From: Alphaproteobacteria bacterium
GTDB lineage: Bacteria > Pseudomonadota > Alphaproteobacteria > Reyranellales > Reyranellaceae
DNA: 64,000 nucleotides
NCBI GenBank assembly: GCA_016870055.1
Contig: VGCQ01000001.1
Coordinates: forward strand, 6,713 to 70,712
Reading direction: 5' to 3'
The translations under genes and the position numbers were made by a program. How positions within the stretch are numbered: the stretch's first letter is position 1; the number at the start of each line of letters is the position of its first letter. Below, piece after piece: positions 1-64,000 of the stretch. The notes below the pieces were generated by a model. The model was not told where the DNA came from and did not search any database. It worked only from the letters and a program-made list of their open reading frames with translations.

Positions 1-58
1 TACCATCGGCAGACCGTCAACCTGACTGATGGACCGCGGACAGCATGAGGTCGTGACG

Positions 59-487
59 ATGCTTGTCGGCCATTTGGCTCTCGTCCTGGCAGCGGCTTTC
101 GCTGGCGCGGCCTTCTACATCAACTTCGCGGAGCACCCGGCTCGACTGAAGCTGGACGATCGAAGCCTGCTCGAGCAATGGAAGCCGAGCTACGATGCCG
201 GCTACACCATGCAAGCCGGTCTCGCCGCGGCATCGGGCGTCTTGGGCTTGGCTGCGGCGTGGCTGTCGGGCGATTGGCGCTGGCTTGCCGGTTCCGCGCT
301 GATCCTGGCGAACTGGCCGTACACCCTCCTTGGCATCATGCCGACCAACCATAGGCTGAAGGCCATCGACCCGGCCGACGCCGGCCCGGCATCGCGGCGA
401 ATGCTCGAAAGGTGGGGTCGCCTTCATGCGGTACGAACCGCGTTGGGCTGCGCGGCGACGATCGCCTATCTTTCGGCGCTGCGCTGA
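59..487 (+). CDS. DUF1772 / anthrone oxygenase-like small membrane protein
   Basis: Four hydrophobic segments, WxPSY, ANWPYTL..IMPTN and WGRLHAVRT motifs. ATG at 59 has GAGG upstream (the ORF track starts at 29). Confidence 0.75.
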
Positions 488-503
488 ACGCCGGCGAGCG
501 GGG

Positions 504-1334
504 CTACAGCCAGCGCTTGCGGCGTCGGTAGTGCTTGACGTCGCGGAACGAGCGGCGGCCTTCGCCGCCGATGCCGAGGTAGAATTCCTTCACATCCTCG
601 TTCTCGCGCAACTGCGCGGCGTCGCCGTCGAGCACGACGCGGCCGTTCTCCAGAATGTAGCCATAGTGGGCGTAGCGCAGCGCCACGTTGGTATTCTGCT
701 CGGCGAGCAGGATCGAGACCTTTTCCTTCTCGTTGAGGTTCTTGACGATCTCGAAGATCTCCTCGACGAGCTGCGGGGCGAGCCCCATCGACGGTTCGTC
801 GAGCAGGATGGTGTTGGGCCGGCTCATCAGGGCGCGGCCGATCGCCGTCATCTGCTGCTCGCCGCCAGAGGTGTAGCCGGCCTGGCTCGTCCGCCGCTCC
901 TTGAGCCGCGGAAAGTAGTGGTAGACCTTCTCCAGGTCGTCGGCGATCTGGCGGCGCTTGTTGCCGTGGATGAAGGCGCCGGTCAGCAGGTTCTCCTCGA
1001 CCGTGAGGTGGCCGAAGCAATGCCGGCCTTCCATCACCTGGATGACGCCGCGCTTCACCAGGTCGTTGGGCGTGAGCCCGTCGACGCGCTCACCGCGGCA
1101 GTGGATCTGACCCTTGGTGACCTCGCCGCGCTCGGCGAGCAGAAGATTGGAGATCGACTTCAGCGTCGTCGACTTGCCGGCGCCGTTGGCGCCCAGCAGC
1201 GCCACGATCGCGCCCTCGGGCACCGCCAGCGACACACCCTTCAGCACCAGGATGACGTGATTGTAGATCACCTCGATGTTGGCCACGTCGATGACGTTGG
1301 CCGCCAACGCTGGCGCAGGCGTGGTGACGCTCAT
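504..1334 (-). CDS. LIV-family ABC transporter ATP-binding protein (LivF-like)
   Basis: Walker A GANGAGKST, signature variant TSGGEQQ, Walker B LLDEPSMGLAP, AEQN. Confidence 0.92.
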   Translation of the reverse strand: MSVTTPAPALAANVIDVANIEVIYNHVILVLKGVSLAVPEGAIVALLGANGAGKSTTLKSISNLLLAERGEVTKGQIHCRGERVDGLTPNDLVKRGVIQVMEGRHCFGHLTVEENLLTGAFIHGNKRRQIADDLEKVYHYFPRLKERRTSQAGYTSGGEQQMTAIGRALMSRPNTILLDEPSMGLAPQLVEEIFEIVKNLNEKEKVSILLAEQNTNVALRYAHYGYILENGRVVLDGDAAQLRENEDVKEFYLGIGGEGRRSFRDVKHYRRRKRWL

Positions 1335-1354
1335 GCTGCTTTCCCAAATCGCCC

Positions 1355-1388
1355 CACTCTGAGGAGCACCGCGGCGCTCCTCAGAGTG
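1355..1388. repeat. Intergenic palindrome with a 13-bp perfect stem
   Basis: CACTCTGAGGAGC (1355-1367) pairs with GCTCCTCAGAGTG (1376-1388); lies between the SBP and LivF genes. Confidence 0.8.
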
Positions 1389-1403
1389 AAGTTTCCTCCG
1401 ATC

Positions 1404-2744
1404 TCACATCGCCTTGGAGCAGTCGCGGACGGGCAGCTTCTTCTCGTCGGCGTACTTCTTGGCGGCCGCCTCGACCATCGGCTTGATGACCTTGTCGTCC
1501 GACTGATACCAGTCGGAGACCACGACCCACTTCTGACCGTCCCATTGCTGGATGCGGCCGGCCCGTGTGCCCTCGTGGTCGCTGCAGGTCACCTTGAGCG
1601 GCTGCAGCATGCCCTCGAAGCCCAGCGCCTTCAGCCGGGCGGCCGTGAGGTCGAGGTTTTCGATGCCCCACCGCACCTGCTCGCCGGTCATCGGCTTGTT
1701 GCCGAACTTGCCCATCGCCGTTCGGATCGACTCGACGCCCAGCATGGCGTTGACCAGACCGCGGTTGTAGAGGACCTCGCCGGTCTCGTCCCACTTCGCC
1801 GCACCCTTGCCGCGGTCATAGACGAACTTCTTGAGGTCGGCATGGACGCCGAACTGGCCGGCGCCGTGCTGCAGCATGGCGGCGCTATAGCCCTTGGCGC
1901 CGCCCTCGGCCGGCCGCACGTCGGGTTCGGCACCCGACCACCACACGCCGAACAGCTTTTCGCGCGGGTAGCCGACAGCGGCGGCTTCCTTGATCGAGGT
2001 CGAGTTCATGACGCCCCAGCCCCACAGCAGGACGTAGTCGGGCCGGCTCTGACGGATCTGCAGCCAAGTCGCCTTCTGCTCGACGCCGGGATGGGTGACG
2101 GGCATCGGCGTGAACTCGAAGCCGTGCATCTTGGCGCGCTGCTCGAGAAGGGCGATCGGCTCCTTGCCGTAGGGCGAGTCGTGATAGACCAGCGCCACCT
2201 TCTTGCCCTTGAGCTTGTCGAAGCCGCCCTCCTTCAGCGCGATGTGCTGCATGATGATGTCGGCAGCCGACCAGTAGGTGCCGAGCAGCGGGAAGTTCCA
2301 TTCGAACACGCTGCCGTCGCGCGATTCGGAGCGGCCGTAGCCCATCGAGATGATCGGAATCTTGTCGACCGGCGCCTTCTCGGTCAGCGCGAAGGTGATG
2401 CCGGTGCTGAGCGGCAGCACGTAGGCCGCCCCGGTCGGACCCTTCTTCTTCAAGCGCTCATAGCACTCGACGCCGCGGTCGGTGGCGTAGGCCGTGTCGC
2501 ATTCTTCGTAGGCGATCTTCACGCCGTTGATGCCGCCGTCGCGCTCGTTGATCAGGGTGTAGTAGTCGGCGACGCCGTTGGCGAACGGGATGCCGTTCGG
2601 CGCATAGGCGCCGGTGCGGTAGATCAGGCCGGGGATGAACTGCTCATTCGGCCCCTGCGCCATGGCGGCCGTGGCGAACCCCGCCGCCACGACGGCCGCC
2701 CCCAAGATCGCCGCTCTACGCAGCGCTGTGTTGCGAAGTCCCAT
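1404..2744 (-). CDS. LIV-family ABC substrate-binding protein (Peripla_BP_6 type)
   Basis: Signal peptide, RTGAYAPNG, EECDTAY..DRGVECYERLK and YHDSPYGKEP motifs. GAGGAGGAG Shine-Dalgarno upstream of the ATG at 2744. Confidence 0.9.
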   Translation of the reverse strand: MGLRNTALRRAAILGAAVVAAGFATAAMAQGPNEQFIPGLIYRTGAYAPNGIPFANGVADYYTLINERDGGINGVKIAYEECDTAYATDRGVECYERLKKKGPTGAAYVLPLSTGITFALTEKAPVDKIPIISMGYGRSESRDGSVFEWNFPLLGTYWSAADIIMQHIALKEGGFDKLKGKKVALVYHDSPYGKEPIALLEQRAKMHGFEFTPMPVTHPGVEQKATWLQIRQSRPDYVLLWGWGVMNSTSIKEAAAVGYPREKLFGVWWSGAEPDVRPAEGGAKGYSAAMLQHGAGQFGVHADLKKFVYDRGKGAAKWDETGEVLYNRGLVNAMLGVESIRTAMGKFGNKPMTGEQVRWGIENLDLTAARLKALGFEGMLQPLKVTCSDHEGTRAGRIQQWDGQKWVVVSDWYQSDDKVIKPMVEAAAKKYADEKKLPVRDCSKAM

Positions 2745-3028
2745 CGTTCTCCTCCTCAAAATGCGGGCCGATCCTTGGAGGCGCGACCCTTGATCCGACC
2801 CTAGAACAAATTTCGCGACGCTGAAATCACTACCTCCTCAAGAAATGGGCAGCCGTGTCTGGAAGCCGTCATCCGCCTTGCCGCGCATGGCGCTGGATAG
2901 AGCGGAGAGTATCCACTGGGGAGCCTCGGGATGGGCGTCGTGATGTCGCTTCCCGACGAGGTGGTTCCGCCACCGGGCAACACGACCCAGGGCTCTCCGC
3001 GACGTTGCCGAAGCTTCCGTCATCGATC

Positions 3029-3075
3029 TTGAAAGCCGCCGGCCATGGAATATATTACCCCATAAGGGAGTAATT
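3029..3075 (+). promoter_or_regulatory. Putative sigma70 promoter and operator of the TA module
   Basis: TTGAAA (3029-3034), 16-nt spacer, TATATT (3051-3056). An imperfect inverted repeat ATTACCCC-ATAA-GGGAGTAAT overlaps the -10 element and the RBS. Confidence 0.55.
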
Positions 3076-3078
3076 AAT

Positions 3079-3660
3079 ATGGCCAATGAGTTTTCCGCCC
3101 GCGAAGTGGCCGAGCTGGCCAACGTGCCGGTGCGCGCCGTGGACAAGGCTATCGAGGAGAAGGTGCTGACGGGTATCCGCGCCGGCATGCGCGGCCGGCG
3201 GCGGATGCTGCCGCTCCATGCTGTGCCCTATGCCGCGATCGTGGCGCGTCTGCCGGTAACGCTGTCGCTCGCCGCCAAGCGAGACCTCGCGCGCGCTCTG
3301 GGCAAGCGCTCGGCCGCACGGATGACGGCCGACCCGCTGGAGATTGCACCCGCCGTGACCGTCGATGTGCCGGCACTCGTCGGCCCCGACCTCGCCGAGC
3401 GTGCGGTGCGCTACAGCAAGGCGCGGGAGGACTACATCGAGATCAATCCCGACATCATGGGCGGAACGCCGGTCCTGCGCGGCACGCGGATGACGGTCTA
3501 TTCGGTCCTCGGCCGGCTCGACGGCGGCGACAGCATCGCCGACGTACTGGGCGACAATCCGCACTTGACACGCGAAGCGCTCGAAACAGCTGCGCTCTAT
3601 GCGCGTACTCATCCCCTTGTCGGCAGGCCAAGCGGACGACCCTGGGCGAAAGCTGCTTGA
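3079..3660 (+). CDS. DUF433-domain antitoxin with N-terminal HTH-like segment
   Basis: C-terminal INPDIMGGTPVLRGTRMTVYSV...P.LTREALETAALYA is the DUF433 pattern. The stop overlaps the next start (TTGA, 3657-3660). Confidence 0.85.
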   Translation: MANEFSAREVAELANVPVRAVDKAIEEKVLTGIRAGMRGRRRMLPLHAVPYAAIVARLPVTLSLAAKRDLARALGKRSAARMTADPLEIAPAVTVDVPALVGPDLAERAVRYSKAREDYIEINPDIMGGTPVLRGTRMTVYSVLGRLDGGDSIADVLGDNPHLTREALETAALYARTHPLVGRPSGRPWAKAA

Positions 3661-4030
3661 GATTGTTCATCGACGAATGTCTGTCCCCCATCTCGCCCGC
3701 TACTTCAGCGAGACCGGCAAGCACGACGCGGTACATCCGCGCGACATGGGCCGCCTCGGGGAACCGGATCATGTCGTACTCGCACTCTGCGTCGAGCAGG
3801 ACCGGACAATCGTAACGGTGAACGCCGTCGATTTCCGCAAGCTGGTGGCTCGGCGGGATCTGCATCCCGGCTTGATCCTGCTGCCGAGCGTCAGCCGCGA
3901 CTTGTTGCTCCGGCTGCTGGTTGGCGCAATCACACATCTGGAGTCGCTGGGCGAACCCTCAGACGTGATGGTCAATCATGTCCTCGAATGCACGGCCACC
4001 GGAGCCTTCGTTCTTTCCCCGCTGCCCTGA
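3657..4030 (+). pseudogene. DUF5615 PIN-like toxin, frameshifted by one base at a C5 run (3685-3689)
   Basis: TTG at 3657 reads MRLFIDECLSP, then drifts to a TAA at 3813. The family continuation HLARYF..HDAVHPRD.G..G.PDH.VL...DRTIVTVNAVDF...HPGLI lies in the -1 frame. One extra C restores a roughly 124-aa ORF. Confidence 0.8.
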
Positions 4031-4124
4031 ATTGAATGCATGCCATGACGCGACTTCACCGCCGGGCAGACACGAATGGACGAACGGCAAGAAAAAACGC
4101 GAATCCGATGGACGCATCCCAGCG

Positions 4125-5192
4125 TCAATGCGGGAACGGCCAGAGCCTGAGCTTCTCCTTGGCGATCGACCAGAGGCGAGCCAAGCCGTGCGGCTCGACG
4201 ATCAGGAAAAACACGATCATGGCGCCAAAAACCATGAATTCCAGGTGGCTGAGCAGGGCGGTCGACATCTTCACGCCGAGCCAGCCAGGCAGCTGGTTGA
4301 GCAGGATCGGCATCAGGACGATGAAGGCCGCCCCCAGGAAGCTGCCCAGGATCGAGCCCAGCCCGCCGATAATGACCATGAACAGGATCTGGAAGCTGCG
4401 GTTGATGTCGAAAGCGAGCGGCTCCCACGAGCCCAGCCGCAAGAAGCCCCACATCGCGCCGGCCACGCCGATGAAAAAGGAGCTGACGGCGAAGGCCGAG
4501 AGCTTGGTGCGCAGCGGCCGGAAGCCGATGATCTCGGCGGCGATGTCCATGTCGCGGATCGCCATCCAGGAGCGGCCGATATGGCCGCGCACCAGGTTCT
4601 TGGCGACCACGGTGGCGACCACGACGATGGCCAGGATCAGGATGTAGCGCTCGACGGGCTGGTCGATCTGCACGCCGAACACTTCGAGCTTGCCGACCGC
4701 GACCGAGCCCGAGGGCGTGTAGTTGGTGAACCACTTCACGCGCGCGAACATCCAGTCGAGGAAGAACTGCGAGGCAAGCGTGGCGACGGCCAGATAGAAG
4801 CCCTTGATCCTGAGCGACGGCAGGCCGAACAGGATGCCGACCGCCGCCGCCATCAGGCCGCCGAACAGGAACACCACGATCAGATTGTTGAATTCCGGCG
4901 CGCGCAGCCAAAGATTGTAGGCGGCGTAAGCGCCGACCGCCATGAAGCCGCCGGTACCGAGCGACACCTGCCCGCAATAGCCGACCAGGATGTTGAGCCC
5001 GATGGCGGCCAGCGACAGGATGAGGAAAGGGATCAGGATCTCGGTATAGAGATAGGGCGAGGCGATCGCCGGCACGACCAAGAACGCCGCCACGATCACC
5101 AGCAGCACGAAAATACGGTCCTGCAGAATCGGAAAGATCTGCTGGTCGGCGCCGTAGCTGGTCTTGAACTGGCCGGCTTCCCTGTAGAGCAT
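4125..5192 (-). CDS. LIV-family ABC permease (LivM-like)
   Basis: Multi-TM protein with GLNILVGYCGQVSLG, PSLRIKGFYLAVATLA and IIGGLGS motifs. Confidence 0.92.
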   Translation of the reverse strand: MLYREAGQFKTSYGADQQIFPILQDRIFVLLVIVAAFLVVPAIASPYLYTEILIPFLILSLAAIGLNILVGYCGQVSLGTGGFMAVGAYAAYNLWLRAPEFNNLIVVFLFGGLMAAAVGILFGLPSLRIKGFYLAVATLASQFFLDWMFARVKWFTNYTPSGSVAVGKLEVFGVQIDQPVERYILILAIVVVATVVAKNLVRGHIGRSWMAIRDMDIAAEIIGFRPLRTKLSAFAVSSFFIGVAGAMWGFLRLGSWEPLAFDINRSFQILFMVIIGGLGSILGSFLGAAFIVLMPILLNQLPGWLGVKMSTALLSHLEFMVFGAMIVFFLIVEPHGLARLWSIAKEKLRLWPFPH

Positions 5193-5204
5193 CGCCCGCC
5201 TCCC

Positions 5205-6329
5205 CTAGACCCGCTCGATGATGCGCTCGCCGAACAGGCCCTGCGGCCGGAACAGCAGGAAGATCAGCGCCAGCACGTAGGCAAACCAGTTCTCGATGCC
5301 GCCGCCGGCCAAGTTGAACTGCTTGACCAGGATCGGCGCCAGGAAGACCTCCGACAATTTCTCGCCGGCGCCGATGATCAGGCCGCCGATGATGGCGCCC
5401 GGCACCGAGGTGAAACCGCCCAGGATCAGCACGGGCAGCGCCTTGAGCGCGATCAGCGAGATCGAGAACTGCACGCCGAGCTTGGCACCCCAGATGACGC
5501 CGGCAGCCAGCGCCACCAGGCCCGACACCGTCCAGACGATCAGCCAGATCGTGTCGAGCGGGATGCCGACCGATTGGGCGGCGGCGTGATCGTCGGCGAC
5601 GGCGCGCAGCGCGCGGCCGACCCGCGTCTTCTGGAAGAACACCGCCAGCACCACCACCAGGACAGCGGCGATCACCGCAGCGACCAGGTCGCCGGGATCG
5701 ACCAGCAAGCCGCCCTCGAACACGCCCTCGAGCAGAAAGATCGGATCCTTGGGCAGGCCGAGATTGATCTTGTAGATGTCGCTGCCCCACAGGGTCTGGC
5801 CGAAGCCGTCGAGGAAGTAGGCGATGCCGAGCGTGGCCATGAACAGGATGATGCCCTCCTGGTTCACCAGGTGGCGCAGCACCAGCCGCTCGATGGCATA
5901 GGCGAGCACGCCCATGATCGCCGCCGTGGCGGGCAACGCGAGCCACAGCGGCCACGAACCCTTGCCGTAGGCGCCGGCCACGACCCCGCCGATCAGCGCA
6001 CCGCCTGCGGCCAGCAGAAGAATACGCCGCCGTTCGATCGCGCCGCCGCCGCGCGCAACGTACTCGCGCCACGCGTACCAGGCGACGAAGGCGAGCGCCG
6101 AACCCAGGATCGCGGCGGCGACGATGAAGTGGACGAGGTGCACTTCACGGCCGTCGATCGCACCGGTCAGCCGCGCCAGGGTGAGCGCCGCGAACAACAC
6201 CATGGCGCCCTGCGCAAAATTGAACACGCCCGACGCCTTGAAGATCAGCACGAAGCCCAGCGCCACCAACGAATAAAGCACGCCGGTCAACAACCCGCCG
6301 ATCAGGGTTTCGAGAAAGGGGCCTAGCAT
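5205..6329 (-). CDS. LIV-family ABC permease (LivH-like), elongated
   Basis: YSLVALGFVLIFKASGVFNFAQG, TRVGRALRAVADD and ILGGFTS motifs. Start placed at MLGPF (6329); 6356 is an alternative. Confidence 0.9.
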   Translation of the reverse strand: MLGPFLETLIGGLLTGVLYSLVALGFVLIFKASGVFNFAQGAMVLFAALTLARLTGAIDGREVHLVHFIVAAAILGSALAFVAWYAWREYVARGGGAIERRRILLLAAGGALIGGVVAGAYGKGSWPLWLALPATAAIMGVLAYAIERLVLRHLVNQEGIILFMATLGIAYFLDGFGQTLWGSDIYKINLGLPKDPIFLLEGVFEGGLLVDPGDLVAAVIAAVLVVVLAVFFQKTRVGRALRAVADDHAAAQSVGIPLDTIWLIVWTVSGLVALAAGVIWGAKLGVQFSISLIALKALPVLILGGFTSVPGAIIGGLIIGAGEKLSEVFLAPILVKQFNLAGGGIENWFAYVLALIFLLFRPQGLFGERIIERV

Positions 6330-6363
6330 GGCAGGTTCCGGCTCACTCGACGCCATTCGAATT

Positions 6364-6455
6364 CCTCTCCCCCGTTAGGGGGAGAGGCTAGGTGAGGGGG
6401 GTGCGCGAGCTGTCGATGCCCGCTCACCCGACCTCTCCTCCTAGCGGAGGAGAGG
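6364..6455. repeat. Composite intergenic palindromic element (two 10-bp hairpins plus a central pairing)
   Basis: CCTCTCCCCC-GTTA-GGGGGAGAGG (6364-6387) and CCTCTCCTCC-TAGC-GGAGGAGAGG (6432-6455). GGTGAG (6391) pairs with CTCACC (6423). Resembles common alphaproteobacterial intergenic mosaic repeats. Confidence 0.8.
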
Positions 6456-6501
6456 AGCATGAGCGGCGCACGAACGCCCACCGTGGTCAGCGTCTCTCTC
6501 A

Positions 6502-7293
6502 TCAATGCCCCACCCCGAGATAGGCGTCGATCACCGCTTGGTTGCGCTTGATCTCGTCGGGCACGCCGTCGCCGATCTTGCGGCCGTAGTCGAGCACCAC
6601 GACACGGTCGGAAATGTCCATGACGACGCCCATGTCGTGCTCGATCAGGCAGATGGTGGTGCCGAACTCGTCGTTGACGTCGAGCACGAAGCGGCACATG
6701 TCCTGCTTCTCCTCGATGTTCATGCCGGCCATCGGCTCGTCGAGCAGCAGCAGCTCGGGCTGTGCAGCGAGCGCGCGGCCGAGCTCGACGCGCTTCTGCA
6801 GGCCGTAGGGAAGCTGGCCGACCGGCACCTTGCGCACGTGCTGGATCTCGAGGAAGTCGATGATCTCCTCGACCGCGCGGCGATGTTCGATCTCCTCACG
6901 CTCGGCCGGGCCGATGCGCAACGCCTGCCAGAACAGGCCGGTCTTCATGCGCAGGTTGCGGCCGGTCATGATGTTGTCGAGCGTCGACATGCCGCGAAAC
7001 AGCGCGATGTTCTGGAAGGTCCGCGCGATGCCCTGCTCGGCGGCCTCGTGCGGCCGCATCTGGCTGCGCCGCACGCCCTTGTAGGTGATGGCGCCCTGCT
7101 GCGGATGATAGAAGCCGTTGATGCAGTTCAGCATCGACGACTTGCCGGCGCCGTTGGGGCCGATGATGGCGCGGATCTCGCCCTTGGCGATGTCGAAGCT
7201 GATGTCGGTCAAGGCCTTCACGCCGCCGAACGACAGGCTGATGCCCTCGACCGACAGCAGCACCTCGTTGAAGGAGCGGGCGCGAGCGCTCAT
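6502..7293 (-). CDS. LIV-family ABC ATP-binding protein (LivG-like)
   Basis: GPNGAGKSS, IARTFQN, LPYGLQKRVELGRAL, LLLDEPMAG and IEHDM motifs. Probable ATG at 7293. Confidence 0.92.
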   Translation of the reverse strand: MSARARSFNEVLLSVEGISLSFGGVKALTDISFDIAKGEIRAIIGPNGAGKSSMLNCINGFYHPQQGAITYKGVRRSQMRPHEAAEQGIARTFQNIALFRGMSTLDNIMTGRNLRMKTGLFWQALRIGPAEREEIEHRRAVEEIIDFLEIQHVRKVPVGQLPYGLQKRVELGRALAAQPELLLLDEPMAGMNIEEKQDMCRFVLDVNDEFGTTICLIEHDMGVVMDISDRVVVLDYGRKIGDGVPDEIKRNQAVIDAYLGVGH

Positions 7294-7362
7294 TGGACCG
7301 CGGGCCTCCAGGCCCGCATCATGATCATGAGCGGGCCTGGAGGCCCGCGGTCCGGAAGACCA
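7290..7362. repeat. REP doublet (REPIN-like), copy A
   Basis: 23-bp perfect inverted repeat GGACCGCGGGCCTCCAGGCCCGC (7295-7317 / 7331-7353). Each arm has its own hairpin. Flanks TCATT and GAAGACCA are shared with the copy at 36125. Confidence 0.85.
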
Positions 7363-7372
7363 CGCGTTACCA

Positions 7373-9334
7373 TCAGCTCGCCTTCCTGAGCGGCGCGACC
7401 GGCGCCAGGTCGCGGATCGCGACCTCGCCTTCGATCGAGCCCTTGCGGCCGTCCTCGAAGGTGACATCGACCTTGATGTGGCCGCGGCTGGAACCGCCGT
7501 AGAGCGCGTCGACCAGCGGCTGGTAGCGTTCGCCGATGAAGCCGCGGCGCACCTTGTTGGTGCGCGTGAGCTCGCCGTCGTCGGCGTCGAGCGCCTTGTG
7601 CAGGATCAGGAAGCGGCGGATCTGGGCGCCCGCCATGCGCGGATCGGCGGCGAGGTCGCGATTGACCTGCTCGATCTCGCCCTGGATCAGGTCGTAGACC
7701 TCGGGCCGCGCCGCCAGCTCCTGGTAGCTCGCATAGGCGATGTTGCGGCGTTCGGCCCAGTCGCCGACCGCGGTCATGTCGATGTTGACGAAGGCCGCGA
7801 CGAAGTCGCGGCCGTGGCCGAACGCCACCGCCTCGTTGATGTGCGGGAAGAATTTCAGCTTGTTCTCGACGTATTTCGGGGCAAACAGCGTGCCGTCGTT
7901 CAGCTTCCCGACATCCTTGGCACGATCGATGATGCGCAGATGCCCACGCTCGTCGAGAAAGCCCGCGTCGCCGGTATGGACCCAGCCGTCGGTGGTCTTG
8001 GTGTCGTTGGTTGCCTGCGGATTCTTGAAATACTCCTTGAACACGCCGGGACTGCGGTAGAGCACCTCGCCCGACTCGGCGATCTTGAGCTCGACCTTGG
8101 CTACCGGCTTGCCGACGGTGTCGGGATAGACCTCGCCGTTGGGATGGATGGTGACGAACACCGAGGCCTCGGTCTGGCCGTAGAGCTGCTTCATGTTGAC
8201 GCCGAGAGCGCGGTAGAAATTGAAGATTTCCGGTCCGACCGCCTCGCCTGCCGTGTAGGCGACGCGCACGCGGCTCATGCCCAGCGCATTCTTGAGCGGC
8301 CCGTAGACCAGGAGATTGCCCAACCCATAGAACAACCGGTCGAGCAGCGACACCGGCTTGCCGTCGAGCAGCGCCGGGCCGACGCCGCGGGCGAGCGTCA
8401 TGAAAGTGCGGAATAGGCGGCGCTTGATCGCGCTGGCATCCTCCATGCGGATGGTGACCTGGGTGATCAGGTTCTCCAGCACGCGCGGCGGCGCGAAGTA
8501 GTAGGTCGGACCGATCTCGCGCAGATCGGTCATCACCGTGGCGGCCGATTCCGGGCAGTTCACCACCAGGCCGACGACGAAGCCCTGGGCATAGGAGAAG
8601 ATGTGGTCGCCCACCCAGGCCATCGGCAGGTAGGACAGGAGCTCGTCGCCCTCCTTCAGCCCGTCGAATGAGGCGCCGGCCTCGGCCGCCCAGACGAGGT
8701 TGTCGTAGCTCAGCACCGCGCCCTTGGGCCGTCCCGTCGTGCCGGACGTGTAGAGCATGATGGCATCGTCGGCACCGCGTCCCCGGGCAACCTCCTTTGC
8801 CACCAGATCGGGTTGGCGTTTCAGCCGCTCGGCGCCGTTTCGCCGCAGGTCGTGGATCGACAGCAGGCCGTCGTAGTGACGCATGCCGCGCGGATCGCAA
8901 AACACGATGCGTTCCAAACCCGGCACGCGCTTCTGGATTTCGAGCAGCTTGTCGACCTGCTCCTGGTTCTCGGCGACGGCAAAGCGCGCGCCGGCATGCT
9001 CGACGACGTAGGCGAGCTCCTCGGTCACCGAATCCTGGTAGACCGGCACCGGCACGCCGCCCAGCGATTGCGCCGCGCATATCGACCAGTAGAGGATCGG
9101 CCGGTTGTCGCCGACCACGATCAGCCGATCGCCACGGCGGAAGCCGAGATCGGCGAGACCCGCCGCCAGCTCGCGCACGACACTTTCGACGGTGCGCCAG
9201 CTATGGCCCTGCCAGATGCCGTATTCCTTCTCCCGATAGGCCGGCCGGTCGGGGCTGGTGCGGGCGCGCAGCGCCAACAGCTTGGGAAAGGTGTCCCGAG
9301 CGTCAGTTGCGGTAGCGGCCGTCCCCGTCGTCAT
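7373..9334 (-). CDS. Long-chain acyl-CoA synthetase (AMP-binding)
   Basis: YTSGTTGRPKG, QLYGQTE, GWVHTGDAG and IIDRAKDV motifs. Confidence 0.92.
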   Translation of the reverse strand: MTTGTAATATDARDTFPKLLALRARTSPDRPAYREKEYGIWQGHSWRTVESVVRELAAGLADLGFRRGDRLIVVGDNRPILYWSICAAQSLGGVPVPVYQDSVTEELAYVVEHAGARFAVAENQEQVDKLLEIQKRVPGLERIVFCDPRGMRHYDGLLSIHDLRRNGAERLKRQPDLVAKEVARGRGADDAIMLYTSGTTGRPKGAVLSYDNLVWAAEAGASFDGLKEGDELLSYLPMAWVGDHIFSYAQGFVVGLVVNCPESAATVMTDLREIGPTYYFAPPRVLENLITQVTIRMEDASAIKRRLFRTFMTLARGVGPALLDGKPVSLLDRLFYGLGNLLVYGPLKNALGMSRVRVAYTAGEAVGPEIFNFYRALGVNMKQLYGQTEASVFVTIHPNGEVYPDTVGKPVAKVELKIAESGEVLYRSPGVFKEYFKNPQATNDTKTTDGWVHTGDAGFLDERGHLRIIDRAKDVGKLNDGTLFAPKYVENKLKFFPHINEAVAFGHGRDFVAAFVNIDMTAVGDWAERRNIAYASYQELAARPEVYDLIQGEIEQVNRDLAADPRMAGAQIRRFLILHKALDADDGELTRTNKVRRGFIGERYQPLVDALYGGSSRGHIKVDVTFEDGRKGSIEGEVAIRDLAPVAPLRKAS

Positions 9335-9412
9335 CCCTGCTTCCCGTGCTCCGGGATCGCCGTTCGTGGTTGCCTGAAGGCGCGGCGATTTCCCCCGGCC
9401 ACATAGCCACAG

Positions 9413-10786
9413 TCAATTTGCGGCGGTCAAGGCGGGCGCCGGTCGCAGGCGCAGGACGAAGGCGGCGCCGCCGGTCGGCCGATTGTCGACCGTGATACTG
9501 CCGTCATGCGTTTCCGCCACCCGGGCGACGATGGCCAACCCGAGGCCCCGGCCGTCGCTTTGCGTGCGGTCGCGGCGCCAGAACCGGCGGAAGATCGAGG
9601 CGCGCTCGGCCTCGGGCACGCCTGGTCCGTCGTCGAGCACGCGCACGACGCCGTCCTCGGACACCTCGACTTCGATCGAGCCGCCAGTGGGGGCATGGCG
9701 GATGGCGTTCTCGACCAGGTTTCGCACGGCACGAAACAGCGCCTCGGTATGACCGCGCACCCAGACCGGCGCCTCGCTGCCGCCGAGGGCGATCGTCTTC
9801 GACTGGGCGACCGCCAACGGCGCCATGAAGGCAACGGCTTCGGCGCAGATCGCCAGCAAGTCGGCCCGTGCGTCGGCCGCAACGAAGAAGCTTTCGAGCT
9901 CGGCGATGTCCAGCACCTGATTGACGATGTGAGTCATGTTCTCGAGGTCGGAACGCAAGGCATCGCGCAACGACCCGGGCTCGAGCGAATCGATGCGGGC
10001 GCGGATGATGGTGAGCGGCGTGCGCAGCTCGTGCGCCATGTCGGCGGTGAAGTCGCGCTGGGCACGGAAACCGGCTTCGAGTCGGTCGAGCGCCTGGTTG
10101 ACGGCATGCACCAGGGGCGCGATCTCGGTCGGCATGTTGGCCTCCGGCAGGCGCACCTGGGGGCTGGCCGGGCCGATCGCGGCGGCGGTGGTCGACGCCT
10201 CTCGCACCGGGTCGAGTGCGCGGCGAAAGATCAGGATGTCGATCAGGAGCAGGATCAACAGGATCGGGAAGGTGATCCAGGCGACGCGCGGGAAGAACGA
10301 GCTCACGATGTCGTCGATGATGACATCGCTGTGCGACAGGTCCTGGGCAATTTGAACCCGGTAGAGATGTTGCCCGACCGCGCGTGCGACGTTCACGCCG
10401 AACAGCACCGAGCCGGTGCTGCGCCGTCTCTTCACCCAGTCGCCACTGCCGGCCTCCTTTGGCGTGAACAATGCCGCGCCGTCGCTGCGCGACGAGAACA
10501 GGACTCGACCCGTGGCGTCGAGCACGGCGTAGGCGTAGAGCCCGGAACCGCCCGAGTAGAGCGGCAGCAACTCGGCCGGGATGTCGAGGGCGACACGGCC
10601 GTCGGGCTGCGGGCGCAGGAAGCCGGCGATGGTCGACGCCTGGCCGAGCAGGGCGTCGCGATGCAGGCTGTTGGCCGCCTGGTTGATCAGCCAGTAGAGC
10701 GCCAAGGGCATCAGGATCGAGGTGAGCCCGACCGCCGCGACGTGCAGCGCCACGACGCGAGAGGTGATGGAGCGAAAGCGCGTCAC
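9413..10786 (-). CDS. Sensor histidine kinase (QseC/TctE-like architecture with HAMP domain)
   Basis: Two TM segments, H-box AHELRTPL, N-box VENAIRH, DDGPG and GLGLAIV. Overlaps the response regulator by 4 nt. Confidence 0.92.
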   Translation of the reverse strand: MTRFRSITSRVVALHVAAVGLTSILMPLALYWLINQAANSLHRDALLGQASTIAGFLRPQPDGRVALDIPAELLPLYSGGSGLYAYAVLDATGRVLFSSRSDGAALFTPKEAGSGDWVKRRRSTGSVLFGVNVARAVGQHLYRVQIAQDLSHSDVIIDDIVSSFFPRVAWITFPILLILLLIDILIFRRALDPVREASTTAAAIGPASPQVRLPEANMPTEIAPLVHAVNQALDRLEAGFRAQRDFTADMAHELRTPLTIIRARIDSLEPGSLRDALRSDLENMTHIVNQVLDIAELESFFVAADARADLLAICAEAVAFMAPLAVAQSKTIALGGSEAPVWVRGHTEALFRAVRNLVENAIRHAPTGGSIEVEVSEDGVVRVLDDGPGVPEAERASIFRRFWRRDRTQSDGRGLGLAIVARVAETHDGSITVDNRPTGGAAFVLRLRPAPALTAAN

Positions 10787-11463
10787 CCGCCTTTGTCCTC
10801 GGCCATCAGGTAGCCGACGCCGCGCACCGTGTGGATCTTCACGTTGGCCCCGGCATCGGCCAGCAATCGACGCAGGCGATGGACATAGACTTCGACCGCG
10901 TTGGAGCCGACTTTGCCGGACAGACCGAACAAGTGGTCTTCGAAAAGGCGCTTGGGCGCCACGTTGCCGCCGCGGCGCAGCAGGATCTCGAGTACCGCCG
11001 TCTCACGCGCCGGGAAGGTGCGCACCGTATCGTCGATGATCACCTGGCGGCCTTCGGTGTCGAGTGCCACGTTGCCGAACGTCAGTCGTCGGCCGAGCAT
11101 ATTGTCGGAACGGCGCAGCAGGGCATGCAGGCGCGCCACCAACTCCTCCATGGCGAACGGCTTGGCCATGTAGTCGTCGGCGCCGTCACGCAAGCTGGTG
11201 ACGCGGTCACTGACACCGTCGCGTGCGGTCAGGACGAGCACTGGCGTGCGATCGCCGCGGCGGCGCATGTCGCGCAGCAGACTGAGTCCGTCATCGTCGG
11301 GCAGCCCACAATCGAGCACTACAACGGCATAGCGCATGGTGGCGAGCGCGTGGGCAGCGTCGGCCGCCGTGTTGACGGTGTCGGCGTCGAAGCCGCCCGC
11401 CGCCAGCCCTCTCTTCAGCAGGGCGAGAAGCTCGTTGCTGTCCTCGACGAGAAGGACCCTCAT
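10783..11463 (-). CDS. OmpR-family response regulator
   Basis: MRVLLVED, VLDCGLP (phospho-acceptor Asp), GADDYMAKPF and TVRGVGY. Start at 11463 rather than the ORF-track 11673. Confidence 0.93.
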   Translation of the reverse strand: MRVLLVEDSNELLALLKRGLAAGGFDADTVNTAADAAHALATMRYAVVVLDCGLPDDDGLSLLRDMRRRGDRTPVLVLTARDGVSDRVTSLRDGADDYMAKPFAMEELVARLHALLRRSDNMLGRRLTFGNVALDTEGRQVIIDDTVRTFPARETAVLEILLRRGGNVAPKRLFEDHLFGLSGKVGSNAVEVYVHRLRRLLADAGANVKIHTVRGVGYLMAEDKGG

Positions 11464-11565
11464 GAACGCTGGTCTTCCAACGGCATCGGTTGATCTCGAC
11501 GATATTCTAGCACGGCTCGCTGCCGGCTTCTCACGTCGCCGCCATCCGGCTACACCTGCATTGCA

Positions 11566-12360
11566 ATGGCTTCCGACGAACTGATCGACCTCGGCGACCG
11601 CCGCCTGCGCTTGCGACGACTGGTCCCCCGGCAGGACGACGGATTGCAGCGCACGACCCTGGTTTTCCTGCACGAGGGCCTGGGCTGCATCGAGATGTGG
11701 CGCGACTTCCCGCAGAAGCTATGCGACGCCACGCGCTGCTCCGGCATCGTCTATGACCGCACGGGCTATGGCCGTTCGACCGCCTGGCCGCACGATCCGG
11801 GCGTGCGCTACATGGAACTCGAGGCCGACGAGGTGTTGCCGCGCCTGCTCACGGCACTTGCGGTCGAGGACTGCGTGCTCGTCGGCCATAGCGACGGCGG
11901 CACGATCGCCCTGAACTACGCCGCCTTCGATCCCGAGCCGCTGCGGGCGGTCGTGACCTTGGCCGCCCACGCCATCAACGAGTCGGTGTGCACGGCGAGC
12001 ATCGCCAAGGCCCGAGAGCAGTTTGCGGCCGGAGACCTGCGGCAGCGTCTTGCAAAGTATCACGGCAGCAACGTCGACGGCGCCTTCCGGCTGTGGTCGC
12101 AGGCCTGGCTGGCGCCGGGCTTCGAACCGATGGATGCCGACCGCCGCCTACCCCGTGTCATGGTGCCGGTGCAGGCCATTCAGGGCGAGGACGACGAGTA
12201 CGGCAGCGAACTGCAGCTCGGCATCATCGCCGGCAAGGTCGCCGGCTACTGCGAGACGCGGCTGATCCCCGACTGCGGCCACAGCCCGCACCTGCAGCAA
12301 CCGATTTACGTCCTGGCCGAGATCACCCGCTTCATCGCCCCGTTGGCGCTGGCCGGCTGA
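11566..12360 (+). CDS. Alpha/beta hydrolase
   Basis: FLHEGLG, GHSDGG nucleophile elbow, GEDDEYG, CGHSPH. Confidence 0.88.
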   Translation: MASDELIDLGDRRLRLRRLVPRQDDGLQRTTLVFLHEGLGCIEMWRDFPQKLCDATRCSGIVYDRTGYGRSTAWPHDPGVRYMELEADEVLPRLLTALAVEDCVLVGHSDGGTIALNYAAFDPEPLRAVVTLAAHAINESVCTASIAKAREQFAAGDLRQRLAKYHGSNVDGAFRLWSQAWLAPGFEPMDADRRLPRVMVPVQAIQGEDDEYGSELQLGIIAGKVAGYCETRLIPDCGHSPHLQQPIYVLAEITRFIAPLALAG

Positions 12361-12432
12361 AGCGGGGCCCGACGATTGACCGGGCGGAACGGCACGCCGA
12401 AGATCGCTTCGCCGACAATCCAGGAGTGACCA

Positions 12433-13413
12433 ATGCCGACCACGTCCGCACTCTCGCGTCGCCTCATCATGTTGTCGCTGCCGGATTTGGCGCCGCTCGT
12501 CGCACGCGCCCAGACGCCTTATCCGACGCGGCCGATCAGCCTCGTCGTGCCCTGGGCGCCGGGCGGCACCACGGACATCCTGGCCCGCATCCTGAGCGAG
12601 CCGCTGCGCGCCGCCCTCGGCCAACCGGTGGTGATCGAGAACAAGACCGGCGCCTCGGGCAACACCGGCTCGGCCATCGTCGCCCGCGCGACGCCGGACG
12701 GCTACACGCTGCTGTTCGGCGTCATGACGACCCACACCGCGAACGAGGCTCTGTTCGCCAATCCGCCGTTCCGCGGCATCGAAGATTTCACGGCGATCGC
12801 GCTTCTGGCGTTCGTCCTCAACACCATGGTGGTGCATCCTTCGGTGCCGGCGAACAACGTCAAGGAGTTCATCGACTACGCCCGCGCCAATCCGGGCAAG
12901 GTCAACTACGCGTCGGCCGGCGCCGGCTCGCACAACCAACTGTGCGGCGCGCTGATGGAACGCATGGCCGGCATCAAGATGGTCCACGTGCCTTATCGCG
13001 GCGGAGCGCCGGCGGTGGCCGACACGGTGGCCGGCAACACGCAGCTCCTGTTCAGCGCCGGCACCCAGACGCTCGACCACGTGCGCGGCGGCCGCTTGAA
13101 GCTGCTAGCCGTTACCGAGGCCCGGCGCTCGCGCCTGCTACCCGACGTGCCGACGGTCGCCGAGACGCTGCCCGGCTACCAGATGACGGTGTGGTACGGT
13201 GCGTTCGGCCCGGCTGGCCTGCCAACCGAGCTCACCAGACGGCTGAATGGCGAGATCAACCGCGCGCTGAAGCTGCCGGAGATCGAGCAGCGGCTGGCCG
13301 CGATGGGCGTGGAGGTCGTCAACGAGACGCCCGACAGCATGTCGGCGCTGCTGGCCGTCGAGCGAAATCAGCTCACCAAGCTGATCAAGGACATGGGTAT
13401 CACCGCGCAGTGA
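12433..13413 (+). CDS. Bug/TctC tripartite tricarboxylate transporter substrate-binding protein
   Basis: RPISLVVPWAPGGTTD, VIENKTGASG, PDGYTLL, HVPYRGGAPA. Confidence 0.92.
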   Translation: MPTTSALSRRLIMLSLPDLAPLVARAQTPYPTRPISLVVPWAPGGTTDILARILSEPLRAALGQPVVIENKTGASGNTGSAIVARATPDGYTLLFGVMTTHTANEALFANPPFRGIEDFTAIALLAFVLNTMVVHPSVPANNVKEFIDYARANPGKVNYASAGAGSHNQLCGALMERMAGIKMVHVPYRGGAPAVADTVAGNTQLLFSAGTQTLDHVRGGRLKLLAVTEARRSRLLPDVPTVAETLPGYQMTVWYGAFGPAGLPTELTRRLNGEINRALKLPEIEQRLAAMGVEVVNETPDSMSALLAVERNQLTKLIKDMGITAQ

Positions 13414-13491
13414 TCAGAGTGCGCATAGGCTGTCATACCTCGCTGAGCACAGCGCGGAGAGGTGACCTCGACGGTCGTCATTCGCCGGCCG

Positions 13492-14490
13492 TCAAAGGCG
13501 TTTCAGCTCGCTCGACGCCGCCCAGTTGACTTCCGAGATGGTCGGGCAGCGCGCCTGCGCGAGCTGCAGTTGCTCGCGTGCGCGCTGCTTGTCGCCGCGA
13601 CGCTGCGCGTCCACAGCAATGAAGAACGCCGATGGGCACCTGCCGTTGGCGCGTTTGGCCGCCTCGTCGGTCTCGGCGATCACCTCGAGCTCGCCGGCCG
13701 GCAAGCGGCCGAGCAGGAAGCGGGCGATCTGACCCGGCCACTCGGCGAACGCCTCCTCGCCGACATCGCGGGCGAGAGGAGCCCGGGCGTCGCGCCGGGC
13801 GCGGACCTGGGCAGCGTAGCGCCATAGCGCCGGCGCGAGGCGCGCCGCGGCCGTCGGGCGGCCGGCCAGGGTGGCGTCGAAATCGTCGGCGGCCGGACCG
13901 TATTGGCCGAGATTGAAATGGGCATGGCCACGATAGAACAAGGCGGCGCGCCGGTCGGCCGCCGAGCTCGAGCCGGCCAAGGCTTCGTCGAGCAAGACGA
14001 GCGCCCGGCCAAAGTCGGCCAGCTGCATGTGGACCTGCGCCTGGGCGATCATCAGCCAGGAATCGCCCGGCTTCTGCAACAGCGCGCTATCCAGCGTGCG
14101 CAGCGCCGCCGCGCGGTCGCCGCCGCCGGCCAGCTCGGGCACGGTACGTGACAACACGCGCTGCCACTCGCCCGGCAGCACCTTGCCCATCTCGGCAATG
14201 TCCTTGCGACTGTCGTCCTGGCGGCCGAGCCGGCTCAACTGGTAGGCGCGAATGCTGAGATAGATCGAGCGGTCGAACGCCGACAGCTTGGGGCTGGCGA
14301 GGATCTTGTCGAGGTTGTCGAGCGTTGCGCTGCGCTGGTCGGCCGGCAGCCCGGGCTCACTCGGCGGACGGCTGAAATCGCGCGCCGAGGGGTCCCACGA
14401 TTCGACCGCATTGCGCTGCGCCACGGCCGGTGCGGCCACCGTGACGAACGCGGCAAAAGCCGCAAAAATCCAGGCGATTCCCGGCCGCAT
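13492..14490 (-). CDS. Exported TPR-repeat protein with NlpI-like C-terminus
   Basis: Signal-like N-terminus and several TPR-like helices ([20 protein letters not shown]). [11 protein letters not shown]...C.SAFF resembles the NlpI C-terminus. Start uncertain. Confidence 0.6.
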
Positions 14491-14599
14491 GCCGGCAGTC
14501 TGGCATATCGCCCGCAGCGTCGCATCCGCCGATTGCCTGGGCCGGTTCATGCCCCTATTTTGCCCCCGCCCGCACGAACCGACCTTCAGGAGCATCGCC

Positions 14600-17287
<2,688 letters not shown>

Positions 17288-17297
17288 CGAGGGCGCC

Positions 17298-17852
17298 GTG
17301 GCGACGGGGTTGGCCGCTCACGTCGTTGCCATGGCCCACAACAATGCGTGGGCCAACCATCGGCTGCTCGGTGCCTGCAAGGGGCTGACGGCCGAGGAGT
17401 TCGCCGCGCCGCGCACCGGCTTCTTCCCGTCACTGCGCGTCACGCTGAACCACATCCTGTGGGTCGACATCTACTATATCGACGCGCTGCGGCGCGATCC
17501 GACGGTGCTGCAGCGCTACGACGACCCGCCGCCGGACTTTGCCGACGCCCACCGGCTCTACGAAGCGCAGCGTGCCAGCGACCACCGCCTGATCGACTTC
17601 TGCGAGCGCCAGAGCGAAGCCAGCCTGGCCGAGGGCCTGGTCCTGCCGCGGCCCAACCGCACGCCGCCGCCATCCAGCGTCGCTTCGATCCTGGAGCATC
17701 TCTTCCAGCATCAGGTCCATCATCGCGGCCAAGCGCACGCCATGCTGGCCGGCACGCATGTGAAGCCGCCGCAGCTCGACGAGTTCTTCCTGGCCGGCGA
17801 GGAGCATCTGCGCCGCGACGAGCTGCGCGCGCTCGGCCTGCCGGTACGGTGA
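17298..17852 (+). CDS. DinB/YfiT-family metalloprotein
   Basis: NAWANHRL, FPSLRVTLNHI and HLFQHQVHHRGQ (His triad). Confidence 0.85.
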   Translation: MATGLAAHVVAMAHNNAWANHRLLGACKGLTAEEFAAPRTGFFPSLRVTLNHILWVDIYYIDALRRDPTVLQRYDDPPPDFADAHRLYEAQRASDHRLIDFCERQSEASLAEGLVLPRPNRTPPPSSVASILEHLFQHQVHHRGQAHAMLAGTHVKPPQLDEFFLAGEEHLRRDELRALGLPVR

Positions 17853-17862
17853 GCGAACGCTG

Positions 17863-18984
17863 ATGCGGCCACGGTCGTCCTTTGCCGGCGCCGCGATCGA
17901 AGTCAGCGACCTTGCGCGGTCGGTCGCCTTCCATCGCCGCTGGCTACCGATGCTGGGCTTCCATCGCGTATGGGCCGGCCCCGACCGCGTGATGTGGTCG
18001 CGCGGCTACGATCATTTCGTCATGCGCCAAGCCAAGGACGGCATCTCCTACGGTCCGGGCGCGCTGTGGCTCGCGGTGGCGGCCGAGAGCCGCGCCCAGG
18101 TCGATCAGGTGTTCGCCGAGCTGCGCGAGGCCGGCGCGGAAATCCTGCAATCGCCCAAGGAGCTCGACTATTTCGCACCCGGCTACTACTCGGTGGCCTT
18201 TCGCGATCCCGACGGTGTGCCGATCGAGGTGGCGCATCGCTGGGACGAGTTGCCCACCTTGGCCGACGCCGACCAGGTCCAGGTGCCGGGCCACGGCGTG
18301 ACCCTGGGCGGCTACTTCTTCAAGCCACAGGCCGGCAACCCGCCCTATCCGGCGCTGATCCTGCTGCACGGCTTCGCCGGCCACGCCCACACCATGGTCG
18401 GCCTGGCGCGCACTTGTGCGGCCAACGGCTATGCCGCGCTCGCCCTGTCGCTGCGCGGCTGGCTCGGCTCGGAAGGCGAAAGCGACCAGGGCCTGCGCCA
18501 GCCGCTCGACGTGCTGGCGGCGATCGACTGGCTGGCCAGGCGGCCACTGGTCGACCGCGAGCGCATCGCCCTGGTCGGCACCTCGATGGGCGGCCAGGTG
18601 GCGCTGCTCGCCGCCGCACACAAGCCGCCGATCCGCGCCGTCGCCTCGTACTACGCGGCGGCCGACCTCGCGGCCTGGTACAAGGCCAATCCCTTCGTGC
18701 GCGACTACCTCGACGATCTGTGCGGGCCGGAGGGCCTGCCGGTGCGCTCGCCCATCCTGCGCGCGGCGCAGATCGACGCGCCGGTGCTGCTGATCCACGG
18801 CGATCGCGACGACAACGTGTCGGTCGGACAGGCGCACACCATGGCCGAGGCGCTGAAGAGCCACGGCAAGGAGGTCGAGACCGTGATCGTGCCGGGTGGC
18901 ACGCACTTTTTCACCGAGCAGCAGAATGCTATGGCGCGGCGCAAGCTGTTCGACTTCCTGCGTCGCCATCTCAACCGGAGCTGA
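17863..18984 (+). CDS. Fusion of a VOC/glyoxalase domain with an S9/dienelactone-hydrolase-like serine hydrolase
   Basis: N-terminal EVSDLARSVAF..and PGYYSVAFRDPDG.PIEV (VOC). C-terminal LHGFAG, GTSMGG, HGDRDDNV and GGTHFF (catalytic triad). No stop between the two parts. Confidence 0.8.
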   Translation: MRPRSSFAGAAIEVSDLARSVAFHRRWLPMLGFHRVWAGPDRVMWSRGYDHFVMRQAKDGISYGPGALWLAVAAESRAQVDQVFAELREAGAEILQSPKELDYFAPGYYSVAFRDPDGVPIEVAHRWDELPTLADADQVQVPGHGVTLGGYFFKPQAGNPPYPALILLHGFAGHAHTMVGLARTCAANGYAALALSLRGWLGSEGESDQGLRQPLDVLAAIDWLARRPLVDRERIALVGTSMGGQVALLAAAHKPPIRAVASYYAAADLAAWYKANPFVRDYLDDLCGPEGLPVRSPILRAAQIDAPVLLIHGDRDDNVSVGQAHTMAEALKSHGKEVETVIVPGGTHFFTEQQNAMARRKLFDFLRRHLNRS

Positions 18985-18990
18985 CCGTTC

Positions 18991-19662
18991 ATGCGTGTGT
19001 CCGAAGCCGTCAATTCCCGTCGCTCCATGCGCGTCTTCAAGCCCGGCTCGGTGGCCAAGGCCGACATCGAATGGATCATCGCCAATGCCAGCCGCGCGGC
19101 GTCGAACGGCAACCTGCAGCCCTGGCAGCTCTATGTCACGATCGGCGCGGCGCGCAAACGGCTGTCGGCGGCGATCCTGAAGGCGATGGACGACGGCGAC
19201 ACCGGGCCGGGCGCCGAATACGACGTCTATCCCAAGCAGTTCACGCCGGTCTACGACACGCGCCGCAAGCTGGTCGGCAAGCAGCTCTATACCCTGCTCG
19301 GCGTGCCGAAGGGCGATGCCGCGGGCATGCTGAAGCAGTTCCGCAAGAACTACGATTTCTTCGACGCGCCGGTCGGCATGATCCTCAGCGTCGAGCGGCG
19401 CATGGGCAGCGGCCAGTGGATCGACTGCGGCATCTTCCTCGACCAGCTGATGCTGCTCGCCCGCGAGAAGGGCCTGCACACCTGCCCGCAGGCCGCCTTC
19501 AGCCGCTTCCAGCACGTGGTGCGCCGCGAGCTGAAGATTCCCGGCGACCAGGTGGTGATCTGCGGCCTGGCGCTCGGCTACGCCGACCCCGACGAGGTGC
19601 CCAACAACCTGATCACCGAGCGCGCGCCGCTCGGCGACTTCACCACCTGGTTCGAGGCCTAG
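18991..19662 (+). CDS. Nitroreductase family protein
   Basis: RRSMRVF, RAASNGNLQPW, FFDAPV, GLHTCPQ, GLALGYAD. Confidence 0.9.
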   Translation: MRVSEAVNSRRSMRVFKPGSVAKADIEWIIANASRAASNGNLQPWQLYVTIGAARKRLSAAILKAMDDGDTGPGAEYDVYPKQFTPVYDTRRKLVGKQLYTLLGVPKGDAAGMLKQFRKNYDFFDAPVGMILSVERRMGSGQWIDCGIFLDQLMLLAREKGLHTCPQAAFSRFQHVVRRELKIPGDQVVICGLALGYADPDEVPNNLITERAPLGDFTTWFEA

Positions 19663-19813
19663 AATACAGTCCGCCCGGTGCGACAAGCATCTCCCGAGCG
19701 CGCCGATCCGACCGGATTCCGCTCCAGGCCGGGCCACCAAAGTCGAATTGCCGAAGCCTGCGGAGGCGGGCTAAAACCCGGGAAATTCGCGATATTTCCG
19801 GCGGGAGGGGACG

Positions 19814-21751
<1,938 letters not shown>

Positions 21752-21761
21752 GTTCGCGCCC

Positions 21762-23099
21762 GTGAATCCCACGATCCTGCAGCTCGCAGCCGACCTTGCG
21801 GCCGGCCGCACCACCTCGCGCCAGCTCACCGAAGCGGCGTTGGCACGCATCGCGGACGACAAGGGCGAAGGCAAGCGCGCCTTCATCAAGGTCTGGCGCG
21901 ACCAGGCGCTGGCCGCCGCCGACGCCAGCGACCGCCTGCGCAAGGCAGGGCTCGTCGCCTCGCCGCTCGCCGGCGTCCCCGTTTCGATCAAGAACCTGTG
22001 CGACGTGGCCGGCGAGACCACGCTCGCCGGCTCCACGGCGCTCGACGATGCGCCACCCGCCGTCGCCGACGCCCCCGTCGTGGCACGGCTGCGCGCCGCC
22101 GGTGCGGTGATCGTCGGCAGCACCAACATGAGCGAGTTCGCCTTCTCGGGCGTCGGCTACAACCCGCATTACGGCACGCCGGGCAATCCGGCCGACCGCA
22201 AGCGCGTGCCTGGCGGCTCGTCGTCGGGCGCGGCGGTGTCGGTCGCCGACGGCATGGCCGTGGCGGCGCTCGGCACCGACACCGGCGGCTCGGTGCGCAT
22301 CCCCGCCGCGGTGTGCGGCATCGTCGGCTTCAAGCCGACCGCCCGCCGCGTGCCGATCGACGGCGTTGTGCCGCTCTCGACCTCGCTCGATTCGATCGGG
22401 CCGCTCGCCAACTCGGTCGAATGCTGTGCCATCGTCGATGCAGTGTTCGCGGCCGAACCGCTCGCCGTGCCGGCCGCCGCGCCGCTCGGCGGCTTGCGCT
22501 TCGCGGTGCCCATGCACTACGTGATGGACGATCTCGAGCCGGTGGTCGCGACCGCCTTCGAGCGCGCACTCAAGGCGCTGTCCGGCGTCGGCGTCAGGAT
22601 CGAGAAGATCGACCTGCCCGAGTTCAACGAGTTCAACGCGATCGGCGCCCGCGGCACCTTTGCCGCCGCCGAAGCCTATGCCTGGCATCGCGTGCTGATC
22701 GAACGTCGCGGCAAGGACTACGACCCGCTCGTCTACCCGCGCATCCTGCGCGGCAAGGAGATGGGGGCCGCCGACTATGTCGACCTGCTGCACGCCCGTG
22801 CCGATCTGCAGCGGCGGGTGTCGGCGATCACCGCCAACTACGACGCCGTCGTGATGCCGGCCTGCGCCATCGCCGCGCCGACCATCGAAGAGGTCTCGAC
22901 ACCCGACGGCTTCACCAGGAAGAACCTGCTGCTGCTGCGCAACACCTCGGTCGGCAACTTCCTCGACCGCTGCGCCATCAGCCTGCCCTGCCAAGCGCCG
23001 GGCGAGCTGCCGGTCGGCTTCATGCTGATGGGCGAGGCGATGGCCGACCGGCGTCTGCTCGCCATCGCCCGGTCGGTGGCGCCGGTGGTGAAAGGCTGA
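21762..23099 (+). CDS. Amidase-signature family amidase
   Basis: PVSIKNL, PGGSSSGAA and GTDTGGSVRIPA. Confidence 0.9.
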   Translation: MNPTILQLAADLAAGRTTSRQLTEAALARIADDKGEGKRAFIKVWRDQALAAADASDRLRKAGLVASPLAGVPVSIKNLCDVAGETTLAGSTALDDAPPAVADAPVVARLRAAGAVIVGSTNMSEFAFSGVGYNPHYGTPGNPADRKRVPGGSSSGAAVSVADGMAVAALGTDTGGSVRIPAAVCGIVGFKPTARRVPIDGVVPLSTSLDSIGPLANSVECCAIVDAVFAAEPLAVPAAAPLGGLRFAVPMHYVMDDLEPVVATAFERALKALSGVGVRIEKIDLPEFNEFNAIGARGTFAAAEAYAWHRVLIERRGKDYDPLVYPRILRGKEMGAADYVDLLHARADLQRRVSAITANYDAVVMPACAIAAPTIEEVSTPDGFTRKNLLLLRNTSVGNFLDRCAISLPCQAPGELPVGFMLMGEAMADRRLLAIARSVAPVVKG

Positions 23100-23108
23100 C
23101 GTCGCCAT

Positions 23109-23744
23109 CTACTGATACTTCGGATCGTCCGGCCGGCGCATGCGCCAGACATTGTCGACGGTGGTGTATTCGCTGTAGCCCAGCCGCGCCACGGGACGGA
23201 ACGCCAGCGTGTCGATGCGGCCGTCCTTGATGATGCTGTCGTCGATGTGCACGCCCACCACCTGGCCGAACACCACCGAGCCGCGGTGGGCCTCGTGGCC
23301 CTTCTCGACCGGCAGCTCGACGGTGCGCCAATACCTGCACTCGAGCGCGACCGGTGATTCCTTGACCCGCGGCGGCTTCACCAGCGTGCTGGGCTCGGCC
23401 GTCAGGCCGGCCATCTTCAGCTCGTCGACGCCGAATTCGACCATGCTGGTGGTGACATTCATCTGCTCCTTCAGCGCCTCGCTCACCATGTTGACCACGA
23501 ACTCGCCGGTCGCCTCGGCATTCATGCGGCTGTGCTTGGTCGGCGTGCTGCCGTAGGTGCCGGTGATGGCGAAGTAGACGACGGGCGGGAACTCGCTGAC
23601 CGCGTTGTAGAAACTGTAGGGCGCCAGGTTGACGCGGCCCTGGCGGTCGACCGTCGAAATCCAGCCGATCGGCCGCGGCACGATCAGCGACTTCAGCGGA
23701 TCCTGCGCGAGCCCGTGATCGCGCTTGGCGGCATCGTAGAACAT
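23109..23744 (-). CDS. Flavin reductase-like FMN-binding protein
   Basis: PRPIGWIST, NLAPYSFYN, TGEFVVN, ESPVALEC, PVARLGY. Confidence 0.88.
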   Translation of the reverse strand: MFYDAAKRDHGLAQDPLKSLIVPRPIGWISTVDRQGRVNLAPYSFYNAVSEFPPVVYFAITGTYGSTPTKHSRMNAEATGEFVVNMVSEALKEQMNVTTSMVEFGVDELKMAGLTAEPSTLVKPPRVKESPVALECRYWRTVELPVEKGHEAHRGSVVFGQVVGVHIDDSIIKDGRIDTLAFRPVARLGYSEYTTVDNVWRMRRPDDPKYQ

Positions 23745-23753
23745 GGTTTCCTC

Positions 23754-24296
23754 TCAGCCGAACTGCCGGCTCGCCTCGTCGTGCGCGGCGTCGAACGCCG
23801 CTTCCACCGCGGCGTTCAGACCGCGGCAGGACTGCACCACGGCGGCCGCCCATACGACATAATCGCGCAACCGCGCCTCTGTCCATCCGGACGGCGGGCT
23901 TTGCACCAGGCTGCGCAGGTTCGAGGTCTTGTCGGCGAGCTTGAGCAGCTTGGCGCGCCACGACTTTGCCGGCGTCTTGGCGATCTGCAGGCGTTTGCGC
24001 TCCTCCTTGGGCAACGACTTGTCGTCGGTCACCTCGGCGACCAGCGCCGCCACCTCGGCGCCGAAGCGCTGCTCGAGATCCTCGTAAGTGGTGTCGGTGT
24101 CCTCGAGCGTGTCGTGCAGGAGGCCGGCCATCACCAGCACGACGTCGCCGCCGTCGGTCGCCTCGGCGAGCAGCGCCGCGACCTCGGTGAGATGGTTGAT
24201 GTAGGGCTCGCCGCGCGGACCTTTGCGGCGCTGTGCGATGTGCTGGCGGGCGGCGTAGTCGGCAGCGCGCGCCAACCGGACCAAGTCGGTGCTCAT
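23754..24296 (-). CDS. Stand-alone HD-domain protein, MESH1/small alarmone hydrolase-like
   Basis: PYINHL.EVA, LLHDTLEDT, EVTDDK and KLADKTSN. Confidence 0.8.
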   Translation of the reverse strand: MSTDLVRLARAADYAARQHIAQRRKGPRGEPYINHLTEVAALLAEATDGGDVVLVMAGLLHDTLEDTDTTYEDLEQRFGAEVAALVAEVTDDKSLPKEERKRLQIAKTPAKSWRAKLLKLADKTSNLRSLVQSPPSGWTEARLRDYVVWAAAVVQSCRGLNAAVEAAFDAAHDEASRQFG

Positions 24297-24374
24297 CGGC
24301 GTCCCCTCTCACATCCTCTTGTGCGACCAGCCGTCCGCCTTGTCGAGCCGCGCCGAGCGGCCCATGTTCGGGCG

Positions 24375-24953
24375 ATGTCACGCACCATGAAGGCGCTGCT
24401 CGGCGTCTGGATCGCCGCCCTGGTCGCGGCCGCCGGCTGGATCGGCTGGGACGCGTTCCACGGCGGCGGGCCAAGGATCGGCGGCCCCTTCACCCTGGCC
24501 GATCAGGATGGCCGCACCGTCACCAGCGACAGCCTCAAGGGCAAGCCGACGTTGATCTATTTCGGCTTCACCTTCTGTCCCGACGCCTGCCCGACCTCGC
24601 TGCTGCTGATGCAGACCGCGATCGACAAGCTTGGCCCCGACGCCGCCAAGAAGGTCAACCTCGTCTTCATCACCGTCGATCCCGAGCGCGACACCGAGAA
24701 GCTGCTCAAAGGCTACGTCACCAACTTCGGGCCGACCTTCATCGGTCTCACCGGCACGCCCCAGCAGATCGCCGACGCCGCGCGCGCCTATCGCGTCTAC
24801 TACCAGAAGGTCCCCGGCAAGGATGGCAGCCCCTACTTGATGGACCATTCCTCGATCATCTACCTGCTCGATCGCAACGGCCGGGTGGTCGGCCATTTCA
24901 GCCACGACGCAAAGGCCGAGGCGATCGCGGCAGCGCTGCGCAAGCTGCTGTAA
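24375..24953 (+). CDS. SCO1/SenC copper chaperone
   Basis: N-terminal TM, FGFTFCPDACP (CxxxC) and MDHS His ligand. Confidence 0.92.
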   Translation: MSRTMKALLGVWIAALVAAAGWIGWDAFHGGGPRIGGPFTLADQDGRTVTSDSLKGKPTLIYFGFTFCPDACPTSLLLMQTAIDKLGPDAAKKVNLVFITVDPERDTEKLLKGYVTNFGPTFIGLTGTPQQIADAARAYRVYYQKVPGKDGSPYLMDHSSIIYLLDRNGRVVGHFSHDAKAEAIAAALRKLL

Positions 24954-24987
24954 AATTGCCCACAACCCTTTGAATTCGCATGATTTG

Positions 24988-25026
24988 TGCGCCGCAATAA
25001 TCGAGTGACAACAATGTTGCGCTGCG
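24988..25026 (+). promoter_or_regulatory. Candidate PhaR-type TGC-N3-GCA boxes upstream of phaZ
   Basis: TGCGCCGCA (24988-24996) and TGCGCTGCG (25018-25026) in the AT-richer spacer before phaZ. Confidence 0.4.
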
Positions 25027-25041
25027 TAAAATCGGCGGCAG

Positions 25042-26277
25042 ATGCTCTACACCGCGTATGAGTTCCAGCGTCAGCTCGCCAAGCCCGTCCGCTTCTGGGC
25101 CAACGCGCTAGAACAGCTCTACTCGACCCCCTACAACCCGCTGTCCGAGACCTGGATCGGCAAGTCGGTGGCCGCCGGCGCCGAGATCATGGCGCGGTTG
25201 ACGCAGAACTACGCCAAGCCCGCGTTCGGCCTCGAGACGACGCCGATCGGCAATGAACTGGTCGCCGTCAACGAAGAGATCCTGCTGCGCAAGCCGTTTT
25301 GCCAGCTGCTGCGCTTCCGCCGTGATACCACGCAGCCGGCCAATGGGCGGCGCGATCCCAAGGTGCTGGTGGTCGCGCCGATGAGCGGCCATTTCGCCAC
25401 CCTGCTGCGCGGCACGGTCGAGGCGCTGTTGCCCGAGCACGACGTCCACATCACCGACTGGATCGACGCGCGCGACGTGCCGCTGGCGCAAGGCAACTTC
25501 GATCTCGACGACTATGTCGACTACATCATCGAGTTCTGCCGCTACCTCGGGCCCGACCTGCATGTGATCGCGGTCTGCCAGCCGTCGGTACCGGTGATGG
25601 CCGCCGCCTCGCTGATGGCCGCCGACAACGACCCGCGCCAGCCCAAGTCGATCACCCTGATGGGCGGGCCGATCGACACCCGGGTGAGCCCGACCACGCC
25701 CAACGACCTGGCGATGCGCAACTCGATGATGTGGTTCCGCCAGAACGTCATCTCGACCGTGCCGTTCAACTATCCGGGAGCGATGCGCCGCGTCTATCCG
25801 GGCTTCCTGCAGCTCACCTCGTTCATCACCATGAACCTCGACCGGCACATCAACGCCCATATGCGCCAGTTCGAGCATCTGATCAAAGGCGACGACGATT
25901 CGGCCGATTCCCACCGTAGCTTCTACGACGAGTATCTCGCGGTGATGGACCTCACCGCCGAATTCTATCTGCAGACCATCCAGGTGGTGTTCAAGGAACA
26001 TCAACTGCCGCGCGGCGTCTGGGTGAGCCGCGGCCGCCGGATCGATCCCGCCGCCATCGAAACGGCGCTGATGACGGTCGAAGGCGAGCTCGACGACATC
26101 TCGGGCGTCGGCCAGACCAAGGCTGCACACGCGCTCACGCCCAACATCCCCGGCGCCCGCCACGCACACTGGGAGCAGCCTCGCGTCGGCCACTACGGCA
26201 TCTTCAACGGCCGCAAGTGGCGCGAGCAGATCATGCCGCGCGTGCGCGATTTCATTCGCGCCAACGACGCGCGTTGA
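25042..26277 (+). CDS. phaZ: Intracellular polyhydroxyalkanoate depolymerase
   Basis: APMSGHFATLLR, AVCQP (Cys nucleophile), RRVYPGFLQ, VEGELDDIS and VGHYGIF. Confidence 0.93.
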   Translation: MLYTAYEFQRQLAKPVRFWANALEQLYSTPYNPLSETWIGKSVAAGAEIMARLTQNYAKPAFGLETTPIGNELVAVNEEILLRKPFCQLLRFRRDTTQPANGRRDPKVLVVAPMSGHFATLLRGTVEALLPEHDVHITDWIDARDVPLAQGNFDLDDYVDYIIEFCRYLGPDLHVIAVCQPSVPVMAAASLMAADNDPRQPKSITLMGGPIDTRVSPTTPNDLAMRNSMMWFRQNVISTVPFNYPGAMRRVYPGFLQLTSFITMNLDRHINAHMRQFEHLIKGDDDSADSHRSFYDEYLAVMDLTAEFYLQTIQVVFKEHQLPRGVWVSRGRRIDPAAIETALMTVEGELDDISGVGQTKAAHALTPNIPGARHAHWEQPRVGHYGIFNGRKWREQIMPRVRDFIRANDAR

Positions 26278-26304
26278 CGAGCCCGAAGGCGATCGTCCGA
26301 CGCG

Positions 26305-27294
26305 TCAGGATTGAGCCAGGCCGGCCTTGATCAGCATCGGCTTCACCTCGACGTAGTACTTCTCGGCGAACGCGCGATACTCGGTCGGGTTCTTGCGCCA
26401 CGGCTCCTGGATGAACTTGTCGAGCAGCGGCTGATGGCCGGGACCGGCCATCGCCTCGGTCACGGCCTCGTGGAACGCCCAGATGATCGGCTCGGGCAGA
26501 TCCTTGGGCCCGACCAGGCCGTAAGGGCTGACTGCGACGGCGTTGATGCCGCTTTCGATCAGGGTCGGCTTGTCGGGGTATTTGCCGAAGCGCTTCTCCG
26601 TCGCCATCGCCAGGAGATGCGCCTGGCCGTTCTCGACGAACGGCGCCCATTGCGCGCCATCGGGCACGAAGTCGATATGCCCGCCCAACAGCGCCGGCAT
26701 CCACTCCGCGCCGCCCTTGTAGGGGATGTGCGTGAAGCGCGCGCCGGTCGCCTGCTCGGTCTCGATCATCAGCAGATGGCCGGTGCCGCCGATGCCCGAG
26801 GTGCCGTAGTTCAGCTTGTCGGGCTGACGTTTGCCGGCCTCGATCAGATCCTGCATCGTCTTGTAGGGCGAGCCCGCCTTGACCACGACGCCGAAGGTGA
26901 ACTCCGACAGGCCGGTGATGTAGGAGAAGTCGCGCAACGGATGCCAATTGGCCTTCTGGTAGTGCGGATAGCGCAGACTGTTGATGGTCATGCAAGCGAT
27001 GATGTAGCCGTCGGGTTTGGTGTTCACCATCTGCGCCGCGGCAAGCGTGGCGCCGGCGCCCGCCTTGATGTCGACCAGCACTTGCTGGCCCCACTTGCGT
27101 GTCAGCCGCTCGCCGATGAAACGCAGATGCACGTCGGCCACGCCGCCCGCCGCCAGCGGATTGTAGATCGTGATCGGCTTGTCCGGTTTCCATGCGCTTT
27201 GCGCGTGGGCGACGCCCAGCCGGGCGACCGCGGGCGCCGCCACGGCGCCGGCGAAAACGCCGGCCAGCAGCCGGCGGCGATTGGTAAAGCTCAT
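26305..27294 (-). CDS. Bug/TctC substrate-binding protein with Tat-like signal
   Basis: MSFTNRRRLL, PLAAGGVAD, KPDGY, YGTSGIGGTGH and HIPYKGG. Confidence 0.9.
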   Translation of the reverse strand: MSFTNRRRLLAGVFAGAVAAPAVARLGVAHAQSAWKPDKPITIYNPLAAGGVADVHLRFIGERLTRKWGQQVLVDIKAGAGATLAAAQMVNTKPDGYIIACMTINSLRYPHYQKANWHPLRDFSYITGLSEFTFGVVVKAGSPYKTMQDLIEAGKRQPDKLNYGTSGIGGTGHLLMIETEQATGARFTHIPYKGGAEWMPALLGGHIDFVPDGAQWAPFVENGQAHLLAMATEKRFGKYPDKPTLIESGINAVAVSPYGLVGPKDLPEPIIWAFHEAVTEAMAGPGHQPLLDKFIQEPWRKNPTEYRAFAEKYYVEVKPMLIKAGLAQS

Positions 27295-27378
27295 CAACTC
27301 CTCCAGTCCAGTGCCGTTCTGCGACGGCTCCTCTGCAACGTACCCAGACACGCCGAACATGGCTATCATTTGGCAGCA

Positions 27379-28233
27379 ATGCCAGTCCCCGTCGAAATTT
27401 CGGCCTGGAAGCCCGCCCCGTTCGATCTGCGCGGCGAGACCGTGTTCGCGATCGGCGACGTGCATGGCTGCGCGTCCGAGCTCGCCGCCCTGCGCGAGGC
27501 GATCGCCGGCCTGGCGCACGAGGCGGGCGGCCGGCGGCGGCTGATTTATCTCGGCGACATGATCAACCGCGGTCCCGACGCCGTCGGCGTGTTCCAGCAA
27601 TGGGCCAAGGACGAGGAGGCGCACGGCGTCGATCATGTCGACCGTCTGATGGGCAACCACGAGATCATGATGCTGCTGGCCGTGGTCGGCGGGCCGCACG
27701 CCCACAAGGCCGAAGCGATGTGGCTGAGCAAGCGCATGGGCGGCCAGATCTTCCTCGACCAGATGCGCGGCCGTGCCGGCAGCGCCGCGGCGTCGGTCGA
27801 CCACGCCTTGCTCAAGTCGGCGCTGGGCGACGCGGTCGTGCATCGCCTGTGGGGCATGCGCTCCCACGTGCGGCTCGGCAATGCGCTGTTCGTCCATGGC
27901 GGTCTCGATCCGCACGCCGATCCCGACGAGTTCCTGACCCGGCCGTGGGCGACCTTCACCGAGGCGCGCTGGGCCTGGATCAATCACGGCTTCCTCGATT
28001 GGCGGAAGGGTTTTGGCGGCACCCTGGTGGTGCATGGCCATACGCCACCCGACAAGCATCGGGCGATCAGCGGCATGGACGACCCGCACCTGTTCGAGGG
28101 CGATCGGCTGGGGCTCGACGGCGGCAGCGCCCGTACCGGCATCGTCACCGGCGCCGAGATCCAGACGGGCCGCTATCGCATCCTCAAGGCGGGCGCACCG
28201 TTCGCCAACCCGATCTCCTCGACCGAGGAATAG
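27379..28233 (+). CDS. Metallophosphoesterase (PrpA/ApaH-like)
   Basis: IGDVHG, LGDMINRG, LMGNHE, VHGG and HGHTP. Confidence 0.85.
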   Translation: MPVPVEISAWKPAPFDLRGETVFAIGDVHGCASELAALREAIAGLAHEAGGRRRLIYLGDMINRGPDAVGVFQQWAKDEEAHGVDHVDRLMGNHEIMMLLAVVGGPHAHKAEAMWLSKRMGGQIFLDQMRGRAGSAAASVDHALLKSALGDAVVHRLWGMRSHVRLGNALFVHGGLDPHADPDEFLTRPWATFTEARWAWINHGFLDWRKGFGGTLVVHGHTPPDKHRAISGMDDPHLFEGDRLGLDGGSARTGIVTGAEIQTGRYRILKAGAPFANPISSTEE

Positions 28234-28241
28234 ACGGCCAA

Positions 28242-30074
28242 CTATCCCTGGCGGGCGTGCTGCTGCACGACCTCGAGGAAGGGCACGCCGTAGCGTTCGA
28301 GCTTGGCGTCGCCGACGCCATGGATCTCGCGCATGGCGCCGAGGCTCTGCGGTCGGTGGGTGGCGAGCTCGACCAGCGTGCGATCGGAGAACACCACGTA
28401 GGCCGGCACGCGTTGCCCCTGAGCGAGCTTGGTGCGCAGCGCCCGCAGCGCGTCGAACAGCCCCGCATCGGCCTCGCCGACCACCGTCGCCACCGCGGCG
28501 CGGCGCTCGCCGCGCTTGGCCCGACCGGCGGCACCGGCGGCGAGGTCCTTGCGTAGCTCGATCTTGGCCTTGCCTTCAGGAACCTGCCAGCCGGCATCGG
28601 TGACCGACCAGCGGCCATGCTCGACCAGATCCTGGGTGATCAAGCCGGTGGCCGAAAGCTGACGGAAGATCGAGCGCCAGTCGCCCGCGGCGCGGTCGAC
28701 GCCGACGCCGAAGGTCGGCAGGCGGTCGTGGTTGAACTTCAGGATGTTCTCGGTGCGCTCGCCGCGCAGCAGGGCGACCAGGTGCTCCATGCCGAAGCGC
28801 TCGCCAGTGCGCACGATGGCCGACATCGCCTTCTGCGCCTCGACCGTGCCGTCGAACAGCTCGACACCCTCCTGGCAGAGATCGCAGTTGCCGCACGGCT
28901 CCGACGCCTCGCCGAAATAGGCGAGCAGGGTCTGGCGCCGGCAGCGCGGCGCCTCGGCCAGCGCCAGCAGCGCGCCGAGCCGCTGTCGCTCGATGCGCTT
29001 GCGGTCGTCGGACTGCTCGCCTTGCTCGATCTGCAGGCGGCGCAGCTGCATGTCGGCAAGGCCGTAGAGGGTGAGCGTGTCGGCCGGCAGCCCGTCGCGT
29101 CCGGCACGGCCGATCTCCTGGTAATATGCCTCGACGTTGGCCGGCAGGTCGGCATGGCAGACGAAACGCACGTCGGGCTTGTCGATGCCCATGCCGAACG
29201 CCACGGTCGCCGTCATGACGATGCCATCCTGTTGCTGGAAGGCGTCCTGGTGGGCATCGCGCACCGCCTTGTCGAGGCCGGCATGATAAGGCAGCGCCGC
29301 GACCCCAGCGGCCTTCAGGGTCTCGGCCAGCTCTTCGGTTTTCCGCCGTGAGGCGCAGTAGACGATGCCGCTTTGGCCCGACCGCTCGCGCACGAACGAC
29401 AGGAGTTGGCGCGATGAGCGCTCCTTGGGCTTGAACGCGAGCCGGAGATTGGGCCGGTCGAAGCTGCGCACGAACACGCGCGGCGGCTTGGCGAACAGCT
29501 TGTCGACGATGTCGCTGCGCGTCGGCGCATCGGCCGTCGCGGTCAAGGCAAGCGTCTGCAGGCGGCCACCGATCTGGCGCGCGAGGCTGCCCAAGGTGAG
29601 ATATTCGGGTCGGAAGTCGTGGCCCCATTGCGAGACACAATGGGCCTCGTCGATCGCCATCATCGCCACGTCGCTGTCGGCCAGCATCTCGACCGTGTCG
29701 GGCCGCGCCAGCCGCTCGGGTGCGACGTAGAGCAGCCGGAGCTGGCGCTCGCGCAGGAGCCTCAGCACCCGGGCATTCTCGGCCGGCTCGTTGCTCGAAT
29801 TGAGGCTGCCCGCCGCCACGCCTGCCGCCGCGAGCGCGCGCACCTGGTCGCGCATCAAGGCGATCAACGGCGAGACCACGACCGTCAACCCGGGCCGCGC
29901 AACGGCCGGAAGCTGATAGCACAACGACTTGCCGCTGCCGGTCGGCATGACGGCGAGCACATCCTCGCCGGCCAGCACAGCGCGCACGATCTCCTCCTGG
30001 CCGGGGCGGAAGGCGCTGAAGCCGAACACCGAATGCAGCAGCGCCGATGCGTGGGAGAGTGCGTCTGGCATCAT
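28242..30074 (-). CDS. recQ: ATP-dependent DNA helicase RecQ
   Basis: PTGSGKS, DEAHCVSQWGHDFRP, QEIGRAGRDG, Zn-binding Cys cluster, RQC and HRDC domains. Start placed at MMPDA. Confidence 0.96.
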   Translation of the reverse strand: MMPDALSHASALLHSVFGFSAFRPGQEEIVRAVLAGEDVLAVMPTGSGKSLCYQLPAVARPGLTVVVSPLIALMRDQVRALAAAGVAAGSLNSSNEPAENARVLRLLRERQLRLLYVAPERLARPDTVEMLADSDVAMMAIDEAHCVSQWGHDFRPEYLTLGSLARQIGGRLQTLALTATADAPTRSDIVDKLFAKPPRVFVRSFDRPNLRLAFKPKERSSRQLLSFVRERSGQSGIVYCASRRKTEELAETLKAAGVAALPYHAGLDKAVRDAHQDAFQQQDGIVMTATVAFGMGIDKPDVRFVCHADLPANVEAYYQEIGRAGRDGLPADTLTLYGLADMQLRRLQIEQGEQSDDRKRIERQRLGALLALAEAPRCRRQTLLAYFGEASEPCGNCDLCQEGVELFDGTVEAQKAMSAIVRTGERFGMEHLVALLRGERTENILKFNHDRLPTFGVGVDRAAGDWRSIFRQLSATGLITQDLVEHGRWSVTDAGWQVPEGKAKIELRKDLAAGAAGRAKRGERRAAVATVVGEADAGLFDALRALRTKLAQGQRVPAYVVFSDRTLVELATHRPQSLGAMREIHGVGDAKLERYGVPFLEVVQQHARQG

Positions 30075-30194
30075 TTTCTGGTCGATGGCGCGCACTCTAC
30101 AGAAGCGGGCTGTGCATTTCCGCTCGATTTCGCGCATCGCTTTTTGTCGACGAGACCGGGGATGCCCGCATCGCGAGCGTCGTACGATAGTCCA

Positions 30195-30566
30195 ATGATC
30201 CGGCGTGCCGCCCTGCTCCTGGCTGTGCTTCTCTCACCGGCCGCCGCCCTGGCGCAGACCGCCACGGGATCGGGCAGCCTGCCGCCGGGCCTTGGCTCGA
30301 TGAGCGGATCGACGTCGAACATGAACATCGAGGACGGGCGCATCGGCGGCGCCGGGTCGGCTGCCAACCCGCGCTTCCGGGAATTGCGCGTCGATGGGCC
30401 GGCCGGCCCGCTGAACTCCTACGTGCGCATCGGTCCGTCGATTGGCGACCGCAGCCAAGGCCAAGGTCAGAGTTCGACCGGCTCGGCCAGGACGACGGGC
30501 ACAGCCGGCGGCGGCGAGCGGCGCGCGCCGGAGCTGTTCAAGCTCGGCGGCAACATCAAGTTCTAG
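30195..30566 (+). CDS. Small secreted Gly/Ser-rich hypothetical protein
   Basis: Signal peptide MIRRAALLLAVLLSPAAALA, GC3-rich codons, ends in KLGGNIKF. Confidence 0.65.
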   Translation: MIRRAALLLAVLLSPAAALAQTATGSGSLPPGLGSMSGSTSNMNIEDGRIGGAGSAANPRFRELRVDGPAGPLNSYVRIGPSIGDRSQGQGQSSTGSARTTGTAGGGERRAPELFKLGGNIKF

Positions 30567-30572
30567 GATCGA

Positions 30573-31346
30573 TCAGTTCCGCGCCGCCTGGCCACCGTCC
30601 AGCGTCACGACCACGCCGCTGATGTAGCTGGCGCGGTCGGACGCCAGGAACACCGCGAGATCCGCCACCTCGTCGGGTTCGGCGGGCCGGCCGAACGGCA
30701 TGTGCTTGGTGAGTTCGGGCCAGCGATCAGGGTCGCCCAACTGCTGCTGGGCCTGGCCGCGCAGCAGGGTGAGCATGCGGTCGGTGCGAGTGGCCGGCGG
30801 ATTGATCGCCACCACGCGCACACCGCGATCGACGCTCTTGGAGCCGACAGCGCGGGTGAAGGCCATCAGGCCGGCATTGGCCATGGTCCCGGCGACGTAG
30901 TCGTAATTGTAGGCCTCGCCCGCGAGGCCGATGATGTTCACCACCGCCCCCTTCTTGCGCGCATACATCTTGTCCAGCATGGCGCGGGTGGCGTTGATAT
31001 AGCCGAACACCTTCAGCTCCCAAGACTCGCGCCACTTGGGCTCGGTCATCGCCAAAATGTCGCCGCGCGGGATGGCGCCGGCGTTGTTGACCAGGATGTC
31101 GGCATGACCCACCGCCTCGATCACCGCACGCACCGTGTCGCCCGTCGAGAAATCGGCGGCATGGATCTCGACCGGCACGTTGTGGCGGTCGCGGATCTTG
31201 TCGCGCGCCGCCTCGAGCGACTCCTTGGAACGCGAGGCGATATGGACAGCGCAGCCCTCGGCCGCGAAGGCCATGGCGCAGGCAAAGCCGATGCCGCGGC
31301 TGCCGCCGGTGATCAGCACGGTCTTGCCGGCAAGTTTCAGATCCAT
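30573..31346 (-). CDS. Short-chain dehydrogenase/reductase with atypical active site
   Basis: TGGSRGIG, LVNNAG; YVAGTMAN replaces the usual YxxxK. Confidence 0.88.
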   Translation of the reverse strand: MDLKLAGKTVLITGGSRGIGFACAMAFAAEGCAVHIASRSKESLEAARDKIRDRHNVPVEIHAADFSTGDTVRAVIEAVGHADILVNNAGAIPRGDILAMTEPKWRESWELKVFGYINATRAMLDKMYARKKGAVVNIIGLAGEAYNYDYVAGTMANAGLMAFTRAVGSKSVDRGVRVVAINPPATRTDRMLTLLRGQAQQQLGDPDRWPELTKHMPFGRPAEPDEVADLAVFLASDRASYISGVVVTLDGGQAARN

Positions 31347-31357
31347 TTCGCGATCTT

Positions 31358-32251
31358 CTAGAGGCGGTAGGTCGAATCGATCGCCGCCCGGCCATCCTCG
31401 GACTTCACGCGACCGTCCTTCACCATCTGGACGAGGTGCGCCAGCATCGAACGGCCAGCCGCGGCATGCAGATGCTGCGGCACGTCGGCGTAGTTCCTGG
31501 CGACCATCTGCGGGATGGTCTGCGGCCCTTCCTTCAGCCGCGCCATGATCTGCGCCTCGCGGCCCAGGCGATGCTCGATATAGGCTTGCACGAACGGCAC
31601 GGGGTTGCGGATCTCTGCGCCGTGCGTGGGGATGTAGAGCTGCTCCTGGCGCGGCAGGAGCTTGCGCAGGGAGGCGAAGTAGTCGGCCATGTTGCCGTCA
31701 GGTGGAGAGATCACCGCCGTCGACCAGCCCATGACGTGATCGCCCGACAACAGCGCCTTGTCTTCCTTCACGGCAAAGCAGAGATGATTGGAGATGTGGC
31801 CCGGTGTGTAGACCGCCTCGACGGTCCAGCCGTCGCCCTGCACCACGTCACCGTCGTCGAGCTTGATGTCGGGCGCGAAGGAGAAGTCGCCCTCCTGCTC
31901 CGTCGCCTGGCCGGCCGGCGGCCGGGGATGAGGACCATAGCTGTAGACCTTGGCGCCGGTCGCCTTGGCGATCGCGGGAGTCGCCGGCACGTGATCGACA
32001 TGGGTATGGGTGACGAAGATGTGCGTCACCGTCTCGCCGCGCACGGCGCGCAGCACGGCGTCGATGTGATCCTGCTGGTCGGGTCCGGGATCGACGATCG
32101 CCACCTTGCCGTGGCCGACGAGGTAGGTGCCGGTGCCTTTGAAAGTGAACGGGTTGGGATTGCGCGCGACCACGCGGCGGATTTGGGGTGTCACCTCCAT
32201 CGCCGTGCCGTAGTCGAACTTGAACTCCTTGATGAACGGAATGCCGGGCAT
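31358..32251 (-). CDS. MBL-fold metallo-hydrolase (LACTB2-like, C-terminal winged helix)
   Basis: NPNPFTFKGT, THTHVDH, TPGHISNH, SGDHVMG and PTHG. Confidence 0.9.
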   Translation of the reverse strand: MPGIPFIKEFKFDYGTAMEVTPQIRRVVARNPNPFTFKGTGTYLVGHGKVAIVDPGPDQQDHIDAVLRAVRGETVTHIFVTHTHVDHVPATPAIAKATGAKVYSYGPHPRPPAGQATEQEGDFSFAPDIKLDDGDVVQGDGWTVEAVYTPGHISNHLCFAVKEDKALLSGDHVMGWSTAVISPPDGNMADYFASLRKLLPRQEQLYIPTHGAEIRNPVPFVQAYIEHRLGREAQIMARLKEGPQTIPQMVARNYADVPQHLHAAAGRSMLAHLVQMVKDGRVKSEDGRAAIDSTYRL

Positions 32252-32260
32252 GAGTGTTTC

Positions 32261-33934
32261 CTATCGCGCCGGCGGCACGAGCTTGTAGAGCGTGTTGCGG
32301 ATGTCGGAACTGACATAGACGACGCCGCCCGCTCCCACCGCCACGCCGGTCGGCACCAGCCCGGGCGGCCCACCGGGAAACGCCGGCAGGCCGATATCGA
32401 GATTGGACGCGATCACCGTCTTGGCGCCCGTCGCAGGGTCGATGGCGACCACGCGTTTCTGGCCGACCTCGGCGACATACAGCCGGCCGCCGGGCCCGAC
32501 CGCGATGCCCTCGGGTCCCGCCAGCCCGTCGGCAACGACCCGACGCGTTCTGGTCGCGGGCTCGATCAGCACCACGGCGCCGGCGGCGATCTCGGTGATG
32601 TAGATCGAGTCGCCCGGGCCTTGCGCCATCGCCACCGGTCCACGCAGTTCCTTGGCGACGATGGTGCGCGTCTTGCCGTCGGCACTCACCTTCACCAGGT
32701 TGGCGGTCGCCAGTTCGGCGACGTAGAGAGAGCCATCGGCCATCTCCAACGCATCGACCGGGGCGGCGAACTCGCCGAGCGTGGCAACAAGCTTGCCGGT
32801 CTTGCGATCGACCTTCTCCACGGTGTTGGAGAACCAGCTGGTCAGCAGGACGTGCTTGGTCCCGACCGATATGCCGAGCGGATAGGCGTGGGTCTCGCCA
32901 TGGACGCGGATCACGTCGTGCACCACGCCGGTCTGGCCGTCGACCGTGCGATAGCTGAACACGTCGGCAACGTGCACGACATCCCGGCCGCCCTCGGTCA
33001 CGACGGCGATGTCGGCGGGCACTGCGAGCTTGCCTTCGACGATGGTCTTGTAGGCGCCGGTCTGCTTGTCGACCAGGTAGATGCCGTTGTCGGTCATCGA
33101 AGAGACGAACAGACGGCCGCGTGAATCGAAAGCGAGATTGTCGAGGCCGGGCTTCATGGAGGCGACCAGGCGCTTGGCCTTGCTGGTGAGGCTGACGCTC
33201 CAGATGCCACCGGTGCCAGTGTCGACGACATAGACGTTGTCGCGGTTCTGCGGATCGATGTTGGCGGCGGCCGGAGTCTTGAAGCCTTCGGCGATGACCT
33301 CGACGGCGCCGGTCTCGAGGTTGACCTTGACGATCTCGCCCTTGAACCACAGCGGGCCATAGAGGAAGCCATCGTCCTTGTGGATCTCGAAGCCGTTCAG
33401 GCCGCCCAGCTTGTCGGCGACGCGGCGCAGCTCGCTGCGCGGGAAGGGCTTGAAGTCGGGCTTGTCGGCGTTCTTGAGATCGATCTCGTAAAGCGCGTCG
33501 CCGATGAAGACCTCGGACACGAACAGCCGGCCGTCCTTGCCGAAGGCCAGCGAATTGGGGCCCCCCATGCCGTGCGCGACCTCGATGGTCTTGCCGTTGG
33601 GCCGGCGGATATAGACCTTGCCCAGGAGAAAGGCGGTCCAGGCCATGGTGCCGTCGTCGGCGAAGGCGATGTCGTCGGCCATGCCCATCGGCGGGTCGAT
33701 GATGCGATCGACCTCGCCCGTGTCGACCTGCACGCGATAGAGCGTCTGGCCGACCACCGAGCCGGCAAAGAGCTGATCGTCCTTGTTGAAGGCAAGCCCG
33801 TGCACGCCGTGGAACGACGAACCCTGCACCAGGAATTGTTGACTGTATTCCCTGGGCGCGGCCGGCTGCGCCAGGGCGCTGCCGGTCGCAGCGAACACCA
33901 AAGCCAGCGACGAGATGACCCGCCCCCACCCCAT
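32261..33934 (-). CDS. Exported multi-bladed beta-propeller protein (SMP-30/NHL-like repeats)
   Basis: Signal peptide plus about 10 or more repeats of the type G.(P/D).LAF..DG.L(Y/F)V. Confidence 0.75.
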   Translation of the reverse strand: MGWGRVISSLALVFAATGSALAQPAAPREYSQQFLVQGSSFHGVHGLAFNKDDQLFAGSVVGQTLYRVQVDTGEVDRIIDPPMGMADDIAFADDGTMAWTAFLLGKVYIRRPNGKTIEVAHGMGGPNSLAFGKDGRLFVSEVFIGDALYEIDLKNADKPDFKPFPRSELRRVADKLGGLNGFEIHKDDGFLYGPLWFKGEIVKVNLETGAVEVIAEGFKTPAAANIDPQNRDNVYVVDTGTGGIWSVSLTSKAKRLVASMKPGLDNLAFDSRGRLFVSSMTDNGIYLVDKQTGAYKTIVEGKLAVPADIAVVTEGGRDVVHVADVFSYRTVDGQTGVVHDVIRVHGETHAYPLGISVGTKHVLLTSWFSNTVEKVDRKTGKLVATLGEFAAPVDALEMADGSLYVAELATANLVKVSADGKTRTIVAKELRGPVAMAQGPGDSIYITEIAAGAVVLIEPATRTRRVVADGLAGPEGIAVGPGGRLYVAEVGQKRVVAIDPATGAKTVIASNLDIGLPAFPGGPPGLVPTGVAVGAGGVVYVSSDIRNTLYKLVPPAR

Positions 33935-34022
33935 TCCGTTCCCTCCGACGTCTTTGCGGCGCGGACTTTAGACCGGACGACGAATTTTGTAACGCCGAAC
34001 CGGTCGGCTACCATACCCGGAC

Positions 34023-34901
34023 ATGCGGCGGTTTCTCGCTCTTGTCATTCTGCTCGGCATTGCGGTCGCGGCGATCGGCGGCAGCGCACGGGCCCAGCAG
34101 ACCGTACGGTTCGCCGCCCTCGACGGCGCGAACGGCGCGGCGCCGACCGAGCTCGTCGGCTACCTGTTCCTGCCCGTCGGGCCGGGCCCGCACGCCGCCA
34201 TCGTGTTCATGCACGGCTGCGGCGGGTTGTTCGCACGCGCCACCGGCGAGATCGTGGCACGCGAGACCGCGTGGCGCCGCTCGCTGGTCGAGCGCGGCTT
34301 CGCCGTGTTGATGGTCGACGGCTTCGGGCCGCGCAACACCACCGAGATCTGCTCGCCCGCCAGCTTCAAGCCGGGCCTCTATGCCCGGCGGCCGGGCGAC
34401 GCCTATGCCGCGCTGCTTTTCCTGCGCAGCCGGCCCGACATCAGCCACGATCGCATCGGCCTGATGGGCTGGTCGAACGGTGGCGGCGCGGTGCTGATGG
34501 CCGTCGCTGAGCGCAGCAGCGGACGGCCAGCGAATTTCACCGGGCCGGACTTTCGTGCCGCGGTCGCGTTCTATCCCGGCTCGTGCAGCCCGCAACGGCT
34601 TGGCCCCGACTGGACGACCGAGATTCCCCTGCTGATCCTGGTCGGCGAGGACGATGTCTGGACGCCGGCGGCGCCGTGCCAGGAACAGGCCGAGCAGGCG
34701 GCGCATCTCGGTGCCCCGGTCGTCTTCCACGCCTATCCCGGCGCCCACCACGATTTCGACTGGCCGGGTCTCAAGCGCCGTGAGTTGCCGGCCTTCACGA
34801 TGCGATCCGGCGTCGTGCCGATCGTGGCCGAAGACCCCGCCGCCCGGGCCGATGCGCTGGACCGCGTTGGCGCTTTTCTGGCACGTCACATGTCGAATTG
34901 A
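34023..34901 (+). CDS. Exported dienelactone hydrolase-family protein
   Basis: Signal peptide, [20 protein letters not shown] and GAHHDFD. Confidence 0.85.
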
Positions 34902-34966
34902 CGGGTGCCTCCCGTCGACCGAATAGGGTAACCAACTCATTCGATAGGTATCGCAGGAGGGAAATC

Positions 34967-36118
<1,152 letters not shown>

Positions 36119-36124
36119 TGACAG

Positions 36125-36195
36125 TCATTGGACCGCGGGGCTCCAGCCCCGCTCACGCTCTCGAGCGGGGCTGGAGCCCCGCGGTCCGAAGACCA
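36125..36195. repeat. REP doublet (REPIN-like), copy B
   Basis: 25-bp perfect inverted repeat GGACCGCGGGGCTCCAGCCCCGCTC (36130-36154 / 36163-36187) with the same flanks as copy A. Confidence 0.85.
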
Positions 36196-36905
36196 TGATC
36201 CGCGCCTTCGAGCTGGCGGCTCGCCAACTGGGCGACCCCAAGCTGCGCGGCATCATCTGGTGGTCGCTGCTGCTCAGCCTGGTGCTGCAGGTGGCGATCG
36301 CGGCGCTCGCCTGGTGGGGGTTGAAATCGCTCGCCACCTTCGAGATGAAGTGGATCAACGACGCCATCGTCTGGTTGAGCGGCGCCGGCGTGGGAGTGCT
36401 GGCGTTCCTGCTGTTCCCGGCGAGCTTCGGCATCGTGATCTCGATCTTTCTCGAAAGAATCGCCGACATCGTCGAAGCCGAGCACTATCCGGCGCTGGGG
36501 CCGGCGCGGGGCATTCCGATCTGGACCGGTCTGTGGACGGGCGTCGTGTTCCTGCTCGCCGTGCTCGCGCTCAACCTGGTGATGCTGCCGTTCTACCTGC
36601 TGGCGCTGTTCGTGGCGGGGCTGGGCGCCGTGCTGTTCTATGCCGTCAACGGCTGGCTCGCCGCACGCGTCTACTACGAGCAGGTGGCGTTGCGACGCCT
36701 CGACCCTGCCCAAGTCAAGGCCTGGCGCCGCGCCAACGCCGGGGTGCTGTGGCTGACCGGCATCGCGATCGTGTTCCTGGGCACGATCCCGATCCTGAAC
36801 TTGGTCGTGCCGGTGCTCGGCGTGGCGGCGATGGTCCATGTCGCCCAGACATTGCGACCACCGGCCGCGAGCCGGCCCTTTAATCCCCCGACGACGACGC
36901 GCTAG
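36195..36905 (+). CDS. EI24/CysZ-like membrane protein
   Basis: Multi-TM protein with FLERIADIVEAEHYP, YYE.VALRR and IPILNLVVPV.G.AAMVH patterns. Confidence 0.8.
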   Translation: MIRAFELAARQLGDPKLRGIIWWSLLLSLVLQVAIAALAWWGLKSLATFEMKWINDAIVWLSGAGVGVLAFLLFPASFGIVISIFLERIADIVEAEHYPALGPARGIPIWTGLWTGVVFLLAVLALNLVMLPFYLLALFVAGLGAVLFYAVNGWLAARVYYEQVALRRLDPAQVKAWRRANAGVLWLTGIAIVFLGTIPILNLVVPVLGVAAMVHVAQTLRPPAASRPFNPPTTTR

Positions 36906-36914
36906 ACTGCAGCG

Positions 36915-37307
36915 ATGAAGCAAAGGGGTTGGGGGACTCTCGCCTGCGGCATGCTGCTGGCCGGCTGCATGACCGACGAACAGCCGCAATATTCGCTGAC
37001 CGGCGGCGAGAAGGGTGTGTTCAGCTCGCGCAATGCCGGCTCGCCGATCCCGCTCGATCGCATCAAGGGGCTCGACGAGGCGCAGCTCTCCGCCTTGTTC
37101 GGTGCCGGCGAGCTCGACCGCAAGGACGATCCAGCGCGTGCGCTGCGCTACAAGTCCGACGCCTGCGTGCTGTTCGTCTATCTTTATCGCCGCGGCGGCG
37201 CCAATTGGCGCGCCGAGTTCGCCGATGCCTACGATCTCCACCTACGGCCGCTGCCGGTCGACCAGTGCGCGGGCTCGGTGGCCGCGCAGAAGAGGCGCGT
37301 CGCTTAA
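36915..37307 (+). CDS. Hypothetical lipoprotein
   Basis: Lipobox LLAGC. The FG.GELDRKD.PA..LRY.SDAC.L.V.LY pattern is typical of small alphaproteobacterial lipoproteins. Confidence 0.75.
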   Translation: MKQRGWGTLACGMLLAGCMTDEQPQYSLTGGEKGVFSSRNAGSPIPLDRIKGLDEAQLSALFGAGELDRKDDPARALRYKSDACVLFVYLYRRGGANWRAEFADAYDLHLRPLPVDQCAGSVAAQKRRVA

Positions 37308-37582
37308 ATTCCTTTCAACGGCAGCCGAGGCAAGCATGCGGCGCGCCCGCTGCACCAGATTGGCAAGCCAACCCAGGCCGATGCCGCGAGCGCAAGACCC
37401 GGTTGCACGGCCTGTGCGAGCCCGACCAGCGAAGAGATGAGACCGACCAGGGGCAGGACGGCCAATCGAGACGGCGACATTCTGGCGGGGTTGAGGCCCC
37501 GCCAACCCTGCCACAGCACGAGCAATAGGAGTGGCCAGACCCATAGTGGGGTGTAGATGACGACTTGCAGGGCAAACGACAT
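37304..37582 (-). pseudogene. Truncated membrane-protein gene resembling the N-terminus of DUF6622-type proteins
   Basis: MSFALQVVIYTPLWVWPLL...SPSRLAVLP, then the sequence degenerates after about 65 aa. GGAG RBS upstream; divergent from the LytTR gene. Confidence 0.45.
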
Positions 37583-37693
37583 GGGGTAGCTCCCGACTTC
37601 ACGCCAACCATCGCGGGCGTCGTTGCAGGCGGCCATCGTCGTTGCGCGGAATCGCTGGTCTTTTTCGCGAACAATCGGAATCATCCGTTCGCG

Positions 37694-38482
37694 ATGCGCG
37701 AACTGCCCTACATCCGGTCGATCCCCCAGCAATTCCCCTGGGTGCTGGGCCTCGCCGTCGTCATGGCGGTAACGGGCCCGTTCGGCAGCTACAGGGCGAC
37801 GAGCCTCGGTATCCGCCTGATCTACTTCGTCGCGACCGGCCTCTTGATCTGGCTGCAGGTGCTGGGCTTCGCCGCCCTGATCGCCCAGGTCGAAGCGACC
37901 GAGCGCTGGTCGATCACGCTGCGCATGGCGCTGACCGGAATACTGGCCGCCATACCGGCCACGGTGGAGATCATCCTCCTGCATGGCTGGCTGGTGCGAC
38001 CGACGCCGTTCAGCGCCGCACTCGAGATCTATCCGCAAACAGCATTCCTGACGGCGGTCATCGCCGTCGTGGTCGGCCTGTTCATCGAGCAGCGCCTGCA
38101 CGCCGCCGCCGACAGCGAGCGGGCGCGCGTGGCGGCCATCGCGACGGCCGGCGCCGCCGCAGCCGCCGCGCCCGACTTCTTCCGCCGCATTCCGCCGGCG
38201 CTGGGGCGGGACCTGATCGCGCTGGAGATGGAGGACCACTATCTACGCATCCACACTGCGCTCGGCAGCGACTTGATCTTGCTGCGTCTGCGCGACGCCC
38301 TGACCGAGTTGGGCCCCTCGCGCGGCCGTCAGGTCCATCGCTCGTGGTGGGTCGCCGAAGGCGCGGTCGAGACGATCGACCGCAACAGTCGCCGACCGGT
38401 GCTGGTGTTGCGCAACGGCCTGCGCGTGCCGGTCAGCAAGACGTATCAGGAGCCGCTGAGGCAAGCAGGTTGGCTTGCCTGA
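37694..38482 (+). CDS. Membrane-anchored LytTR-domain regulator
   Basis: Four N-terminal TM segments and C-terminal LIALEMEDHYLRIHT..GS.LIL.RL.DA...G.QVHRSWWV...VPVSKTY (LytTR domain). Confidence 0.9.
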   Translation: MRELPYIRSIPQQFPWVLGLAVVMAVTGPFGSYRATSLGIRLIYFVATGLLIWLQVLGFAALIAQVEATERWSITLRMALTGILAAIPATVEIILLHGWLVRPTPFSAALEIYPQTAFLTAVIAVVVGLFIEQRLHAAADSERARVAAIATAGAAAAAAPDFFRRIPPALGRDLIALEMEDHYLRIHTALGSDLILLRLRDALTELGPSRGRQVHRSWWVAEGAVETIDRNSRRPVLVLRNGLRVPVSKTYQEPLRQAGWLA

Positions 38483-39479
38483 GTTGCGCGTCGCGATCCT
38501 CGGCGCCGGCGCCATGGGCACGGTTCATGCAGCGGCCTATGCCGGTATGGCCGACGTTTCGGTGGTCGGCGTGTTCTCGCGCAACAAGGCGCGCGCCCAA
38601 GCTGCGGCTGCACGGTGTGACGCCGAAGCCTTCGGCGACGTCGCTGCTTTGATCGGCCGCCCCGATATCGACGCGATCGACGTCTGCTTGCCAAGCCCGA
38701 TCCACCACGACGCCGTGATGGCGGCACTGGCGGCGGGCAGACACGTGTTTTGCGAAAGCCCCCTCGCGCTCGACCTCGGCGAAGCGCAGCAGATGCGCGA
38801 TGCTGCCCGCCGCACCGGCCGCCTGCTGCAGGTCGGCCTGCTGATGCGCTCGGTCGGCGCATACCGCCACATCAAGGCGATAACGGCATCGGGCCAGCAC
38901 GGGCGGTTGCTCAGCGTGACGACCTGGCGATTGGGCTCCTACCTCCATGCCGAGGCAACCGACCCCAAGGCGCACTACGGCGAGCCATCGACCGAGCTGA
39001 TGACCTTCGATTTCGACTTCGTGCAATGGGTCATGGGTGCACCCAAACGCCTGTCGGCCACGGCCGCGCGCTCCTTGCGGGGCGACAAGCCAGGCGAAAT
39101 CTCGGCGGTGCTGGACTACGAGGATGGCCGCCACGCCACTGTCATCGCCAGTGGACTGATGCCGCCGGGTTCTCCTTTCACCGTCGGCTTCCGCGCCCTG
39201 TTCGAAGGGGCGGTCTATCGCCATCAGAACGTTTTCGAAGGCGGTCCGCCCAAAAGCTCCTTCACCGTCGTCGAGGGCCGGTCGCCCGGCCAGCCCGTGG
39301 CGATGCAAGACCGCGACCCCTATCAAGTCGAGCTGCAACACTTCGTCGACTGCATTCAAAGCCGCGCCGATCCCGCCCTGCTCGACGCCGATCGGGCGAT
39401 CGAAGCGCTGGTCCTGTCGACGGCCACGCAACGGTCACTCAGCGAACACCGCGCGGTCGACGGCTTCACGAGCGCGTGA
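38475..39479 (+). CDS. Gfo/Idh/MocA-family oxidoreductase
   Basis: ILGAGAMG, DVCLPSPIH and HVFCESP. The TTG start overlaps the end of the LytTR gene. Confidence 0.88.
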   Translation: MPELRVAILGAGAMGTVHAAAYAGMADVSVVGVFSRNKARAQAAAARCDAEAFGDVAALIGRPDIDAIDVCLPSPIHHDAVMAALAAGRHVFCESPLALDLGEAQQMRDAARRTGRLLQVGLLMRSVGAYRHIKAITASGQHGRLLSVTTWRLGSYLHAEATDPKAHYGEPSTELMTFDFDFVQWVMGAPKRLSATAARSLRGDKPGEISAVLDYEDGRHATVIASGLMPPGSPFTVGFRALFEGAVYRHQNVFEGGPPKSSFTVVEGRSPGQPVAMQDRDPYQVELQHFVDCIQSRADPALLDADRAIEALVLSTATQRSLSEHRAVDGFTSA

Positions 39480-39543
39480 GGCGAGTCATCCGGGACGTGA
39501 TCTCCGAACGTCTAAGAGACGACAAGCGAGAGGAGGAGATCGC

Positions 39544-40335
39544 ATGGCCTCGACAAAGGGTTTTGGACATCTCGTCGGCGTGTCATTGCTGGCGCTGACC
39601 ATTGGTTCTCTGCAAGCCGGGGCCGCGACCCTGGTCGGCCTCACGACCGACAACAAGCTGGTGCTGATCGATACCGCGACGCAGACGGCCTCGGCGCCGA
39701 CGGCGATCTCGGGCGCCGACAAGGTGGTCGGCATCGATGTGCGGCCGGCCGATGGCAAGCTCTATGGTCTGACCGACTCCGGTCAGCTGGTGGTGATCGA
39801 CCATACCAACGGCAAGGCGACGCCCGGCGCCATGCTTTCGGAGAAGCGGCCGCTGGGACCGCGCCCGGTGGTCGACTTCAACCCGGTGGCCGATCGCCTG
39901 CGCGTCGTCGGCGCCGACGGCGCGAACCTGCGCATCAATGTCGACGACGGCACCACGACGGTCGACAAGCCGTTGAACTACGATGCCGCCGACGCCAACG
40001 CCGCCAAGAAGCCCGCCGTCGCGGCCGGCGCCTATACCAACTCGACCAAGGGCGCCAAGGGCACCGAGCTGGTGCATGTCGACAGCGGCACCGGCGCGCT
40101 GGTGGTCCAGAATCCACCCAATGACGGCGTGTTGAAGACCCGCGGCGCGGTCGGCGTTCCTGATCTTTCGGACGCGGTGATGGACATCGACAACGAGGCA
40201 GAGGGCAAGAACACCGCCTATCTGATCGCCGGCGGCACGCTCTACACGGTCGATCTCGCGACCGGAAAAGCGACGCAGGTCGGCGCCATCAAGGGCATGA
40301 CCGGCAAGCTGCTCGACGTCGCGGTGCGCAAGTAA
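39544..40335 (+). CDS. Secreted DUF4394-domain protein
   Basis: Signal peptide, GIDVRPADGKLYG, DFNPVADRLR and AGAYTN. Strong GGAGGAG RBS. Confidence 0.8.
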   Translation: MASTKGFGHLVGVSLLALTIGSLQAGAATLVGLTTDNKLVLIDTATQTASAPTAISGADKVVGIDVRPADGKLYGLTDSGQLVVIDHTNGKATPGAMLSEKRPLGPRPVVDFNPVADRLRVVGADGANLRINVDDGTTTVDKPLNYDAADANAAKKPAVAAGAYTNSTKGAKGTELVHVDSGTGALVVQNPPNDGVLKTRGAVGVPDLSDAVMDIDNEAEGKNTAYLIAGGTLYTVDLATGKATQVGAIKGMTGKLLDVAVRK

Positions 40336-40364
40336 CTGGCCAAGTAACTGGCCAAGTAACTGGC
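40329..40364 (+). repeat. Perfect tandem repeat, 3 x CAAGTAACTGGC
   Basis: Exact 12-bp units at 40329, 40341 and 40353. The first unit contains the TAA stop of the DUF4394 gene. Confidence 0.95.
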
Positions 40365-40368
40365 AAGG

Positions 40369-40395
40369 CTTCCTCCCCACTTCGTGGGGAGGAAG
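40369..40395. terminator. GC-rich hairpin between convergent genes (terminator or REP-like element)
   Basis: CTTCCTCCCCAC-TTC-GTGGGGAGGAAG, 12-bp stem. No clear U-tract. Confidence 0.55.
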
Positions 40396-40405
40396 AAGCG
40401 CTGCT

Positions 40406-41449
40406 CTACCTGCCGCCGCGATCCTCGCGCCAGAGGTCGAGACGTTCCTGGACGGGACGGTCGGAGAACGAAAACAGCACGGCGTCGCCCTTGGCGCGAT
40501 GCTCGACCGTGGCCCAGCTCGGCACCACGAAGTGATCGCGCCGCTTCCAGCCGAAAGTCTCGCCGGCGATCACGCTTTCGCCTTCGCCCTCGACCACCGA
40601 GAACACGGTGCCGTCGGTGCTGCGGTAAGGTGCGGTCGCGAAGCCCTTGGGCAGGAGCTGCATGAAGGTACCCATGGTGGCGATCGGCGCGCCGCCGCTC
40701 GCCGGATTGACGTAGCGCAGCTTGTAGCCGTGGCAAGGATCCGGCGGGCCGGCCTTGGCGAGCCCGGCCAGCGCCTCGCGCGTGCGGGCATAGGGATAGT
40801 TGAAGATCGGCGAGGTCTGGCGCTCCGGCTTCCAGTCGACCGGCAGGAGACCACTGGCGAACTTGGCGTCCGACGTGCCGGGCGGCGCGGTGATCGCCTG
40901 CTCGTCGTCCTCGCCATTCTCGGCGAAGCCTGCGTTGAACATCGCCACCATCGGAATGTCGAGGCCGTCCAGCCAGACCATAGGCTGGTTCGACTCGTTG
41001 CCGTGATCGTGCCAGGTCCAGGTCGGGGTGATGACGAAATCGCCCTCGCGCATGACGGTACGCTCGCCATCGACGGCGGTATAGGCGCCCTCGCCCTCGA
41101 CGATGAACCGCAGCGCCGACTGGGTGTGTCGGTGACTGGGCGCGACCTCGCCCGGCAGGATGAGCTGCAGGCCGGCATAGAGCGTCGGAGTGATGCAGGA
41201 ACTGCCGGGCATTGCCGGATTCTCCAGGATCAGCACGCGGCGCACTGCTTCCTTGGCGGTGATCAGCGCGCCCGACTCCATCAGGAACGGCCGCACTTTG
41301 TCGTAGTCCCAATGCGCCGCCCGGTACTTGGGCGACGGTTGCGGCGGCACGAGTTGATGCATGGCCTCCCACAGCGGCGCCATGGAAAGGCTGCCGATGC
41401 GTTCGTAGAAGTCGCGGCGCGCGTTGTTGCGGGTGGTGGGCGCGGTCAT
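40406..41449 (-). CDS. gtdA: Gentisate 1,2-dioxygenase (bicupin)
   Basis: RRVLILENP, YAGLQLILPGE, HRHTQSALRF, WTWHDHGN, WLDGLDIP and YRSTDG. Confidence 0.9.
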   Translation of the reverse strand: MTAPTTRNNARRDFYERIGSLSMAPLWEAMHQLVPPQPSPKYRAAHWDYDKVRPFLMESGALITAKEAVRRVLILENPAMPGSSCITPTLYAGLQLILPGEVAPSHRHTQSALRFIVEGEGAYTAVDGERTVMREGDFVITPTWTWHDHGNESNQPMVWLDGLDIPMVAMFNAGFAENGEDDEQAITAPPGTSDAKFASGLLPVDWKPERQTSPIFNYPYARTREALAGLAKAGPPDPCHGYKLRYVNPASGGAPIATMGTFMQLLPKGFATAPYRSTDGTVFSVVEGEGESVIAGETFGWKRRDHFVVPSWATVEHRAKGDAVLFSFSDRPVQERLDLWREDRGGR

Positions 41450-41519
41450 GAGGCCTGCGTCGGTTGACGGAGAAGCGCGCACGATAGCACAGTGCCGCAA
41501 AGTCTTCAGGGAGGAGCAA

Positions 41520-42503
41520 GTGACCATCCGTCTGACGCGGCGCGCGGCCCTGGCCGGCGCGGGCGCGATCGCTATGCCGTCGGCGACGTGGAGCCAGACG
41601 CCGGTCGAGCTTCCGGGCGGGCCGATCAAGATCCTGGTCGGCTTTCCCGCAGGCGGCGGCACCGATGTGCAGGCCCGCCTGGTCGCCGAACGGTTGCGCG
41701 AGCGCACCGGTCGCAGCTTCATCGTCGAGAACAAGGCCGGCGCCAGCGGCACGGTGGCCGGCGACACGCTGAAGACCGCGACACCCGACGGCAACACCAT
41801 ATTGCTGGCGCCGATCGCCTCGGCGGTGATGGCCAAGCTCACCTTTCCGCAGCTCAATCACGATCCGTTCGTCGACCATGCCCCGATCACGCTGCTCGGC
41901 ACGTTCCAGCTGGCGCTCGCCGTCAGCCCGCAACTCGGGCCCAAGACGGTCGGCGAGTTCGTGGCGTGGGCAAAGGCCAACCCCAAGCAGGCGAGCTACG
42001 GCACGACGGCGATGGGCAGCCTGCCGCATTTCTTCGGCGTGCTGCTGGCGCGCGCCACTGGCACCGACCTGCAAGCCGTGCCCTACCGCGGCGCGGCGCC
42101 GTTGGTATCCGATCTGGCCGGCGGTCAGGTGCCGTCCGGCACCGGCGCGCTGACGGATTTCCTGGAGCACCACAAGGCCGGACGATTGCGCATCATCGCG
42201 ACTTCGGGCGCCAATCGCCCGCTTGCCGCGCCCGACCTGCCGACCTTCAGCGAGCAGGGCTACAAGGATATCGTGGGCGACAGCTGGCTCGGCTTCTTCG
42301 CGCCGGCAGCCTCGCCGCGGCCGATCATCGATGCCTTCAATCGCGAAATCGCCGCCACCGTCGCCTTGGCCGAAGTTCGCGAACGCCTGATTCAGCTCGG
42401 CCTCGAACCGCGCACGACGACGCCGGAAGAGTTCGACGCGTTGCGCCGCGCCGACGCCGCGAAGTGGAAGAAGGTCGTCGACGAGTCGGGCTACAAGCCG
42501 TAG
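41520..42503 (+). CDS. Bug/TctC substrate-binding protein with Tat-like signal
   Basis: LTRRAAL, VGFPAGGGTD, VENKAGASG and VPYRGAAP. GTG start follows GAGGAG. Confidence 0.9.
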   Translation: MTIRLTRRAALAGAGAIAMPSATWSQTPVELPGGPIKILVGFPAGGGTDVQARLVAERLRERTGRSFIVENKAGASGTVAGDTLKTATPDGNTILLAPIASAVMAKLTFPQLNHDPFVDHAPITLLGTFQLALAVSPQLGPKTVGEFVAWAKANPKQASYGTTAMGSLPHFFGVLLARATGTDLQAVPYRGAAPLVSDLAGGQVPSGTGALTDFLEHHKAGRLRIIATSGANRPLAAPDLPTFSEQGYKDIVGDSWLGFFAPAASPRPIIDAFNREIAATVALAEVRERLIQLGLEPRTTTPEEFDALRRADAAKWKKVVDESGYKP

Positions 42504-42515
42504 GCTGCCGCCCGG

Positions 42516-43337
42516 CTACTCGGCGGCCGCACGCAGCGGCGGGGCGAGCCGCGCCGCCGCGCGGGCGCGGCACGCGGCGGCAAAGGCGCCGAACAGCTTC
42601 ATCGAGACCGGGTTCTCCAGCGCGCGGTACTCGGGGTGCCACTGCAGTGCCAACGCGAAGGCCGGCGCATCGGGCACGCTGAAGGCCTCGACCTGCCCGT
42701 CCTCGGCAATCGCCTCCAGCCGGGCGCGCGGCGCCAGGTGATCGACGCCCTGAGCGTGCAGCGAGTTCACCCGCACACGGCGCTCGCCTAGCAGGCGGTG
42801 CAACACACCGCCATCGGCGATCTCGATATCGTGCGCCGGGCCATAGTTGATGTCGGCGTCGGGCGACTTGGGCGAACGATGGTCCCAGCGGCCTTCGACT
42901 TCGTGCACGAGCTGATGCAGCGTGCCGCCCAACGCCACGTTCACTTCCTGCAAGCCGCGGCAGATGGCGAACAGGGGGACCGCCCGGTCGATGGCGTGCC
43001 GGATCAGCGGCAGCGTGGTGGCATCGCGCGCCGGATCATGCGCCGTGCCGGTACGGCTCTGGGCACCGCCATAGTGATGCGGCTCGACATTGGACGGACT
43101 GCCGGTCAGCAGCACGCCGTCCAGGGCGTCGAGCAGCCGGTCGAGCGCCTCGGTCATGGCTTGCTCCTCGCCGGCCAATTGCGGGCCGATGGCCGGGATC
43201 AGCACCGGCAGGGCGCCAACGGCCTGCAGTGCCGCCTGGACGTACTTGTCGCCGACGGCGTGCTGCCAGCCGCCACGACCGTTGTCCTTCAAGCAGGCCG
43301 TAACGCCCACCAAAGGACGAAAAGAAGCTCGTTCCAT
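42516..43337 (-). CDS. Peptidase C26 / gamma-glutamyl-GABA hydrolase (PuuD-like)
   Basis: LTGSPSNV, AICRGLQEVNVALGG, VNSLHAQG and QWHPE. Confidence 0.88.
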   Translation of the reverse strand: MERASFRPLVGVTACLKDNGRGGWQHAVGDKYVQAALQAVGALPVLIPAIGPQLAGEEQAMTEALDRLLDALDGVLLTGSPSNVEPHHYGGAQSRTGTAHDPARDATTLPLIRHAIDRAVPLFAICRGLQEVNVALGGTLHQLVHEVEGRWDHRSPKSPDADINYGPAHDIEIADGGVLHRLLGERRVRVNSLHAQGVDHLAPRARLEAIAEDGQVEAFSVPDAPAFALALQWHPEYRALENPVSMKLFGAFAAACRARAAARLAPPLRAAAE

Positions 43338-43485
43338 ATCCTCAACCGGATTCTTCAAGACGCGGTGGATTTTATCATCGTCGCCACGTCACAGCTTGGC
43401 AAATCGCCGCTCTTCGATCGGCCCGCGCCTTGTGCAGCGCAGCCTTGCGTGGTACCGCCCGCGCCGAAACCAGCGAAAGCACGCC

Positions 43486-44004
43486 ATGACCGACACCCCT
43501 CCGCCGCCCGCCAACCCGCAGGCCCCGCAGCAGCCGCAGATCAATGCGCCGCTGATCATGCACGGCCAGTACATCAAGGATCTCAGCTTCGAGAATCCGC
43601 GCGCACCACAAAGCCTGATCGAGCAGACTCAGCCGCAACTCACGCTCAACGTGCAAGTCGCCAACCGGCAGTTCGACGCCAAGACTTTCGAGGTGGCACT
43701 GACGATCGAAGCCAATGCCAAGACACCCAAGGACGAGCCGTTGTTCGTGTTGGAGCTGGTCTATGCCGGCACGGTGAGCCTGGGCGAAGTGCCGCAGGAG
43801 GCGATCGGCCCGCTGCTGTTCATCGAGACGCCGCGGCTGCTCTTCCCGTTCGCCCGCGCCGTCGTCGCCAACGCCACGCGCGAGGCGGGTTTCCCACCCC
43901 TCAACATCGCGCCGGTCGATTTCGTGGCGTTGTATCGCCAGCAACTCGAGGCCAATGCCGGCAGGATGCCGGGCATCGCCGGCGGTCCCGTGGGTCACGC
44001 CTGA
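43486..44004 (+). CDS. secB: Protein-export chaperone SecB
   Basis: QYIKDLSFENP, FVLELVYAG, PRLLFPFAR and PVDFVALY. Confidence 0.96.
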   Translation: MTDTPPPPANPQAPQQPQINAPLIMHGQYIKDLSFENPRAPQSLIEQTQPQLTLNVQVANRQFDAKTFEVALTIEANAKTPKDEPLFVLELVYAGTVSLGEVPQEAIGPLLFIETPRLLFPFARAVVANATREAGFPPLNIAPVDFVALYRQQLEANAGRMPGIAGGPVGHA

Positions 44005-44023
44005 CGCGGCCGGTCGTTTGCTC

Positions 44024-45484
44024 ATGCCAGAACGAAAGGATCTCTCGCGCCGCGACCTTCTCCTGCTCGCCGGCCATATCGGGATGGCCGGCGCCCTGTT
44101 GCCCGCGTCGGCCGCCGCGACGCCGGACAAAGCCAATCCCTTCCTGCAGCACGGCTTTGCGCCGGTACTCGATGAACTCGCTGTCGCCGAGCTCACGGTG
44201 CGCGGCGAGCTGCCGCGACAGATCGCCGGCAACTACCTGCGCAACGGGGCCAACCCCGCCTATCCGCCGATTTCCTACACCTATCCGTTCGACGGCGACG
44301 GCATGGTGCATGGCGTCACCGTCGAGAACGGCAAGGCAAGCTACCGCAACCGCTTCGTGCTGACCGCCGGCCTGCGCGCCGACCGGCGGGCGGGCCGTAC
44401 GATCTATGGCGGCCTGCTCAATCCCATCGTGCCCGATCCGCGCTTCGTGCCGCCCGACGGTGACCCCAGCCGATTCAAGAACGTCGCCAACACCAATGTG
44501 GTGCGCCACGCCGGCCGCATCCTGGCGCTTCACGAAGGCAGCCTGCCCTACGAACTCTCGCCCACGCTCGAGACGCGCGGCCTGTACGATTTCGGCGGCA
44601 AGATCGACGATGCAATGACCGCGCACCCCAAGATCGACCCGGTGAGCGGCGAGATGCTGATGTTCCGCTACTGGCTCCGGCCGCCGTTCCTCACGTTGCG
44701 CGTCGTCGATGCTTCCGGGACGATCGTACGCGACGTGCCGGTCGACACTGGGCTGCCGTACATGGTGCACGACTTCTCCTTCACGGCGAGCCATGTCGTG
44801 TTCTTCCTGTGTCCAGTCGTGTTCGACGCGGAGGGCGCCAGGCAGGGCAAGCCGTTTCTCTCCTGGCAACCGGAAAGAGGCACACGCATCGCCGTGCTGC
44901 GCCGTGACGGCACGGGTGGAGTCCAGTGGATCGCCGACGACGCTTTCTTCGTCTATCACTTCATGAACGCCCACGAGTCCGACGGTCGCATCACCATCGA
45001 CTATGTCCAGCACGGCGCCTTCTTCACCGCCCGCGCGGCCCCGCCGACCTTGTGGCGCGCCGTGCTCGACCTCAAGGCGGGCGCCGTCAAGCGTACGCGG
45101 CTCGACGAGCGCATCGGCGAGTTCCCACGCGTCGAGCCGGCACGAGCCGGCGCCGCCAACCGCTATGGCTGGTTGCCGGTCAAAGCCCACGACGATGCCG
45201 TCGGCACGTTCGGTGCGATTGCACGCTATGATTTGTCGACCGGGCGGTCCGCAGTGCACGTCTTTGGCCGCGGCCGGTAAGTCGACGAGCCCTTGTTCGT
45301 GCCGCGGCCCGGCGGTCGAGGCGAAGGCGACGGCTGGATCATGACCTATGTCTACGACCGGGCGACCGACGGCTCGGTGCTCGCCGTGCTCGATGCCGTC
45401 GATATCGAACGGCCGCCGATCGCCGAGATCGTCATGCCGCGCCGCGTGCCACACGGCTTGCACGGCAACTGGCTGCCGCTTTAG
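44024..45484 (+). pseudogene. Carotenoid oxygenase-family (RPE65/CCO) dioxygenase with Tat signal, interrupted by an in-frame TAA at 45278-45280
   Basis: FDGDGM, TAHPKIDP, MVHDF, YHFMNA and EFPRV lie before the stop. VDEPLFVP...GDGWI...PHGLHGNW continues in the same frame after it. Confidence 0.85.
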
Positions 45485-46155
45485 TCGGCTTTAAGCCACA
45501 GCGGATCGCTGATCTGCTTCAAGAACTCGGCGTGCGCCGCGAGCTCGGCGGCGGTCGGCGCATGTGACCGCGGCGGGCGAGCCGGCCCACCAGCCGCGGC
45601 ACCCGCCACCTGCCCGGCCAATCTGGCTGCCAGGCCGAGATCACGCTGGCGACCACCGCTCAGCTCGAGATAGACCTCGGCCAACAGCTCCGAGTCGAGC
45701 AGCGCGCCGTGCTTGGTGCGGCCGGAATTGTCGATGCTGAAACGCTCGCACAGCGCATCCAGGCTGGCGCGTTGGCCGGGGAACTTGCGCCGCGCGATCG
45801 ACACCGTATCGACGTAGGCATTGCCGAGCTTGGGCCGGCCGACCCGCTCCAATTCGGCGTTGAGAAAGCCGATGTCGAACTGGGCGTTGTGGATCACCAG
45901 CTGGGCGTCGCCGATGAAAGCCAGGAACTCCTCGACCTTGTCGGCGAACAAAGGCTGATCGGCCAGAAACTCGTCAGTGAGACCGTGAATCTCCTGGGCA
46001 TCGGCCGGCATCGGCCGCTCGGGATTGAAATAGGCGTGGAACGTCTTGCCGGTGGCGACCGTGTTGGCCAGTTCCAGGCAACCGAGCTCGACCACGCGGT
46101 GGCCGGCCAGGGGGTCGAGGCCGGTGGTCTCGGTGTCGAGGACGATCTCGCGCAT
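45481..46155 (-). CDS. dnaQ: DNA polymerase III epsilon subunit
   Basis: VLDTETTG, HNAQFD and HGALLDSELL. Confidence 0.96.
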   Translation of the reverse strand: MREIVLDTETTGLDPLAGHRVVELGCLELANTVATGKTFHAYFNPERPMPADAQEIHGLTDEFLADQPLFADKVEEFLAFIGDAQLVIHNAQFDIGFLNAELERVGRPKLGNAYVDTVSIARRKFPGQRASLDALCERFSIDNSGRTKHGALLDSELLAEVYLELSGGRQRDLGLAARLAGQVAGAAAGGPARPPRSHAPTAAELAAHAEFLKQISDPLWLKAD

Positions 46156-46168
46156 GCCGCCTTGTATC

Positions 46169-46831
46169 CTACCGGCGGCGGGCGCGCGCGAGCTGGGCTG
46201 TGAATTTCTCGCGCCAGGGATTTGACGGCCAGGCCCGGCCGCGGCGGCGCTTCAGCGAAGCGACCGCCTTGGCAAGCGCCAGCCGCGTCGGCGCGAGGCC
46301 GAGCCCGGTCGGGATCACGACGCTCGCCTTCCGGCGCTTGAACGCGTCCGGCACCTGCTGGCGCAAGATGCCGTCCAGGCGCTCCTTCGACATGCCGGGC
46401 CGTGCCATGACGCGCTGGCGCTGCAGAAAGGCCGGCGCGCTCACCACCAGCGTCGCATCGACCCGCCGCTCGCCCATGCCTTCGAACAGCAACGGAATGT
46501 CGAGCACGACCAGTTTTTCGCCGCGCTGGGCGGCGCGCTTCAAGAAGATGCGCTGACGCTGGCCGACCAACGGATGCACGATCGCCTCCAAGCGGCGCAG
46601 CGCCTCCTTGTTGCCGAACACGCGCGCGCCCAAGGCCTGGCGGTCGAGCACGCCGTCCTTCACCACGCCGGGGAACGCCGCCTCGATCGGAGCCAAGGCC
46701 GGGCCGCCCCTGGCCTGCACGGCATGGACGGCGGCATCGGCATCGTACACCGGCACGCCCATTTGCCGCAGCATCCTGGCCGCGGTCGACTTGCCCATGC
46801 CGATCGAGCCTGTCAGGCCGACGATCACCAT
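46169..46831 (-). CDS. coaE: Dephospho-CoA kinase
   Basis: [19 protein letters not shown] and DIPLLFE. Confidence 0.95.
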
Positions 46832-46856
46832 CGAATGCTGAACGCCTGGCGCCGGA

Positions 46857-47834
46857 TCAGGGCACCAGGACGGTCTGGCCGGTGGTCTTGCGCGATTCGA
46901 GGTCGCGATGAGCCTGCGCCGCCTCGGCCAGCGGGTAGCGCTGGTCGATGGCGATCTTGACCTTGCCGCTCTTGACCATCTTGAACAGCGACTGGGCGCT
47001 CGCCTCGAGCTCCTTGCGGGTGGCGGTATAGGCGCCGAGGCTCGGTCGCGTCAGGTAGAGCGAGCCCTTGACGTTGAGGATGCCCGGCGGCTGCGGCGCG
47101 ACGGCGCCCGAAGCATTGCCGAACGAGCACATCAGGCCGCGCGGCCGCAGGCTGTCGAGCGAGGCATTCCAGGTGTCCTTGCCGACGCCGTCGAACACCA
47201 CCGGCACGCCCTTGCCCTTGGTGATCTCCTTGACCTTCTGGACGACGTCTTCCTTGGTGTAGTCGATCACCCACTTGTAGCCGTTCTTCTTGGCGAGCGC
47301 CGCCTTCTCGGGCGACGACACCGTGCCGATCGCCTTGTAGCCGCGTGCCTTGGCCCATTGGCCGAACAGCAGGCCGACGCCGCCGGCGGCGGCATGGAAC
47401 AGCACGATGTCGCCCTTCTTGAGCCATGGTTTGGCGCAATGGTCGACCAGGTACTCGGTGGTCATGCCCTTCAGCATGATGGCGGCAGCCTGCTCGTCGC
47501 TCACGCCCTTGGGCACATGCACGAGCTGGTTGGTGCCCATGAGGCGCTCCTGGCAGTAGGCGCCCAGCTCGCCGCAATAGGCGACGCGGTCGCCCTTCTT
47601 GAAGCCCTTCACCTTGGGCCCGACCTCGACGATCACGCCCGCCGCCTCGCGGCCGACGGCGTTGGGCATCGGCGTCTGATAGAGGCCCGAGCGGGTGTAG
47701 ACGTCGATGAAGTTCAGCCCGATCGCGGTGTGCCGCACCTTCACCTGGCCGGGGCCGGGCGAGCCGACCTCGACATCGTGCAACTGCATCTTCTCCGGAC
47801 CGCCATTCTCATGGATCAGGATCGACTTGGCCAT
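46857..47834 (-). CDS. qor: NADPH:quinone oxidoreductase (zeta-crystallin type)
   Basis: [23 protein letters not shown] and FGNASG. Confidence 0.9.
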
Positions 47835-47855
47835 CTGGACTTCTCCCTGCTGTTG

Positions 47856-49028
47856 CTAGCCTGCCGCACGCTTGGACTGTGCCGCTTGGAACTTGGAAAT
47901 CTCGCTCTCGACCGCCGCCTGTGATTGAGCGGAGTAGGTGCCGCGGTTGCCGGCAGCGATGTCATAGCTCAACTGGCGCAGCGTATTGGCGCCGCGCTGG
48001 AAATGCGGATGGACGAAGCGCGCCATCAGTTCGTAGGACCGCTGTGTCGCCGGCCAATCGGCCCAATTGTGGGCAAGCAGCAAGACCGCGCCGAAGCCGC
48101 CGTCCGATCCCTTCCATAGACGCTCGAAGTGGCGGATGCAGTCGTCAGGCGTGCCGATGCAGGCGATGCCCTCCTTGGTCAGGAACTGCGCGGCGTCGGT
48201 AATGCCGGGCGGCAGGATCGGGAAGGTCGCGACGTCGGTGAAGTACTTGGTGTAGCGATCGATGCCGAACTTCACCTCCTCGAACGCCTGCTCGCGGGTC
48301 GGCGCGATATGGGCAAAGGTGACGATGCGCCATTTGCTGCGATCGGCCGGCTTGCCGTTCTGTCGCGCGTTGTCGGTATAGATCTTCCAGTTGGCGGCAT
48401 GCGCCTTCAGCGCGTCGTCGGATGTGCCGCCGATCGACAGCATGCCGATGCCGTGACGCCCCGAGGCCACGGCGCCGACCGGCGAGCGCGCGCAGGCCAC
48501 CGCCATCTCCATGCCGGGCTGGCTGTAGGGCGGCAACTGGAGCTGCGCCCGGTTCAGCTCGAACCAGTCGGTCTTGCGCGTCACCGACTCGCCGGCCATC
48601 AGCTCGACGATCGCATCCAGCGATTCGTTCATATGGCGCCGCTGATCGGCCGCATTGATGCCGATCTTGGCGGCGTCGTGGACCAGCGCGCCGGGCCCGA
48701 CTCCGAACATGGCGCGGCCACGCGTCATATGGTCGAGCTGGCGCATGCGCGACGCCAGGATGAACGGGTTGTGATAAGGCAGCGACACCACGCCGGTGCC
48801 GAGCCGGATGTGGCGGGTGCGTTCGGCCGCTGCGGCGATGAACATCTCGGGGCAGGCGATGATCTCGAACCCACCCGAATGGTGCTCGCCGACCCAGGCC
48901 TCGTGGTAGTTCAGCCGGTCGAGATGCTGCAGCAGCTCCATGTCGCGCTCGAGCGCCAGGGTCGGATTCTCGTCGAGGGCATGGAACGGCGCCAGGAAGA
49001 TGCCGGTGCGCAGATAGCGGTCGATCAA
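47856..49028 (-). CDS. Luciferase-like (LLM) flavin-dependent monooxygenase
   Basis: EAWVGEHHSGG, IRLGTGVVSLPYHNP and GRAMFGVGPG. TTG start. Confidence 0.88.
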   Translation of the reverse strand: MIDRYLRTGIFLAPFHALDENPTLALERDMELLQHLDRLNYHEAWVGEHHSGGFEIIACPEMFIAAAAERTRHIRLGTGVVSLPYHNPFILASRMRQLDHMTRGRAMFGVGPGALVHDAAKIGINAADQRRHMNESLDAIVELMAGESVTRKTDWFELNRAQLQLPPYSQPGMEMAVACARSPVGAVASGRHGIGMLSIGGTSDDALKAHAANWKIYTDNARQNGKPADRSKWRIVTFAHIAPTREQAFEEVKFGIDRYTKYFTDVATFPILPPGITDAAQFLTKEGIACIGTPDDCIRHFERLWKGSDGGFGAVLLLAHNWADWPATQRSYELMARFVHPHFQRGANTLRQLSYDIAAGNRGTYSAQSQAAVESEISKFQAAQSKRAAG

Positions 49029-49138
49029 GGAAACATCCCCTTCGGCTAGGGCCGGTTGCGGCTGTCGAGTATAGTGATTGGCCTTCCGCGCGCCAGCTTG
49101 GCGCGACAGGCGTAGTCTGGTTCTGGTCGACGGGGCTC

Positions 49139-50257
49139 ATGCATCGGCGTCGCTTCACTCTTGCCGTCACCGCCACTTTGGCCACACCTGCGGTGTTGCG
49201 CGCCCAGGATGTCCTTAGAAGCGCCAGGGGCAACTACCGCCTGGTGACATTGGCGCGCGATCTCGAACAACCCTGGTCGATCGCCTTCCTACCCGACGGG
49301 CGAATTCTGATCACCGAACGGCCCGGCCGGCTACGCATCTTCGCCAACGGCCGGCTGGAGCGCGCCGCCGTGGCGAACGTGCCGCGGGTCTACGCCCGCG
49401 GCCAGGGTGGCTTGCTCGATGTCTGCCTGCACCCGGGCTTCGCGCAGAACCGTAGCCTTTACCTTTCCTACTCCGCCGAGGGCTCGGGTGGGGTGGCGAC
49501 CGCGGTGGCGCGCGCCGAACTGGCCGACGGCACCCTGCGGGGCGTTCAAACGGTCTTCGAGGCCCTGCCGCGCAGCTCGGGCGGATTGCATTTCGGCTCG
49601 CGCATCGCCTTCGACCGCGCCGGCTTGATGTATGTCACGACGGGAGAGCGCTACCAGATGCAGCGCGCCCAAGCGCTCGACGATCTTGCCGGCAAGGTCG
49701 TGCGGCTGAAGGACGATGGCTCGGTGCCACCCGACAATCCCTTCGTCGGCCGGCCCGGCGTGCGACCGGAGATCTTCACCTCGGGACATCGCAATCCGCA
49801 GGGCCTCGCCATGCATCCCGAGACCGGCCAGATGTGGGAGGCCGAGCACGGGCCGCGCGGCGGCGACGAGCTGAACTTGCTGAAGGCCGGCGCCAACTAC
49901 GGCTGGCCACGCGCCACCCACGGCATCGACTACAGCGGCGCCGTCATCAGCCCGCACAAGAGTCTGCCCGGCATGGAGGAGCCGGTACGCGTCTGGGTGC
50001 CGTCGATCTCGCCGTGCGGGCTGTGCTTCTACACCGGCGACCGGTTTGCCGGTTGGCGCGGCTCGCTGTTCACCGGCGCCTTGTCCAACTTCGCCCTGTT
50101 CCGCATCGAGCTCGACGGCGAGCGTTACCGCAGCGAAGAGCGATTGCTGGTCGACCGCCTTCCCTACATCCGCGACGTCCGGCAGGGACCCGACGGTCTC
50201 CTGTATCTGGTCACCCATGCCGACGACGGCGGCCTATTCCGCATCGAGCCCGCCTAG
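49139..50257 (+). CDS. PQQ-dependent soluble aldose sugar dehydrogenase (YliI/Asd family)
   Basis: Tat-like signal, GQGGLLDV, HFGSRI, GHRNPQG, EHGPRGGDELN and NYGWP. Confidence 0.9.
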   Translation: MHRRRFTLAVTATLATPAVLRAQDVLRSARGNYRLVTLARDLEQPWSIAFLPDGRILITERPGRLRIFANGRLERAAVANVPRVYARGQGGLLDVCLHPGFAQNRSLYLSYSAEGSGGVATAVARAELADGTLRGVQTVFEALPRSSGGLHFGSRIAFDRAGLMYVTTGERYQMQRAQALDDLAGKVVRLKDDGSVPPDNPFVGRPGVRPEIFTSGHRNPQGLAMHPETGQMWEAEHGPRGGDELNLLKAGANYGWPRATHGIDYSGAVISPHKSLPGMEEPVRVWVPSISPCGLCFYTGDRFAGWRGSLFTGALSNFALFRIELDGERYRSEERLLVDRLPYIRDVRQGPDGLLYLVTHADDGGLFRIEPA

Positions 50258-50269
50258 TCCAGCTCGCCC

Positions 50270-50875
50270 ATGACTTCGTTGATTCTCGCTTCTGCCAGCC
50301 CGTCGCGCCGCCAGATGCTCCAAGCGGCCGGCCTCGATTTCGAGATCGTGCCCGCGGGCGTCGACGAGGACGAGGTCAAGCGAAGCCTCTTGCAGGAGCG
50401 CGCGTCTGCACAGGACATCGCCACGACGCTCGCCGAGATGAAGGCGATCCGCGTCTCGACGCGCCGCCCGGGGACATTGGTCATCGGCGCCGACTCGACG
50501 CTTGCCTGCGAGGGCAGGCTCTACGACAAGCCCGCCGACCTTGCCGCGGCGCGCGCTCAACTGAAGGCGCTCGCCGGCCGCATGCACGAGCTCGTTTCGT
50601 CGGTCGTGGTGGCCAAGAACGGCGCGCGGCTGTGGCATGCGACCGACGTCGGCCGTCTCACCATGCGGCCGTTCGACGAATCCTTCCTCGATTCCTACCT
50701 GGCGCGTGCCGGTACGGCGGTGTGCACCTCGGTCGGCGCCTATCAGCTCGAAGGTCTGGGCGCGCATCTGTTCAACCGTGTCGAAGGCGACTATTTCACC
50801 ATCCTCGGTCTGCCCTTGCTGCCGCTGCTGGTGTTCCTGGCCGAGCACGGGATCGGTCTGGAGAGCGTGGCATGA
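50270..50875 (+). CDS. maf: Maf-family nucleoside triphosphate pyrophosphatase
   Basis: LILASASPSR, KA..VS, VIGADS, GAYQLEG and ILGLPL. Confidence 0.92.
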   Translation: MTSLILASASPSRRQMLQAAGLDFEIVPAGVDEDEVKRSLLQERASAQDIATTLAEMKAIRVSTRRPGTLVIGADSTLACEGRLYDKPADLAAARAQLKALAGRMHELVSSVVVAKNGARLWHATDVGRLTMRPFDESFLDSYLARAGTAVCTSVGAYQLEGLGAHLFNRVEGDYFTILGLPLLPLLVFLAEHGIGLESVA

Positions 50876-51762
50876 ACGCCTACGACAATCTGGTGCGGGA
50901 GGCCGCCGGCCGGCCGTTTGCCGCCATCGTCGGCTGGCCGGTCGAGCATTCGCGCTCGCCAGCCCTGCATGGCTTCTGGTTGAAGCAACACGGCATTGCC
51001 GGCCACTACGGCCGCCTGCCGGTCGAGCCCAACCGCGCCGCACTCGAAGAACTGGTGGCTTTCCTGCGACGCACGCCCAACGCGCGCGGCTGCAACCTCA
51101 CCCTGCCGCACAAGATCGGCATCATGCCGTTGCTCGACTACATCGACCCCGCGGCGGCGCGCATCGGCGCGGTCAATACGGTGATCAAGCGGGCCGACGG
51201 CACGCTGGAGGGGCACAACAGCGACGCTTTCGGCTTCCTGACGGCGTTACGTCATGGCGCGCCGCGATGGAACGCCAAGGCCGGACCGGTCGTCGTGCTG
51301 GGCGCCGGCGGCGCGGCGCGCGCCATCGTCGCATCGTTGGTCGAAGCGGGCGTGCCCGAGCTGCGCCTGCTGAACCGCACCCGCAGCGCCGCAGTCGACC
51401 TCGGCGTTGCCTTCACACCCCTCGATGGCCGGCGGATCGTGGTCGACGGATGGGATGGCCGGGCGCGGGCGCTCACCGAGGCGACGCTGCTGGTCAACAC
51501 CACCTCGCTCGGCATGAAGGGCCAACCTGCGCTCGACCTCGACCTCGCGCGTCTGCCGCGCAGCGCGGCGGTCAACGACATCGTCTCTGTGCCGCTGGAG
51601 ACCGCGCTGTTGGCCGCCGCCCGCGCCCGCGGCCATGTCTGCGTCGATGGACTCGGCATGCTGCTGCATCAGGGCCGTCTCGGCTTCGAAGCCTGGTTCG
51701 GGGCCGAGGTCGAGGTCAGCGCCGAGCAGCGGCGGGCGGTCGCGGCCGACCTGGGAGCCTGA
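50872..51762 (+). CDS. aroE: Shikimate dehydrogenase
   Basis: HSRSPALH, NLTLPHK, AVNT, NSD, LGAGGAARA and GMLLHQG. ATGA overlap with maf. Confidence 0.93.
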   Translation: MNAYDNLVREAAGRPFAAIVGWPVEHSRSPALHGFWLKQHGIAGHYGRLPVEPNRAALEELVAFLRRTPNARGCNLTLPHKIGIMPLLDYIDPAAARIGAVNTVIKRADGTLEGHNSDAFGFLTALRHGAPRWNAKAGPVVVLGAGGAARAIVASLVEAGVPELRLLNRTRSAAVDLGVAFTPLDGRRIVVDGWDGRARALTEATLLVNTTSLGMKGQPALDLDLARLPRSAAVNDIVSVPLETALLAAARARGHVCVDGLGMLLHQGRLGFEAWFGAEVEVSAEQRRAVAADLGA

Positions 51763-51775
51763 GAGTGGTCGGTAC

Positions 51776-52984
51776 GTGAAGCTCGTCCTGACGGCGTTCC
51801 TGCCGTTCGCGCTGGGTTATTTCCTGAGCTTCCTGTTCCGCTCGCTGAACGCCATCGTGGCGCCGGTGCTGCGCAGCGAGCTCGGGCTCGATGACAGCGC
51901 TATCGGCGTCATCACGTCGACATATCTCGCGGCTTTCGCCCTTGCCCAGCTTCCCGCCGGCGTGGCGCTCGACCGTTACGGGCCGCGCCTCGTCGCGGCG
52001 ACGATGTTGCTGGTCGCCGCCCTGGGGGCGATCGTATTCGGCCTCGGCCGCGATTCGATCACGCTCAGCATCGGCCGGGCGCTGATCGGGCTCGGCGTGT
52101 CGGTGGCGTTGATGTCGGGTTTCAAGGCCAACGTTCTCTACTGGCCGATCTCTCGTCTGCCGCTGGTCAACGGCTTCATGATGACGTTCGGCGGCCTGGG
52201 CGCGGCCATGGCGACGCGCCCGGCGCAATGGCTGCTGGTCGATCACGACTGGCGCCACGTCTTCTTCGGCCTGGCCGCCGTCACGGTCGCCGTCGCGCTC
52301 TATCAGATCGTTGGTGCGCCGGGCGAGGCAAAGGCCGGCCGCGGCCGGCTGAGTGACGAGATCCGCGGCTTGATCGGTATCGTGCGCACGCCGCTGTTTT
52401 GGCGCGCCGGCCTGGCGCCGACGCTCTCGTTCGGCATCTGGGTCGCCTACACGAGCTTCTGGATGGCGGGCTGGCTGCGCGACGCGGCATCGCTCGACGA
52501 GCCTTCGGTCGGCACCGCATTGTTCGTGGTCTCGCTGGCCATCGTGCCGGGCTATTTCTTCAGTGGGCTGATCGTCGATCTGCTGCAGCGCGGCGGCGTG
52601 CGCGGCGGTCAGGTATTGCTGACGTTTGCCGTGCTGTTCCTGGCAATCCATCTTGCCGTCGTGGTGGCGCCGGCCATCCCGCCCGTCTTGCTGTGGTTCG
52701 CCTACGTCGCATCGGGCGGCACCATGGCCGTGAGCTTCGCCTTGATCACCCGCACCTTCGCCCCGGCGCTGGCCGGCCGCGTCAACACCACGCTGAACCT
52801 CGTCTGCATGCTGCTCGCTTTCGCGGCGCAGGCGACGATCGGTCCAACCTTGGCGTGGCTGGAAGCGGCATTCGGCCTGGCGCGCGCCGAGGCGCACCAG
52901 GCGGTGATCCTGGCGCTGCTCGTCCTTCAGATCGCGGCCTGGGCGTGGTTCGCGACCAGCCAGGCGGCGCGCCGCCTCGCCTGA
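51776..52984 (+). CDS. MFS transporter
   Basis: About 12 TM segments and motif A GVALDRYGPR. GTG start at 51776. Confidence 0.88.
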   Translation: MKLVLTAFLPFALGYFLSFLFRSLNAIVAPVLRSELGLDDSAIGVITSTYLAAFALAQLPAGVALDRYGPRLVAATMLLVAALGAIVFGLGRDSITLSIGRALIGLGVSVALMSGFKANVLYWPISRLPLVNGFMMTFGGLGAAMATRPAQWLLVDHDWRHVFFGLAAVTVAVALYQIVGAPGEAKAGRGRLSDEIRGLIGIVRTPLFWRAGLAPTLSFGIWVAYTSFWMAGWLRDAASLDEPSVGTALFVVSLAIVPGYFFSGLIVDLLQRGGVRGGQVLLTFAVLFLAIHLAVVVAPAIPPVLLWFAYVASGGTMAVSFALITRTFAPALAGRVNTTLNLVCMLLAFAAQATIGPTLAWLEAAFGLARAEAHQAVILALLVLQIAAWAWFATSQAARRLA

Positions 52985-52991
52985 AGGTGCG

Positions 52992-54368
<1,377 letters not shown>

Positions 54369-54507
54369 GTTTCTTCAGTCTGGGGTGGGTGATGACGCAC
54401 GCGCCACGGCCGCAAGCTGCGGTCCTGTGAAATTGCGCTGTGACGTTCTGGGTGGGCCCCGTCGATCACCGCCGGGGAGGCGGCGCCAGGGGCCCTGAGG
54501 TGGCGGC

Positions 54508-54536
54508 TTTTTACAGGGGCGGGGGACGCCTGTCAA
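54508..54536 (-). promoter_or_regulatory. Putative sigma70 promoter of rho
   Basis: Minus strand TTGACA (54536-54531), 17-nt spacer, TAAAAA (54513-54508), followed by a roughly 130-nt leader. Confidence 0.65.
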
Positions 54537-54557
54537 AGGCGTCGTGAGGCAGCAGGT

Positions 54558-55151
54558 ATGGCCAGAATCCTCATCCTCGACGCCATGGGCGTGCTCTACC
54601 AGGCCGGCGACGACGTCGCCGAGCTATTGGTGCCGTTCGTGCAGCGTCACGGCCGTGCCGACTTGTCGGCCGCGGCGATAGACCTCGCCTATACCGAGGC
54701 GAGCCTAGGCAAGGTCGCGCCCGATGCCTTCTGGCGCAGCCTCGGTGTCGATCCCAGCCTGGAGGACGACTATCTCGCCGGCCATCGGTTGATCGACGGC
54801 ACGCTCGAGGTTCTGCCCGAACTCAAAAGGCGCTTCGGGCGGCTGGCCTGTCTATCGAACGACATCGGCCCCTGGTCGCGTAAGCTCAGGCAACGATTCG
54901 GGCTGGAACGCTGGATCGAGGAATGGTTCATCAGCGGCGACCTCGGCCTGCGCAAACCCGATGCCGCCATCTACCTCCGAGCCTTGCGGCAGCTCGGTGC
55001 GGATGCTTCAGACGTGGTGTTCGTCGACGATCGACCGAGAAACCTCGATGCCGCGCTACGGCTCGGCATTCAAACCATGCTGCTCGACGGCGCGGGCAGC
55101 GCCCCTGCTTCAAGTCACCGCGCGATCGGCAGTCTGACGGACCTGCTTTAA
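54558..55151 (+). CDS. HAD-superfamily hydrolase
   Basis: ILDAMGVL, CLSND, GLRKPD and FVDDR..NL. Confidence 0.82.
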   Translation: MARILILDAMGVLYQAGDDVAELLVPFVQRHGRADLSAAAIDLAYTEASLGKVAPDAFWRSLGVDPSLEDDYLAGHRLIDGTLEVLPELKRRFGRLACLSNDIGPWSRKLRQRFGLERWIEEWFISGDLGLRKPDAAIYLRALRQLGADASDVVFVDDRPRNLDAALRLGIQTMLLDGAGSAPASSHRAIGSLTDLL

Positions 55152-55166
55152 CCGTCGCGTCGCGCC

Positions 55167-56078
55167 TCAGGACTGCACGTCCGCCAGCATCTCGGCATAG
55201 CGGAAAATCTCGGTGTGATCAGCCGAGGCGCCGAGCTTGCCGCTGGCATCGGCCCAGTAGGCCACCGTTTGCTTCAGCATCGGCATGTTGAGATCGAGAT
55301 GGGCCGCCACCTCGGCCGCCGTGCGCAAATCCTTGGCCATCAGTCCGGTGGTGAAGCCGGCGGCGAAGGTGCGCGGCACGACGAACTGACGGCCCTTGAC
55401 CTCGGTGGCGTTGCTCTTGCCGGTCGAGCTGTTGAAGACATCGACCATGGTGCCGGGATCGAGGCCAAAGGCCTCGCCCACGACCAGGGCTTCGCACATC
55501 GCCACCAAGCCCGACGCCGACAAGTAGTTGTTGAGCGCCTTCAGCGCGTGGCCGGCGCCGGCCGGGCCGCACAAGGTGATCGTCTTGCCCATGGCAGCGA
55601 AAGCCGGCCGGGCGCGTTCGAGATCGGCCATGGCGCCACCGACCATGATGCTGAGCGAACCGTCGACCGCTCGCTTGACGCCACCCGACACCGGGGCATC
55701 GAGCAGCGCCACGCCGAGCGCGGCGAGATCGCGCGCGAGTTTCTGCGTGTCGACCGGGTTCGACGAGCTCATGTCGATCACCAGTGCACCCGTGGCCAAG
55801 CCCTCGCGCGCCGCCTCGCGGCCCTCGAGCAGCGCCTGCCGCACGGCCTTGCCGTCCGGCAGCATGGTGACCACCGCGTCGGCGCCTTGCGCGGCGGCCT
55901 TGGCCGAGGCAGTCGCCAAAGCCGACGGATGGGCGCCGACGAAATCCGACATCGCCTTCTGCGAAAGATCGTAGAGCCGCAGCGTGAAGCCCGCCTCGAC
56001 CAAGCGTGCCGCCATCGGCCGGCCCATCATGCCGAGCCCGATGAAGGCGATGGTGGCGGGTGGTGCGAGGGTCGTCAT
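55167..56078 (-). CDS. NAD(P)-dependent oxidoreductase, 3-hydroxyisobutyrate dehydrogenase family
   Basis: FIGLGMMG, TMLPD, LDAPVSGG and GHALKALNN. GTCA/ATGA-type overlap with the GNAT gene. Confidence 0.9.
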   Translation of the reverse strand: MTTLAPPATIAFIGLGMMGRPMAARLVEAGFTLRLYDLSQKAMSDFVGAHPSALATASAKAAAQGADAVVTMLPDGKAVRQALLEGREAAREGLATGALVIDMSSSNPVDTQKLARDLAALGVALLDAPVSGGVKRAVDGSLSIMVGGAMADLERARPAFAAMGKTITLCGPAGAGHALKALNNYLSASGLVAMCEALVVGEAFGLDPGTMVDVFNSSTGKSNATEVKGRQFVVPRTFAAGFTTGLMAKDLRTAAEVAAHLDLNMPMLKQTVAYWADASGKLGASADHTEIFRYAEMLADVQS

Positions 56079-56548
56079 GGGCGGGGCTCCGAAGTCAGGT
56101 CGTAATCGTAGAACGGCAGTGTGCGGCCGGGGATGGCGTCGGACGGCTCGTTGCTGCGAAAGCGCGCGCCCATGTGCTCGTAGAAGGCGGCAGCGTTGGG
56201 GTCGGCCAGGATGGTCATGCGGCCGGCGCCCAGACGGCGCGCCAAGTCGGTGGCCGCCGCGAACAGCGCGCGGCCGGCGCCGCTGCCAATGGCCGGCGGA
56301 TCGACGAACAGTTGATGCAGGTCGGCGATCGCGCCTTCGGGATGCACAGAGGCCGTGCCGAGCAGACGGCCGGCATCGTCGACGGCGACGAGCACCAGTC
56401 CCGCCGCGATGTCGTTCTCGCTCACGGCGAGAGCGGCGGCGGAAAGCGCCATGAACGCCGCGTCGTATCCCCAGTGCGCCTTCGACCGCACGCACAGGGC
56501 GGTGAGGCTTGCGCCTTCGCCCAGGCGTGCCGGTCGAATGGTCGCCAT
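56075..56548 (-). CDS. GNAT-family N-acetyltransferase
   Basis: RSKAHWGY, LFVDP.AIGSG.GRAL and ADPNAAAFY. Confidence 0.85.
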   Translation of the reverse strand: MATIRPARLGEGASLTALCVRSKAHWGYDAAFMALSAAALAVSENDIAAGLVLVAVDDAGRLLGTASVHPEGAIADLHQLFVDPPAIGSGAGRALFAAATDLARRLGAGRMTILADPNAAAFYEHMGARFRSNEPSDAIPGRTLPFYDYDLTSEPRP

Positions 56549-56551
56549 CGC

Positions 56552-56968
56552 TCAGACGCCCCGCTCCTTGAACACCTCGCGCGCCGTCTTGAAAGCGTCG
56601 AGGCAGGCCGGAATGCCGCAATAGATGCCGACCTGCAGGAAGATCTCCTTGATCTCGTCCTTGCTCAGCCCGTTGTTCAGCGCGCCGTTGACGTGGAGCC
56701 TGAGTTCCGGTCCACGGTTCAGCGCCGCCAGCATGGCGAGGTTCAGCATCGAGCGCGTCTTTCGAGGCAGGCCCGGCCGCGTCCAGACATAGCCCCAGGC
56801 ATACTCCGTGGTCATGTCCTGAAACGACATCATGAAATCGTCGGCGCCCGCCAGCGAGCTGTCGACATAGCCTGCGCCCAGCACGGCTTTACGCACCTTC
56901 ATGCCGGCGTCGTAGAGGCGCTTGTTGCGCGGATTGGGCTTGGCTTTGCTGTTCCTGGCCTTGGCCAT
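56552..56968 (-). CDS. Carboxymuconolactone decarboxylase-family protein
   Basis: G.KVRKAVLG..YV, AWG.VWTRPGL.RK.RS, LHVNGALNNG and YCGIPA. Confidence 0.88.
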   Translation of the reverse strand: MAKARNSKAKPNPRNKRLYDAGMKVRKAVLGAGYVDSSLAGADDFMMSFQDMTTEYAWGYVWTRPGLPRKTRSMLNLAMLAALNRGPELRLHVNGALNNGLSKDEIKEIFLQVGIYCGIPACLDAFKTAREVFKERGV

Positions 56969-57017
56969 CTGTCACTCCTCCGGTTCGAGAACCGGCGGAG
57001 CCTATCAAGCCTCGCGA

Positions 57018-57479
57018 TCAGACCGCCAGATGCTTGGCCTGCTGTGCGGTCGCGGCAACGTTCAACCCTTTGGCGCGCGCCCGCTGACCGAGTTCGGCAA
57101 TGGTGATCTTGTCGAGCTCGGCCATCATGCCGACGCGCAGCTCCTCCCACATCGGCCATACCACCTCGTGGGCGAGCGGCGAGCCGATCGAAGGGTCCGT
57201 GGGCTCGGTTTCGGCCTCCAGGCGGCGCACGACGCGCACGATCTCGCCCAAGGTGATCTGCCCCTCCTCGCGACCCAACCGATAGCCGCCACGTGGTCCG
57301 CGCTTGCCCGACAGGATGCCGGCGCGGACCAGGTGCTGCAGGACCTGCTCGAGATAGCGCTTGGGAATGCGTTGGCGCTCGGTGATGTCGCCGCTGCGCA
57401 CCGGATGGTCGCCGACATAGATCGCCACATCGAGCACCGCTTCGATGGCGAACATGGTCTTCTTGCTGAGCCGAGGCAT
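57018..57479 (-). CDS. Rrf2-family transcriptional regulator lacking Fe-S cysteines
   Basis: YLEQVLQ.L..AG...GKRGPRGGYRL..; no Cys in the protein. Confidence 0.9.
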   Translation of the reverse strand: MPRLSKKTMFAIEAVLDVAIYVGDHPVRSGDITERQRIPKRYLEQVLQHLVRAGILSGKRGPRGGYRLGREEGQITLGEIVRVVRRLEAETEPTDPSIGSPLAHEVVWPMWEELRVGMMAELDKITIAELGQRARAKGLNVAATAQQAKHLAV

Positions 57480-57493
57480 CGCTACGCTTCCCC

Positions 57494-57976
57494 CTACGCG
57501 CTTTTGGTCGCCCCCGGTGCAACACCGGTCGAGCCGAAGCCGCCGGCGCCGCGCGCCGTACGGTCCAGCTCGCCGACTTCACGCCACATCGCCCGCGCAT
57601 GCCGCGCCACCACGAGCTGAGCAATTCGCATGCCACGGCTGATACGGAACGGTTCTTTGGACAGATTGACCAGGATGACGCCGATCTCGCCGCGATAGTC
57701 GGCGTCGATGGTGCCCGGCGCATTGACGAGCGTAACGCCGTTCTTGGCCGCCAAGCCCGAGCGCGGTCGCACCTGGGCTTCGAAGCCCACCGGCAGAGCG
57801 ATGGCGATGCCGGTCGGCACGATCCGCCGCTCCAGCGACCCGAGTTCGATGTCGCCATCGATCGCCGCCAGAAGATCGGCACCGGCGGCGGCAGCCGTGG
57901 CGTAATCGGGCAACGGCAAATCGCGCGCGTGCGCCAGGCGCACGACCTCGACTTCCACGGTCTCGACGCCTTTCAC
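57494..57976 (-). CDS. dut: dUTP diphosphatase
   Basis: [28 protein letters not shown] and RG.GGFGSTG. The GTG start overlaps the coaBC stop. Confidence 0.96.
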
Positions 57977-59202
57977 TCCGCTGCCTCTGCTTTGGTTGGC
58001 TGGCTGAAATGCAGCGCGACTCGGCCGGCCAGCCGCATCGCGACATCGTCCTTGGACAAGGTCGGCCAGCTCTCGACCCCAGCCGCGCTGATCAGGTGGA
58101 CGGTGTTGCGCTCGCCGCCGAACGTGCCGCTGGCCGGCGACACGTCGTTGGCCACGATCCAATCGCAGCCTTTGCGTCGACGCTTGTCGATGGCGTTGGC
58201 GACCAAGTTCTCGGTCTCGGCGGCAAAGCCCACCACCAGCGCCGGCCGCTGCGGGCCGGGTTTGGCGAGAGTGGCGAGAATGTCGGGATTGAGCGCCAGC
58301 TCGAGCGTGGGCGGCGAGGCGCCGGCTTTCTTCTTGAGCTTGGCCGCCGTCGGACGCGCCGCCTTCCAGTCGGCGACGGCGGCGGCACAGACGGCGATGT
58401 CGATCCGGCCCGCAGCCAAGCAAGCCGCCAGCATCTGGTCGGCCGAGTCGACCCGTACGGTGCGCAGGCCGGGCGGATCGCCGAGCGCCACCGGCCCGCT
58501 GACCAAGGTCACCTGGGCACCCAGTGCCGCCAGCGCCGAGGCGATGGCGTGGCCCTGCTTGCCCGAGGAGTGATTGGAGATGTAGCGCACCGGATCGATC
58601 GCTTCGCGTGTCGGGCCGGAGGTCACGACGGCACGCTTGCCGGCGAGTGGCTGCTCGCGCGGCACCAGCACGCTTTCGATGGCGCTTAGGATCTCGGCCG
58701 GCTCCGACATGCGGCCCGGCCCGAACTCGTTGCATGCCATGGCGCCGTCGTTGGGGCCGACGAAGTGCACGCCGCGCCGCCGCAGGGTCTCGACATTGGC
58801 GACGGTGGCGGCGTGGGTCCACATGCGCACGTTCATGGCGGGCGCCACCAGCACCGGCTTGTCGGTGGCGAGCAGCACGGTGGCGGCGAGGTCGTCGGCG
58901 AGGCCGGCGGCCATGCGGGCCAACAGGTCGGCGGTCGCCGGCGCCATGACCAGGAGATCGGCATCGCGCGACAGCTGGATGTGGCCCATCTCGCTTTCGT
59001 CGGTGAGGGAGAACATGTCGCTGTAGACGCGATCCTCGCTCAGCGCCTGCAGCGACAATGGCGTGACGAACTTGGCGCCGGCTTCGGTGAGCACGCAGCG
59101 CACCGACGCACCTCGTTCACGCAAACGCCGAATCAGCTCGAGCGACTTGAAAGCCGCGATGCCGCCCGAGACGATCAGCAGGATTCGCTTGCCGGTGAGC
59201 AT
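57973..59202 (-). CDS. coaBC: Bifunctional phosphopantothenoylcysteine decarboxylase/ligase
   Basis: [45 protein letters not shown] and GFAAET. Confidence 0.96.
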
Positions 59203-59215
59203 GGCGCTCAGACTA

Positions 59216-59956
59216 TCACAACGCCCGGCTGGCGAAAGTATAGAGCCCGGTCGACAGCAACGCCCAAAACACGGCCAGACGGAACTGTTCGACCGACAGG
59301 CGCAGCCGGATCTGCTGGCCGACCCACATGCCGGCCAGCGCCGGCACGACGGCACCGGCCGACACCAGAGCGCGTGGTCCGTCCAGCAGGCCGAAATTCA
59401 ACAATGAGACGGTGAGCGTGAGCGAGGTCGCACACAGCACGACGCCGAGCGTCTGCACCAGTTCCGACGGCTTGATGTCCAGCCCCTGCAGGTAGGGCAT
59501 CAGCGGAATGATCGGGACTCCGACCACGCCTGCGACGAAGCCCGACGTGGCGCCGATCACCGGCGCCAGCGGCTTCTCCAGGTCGGCATGGATGTGCAGG
59601 CGAATGCGCAGCAGACCGAGCCCGCTGTAGACGACCAGCACGGTCGCCAGCACGATGAAGGCCCAGTTCGGTCCCTTCTGGCCGACCAGCCACATGGTGA
59701 GATAAAGCGTCGCGACCAACGGCAGGATGAGCGGCCACTGCCGCCGCACGATGGTCCGGAAGTTGCCGCCGACCGCCGCCTGCCAGATGTTGGTGAAGAT
59801 GGTCGGCAACGCAATCATGGCGATCGCCTCAGTGAGCGGCAGCACCAGGGTCGTGAGCGCAATCACGATGGTCGGCAGGCCGAGCCCGACCAACCCCTTG
59901 ACCATGCCGGCCAGCAAAAAAACGGCGAGACCGAAGACGATATGATCGGTCGACAT
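59216..59956 (-). CDS. TauE/SafE-family sulfite exporter
   Basis: AGMVKGLVGLGLP, about 8 TM segments and an internal repeat of the G..SG...G pattern. Confidence 0.82.
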   Translation of the reverse strand: MSTDHIVFGLAVFLLAGMVKGLVGLGLPTIVIALTTLVLPLTEAIAMIALPTIFTNIWQAAVGGNFRTIVRRQWPLILPLVATLYLTMWLVGQKGPNWAFIVLATVLVVYSGLGLLRIRLHIHADLEKPLAPVIGATSGFVAGVVGVPIIPLMPYLQGLDIKPSELVQTLGVVLCATSLTLTVSLLNFGLLDGPRALVSAGAVVPALAGMWVGQQIRLRLSVEQFRLAVFWALLSTGLYTFASRAL

Positions 59957-59960
59957 CGAC

Positions 59961-61487
59961 CTAGCGCCACCACGCCGCGACGGCGGCGATCAGGGCGAGG
60001 ATGGCGATGATCTCGGCGGCGCCGGGACGCCAAGTGCGGCCGGCGCGGGGCGGCGCGGCCTCGGCGCGCTCGGCCCTGCGCCGTTCGTGCTCGGCCACGA
60101 CGTGCAAGCTGTCGATCAGCCGCGGCAGGCGGCGCAGGCCGTGCGCCACATCCTGCGCGGCGCGGCCGAGTGTGGCGCGCGGCCCGAAATGGCTTTGCAT
60201 CCACTCCTCGATCAACGGCCGCGCCAGCTCCCAGATGTTGACCTTGGGGTTCAGTCGCGTGCCCATGCCCTCGGCCATCAGCATGGTCTTCTGCAAGAGC
60301 AGGAGCTGCGGCTGCACCGTCATCTCGAATTGCTCGGTGACGCGCAGCAGCTGGGCGAGCAGACGGGCGATCGAGATCTCGTGGCTGGGCTTGCCGAAGA
60401 TCGGCTCGCCGATCGAGCGGCAGGCCTGGGCGAAAACCTCGCGCGGCTGGTCGGGCGGCACGTAGCCGGCGCGGAACTGCACCTCGGCCACGGTGCGATA
60501 GTCGCGGCGCAGGAAAGCGACCAGGAGCTCGGCGAGATAGCCGCGTGTATCCTCGTCGAGGCGGCCCATGATGCCGAAATCGACCGGCACGATATGGCCG
60601 TCGCGGTCGACGAAGGCGTTGCCGCCGTGCATGTCGGCGTGGAAGAAGCCGTCGCGGAACACCTGATAGAAGAACGCCTCGGCGCACTTCTTCATGACGA
60701 CGTCGGGATCGTGACCGGCCGCGACGATGGCGTCGCGATCGCCGATCGGCGTGCCGTCGATGCGTTCCAGCGTCAGCACGCGCTCGGCGGTGCGATCCCA
60801 GTCGATGGTCGGCGCGCGATAGCCCGGATCGTCGGCGAAGTTCTCGCCCAGCTCCTCGGCGGCCGCGGCCTCCATGCGCAGATCCATCTCGATGCGCACG
60901 ACGTCGGCGAAGGCGCGCACCGAATCGACCGGCTTCAGGCGGCGGAAGCGCGGCTCGGTGCGTTCGACCAGCTCGGCGATCCAGTAGAAGAGGTCGAGAT
61001 CGCGCTCGAAAGCTTTCTCGATGCCCGGCCGCAGCACCTTGACCGCGACCTGGCGGCCGTCGGTGGTGACGGCGAAATGGACCTGGGCGATCGACGCGGC
61101 GGCGACCGGCGCGTCCTCGAAACTGGCGAATAGCGCATCGACCGGCTGGCCAAGCTCGGCCGCGACGATGCGGCGCGCCTCGGCGCCGGGAAACGCCGGC
61201 AGGTGATCCTGCAGCCGGGCCAGGTCGAGCGCGACCTGCTCGCTCAGGAGATCGGCGCGGGTCGACAGCGCCTGGCCGAGCTTGATGAAGGACGGGCCCA
61301 TCTCCTGCAGCGCCGCGGTCAGCCGTTCGCCCGGCCGGCGCGGATCTCGACGGCGGGCAAACAGGCGGGCCCAGGCGACCAGAGCCGGCGCGATGCCCAG
61401 CGTCTCCAGCGGGAACAAGGCGTCGTGCCGCGCCAGGCTGAGCGCGATACGCAGCAGCCGCCAGGTGTTGCGGAGGGCGCGCAGCAT
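59961..61487 (-). CDS. ubiB: Ubiquinone biosynthesis kinase-like protein UbiB
   Basis: GPSFIKLGQ, AASIAQVH, AVKVLRP, GFFHADMH and VDFGIMG. Confidence 0.96.
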   Translation of the reverse strand: MLRALRNTWRLLRIALSLARHDALFPLETLGIAPALVAWARLFARRRDPRRPGERLTAALQEMGPSFIKLGQALSTRADLLSEQVALDLARLQDHLPAFPGAEARRIVAAELGQPVDALFASFEDAPVAAASIAQVHFAVTTDGRQVAVKVLRPGIEKAFERDLDLFYWIAELVERTEPRFRRLKPVDSVRAFADVVRIEMDLRMEAAAAEELGENFADDPGYRAPTIDWDRTAERVLTLERIDGTPIGDRDAIVAAGHDPDVVMKKCAEAFFYQVFRDGFFHADMHGGNAFVDRDGHIVPVDFGIMGRLDEDTRGYLAELLVAFLRRDYRTVAEVQFRAGYVPPDQPREVFAQACRSIGEPIFGKPSHEISIARLLAQLLRVTEQFEMTVQPQLLLLQKTMLMAEGMGTRLNPKVNIWELARPLIEEWMQSHFGPRATLGRAAQDVAHGLRRLPRLIDSLHVVAEHERRRAERAEAAPPRAGRTWRPGAAEIIAILALIAAVAAWWR

Positions 61488-61491
61488 GTGG

Positions 61492-62280
61492 CTAGACGCG
61501 CCAGCCCGAATGCAAGGCGACGACCCCCAACGTCATGTCGCGCCAACCGACATTGGCGAAGCCCGCCGCGCGCATGCGGCGGGCAAGCTCACGCTGCGAT
61601 GGGAAGCGCCGGATGCTCTCGTGCAGATAGCGATAGGAATCGGCGTCGCGCGCCACCAGACGACCCATCAGAGGCAGCGCGCGGCTGGAGTAGGCATCGT
61701 AGATCCGGCCGAGGGACGCCGACGTCACTTTGCTGAACTCGAGACAGTAGAAGCGACCGCCCGGCTTCAGCACGCGATACGCCTCGCGCAACGCCTGATC
61801 GATGTCGGTGACGTTGCGCAGTCCGAAGGCGATGGTGTGGCCGTCGAACCAACGGTCGGGAAACGGCAATGCCTCGGCGTCACCGGTCGTCCAGGTCAAG
61901 CCCTTCAGCAGCCCGCGATCGGCGGCGCGATCGCGACCGACCTCGAGCATGGCCGGATTGATGTCGCACACCGTGACGTCCGGCTGGTCTCCCTGGCGGC
62001 GCACAATGCGGAAGGCGATGTCGCCGGTGCCGCCGGCCACGTCGAGAAAGCGCTCACCCGGCCGGGGATTCAGGACATCGACCAGGGCGTTCTTCCAGAG
62101 CCGATGGACGCCACCCGACATCAGGTCGTTCATCAGGTCGTAGCGCGGCGCCACGCTCTCGAAGACATGGCGGACAAGCCCCGCCTTCTCGGCCGCCGGC
62201 ACGTCGCGATAGCCGAACGATGCCTGTTCAGGCGTCGGCGGCGCGCTAGGATCGGGCGGGTTGGCCGATTGGCGTGTCAT
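61492..62280 (-). CDS. ubiE: Ubiquinone/menaquinone C-methyltransferase
   Basis: VF.SVA.RYDLMNDLMS.G.HRLWK, LDVAGGTGD, AFGLRNVT and LKPGGR..CLEFS. Confidence 0.96.
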   Translation of the reverse strand: MTRQSANPPDPSAPPTPEQASFGYRDVPAAEKAGLVRHVFESVAPRYDLMNDLMSGGVHRLWKNALVDVLNPRPGERFLDVAGGTGDIAFRIVRRQGDQPDVTVCDINPAMLEVGRDRAADRGLLKGLTWTTGDAEALPFPDRWFDGHTIAFGLRNVTDIDQALREAYRVLKPGGRFYCLEFSKVTSASLGRIYDAYSSRALPLMGRLVARDADSYRYLHESIRRFPSQRELARRMRAAGFANVGWRDMTLGVVALHSGWRV

Positions 62281-62307
62281 GGGCCCCCGCAACCTAGAGG
62301 AATCGCC

Positions 62308-63042
62308 ATGATGCTGAAAGACCGCGTCCTGCTGATCACCAACGTCGACAAGTTCGCCGGCCACGGCACGACCAGGGTGGCGCTGGCCGAGGGCGCCACC
62401 GTGCTGGCCCACGATCCGGGCTTCGAGGCACCGAGCGCGCGGCGCAAGTACGAGGCGGCGTTCCCCGGCGCGCACGCGCTGTCGGCCGTCGAACCCGCGA
62501 CCCTGGTCGAGCTGGCGCTGAAGCGGCACGGCCATATCGACGCCCTGGTCAACAACGATGCCTACCCCGCTCTGCGCGCGCCGCTCGGCGAGGCGCGCCT
62601 GGAGGACTACCGCGCCGCGCTCGAAGCCATGGCGGTGGCGCCGTTCCGGCTCGCGCAGCTCGTGGCGCCGTCGATGCGCAAGCGCAAGTCGGGCCGCATC
62701 GTGTTCGTGTCGTCGGCCGCGCCATTGCGTGGCATCGCCAACTACGCGCCTTACGTTTCGGCGCGTGCCGCCGCCAACGGGCTCGTCTCCTCGCTCGCCA
62801 AGGAGTTGGGCCGCGACGGCATCACGGTCAACGCCGTGGGTTCAAACTACGTGGAAAATCCGGATTACTTTCCGCCGGCGCTGCTCGCCAATCGCGAGGC
62901 GATGGCCAAGATGACGGCGCAGATTCCGCTGGGCAGGTTGGGCAAGCCGGAGGAATTGGGAGCCGCCGTCTGCTTTCTCTGTTCGGACGCCGCTGGATTC
63001 ATCACCGGTCACGTTCTTCCGCATGCCGGCGGTTGGGCGTGA
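62308..63042 (+). CDS. Halohydrin dehalogenase (SDR fold)
   Basis: T-x4-F-x-G (TNVDKFAG) replaces the Rossmann motif. S-x12-Y-x3-R (S-AAPLRGIANYAP-Y-VSA-R) replaces YxxxK. The NYVENPDYFP loop matches the halide-binding region. Confidence 0.85.
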   Translation: MMLKDRVLLITNVDKFAGHGTTRVALAEGATVLAHDPGFEAPSARRKYEAAFPGAHALSAVEPATLVELALKRHGHIDALVNNDAYPALRAPLGEARLEDYRAALEAMAVAPFRLAQLVAPSMRKRKSGRIVFVSSAAPLRGIANYAPYVSARAAANGLVSSLAKELGRDGITVNAVGSNYVENPDYFPPALLANREAMAKMTAQIPLGRLGKPEELGAAVCFLCSDAAGFITGHVLPHAGGWA

Positions 63043-63186
63043 CGCCGTCAAAGGCGCATGTCACTATGATCACAAGTAAGCGCTGCGCACGGCGACCGCA
63101 GCGCAGCGGCCAGGGAGGATGACGGAAAGAGGCTGGCATAGTGCCGGCGCGTCGCTCTTTGGCCAACCCCGGTCCGAGGACGGCGT

Positions 63187-64000
63187 ATGGGAAGACAGAT
63201 CGTCCACCGCCTGCTGGTCTCGTTCCCCGCGTTGCTCGGGGTGCTGTTCCTGTGCTTCTGCCTGCTGCAGGTCGTGCCGGCCGATCCGGCGATGATCATC
63301 GCCGGCCCCGATGCCAAGGCAGAAACCATCGCCGCCATCCGCAGCGAACTCGGCCTCGATCGCCCCATCCCTGTCCAGTTCATCGAATACATCGGCCGCG
63401 TGCTGCGCGGCGATCTCGGTCGCTCGATCATCTCCAACAAGATGGTGAGCGAGGAGCTGGCGCTGACCATCGGCCCGACCGTCGAGCTGATGCTCGGCGC
63501 CATGCTGATCGCCGTGCCGTGCGGTCTGGCGCTGGGCACGCTCGCCGCCGTGCGCCGCGGCAGCATCACCGACCGCATCATCATGGCCTTCTCGGTCGCC
63601 GGCGTTTCGATGCCGGTGTTCTTCATCGGCCTGATCCTGATCCAGTATGTCGGCTTCAAGTGGGCGATGCTGCCCTTCACCGGCCGCACTGGGCCGGTCT
63701 GGGACGGCGGCCTGCCCAGCCTGATCCTGCCGGCGGTGACGCTGGGTGCCGTGCTGATTGGCCCGATCGCCCGGCTGACGCGCACCGCCGTGCTGGAGGT
63801 GCTGGGTGCCGACTTCGTGCGCACCGCGCGCGCCAAGGGCCTGCGCGAGACGGTGGTGATCATCCATCACGCCCTGCGCAACGCACTGATCCCGGTGGTG
63901 ACCCTGATCGGCCTGCAGGCCGCCTTCCTGCTGGGCGGCGCGGTGGTGACCGAGACCATGTTCTCCTGGCCGGGCGTTGGCCGCCTGGCGGTCGGCGCCA
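63187..64000 (+). CDS. Peptide/nickel ABC transporter permease (DppB/OppB-like), 3' end truncated by the window edge
   Basis: VPADPA, ELGLDRP..VQF..Y....L.GDLGRS, EAA loop TRTAVLEVLGADFVRTARAKGL and HHALRNALIP. Confidence 0.92.
   Translation, partial: MGRQIVHRLLVSFPALLGVLFLCFCLLQVVPADPAMIIAGPDAKAETIAAIRSELGLDRPIPVQFIEYIGRVLRGDLGRSIISNKMVSEELALTIGPTVELMLGAMLIAVPCGLALGTLAAVRRGSITDRIIMAFSVAGVSMPVFFIGLILIQYVGFKWAMLPFTGRTGPVWDGGLPSLILPAVTLGAVLIGPIARLTRTAVLEVLGADFVRTARAKGLRETVVIIHHALRNALIPVVTLIGLQAAFLLGGAVVTETMFSWPGVGRLAVGA

What the first reader, a model, noticed from the sequence alone, without database searches (positions are those of the whole stretch)
62308..63042. Candidate halohydrin dehalogenase hidden among ubiquinone/CoA housekeeping genes
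Seen: the 244-aa SDR-fold protein lacks the TGxxxGxG cofactor motif and the YxxxK lysine. It carries T-x4-F-x-G (TNVDKFAG), a catalytic S-x12-Y-x3-R and an NYVENPDYFP loop. Established: these two motifs are the signatures used to separate halohydrin dehalogenases (cofactor-free haloalcohol/epoxide enzymes valued as biocatalysts) from ordinary SDRs. Inference: automated annotation would probably call it a plain SDR. Its natural substrate is unknown, and no dehalogenation or epoxide-hydrolase genes sit next to it.
Basis: partly seen in the sequence, partly recalled or inferred. Interest (0 to 1): 0.75.

Follow-up and report, generated by a model that had tools for sequence, protein, structure and literature searches.

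The report
Known halohydrin dehalogenase (HheA11 ortholog)
The gene really does encode a cofactor-free halohydrin dehalogenase labelled only as a generic dehydrogenase in databases, but it is a 95%-identical ortholog of the already catalogued enzyme HheA11 and 89% identical to a solved crystal structure, so it is a correct but not a new find.

Summary
ORF 62308-63042 (+) encodes 244 aa with T11-x4-F16-x-G18 and S136-x12-Y149-x3-R153. It has no TGxxxGxG and no YxxxK. The interpretation as a halohydrin dehalogenase (HHDH) is supported. The protein is 95.1% identical to Reyranella massiliensis WP_020698933, which a 2016 review lists as HheA11 with activity verified by unpublished data. It is 89.3% identical over its full length to PDB 6A41, titled 'Dehalogenation enzyme'. 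In an NJ tree it groups with these two (98% bootstrap), inside an HHDH clade split from classical SDRs (94%). So the enzyme is already known.

One result goes beyond the finding. In all 80 Reyranellaceae species-level genomes retrieved, the gene sits divergently beside ubiE, 18-34 bp away in most loci. It evolves under tighter purifying selection (median dN/dS 0.07) than ubiE, ubiB and coaBC (0.16-0.18). No epoxide hydrolase or dehalogenase gene is linked to it. This points to a conserved, still unknown physiological role rather than an acquired xenobiotic-degradation trait. Interest is low for the enzyme itself and modest for the question of its natural function.

The parts
62308..63042 (+). 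hhe gene: 244-aa halohydrin dehalogenase, an ortholog of HheA11
   Evidence: ORF and translation. 95.1% identical to WP_020698933 (HheA11) and 89.3% to PDB 6A41. Coding-type GC3 of 0.87. dN/dS 0.07 across 80 orthologs.
62338..62361 (+). HHDH motif 1, T11-N-V-D-K-F16-A-G18. It lines the nucleophile/halide pocket and replaces the SDR Gly-rich NAD(P) motif.
   Evidence: T11, F16 and G18 align with HheC T7, F12 and G14. They are invariant in all 81 orthologs and in alignment A1.
62713..62766 (+). HHDH motif 2, the catalytic triad S136-x12-Y149-x3-R153
   Evidence: The residues align with HheC S132, Y145 and R149. They are invariant in all 81 orthologs.
62845..62874 (+). N180-YVENPDYF-P189 loop, equivalent to the HheC halide-binding loop (N176, Y177, L178 ... 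F186)
   Evidence: Pairwise alignment to HheC variant 3ZN2. N180 to P185 and Y187 to P189 are invariant across orthologs.
62281..62307 (+). 27-bp divergent intergenic spacer holding the conserved leader and Shine-Dalgarno sequence (CAACCTAGAGGAAtcGCC) just before the ATG
   Evidence: The block is conserved at 90% or more in 81 loci.
61492..62280 (-). Context only: ubiE (demethylmenaquinone/ubiquinone methyltransferase), divergently transcribed and conserved as a neighbour
   Evidence: Pfam Ubie_methyltran, E 2e-84. It lies divergently upstream of hhe in 80 of 80 loci.

Best explanation
The ORF encodes a functional A/C-type halohydrin dehalogenase, the ortholog of HheA11 in a lake-water Reyranellaceae bacterium. 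It has the SDR Rossmann fold.

Proposed mechanism:
- The NAD(P) site is replaced by an anion pocket lined by T11, F16, G18 and the N180-Y181-V182...F188 loop.
- S136 positions the substrate hydroxyl. Y149, whose pKa is lowered by R153, removes the hydroxyl proton.
- The resulting alkoxide displaces the neighbouring halide to form an epoxide.
- In reverse, the enzyme opens epoxides with halide, azide, cyanide or nitrite.

Shown here: sequence motifs, orthology, fold, strong purifying selection and conserved genomic position. Inferred: the catalytic mechanism, by homology to HheC, and in-vitro activity, from the literature note on HheA11 and the name of 6A41. Unknown: the in-vivo substrate. The gene behaves as a vertically inherited, tightly constrained core gene, not as part of a xenobiotic degradation cassette.
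For: - Motifs are present and the SDR motifs are absent. The motif definitions come from PMC4989007 and PMC11976700.
- PDB phmmer search: 6A41 'dehalogenase' at E 1.6e-145 over 1-244. HheC follows at about 1e-44 to 1e-45 and HheA/HheA2 at about 1e-40. The best classical SDR (FabG) is at 3e-27.
- The L012 protein is WP_020698933.1, which is HheA11 in Table S1, marked as experimentally verified by 'unpublished data'. It is 95.1% identical to the window protein.
- NJ tree with 200 bootstraps: the window protein groups with HheA11 and 6A41 at 98%. The Reyranella-type clade has 100% support. HHDH-motif proteins separate from classical SDRs at 94%.
- AF2 model (pLDDT 82.6, pTM 0.85) has TM 0.92 to 6A41 and 0.86-0.89 to HheA and HheC.
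- All six motif residues and the halide loop are invariant in 81 orthologs. Median dN/dS is 0.071.
- Metatranscriptome contigs from related strains cover the gene.
Against: - No enzymatic assay exists for this sequence. The activity of HheA11 is cited only as unpublished data, and no open paper describing 6A41 was found.
- Overall identity to HheC (39%) is hardly higher than to a FabG-type SDR (38%). Fold comparison does not separate HHDHs from SDRs either: FabG 4NBU ranks second. The assignment therefore rests on the motifs, the profile scores, the tree and close orthology.
- Several HheC substrate-pocket residues differ: W139 to I143, L142 to Y146, P84 to A88, F86 to R90, Y187 to P189 and P175 to S179. 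Substrate scope may therefore differ from HheC.
- The metatranscriptome evidence is weak. The contigs come from related strains, and DNA carry-over is possible.
Confidence: 0.9

Rival explanations
1. The protein has HHDH chemistry, but its real cellular job in Reyranellaceae is a conserved housekeeping-type reaction on an endogenous metabolite. Candidates are a natural epoxide or halohydrin, or another anion-dependent ring-opening or ring-closing step. Degradation of man-made haloalcohols would then be only a side activity. This concerns the in-vivo role and is compatible with the best explanation.
For: - The gene is at the same position, divergent from ubiE, in 80 of 80 species-level genomes.
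- Amino-acid identity is 86-96%, higher than UbiE (70-93%), UbiB (82-90%) and CoaBC (79-89%).
- Median dN/dS is 0.071, against 0.164-0.185 for those neighbours and TauE. dN is lower than UbiE in 75 of 76 loci and lower than CoaBC in 66 of 66.
- No epoxide hydrolase or dehalogenase partner appears in the window or in the related loci examined.
- R90 is invariant at the position aligned with the HheC pocket residue F86.
- The 2016 review states that only two HHDH genes lie in an operon with an epoxide hydrolase and that other physiological functions cannot be excluded.
Against: - No substrate is indicated. The downstream neighbours vary: a Dpp-type ABC operon in 50 of 80 loci (tblastn), and ribonucleotide reductase or a methyltransferase among others.
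- The ubiE adjacency is lost in relatives at 70-73% identity, so it looks like lineage synteny rather than functional coupling.
- The share of Reyranellaceae genomes that lack the gene was not measured.
Confidence: 0.45
2. It is an ordinary NAD(P)(H)-dependent short-chain dehydrogenase/reductase, as the database labels say.
For: - Pfam adh_short_C2 and adh_short hits.
- Database names are 'SDR family oxidoreductase', and one cluster is named '3-oxoacyl-ACP reductase FabG'.
- A FabG structure ranks second in the fold search.
Against: - There is no Gly-rich dinucleotide motif, and F16 occupies that site. The catalytic Lys is replaced by R153.
- No NCBIfam SDR equivalog reaches its cutoff; the best scores 134.6 bits against a cutoff of 215.
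- It is a close ortholog of HheA11 and 6A41.
- It is separated from classical SDRs with 94% bootstrap support.
Confidence: 0.03
3. It is a catalytically dead or decaying relic of an HHDH or SDR.
For: None specific. The only support is the lack of a pathway context.
Against: - The ORF is intact in 80 of 80 loci.
- dN/dS is 0.07, and the triad and pocket residues are invariant.
- The Shine-Dalgarno leader is conserved.
- Metatranscriptome contigs cover the gene.
Confidence: 0.02

Closest known systems
HheA11, Reyranella massiliensis 521 (WP_020698933; Schallmey & Schallmey 2016, Table S1)
   Same: 244 aa and 95.1% identical, with both HHDH motifs. It lies in the same 90%-identity cluster and at the same genomic position, divergent from ubiE and followed by the Dpp-type ABC operon.
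   Different: 12 substitutions, none in motif or pocket residues. The source is a lake-water metagenome bacterium rather than the type strain.
PDB 6A41, 'Dehalogenation enzyme' / 'dehalogenase' (UniRef A0A5H1ZR29, Rhodospirillaceae; 99.6% identical to the protein of Rhodospirillaceae bacterium CCH5-H10)
   Same: 89.3% identical over all 244 residues, with identical motifs. The AF2 model superposes on it with TM 0.92.
   Different: 26 substitutions. No associated open-access paper was found, so its reported activity could not be read.
HheC, Agrobacterium radiobacter AD1 (PDB 1PWX and variants)
   Same: Same fold and same Ser-Tyr-Arg triad (S132, Y145, R149 correspond to S136, Y149, R153). Same motif 1 (T7, F12, G14 correspond to T11, F16, G18). 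The halide-loop residues N176, Y177 and F186 are conserved.
   Different: Only 39% identical. The window protein has no C-terminal extension (HheC chains are 254 aa against 244 aa here). Pocket residues differ: W139 to I, L142 to Y, P84 to A, F86 to R, Y187 to P. According to PMC11976700, HheC works together with an epoxide hydrolase in A. radiobacter. Here there is none nearby.
HheA / HheA2 (Corynebacterium sp. N-1074, Arthrobacter sp. AD2; PDB 4Z9F, 1ZMO)
   Same: Same family and the same A/C superclade (71% bootstrap). Similar length with no C-terminal tail.
   Different: 35-36% identical. The branching order inside the A/C group is unresolved (support of 20% or less), so the label 'A-type' is nomenclature rather than a demonstrated monophyletic group here.

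Membership tests
Halohydrin dehalogenase (HHDH, SDR superfamily) | Motif 1, T-X4-F/Y-X-G, near the N-terminus in place of the SDR motif T-G/A-X3-G/A-X-G | tested here: met
   T11-NVDK-F16-A-G18 is present and there is no Gly-rich motif. Definition from PMC4989007 and PMC11976700.
Halohydrin dehalogenase (HHDH, SDR superfamily) | Motif 2, S-X12-Y-X3-R (catalytic Ser-Tyr-Arg, with Arg in place of the SDR Lys) | tested here: met
   S136-x12-Y149-x3-R153 is present and there is no YxxxK. The residues are invariant in 81 orthologs.
Halohydrin dehalogenase (HHDH, SDR superfamily) | Halide/nucleophile-binding loop equivalent to HheC residues 175-187 | tested here: met
   N180, Y181, V182 and F188 align with HheC N176, Y177, L178 and F186. 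P175 becomes S179 and Y187 becomes P189. This is an alignment-based test only.
Halohydrin dehalogenase (HHDH, SDR superfamily) | Phylogenetic placement with verified HHDHs, apart from cofactor-dependent SDRs | tested here: met
   In the NJ tree the HHDH/SDR split has 94% bootstrap support and the window protein groups with HheA11 and 6A41 at 98%. HheE, HheF and HheG sequences were not included.
Halohydrin dehalogenase (HHDH, SDR superfamily) | SDR Rossmann fold; homotetramer | tested here: inconclusive
   The fold criterion is met: TM 0.92 to 6A41 and 0.86-0.89 to HheA and HheC. Fold does not discriminate HHDHs from FabG. The oligomeric state was not tested.
Halohydrin dehalogenase (HHDH, SDR superfamily) | Cofactor-independent dehalogenation of vicinal haloalcohols and epoxide ring opening with anions | not testable with these tools
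   Only indirect support: the 2016 review lists HheA11 (95% identical) as verified by 'unpublished data', and 6A41 was deposited as a 'dehalogenase'.
HheA11 orthologous group (Reyranellaceae HHDH) | High identity to WP_020698933 and the same locus | tested here: met
   95.1% identity and the same 90% cluster. Same ubiE-divergent position.
A-subtype HHDH (monophyly with HheA/HheA2) | Forms a clade with HheA and HheA2 that excludes HheC | tested here: inconclusive
   The inner nodes of the A/C superclade have 20% bootstrap support or less. phmmer scores HheC slightly above HheA and HheA2.
Classical NAD(P)-dependent SDR | TGxxxGxG dinucleotide-binding motif and catalytic YxxxK | tested here: not met
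   Neither pattern is present. No NCBIfam SDR model reaches its cutoff.

The most novel reading that the evidence does not exclude
In Reyranellaceae the HHDH is not a xenobiotic-degradation accessory. It is a core single-gene function with an endogenous substrate, kept under tighter constraint than the ubiquinone and CoA biosynthesis genes beside it. Because cultured hosts exist (R. massiliensis 521, R. soli, R. aquatilis, Enhydrobacter aerosaccus ATCC 27094), this clade could be used to find the long-unknown natural role of halohydrin dehalogenases. The invariant R90 at a substrate-pocket position hints at a polar or anionic natural substrate.
Probability: 0.4. Interest if true: 0.55.

Novelty: already known. 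Interest (0 to 1): 0.22.

Why it matters
HHDHs are valued biocatalysts for making chiral epoxides and beta-substituted alcohols. This one adds little to the toolbox, because a 95%-identical enzyme (HheA11) is already catalogued and an 89%-identical one is crystallised. Two points have practical value. First, current annotation pipelines still name the whole clade 'SDR family oxidoreductase': its 90% cluster alone has 1156 members, and neither Pfam nor NCBIfam gave an HHDH-specific hit, so motif-aware annotation is still missing. Second, the evolutionary pattern is that of a physiologically important enzyme: a core gene in a fixed position, with dN/dS 0.07 and no pathway partner. That makes Reyranellaceae a reasonable model for asking what HHDHs do in nature.

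Tried and rejected
- Pfam and NCBIfam scans gave only generic SDR hits, nothing HHDH-specific.
- Full-text searches for '6A41', 'HheA11', Reyranella or Enhydrobacter with HHDH, and 'Rhodospirillaceae bacterium' with HHDH found only the 2016 review. No paper describes 6A41. A search on the physiological role found nothing new.
- Structure prediction and the Foldseek search confirm the fold and 6A41 as the best hit. They cannot separate HHDHs from FabG-type SDRs, so they do not settle function.
- Genomic context as a clue to function: the ubiE linkage is conserved down to about 80% identity (P0107) but lost at 70-73%. Downstream genes vary. I rejected the idea of a functional link to ubiquinone biosynthesis or to the ABC transporter.
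- The promoter and terminator scan found nothing useful: no sigma-70-like site and no terminator after hhe.
- The first tree attempt with Biopython timed out and was replaced by a numpy NJ implementation. HheE, HheF and HheG reference sequences could not be obtained, so they are missing from the tree.
- A check of other window genes for epoxide hydrolase or dehalogenase candidates found only generic alpha/beta hydrolases 27-50 kb away (11566-12360, 17863-18984, 34023-34901).

Full report
**Observation.**
The + strand ORF 62308-63042 starts with ATG, ends with TGA and encodes 244 aa. Its GC content by codon position (0.70/0.50/0.87) matches the other genes of this 67% GC window. The overlapping minus-strand ORFs are high-GC artefacts. 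A Shine-Dalgarno-like AGAGGAA sits a few bases upstream of the ATG. The block CAACCTAGAGGAAtcGCC-ATG is conserved at 90% or more in 81 related loci, which supports this start codon.

The protein contains the following:
- TNVDKFAG at residues 11-18.
- SAAPLRGIANYAPYVSAR at residues 136-153, that is S-x12-Y-x3-R.
- NYVENPDYFP at residues 180-189.
- No T[GA]xxx[GA]xG and no YxxxK.

**Are the motifs meaningful?**
The literature defines HHDH fingerprints as T-X4-F/Y-X-G (motif 1, nucleophile pocket) plus S-X12-Y-X3-R (motif 2, catalytic triad). The SDR equivalents are T-G/A-X3-G/A-X-G and S-X10-14-Y-X3-K (PMC4989007 and PMC11976700).

An exhaustive phmmer search of 1.84 billion 50%-identity cluster representatives found 85,368 clusters at E<=1e-3 but only 55 at E<=1e-30. 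Among the top 150, the high-scoring block carries the HHDH motifs and the rest carry the classical SDR motifs. No representative with both classical SDR motifs carries both HHDH motifs.

**Identity.**
A phmmer search against PDB sequences gave these results:

| Hit | E-value |
|---|---|
| 6A41 'dehalogenase', residues 1-244 of 244 | 1.6e-145 |
| HheC entries | 4e-45 to 6e-41 |
| HheA / HheA2 | about 1e-40 |
| HheD2 (7B73) | 4e-30 |
| Best FabG | 3e-27 |
| HheB | 1e-26 |

The 6A41 sequence is UniRef A0A5H1ZR29, 'Dehalogenase, Rhodospirillaceae'. It is 99.6% identical to the protein of Rhodospirillaceae bacterium CCH5-H10.

A scan of GTDB species-representative genomes returned 80 loci. All are from Reyranella, Enhydrobacter or related MAGs, at 86-96% protein identity. 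One of them is Reyranella massiliensis 521. Its protein is WP_020698933.1. Table S1 of Schallmey & Schallmey 2016 lists that accession as HheA11, with 'unpublished data' in the column for experimental verification, and the text counts it among HHDHs with confirmed activity.

Pairwise identities of the window protein:

| Compared with | Identity |
|---|---|
| HheA11 | 95.1% |
| 6A41 | 89.3% |
| HheC variant (3ZN2) | 39.1% |
| HheA2 / HheA | 35.7% / 35.0% |
| HheB | 34.1% |
| HheD2 | 37.3% |
| PDB 8XXB | 36.9% |
| A FabG-like SDR | 37.7% |

Raw identity therefore does not discriminate HHDHs from SDRs. Profile scores, motifs and the tree do.

**Tree.**
The NJ tree used a Kimura distance, 243 columns and 200 bootstraps. 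It included reference sequences taken from the PDB alignments HHDH-like representatives, five more distant relatives and 8 classical SDRs. Bootstrap support was:
- Window protein with HheA11 and 6A41: 98%.
- Reyranella-type clade: 100%.
- All HHDH-motif proteins against classical SDRs: 94%.
- An A/C superclade that excludes the HheB and HheD types: 71%.
- Branching inside the A/C group: unresolved.

**Structure and catalytic residues.**
The AF2 model has mean pLDDT 82.6 and pTM 0.85. Its best PDB match is 6A41, 'Dehalogenation enzyme', released 2019-06-19, at TM 0.92. HheA and HheC match at TM 0.86-0.89, but FabG structures reach 0.80-0.85. Fold confirms the superfamily only.

Alignment to HheC maps residues as follows:

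| HheC | Window protein |
|---|---|
| T7 / F12 / G14 | T11 / F16 / G18 |
| S132 / Y145 / R149 | S136 / Y149 / R153 |
| N176 / Y177 / L178 / F186 | N180 / Y181 / V182 / F188 |

Pocket positions that differ:

| HheC | Window protein |
|---|---|
| W139 | I143 |
| L142 | Y146 |
| P84 | A88 |
| F86 | R90 |
| Y187 | P189 |
| P175 | S179 |

The window protein also lacks the C-terminal tail of HheC.

The inferred mechanism follows the one described for HheC in PMC4989007. Ser positions the substrate hydroxyl. Tyr, assisted by Arg, deprotonates it. Intramolecular displacement of the halide into the anion pocket forms the epoxide, and the reaction is reversible with other anions.

**Annotation.**
Pfam gives only adh_short_C2 and adh_short. 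No NCBIfam model reaches its cutoff. Public names are 'SDR family oxidoreductase', 'NAD(P)-dependent dehydrogenase' and, for one cluster, '3-oxoacyl-ACP reductase FabG'.

**Context.**
Genes upstream on the minus strand:
- ubiE, 61492-62280. Its start codon is only 27 bp from the hhe start.
- ubiB, 59961-61487.
- tauE, 59216-59956.
- coaBC, 57973-59202.
- dut, followed by Rrf2, CMD, GNAT and a 3-hydroxyisobutyrate-dehydrogenase-like gene.

Downstream, a Dpp/Opp-type ABC permease starts at 63187 (+).

In all 80 related loci ubiE lies divergently upstream. The gap is 18-34 bp in most loci. The downstream gene varies: the ABC operon in 50 of 80 by tblastn, and otherwise ribonucleotide reductase, a methyltransferase or other genes. 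A relative at 80% identity keeps the ubiE linkage. Relatives at 73% and 70% identity do not. The adjacency is therefore lineage synteny, not evidence of a functional link. No epoxide hydrolase or dehalogenase gene lies nearby. The only alpha/beta hydrolases found in the window are 27-50 kb away.

**Selection.**
Codon-aligned comparisons of the window genes with their orthologs:

| Gene | Median dN/dS |
|---|---|
| hhe | 0.071 |
| ubiE | 0.170 |
| ubiB | 0.177 |
| tauE | 0.185 |
| coaBC | 0.164 |
| permease | 0.118 |

dN of hhe is lower than that of ubiE in 75 of 76 loci and lower than that of coaBC in 66 of 66. In the 81-sequence alignment 126 of 244 columns are invariant. These include every motif residue, the halide loop and R90.

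The window derives from a lake-water metagenome. Metatranscriptome contigs from related freshwater and soil strains cover the gene. This is weak evidence that it is transcribed.

**Conclusion.**

The one point that goes beyond the literature I could read is the evolutionary behaviour of the gene. In Reyranellaceae it is a fixed-position, highly constrained gene with no pathway partner. This fits the review's remark that HHDHs may have physiological functions other than haloalcohol mineralisation.

Noticed in passing
Proteins P0173, P0186, P0203, P0227 (also P0201, P0216, P0220); not in the window: A subclade of HHDH-like proteins keeps motif 1 and the Arg but has no Tyr at the S-x12-Y position. 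Examples are P0173 ...TSARPLRPEPGFAVPTSVRAG and P0186 ...TSCRMRLPVPGGAIPDAARGA. They cluster together in the NJ tree. They may be HHDH relatives with a different catalytic arrangement.
   Followed up: no
window 62281-62307: The ubiE (-) and hhe (+) start codons are only 27 bp apart (18-34 bp in most related loci). Each gene's promoter must therefore lie inside the other gene's coding sequence. No sigma-70-like site was detected.
   Followed up: partly
window 63080-63107: A GC-rich inverted repeat, GCGCTGCG-(9 nt)-CGCAGCGC, lies between the hhe stop codon and the ABC permease start. It has no T-run and was not called as a terminator. One 628-nt metatranscriptome contig (run X21) from a related strain joins the 3' end of hhe to the permease gene, which hints at read-through.
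   Followed up: partly
window 63187-63999 (+), continued in L012:6882-12453: A five-gene Dpp/Opp-type ABC transporter operon (permease, permease, substrate-binding protein, two ATPases) follows hhe in 50 of 80 related genomes. Its first permease is as conserved as hhe (88-96% identity, dN/dS 0.12).
   Followed up: partly
window 30573-31319 (-): A classical SDR with a TGGSRGIG Gly-rich motif lies in the same window. It serves as an internal contrast to the HHDH.
   Followed up: no
window 17863-18984 (+): A 373-aa fusion of a glyoxalase/VOC domain (residues 11-123) with an alpha/beta hydrolase of the dienelactone-hydrolase / S9 type. It sits next to a DinB-family protein and a nitroreductase.
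   Followed up: no
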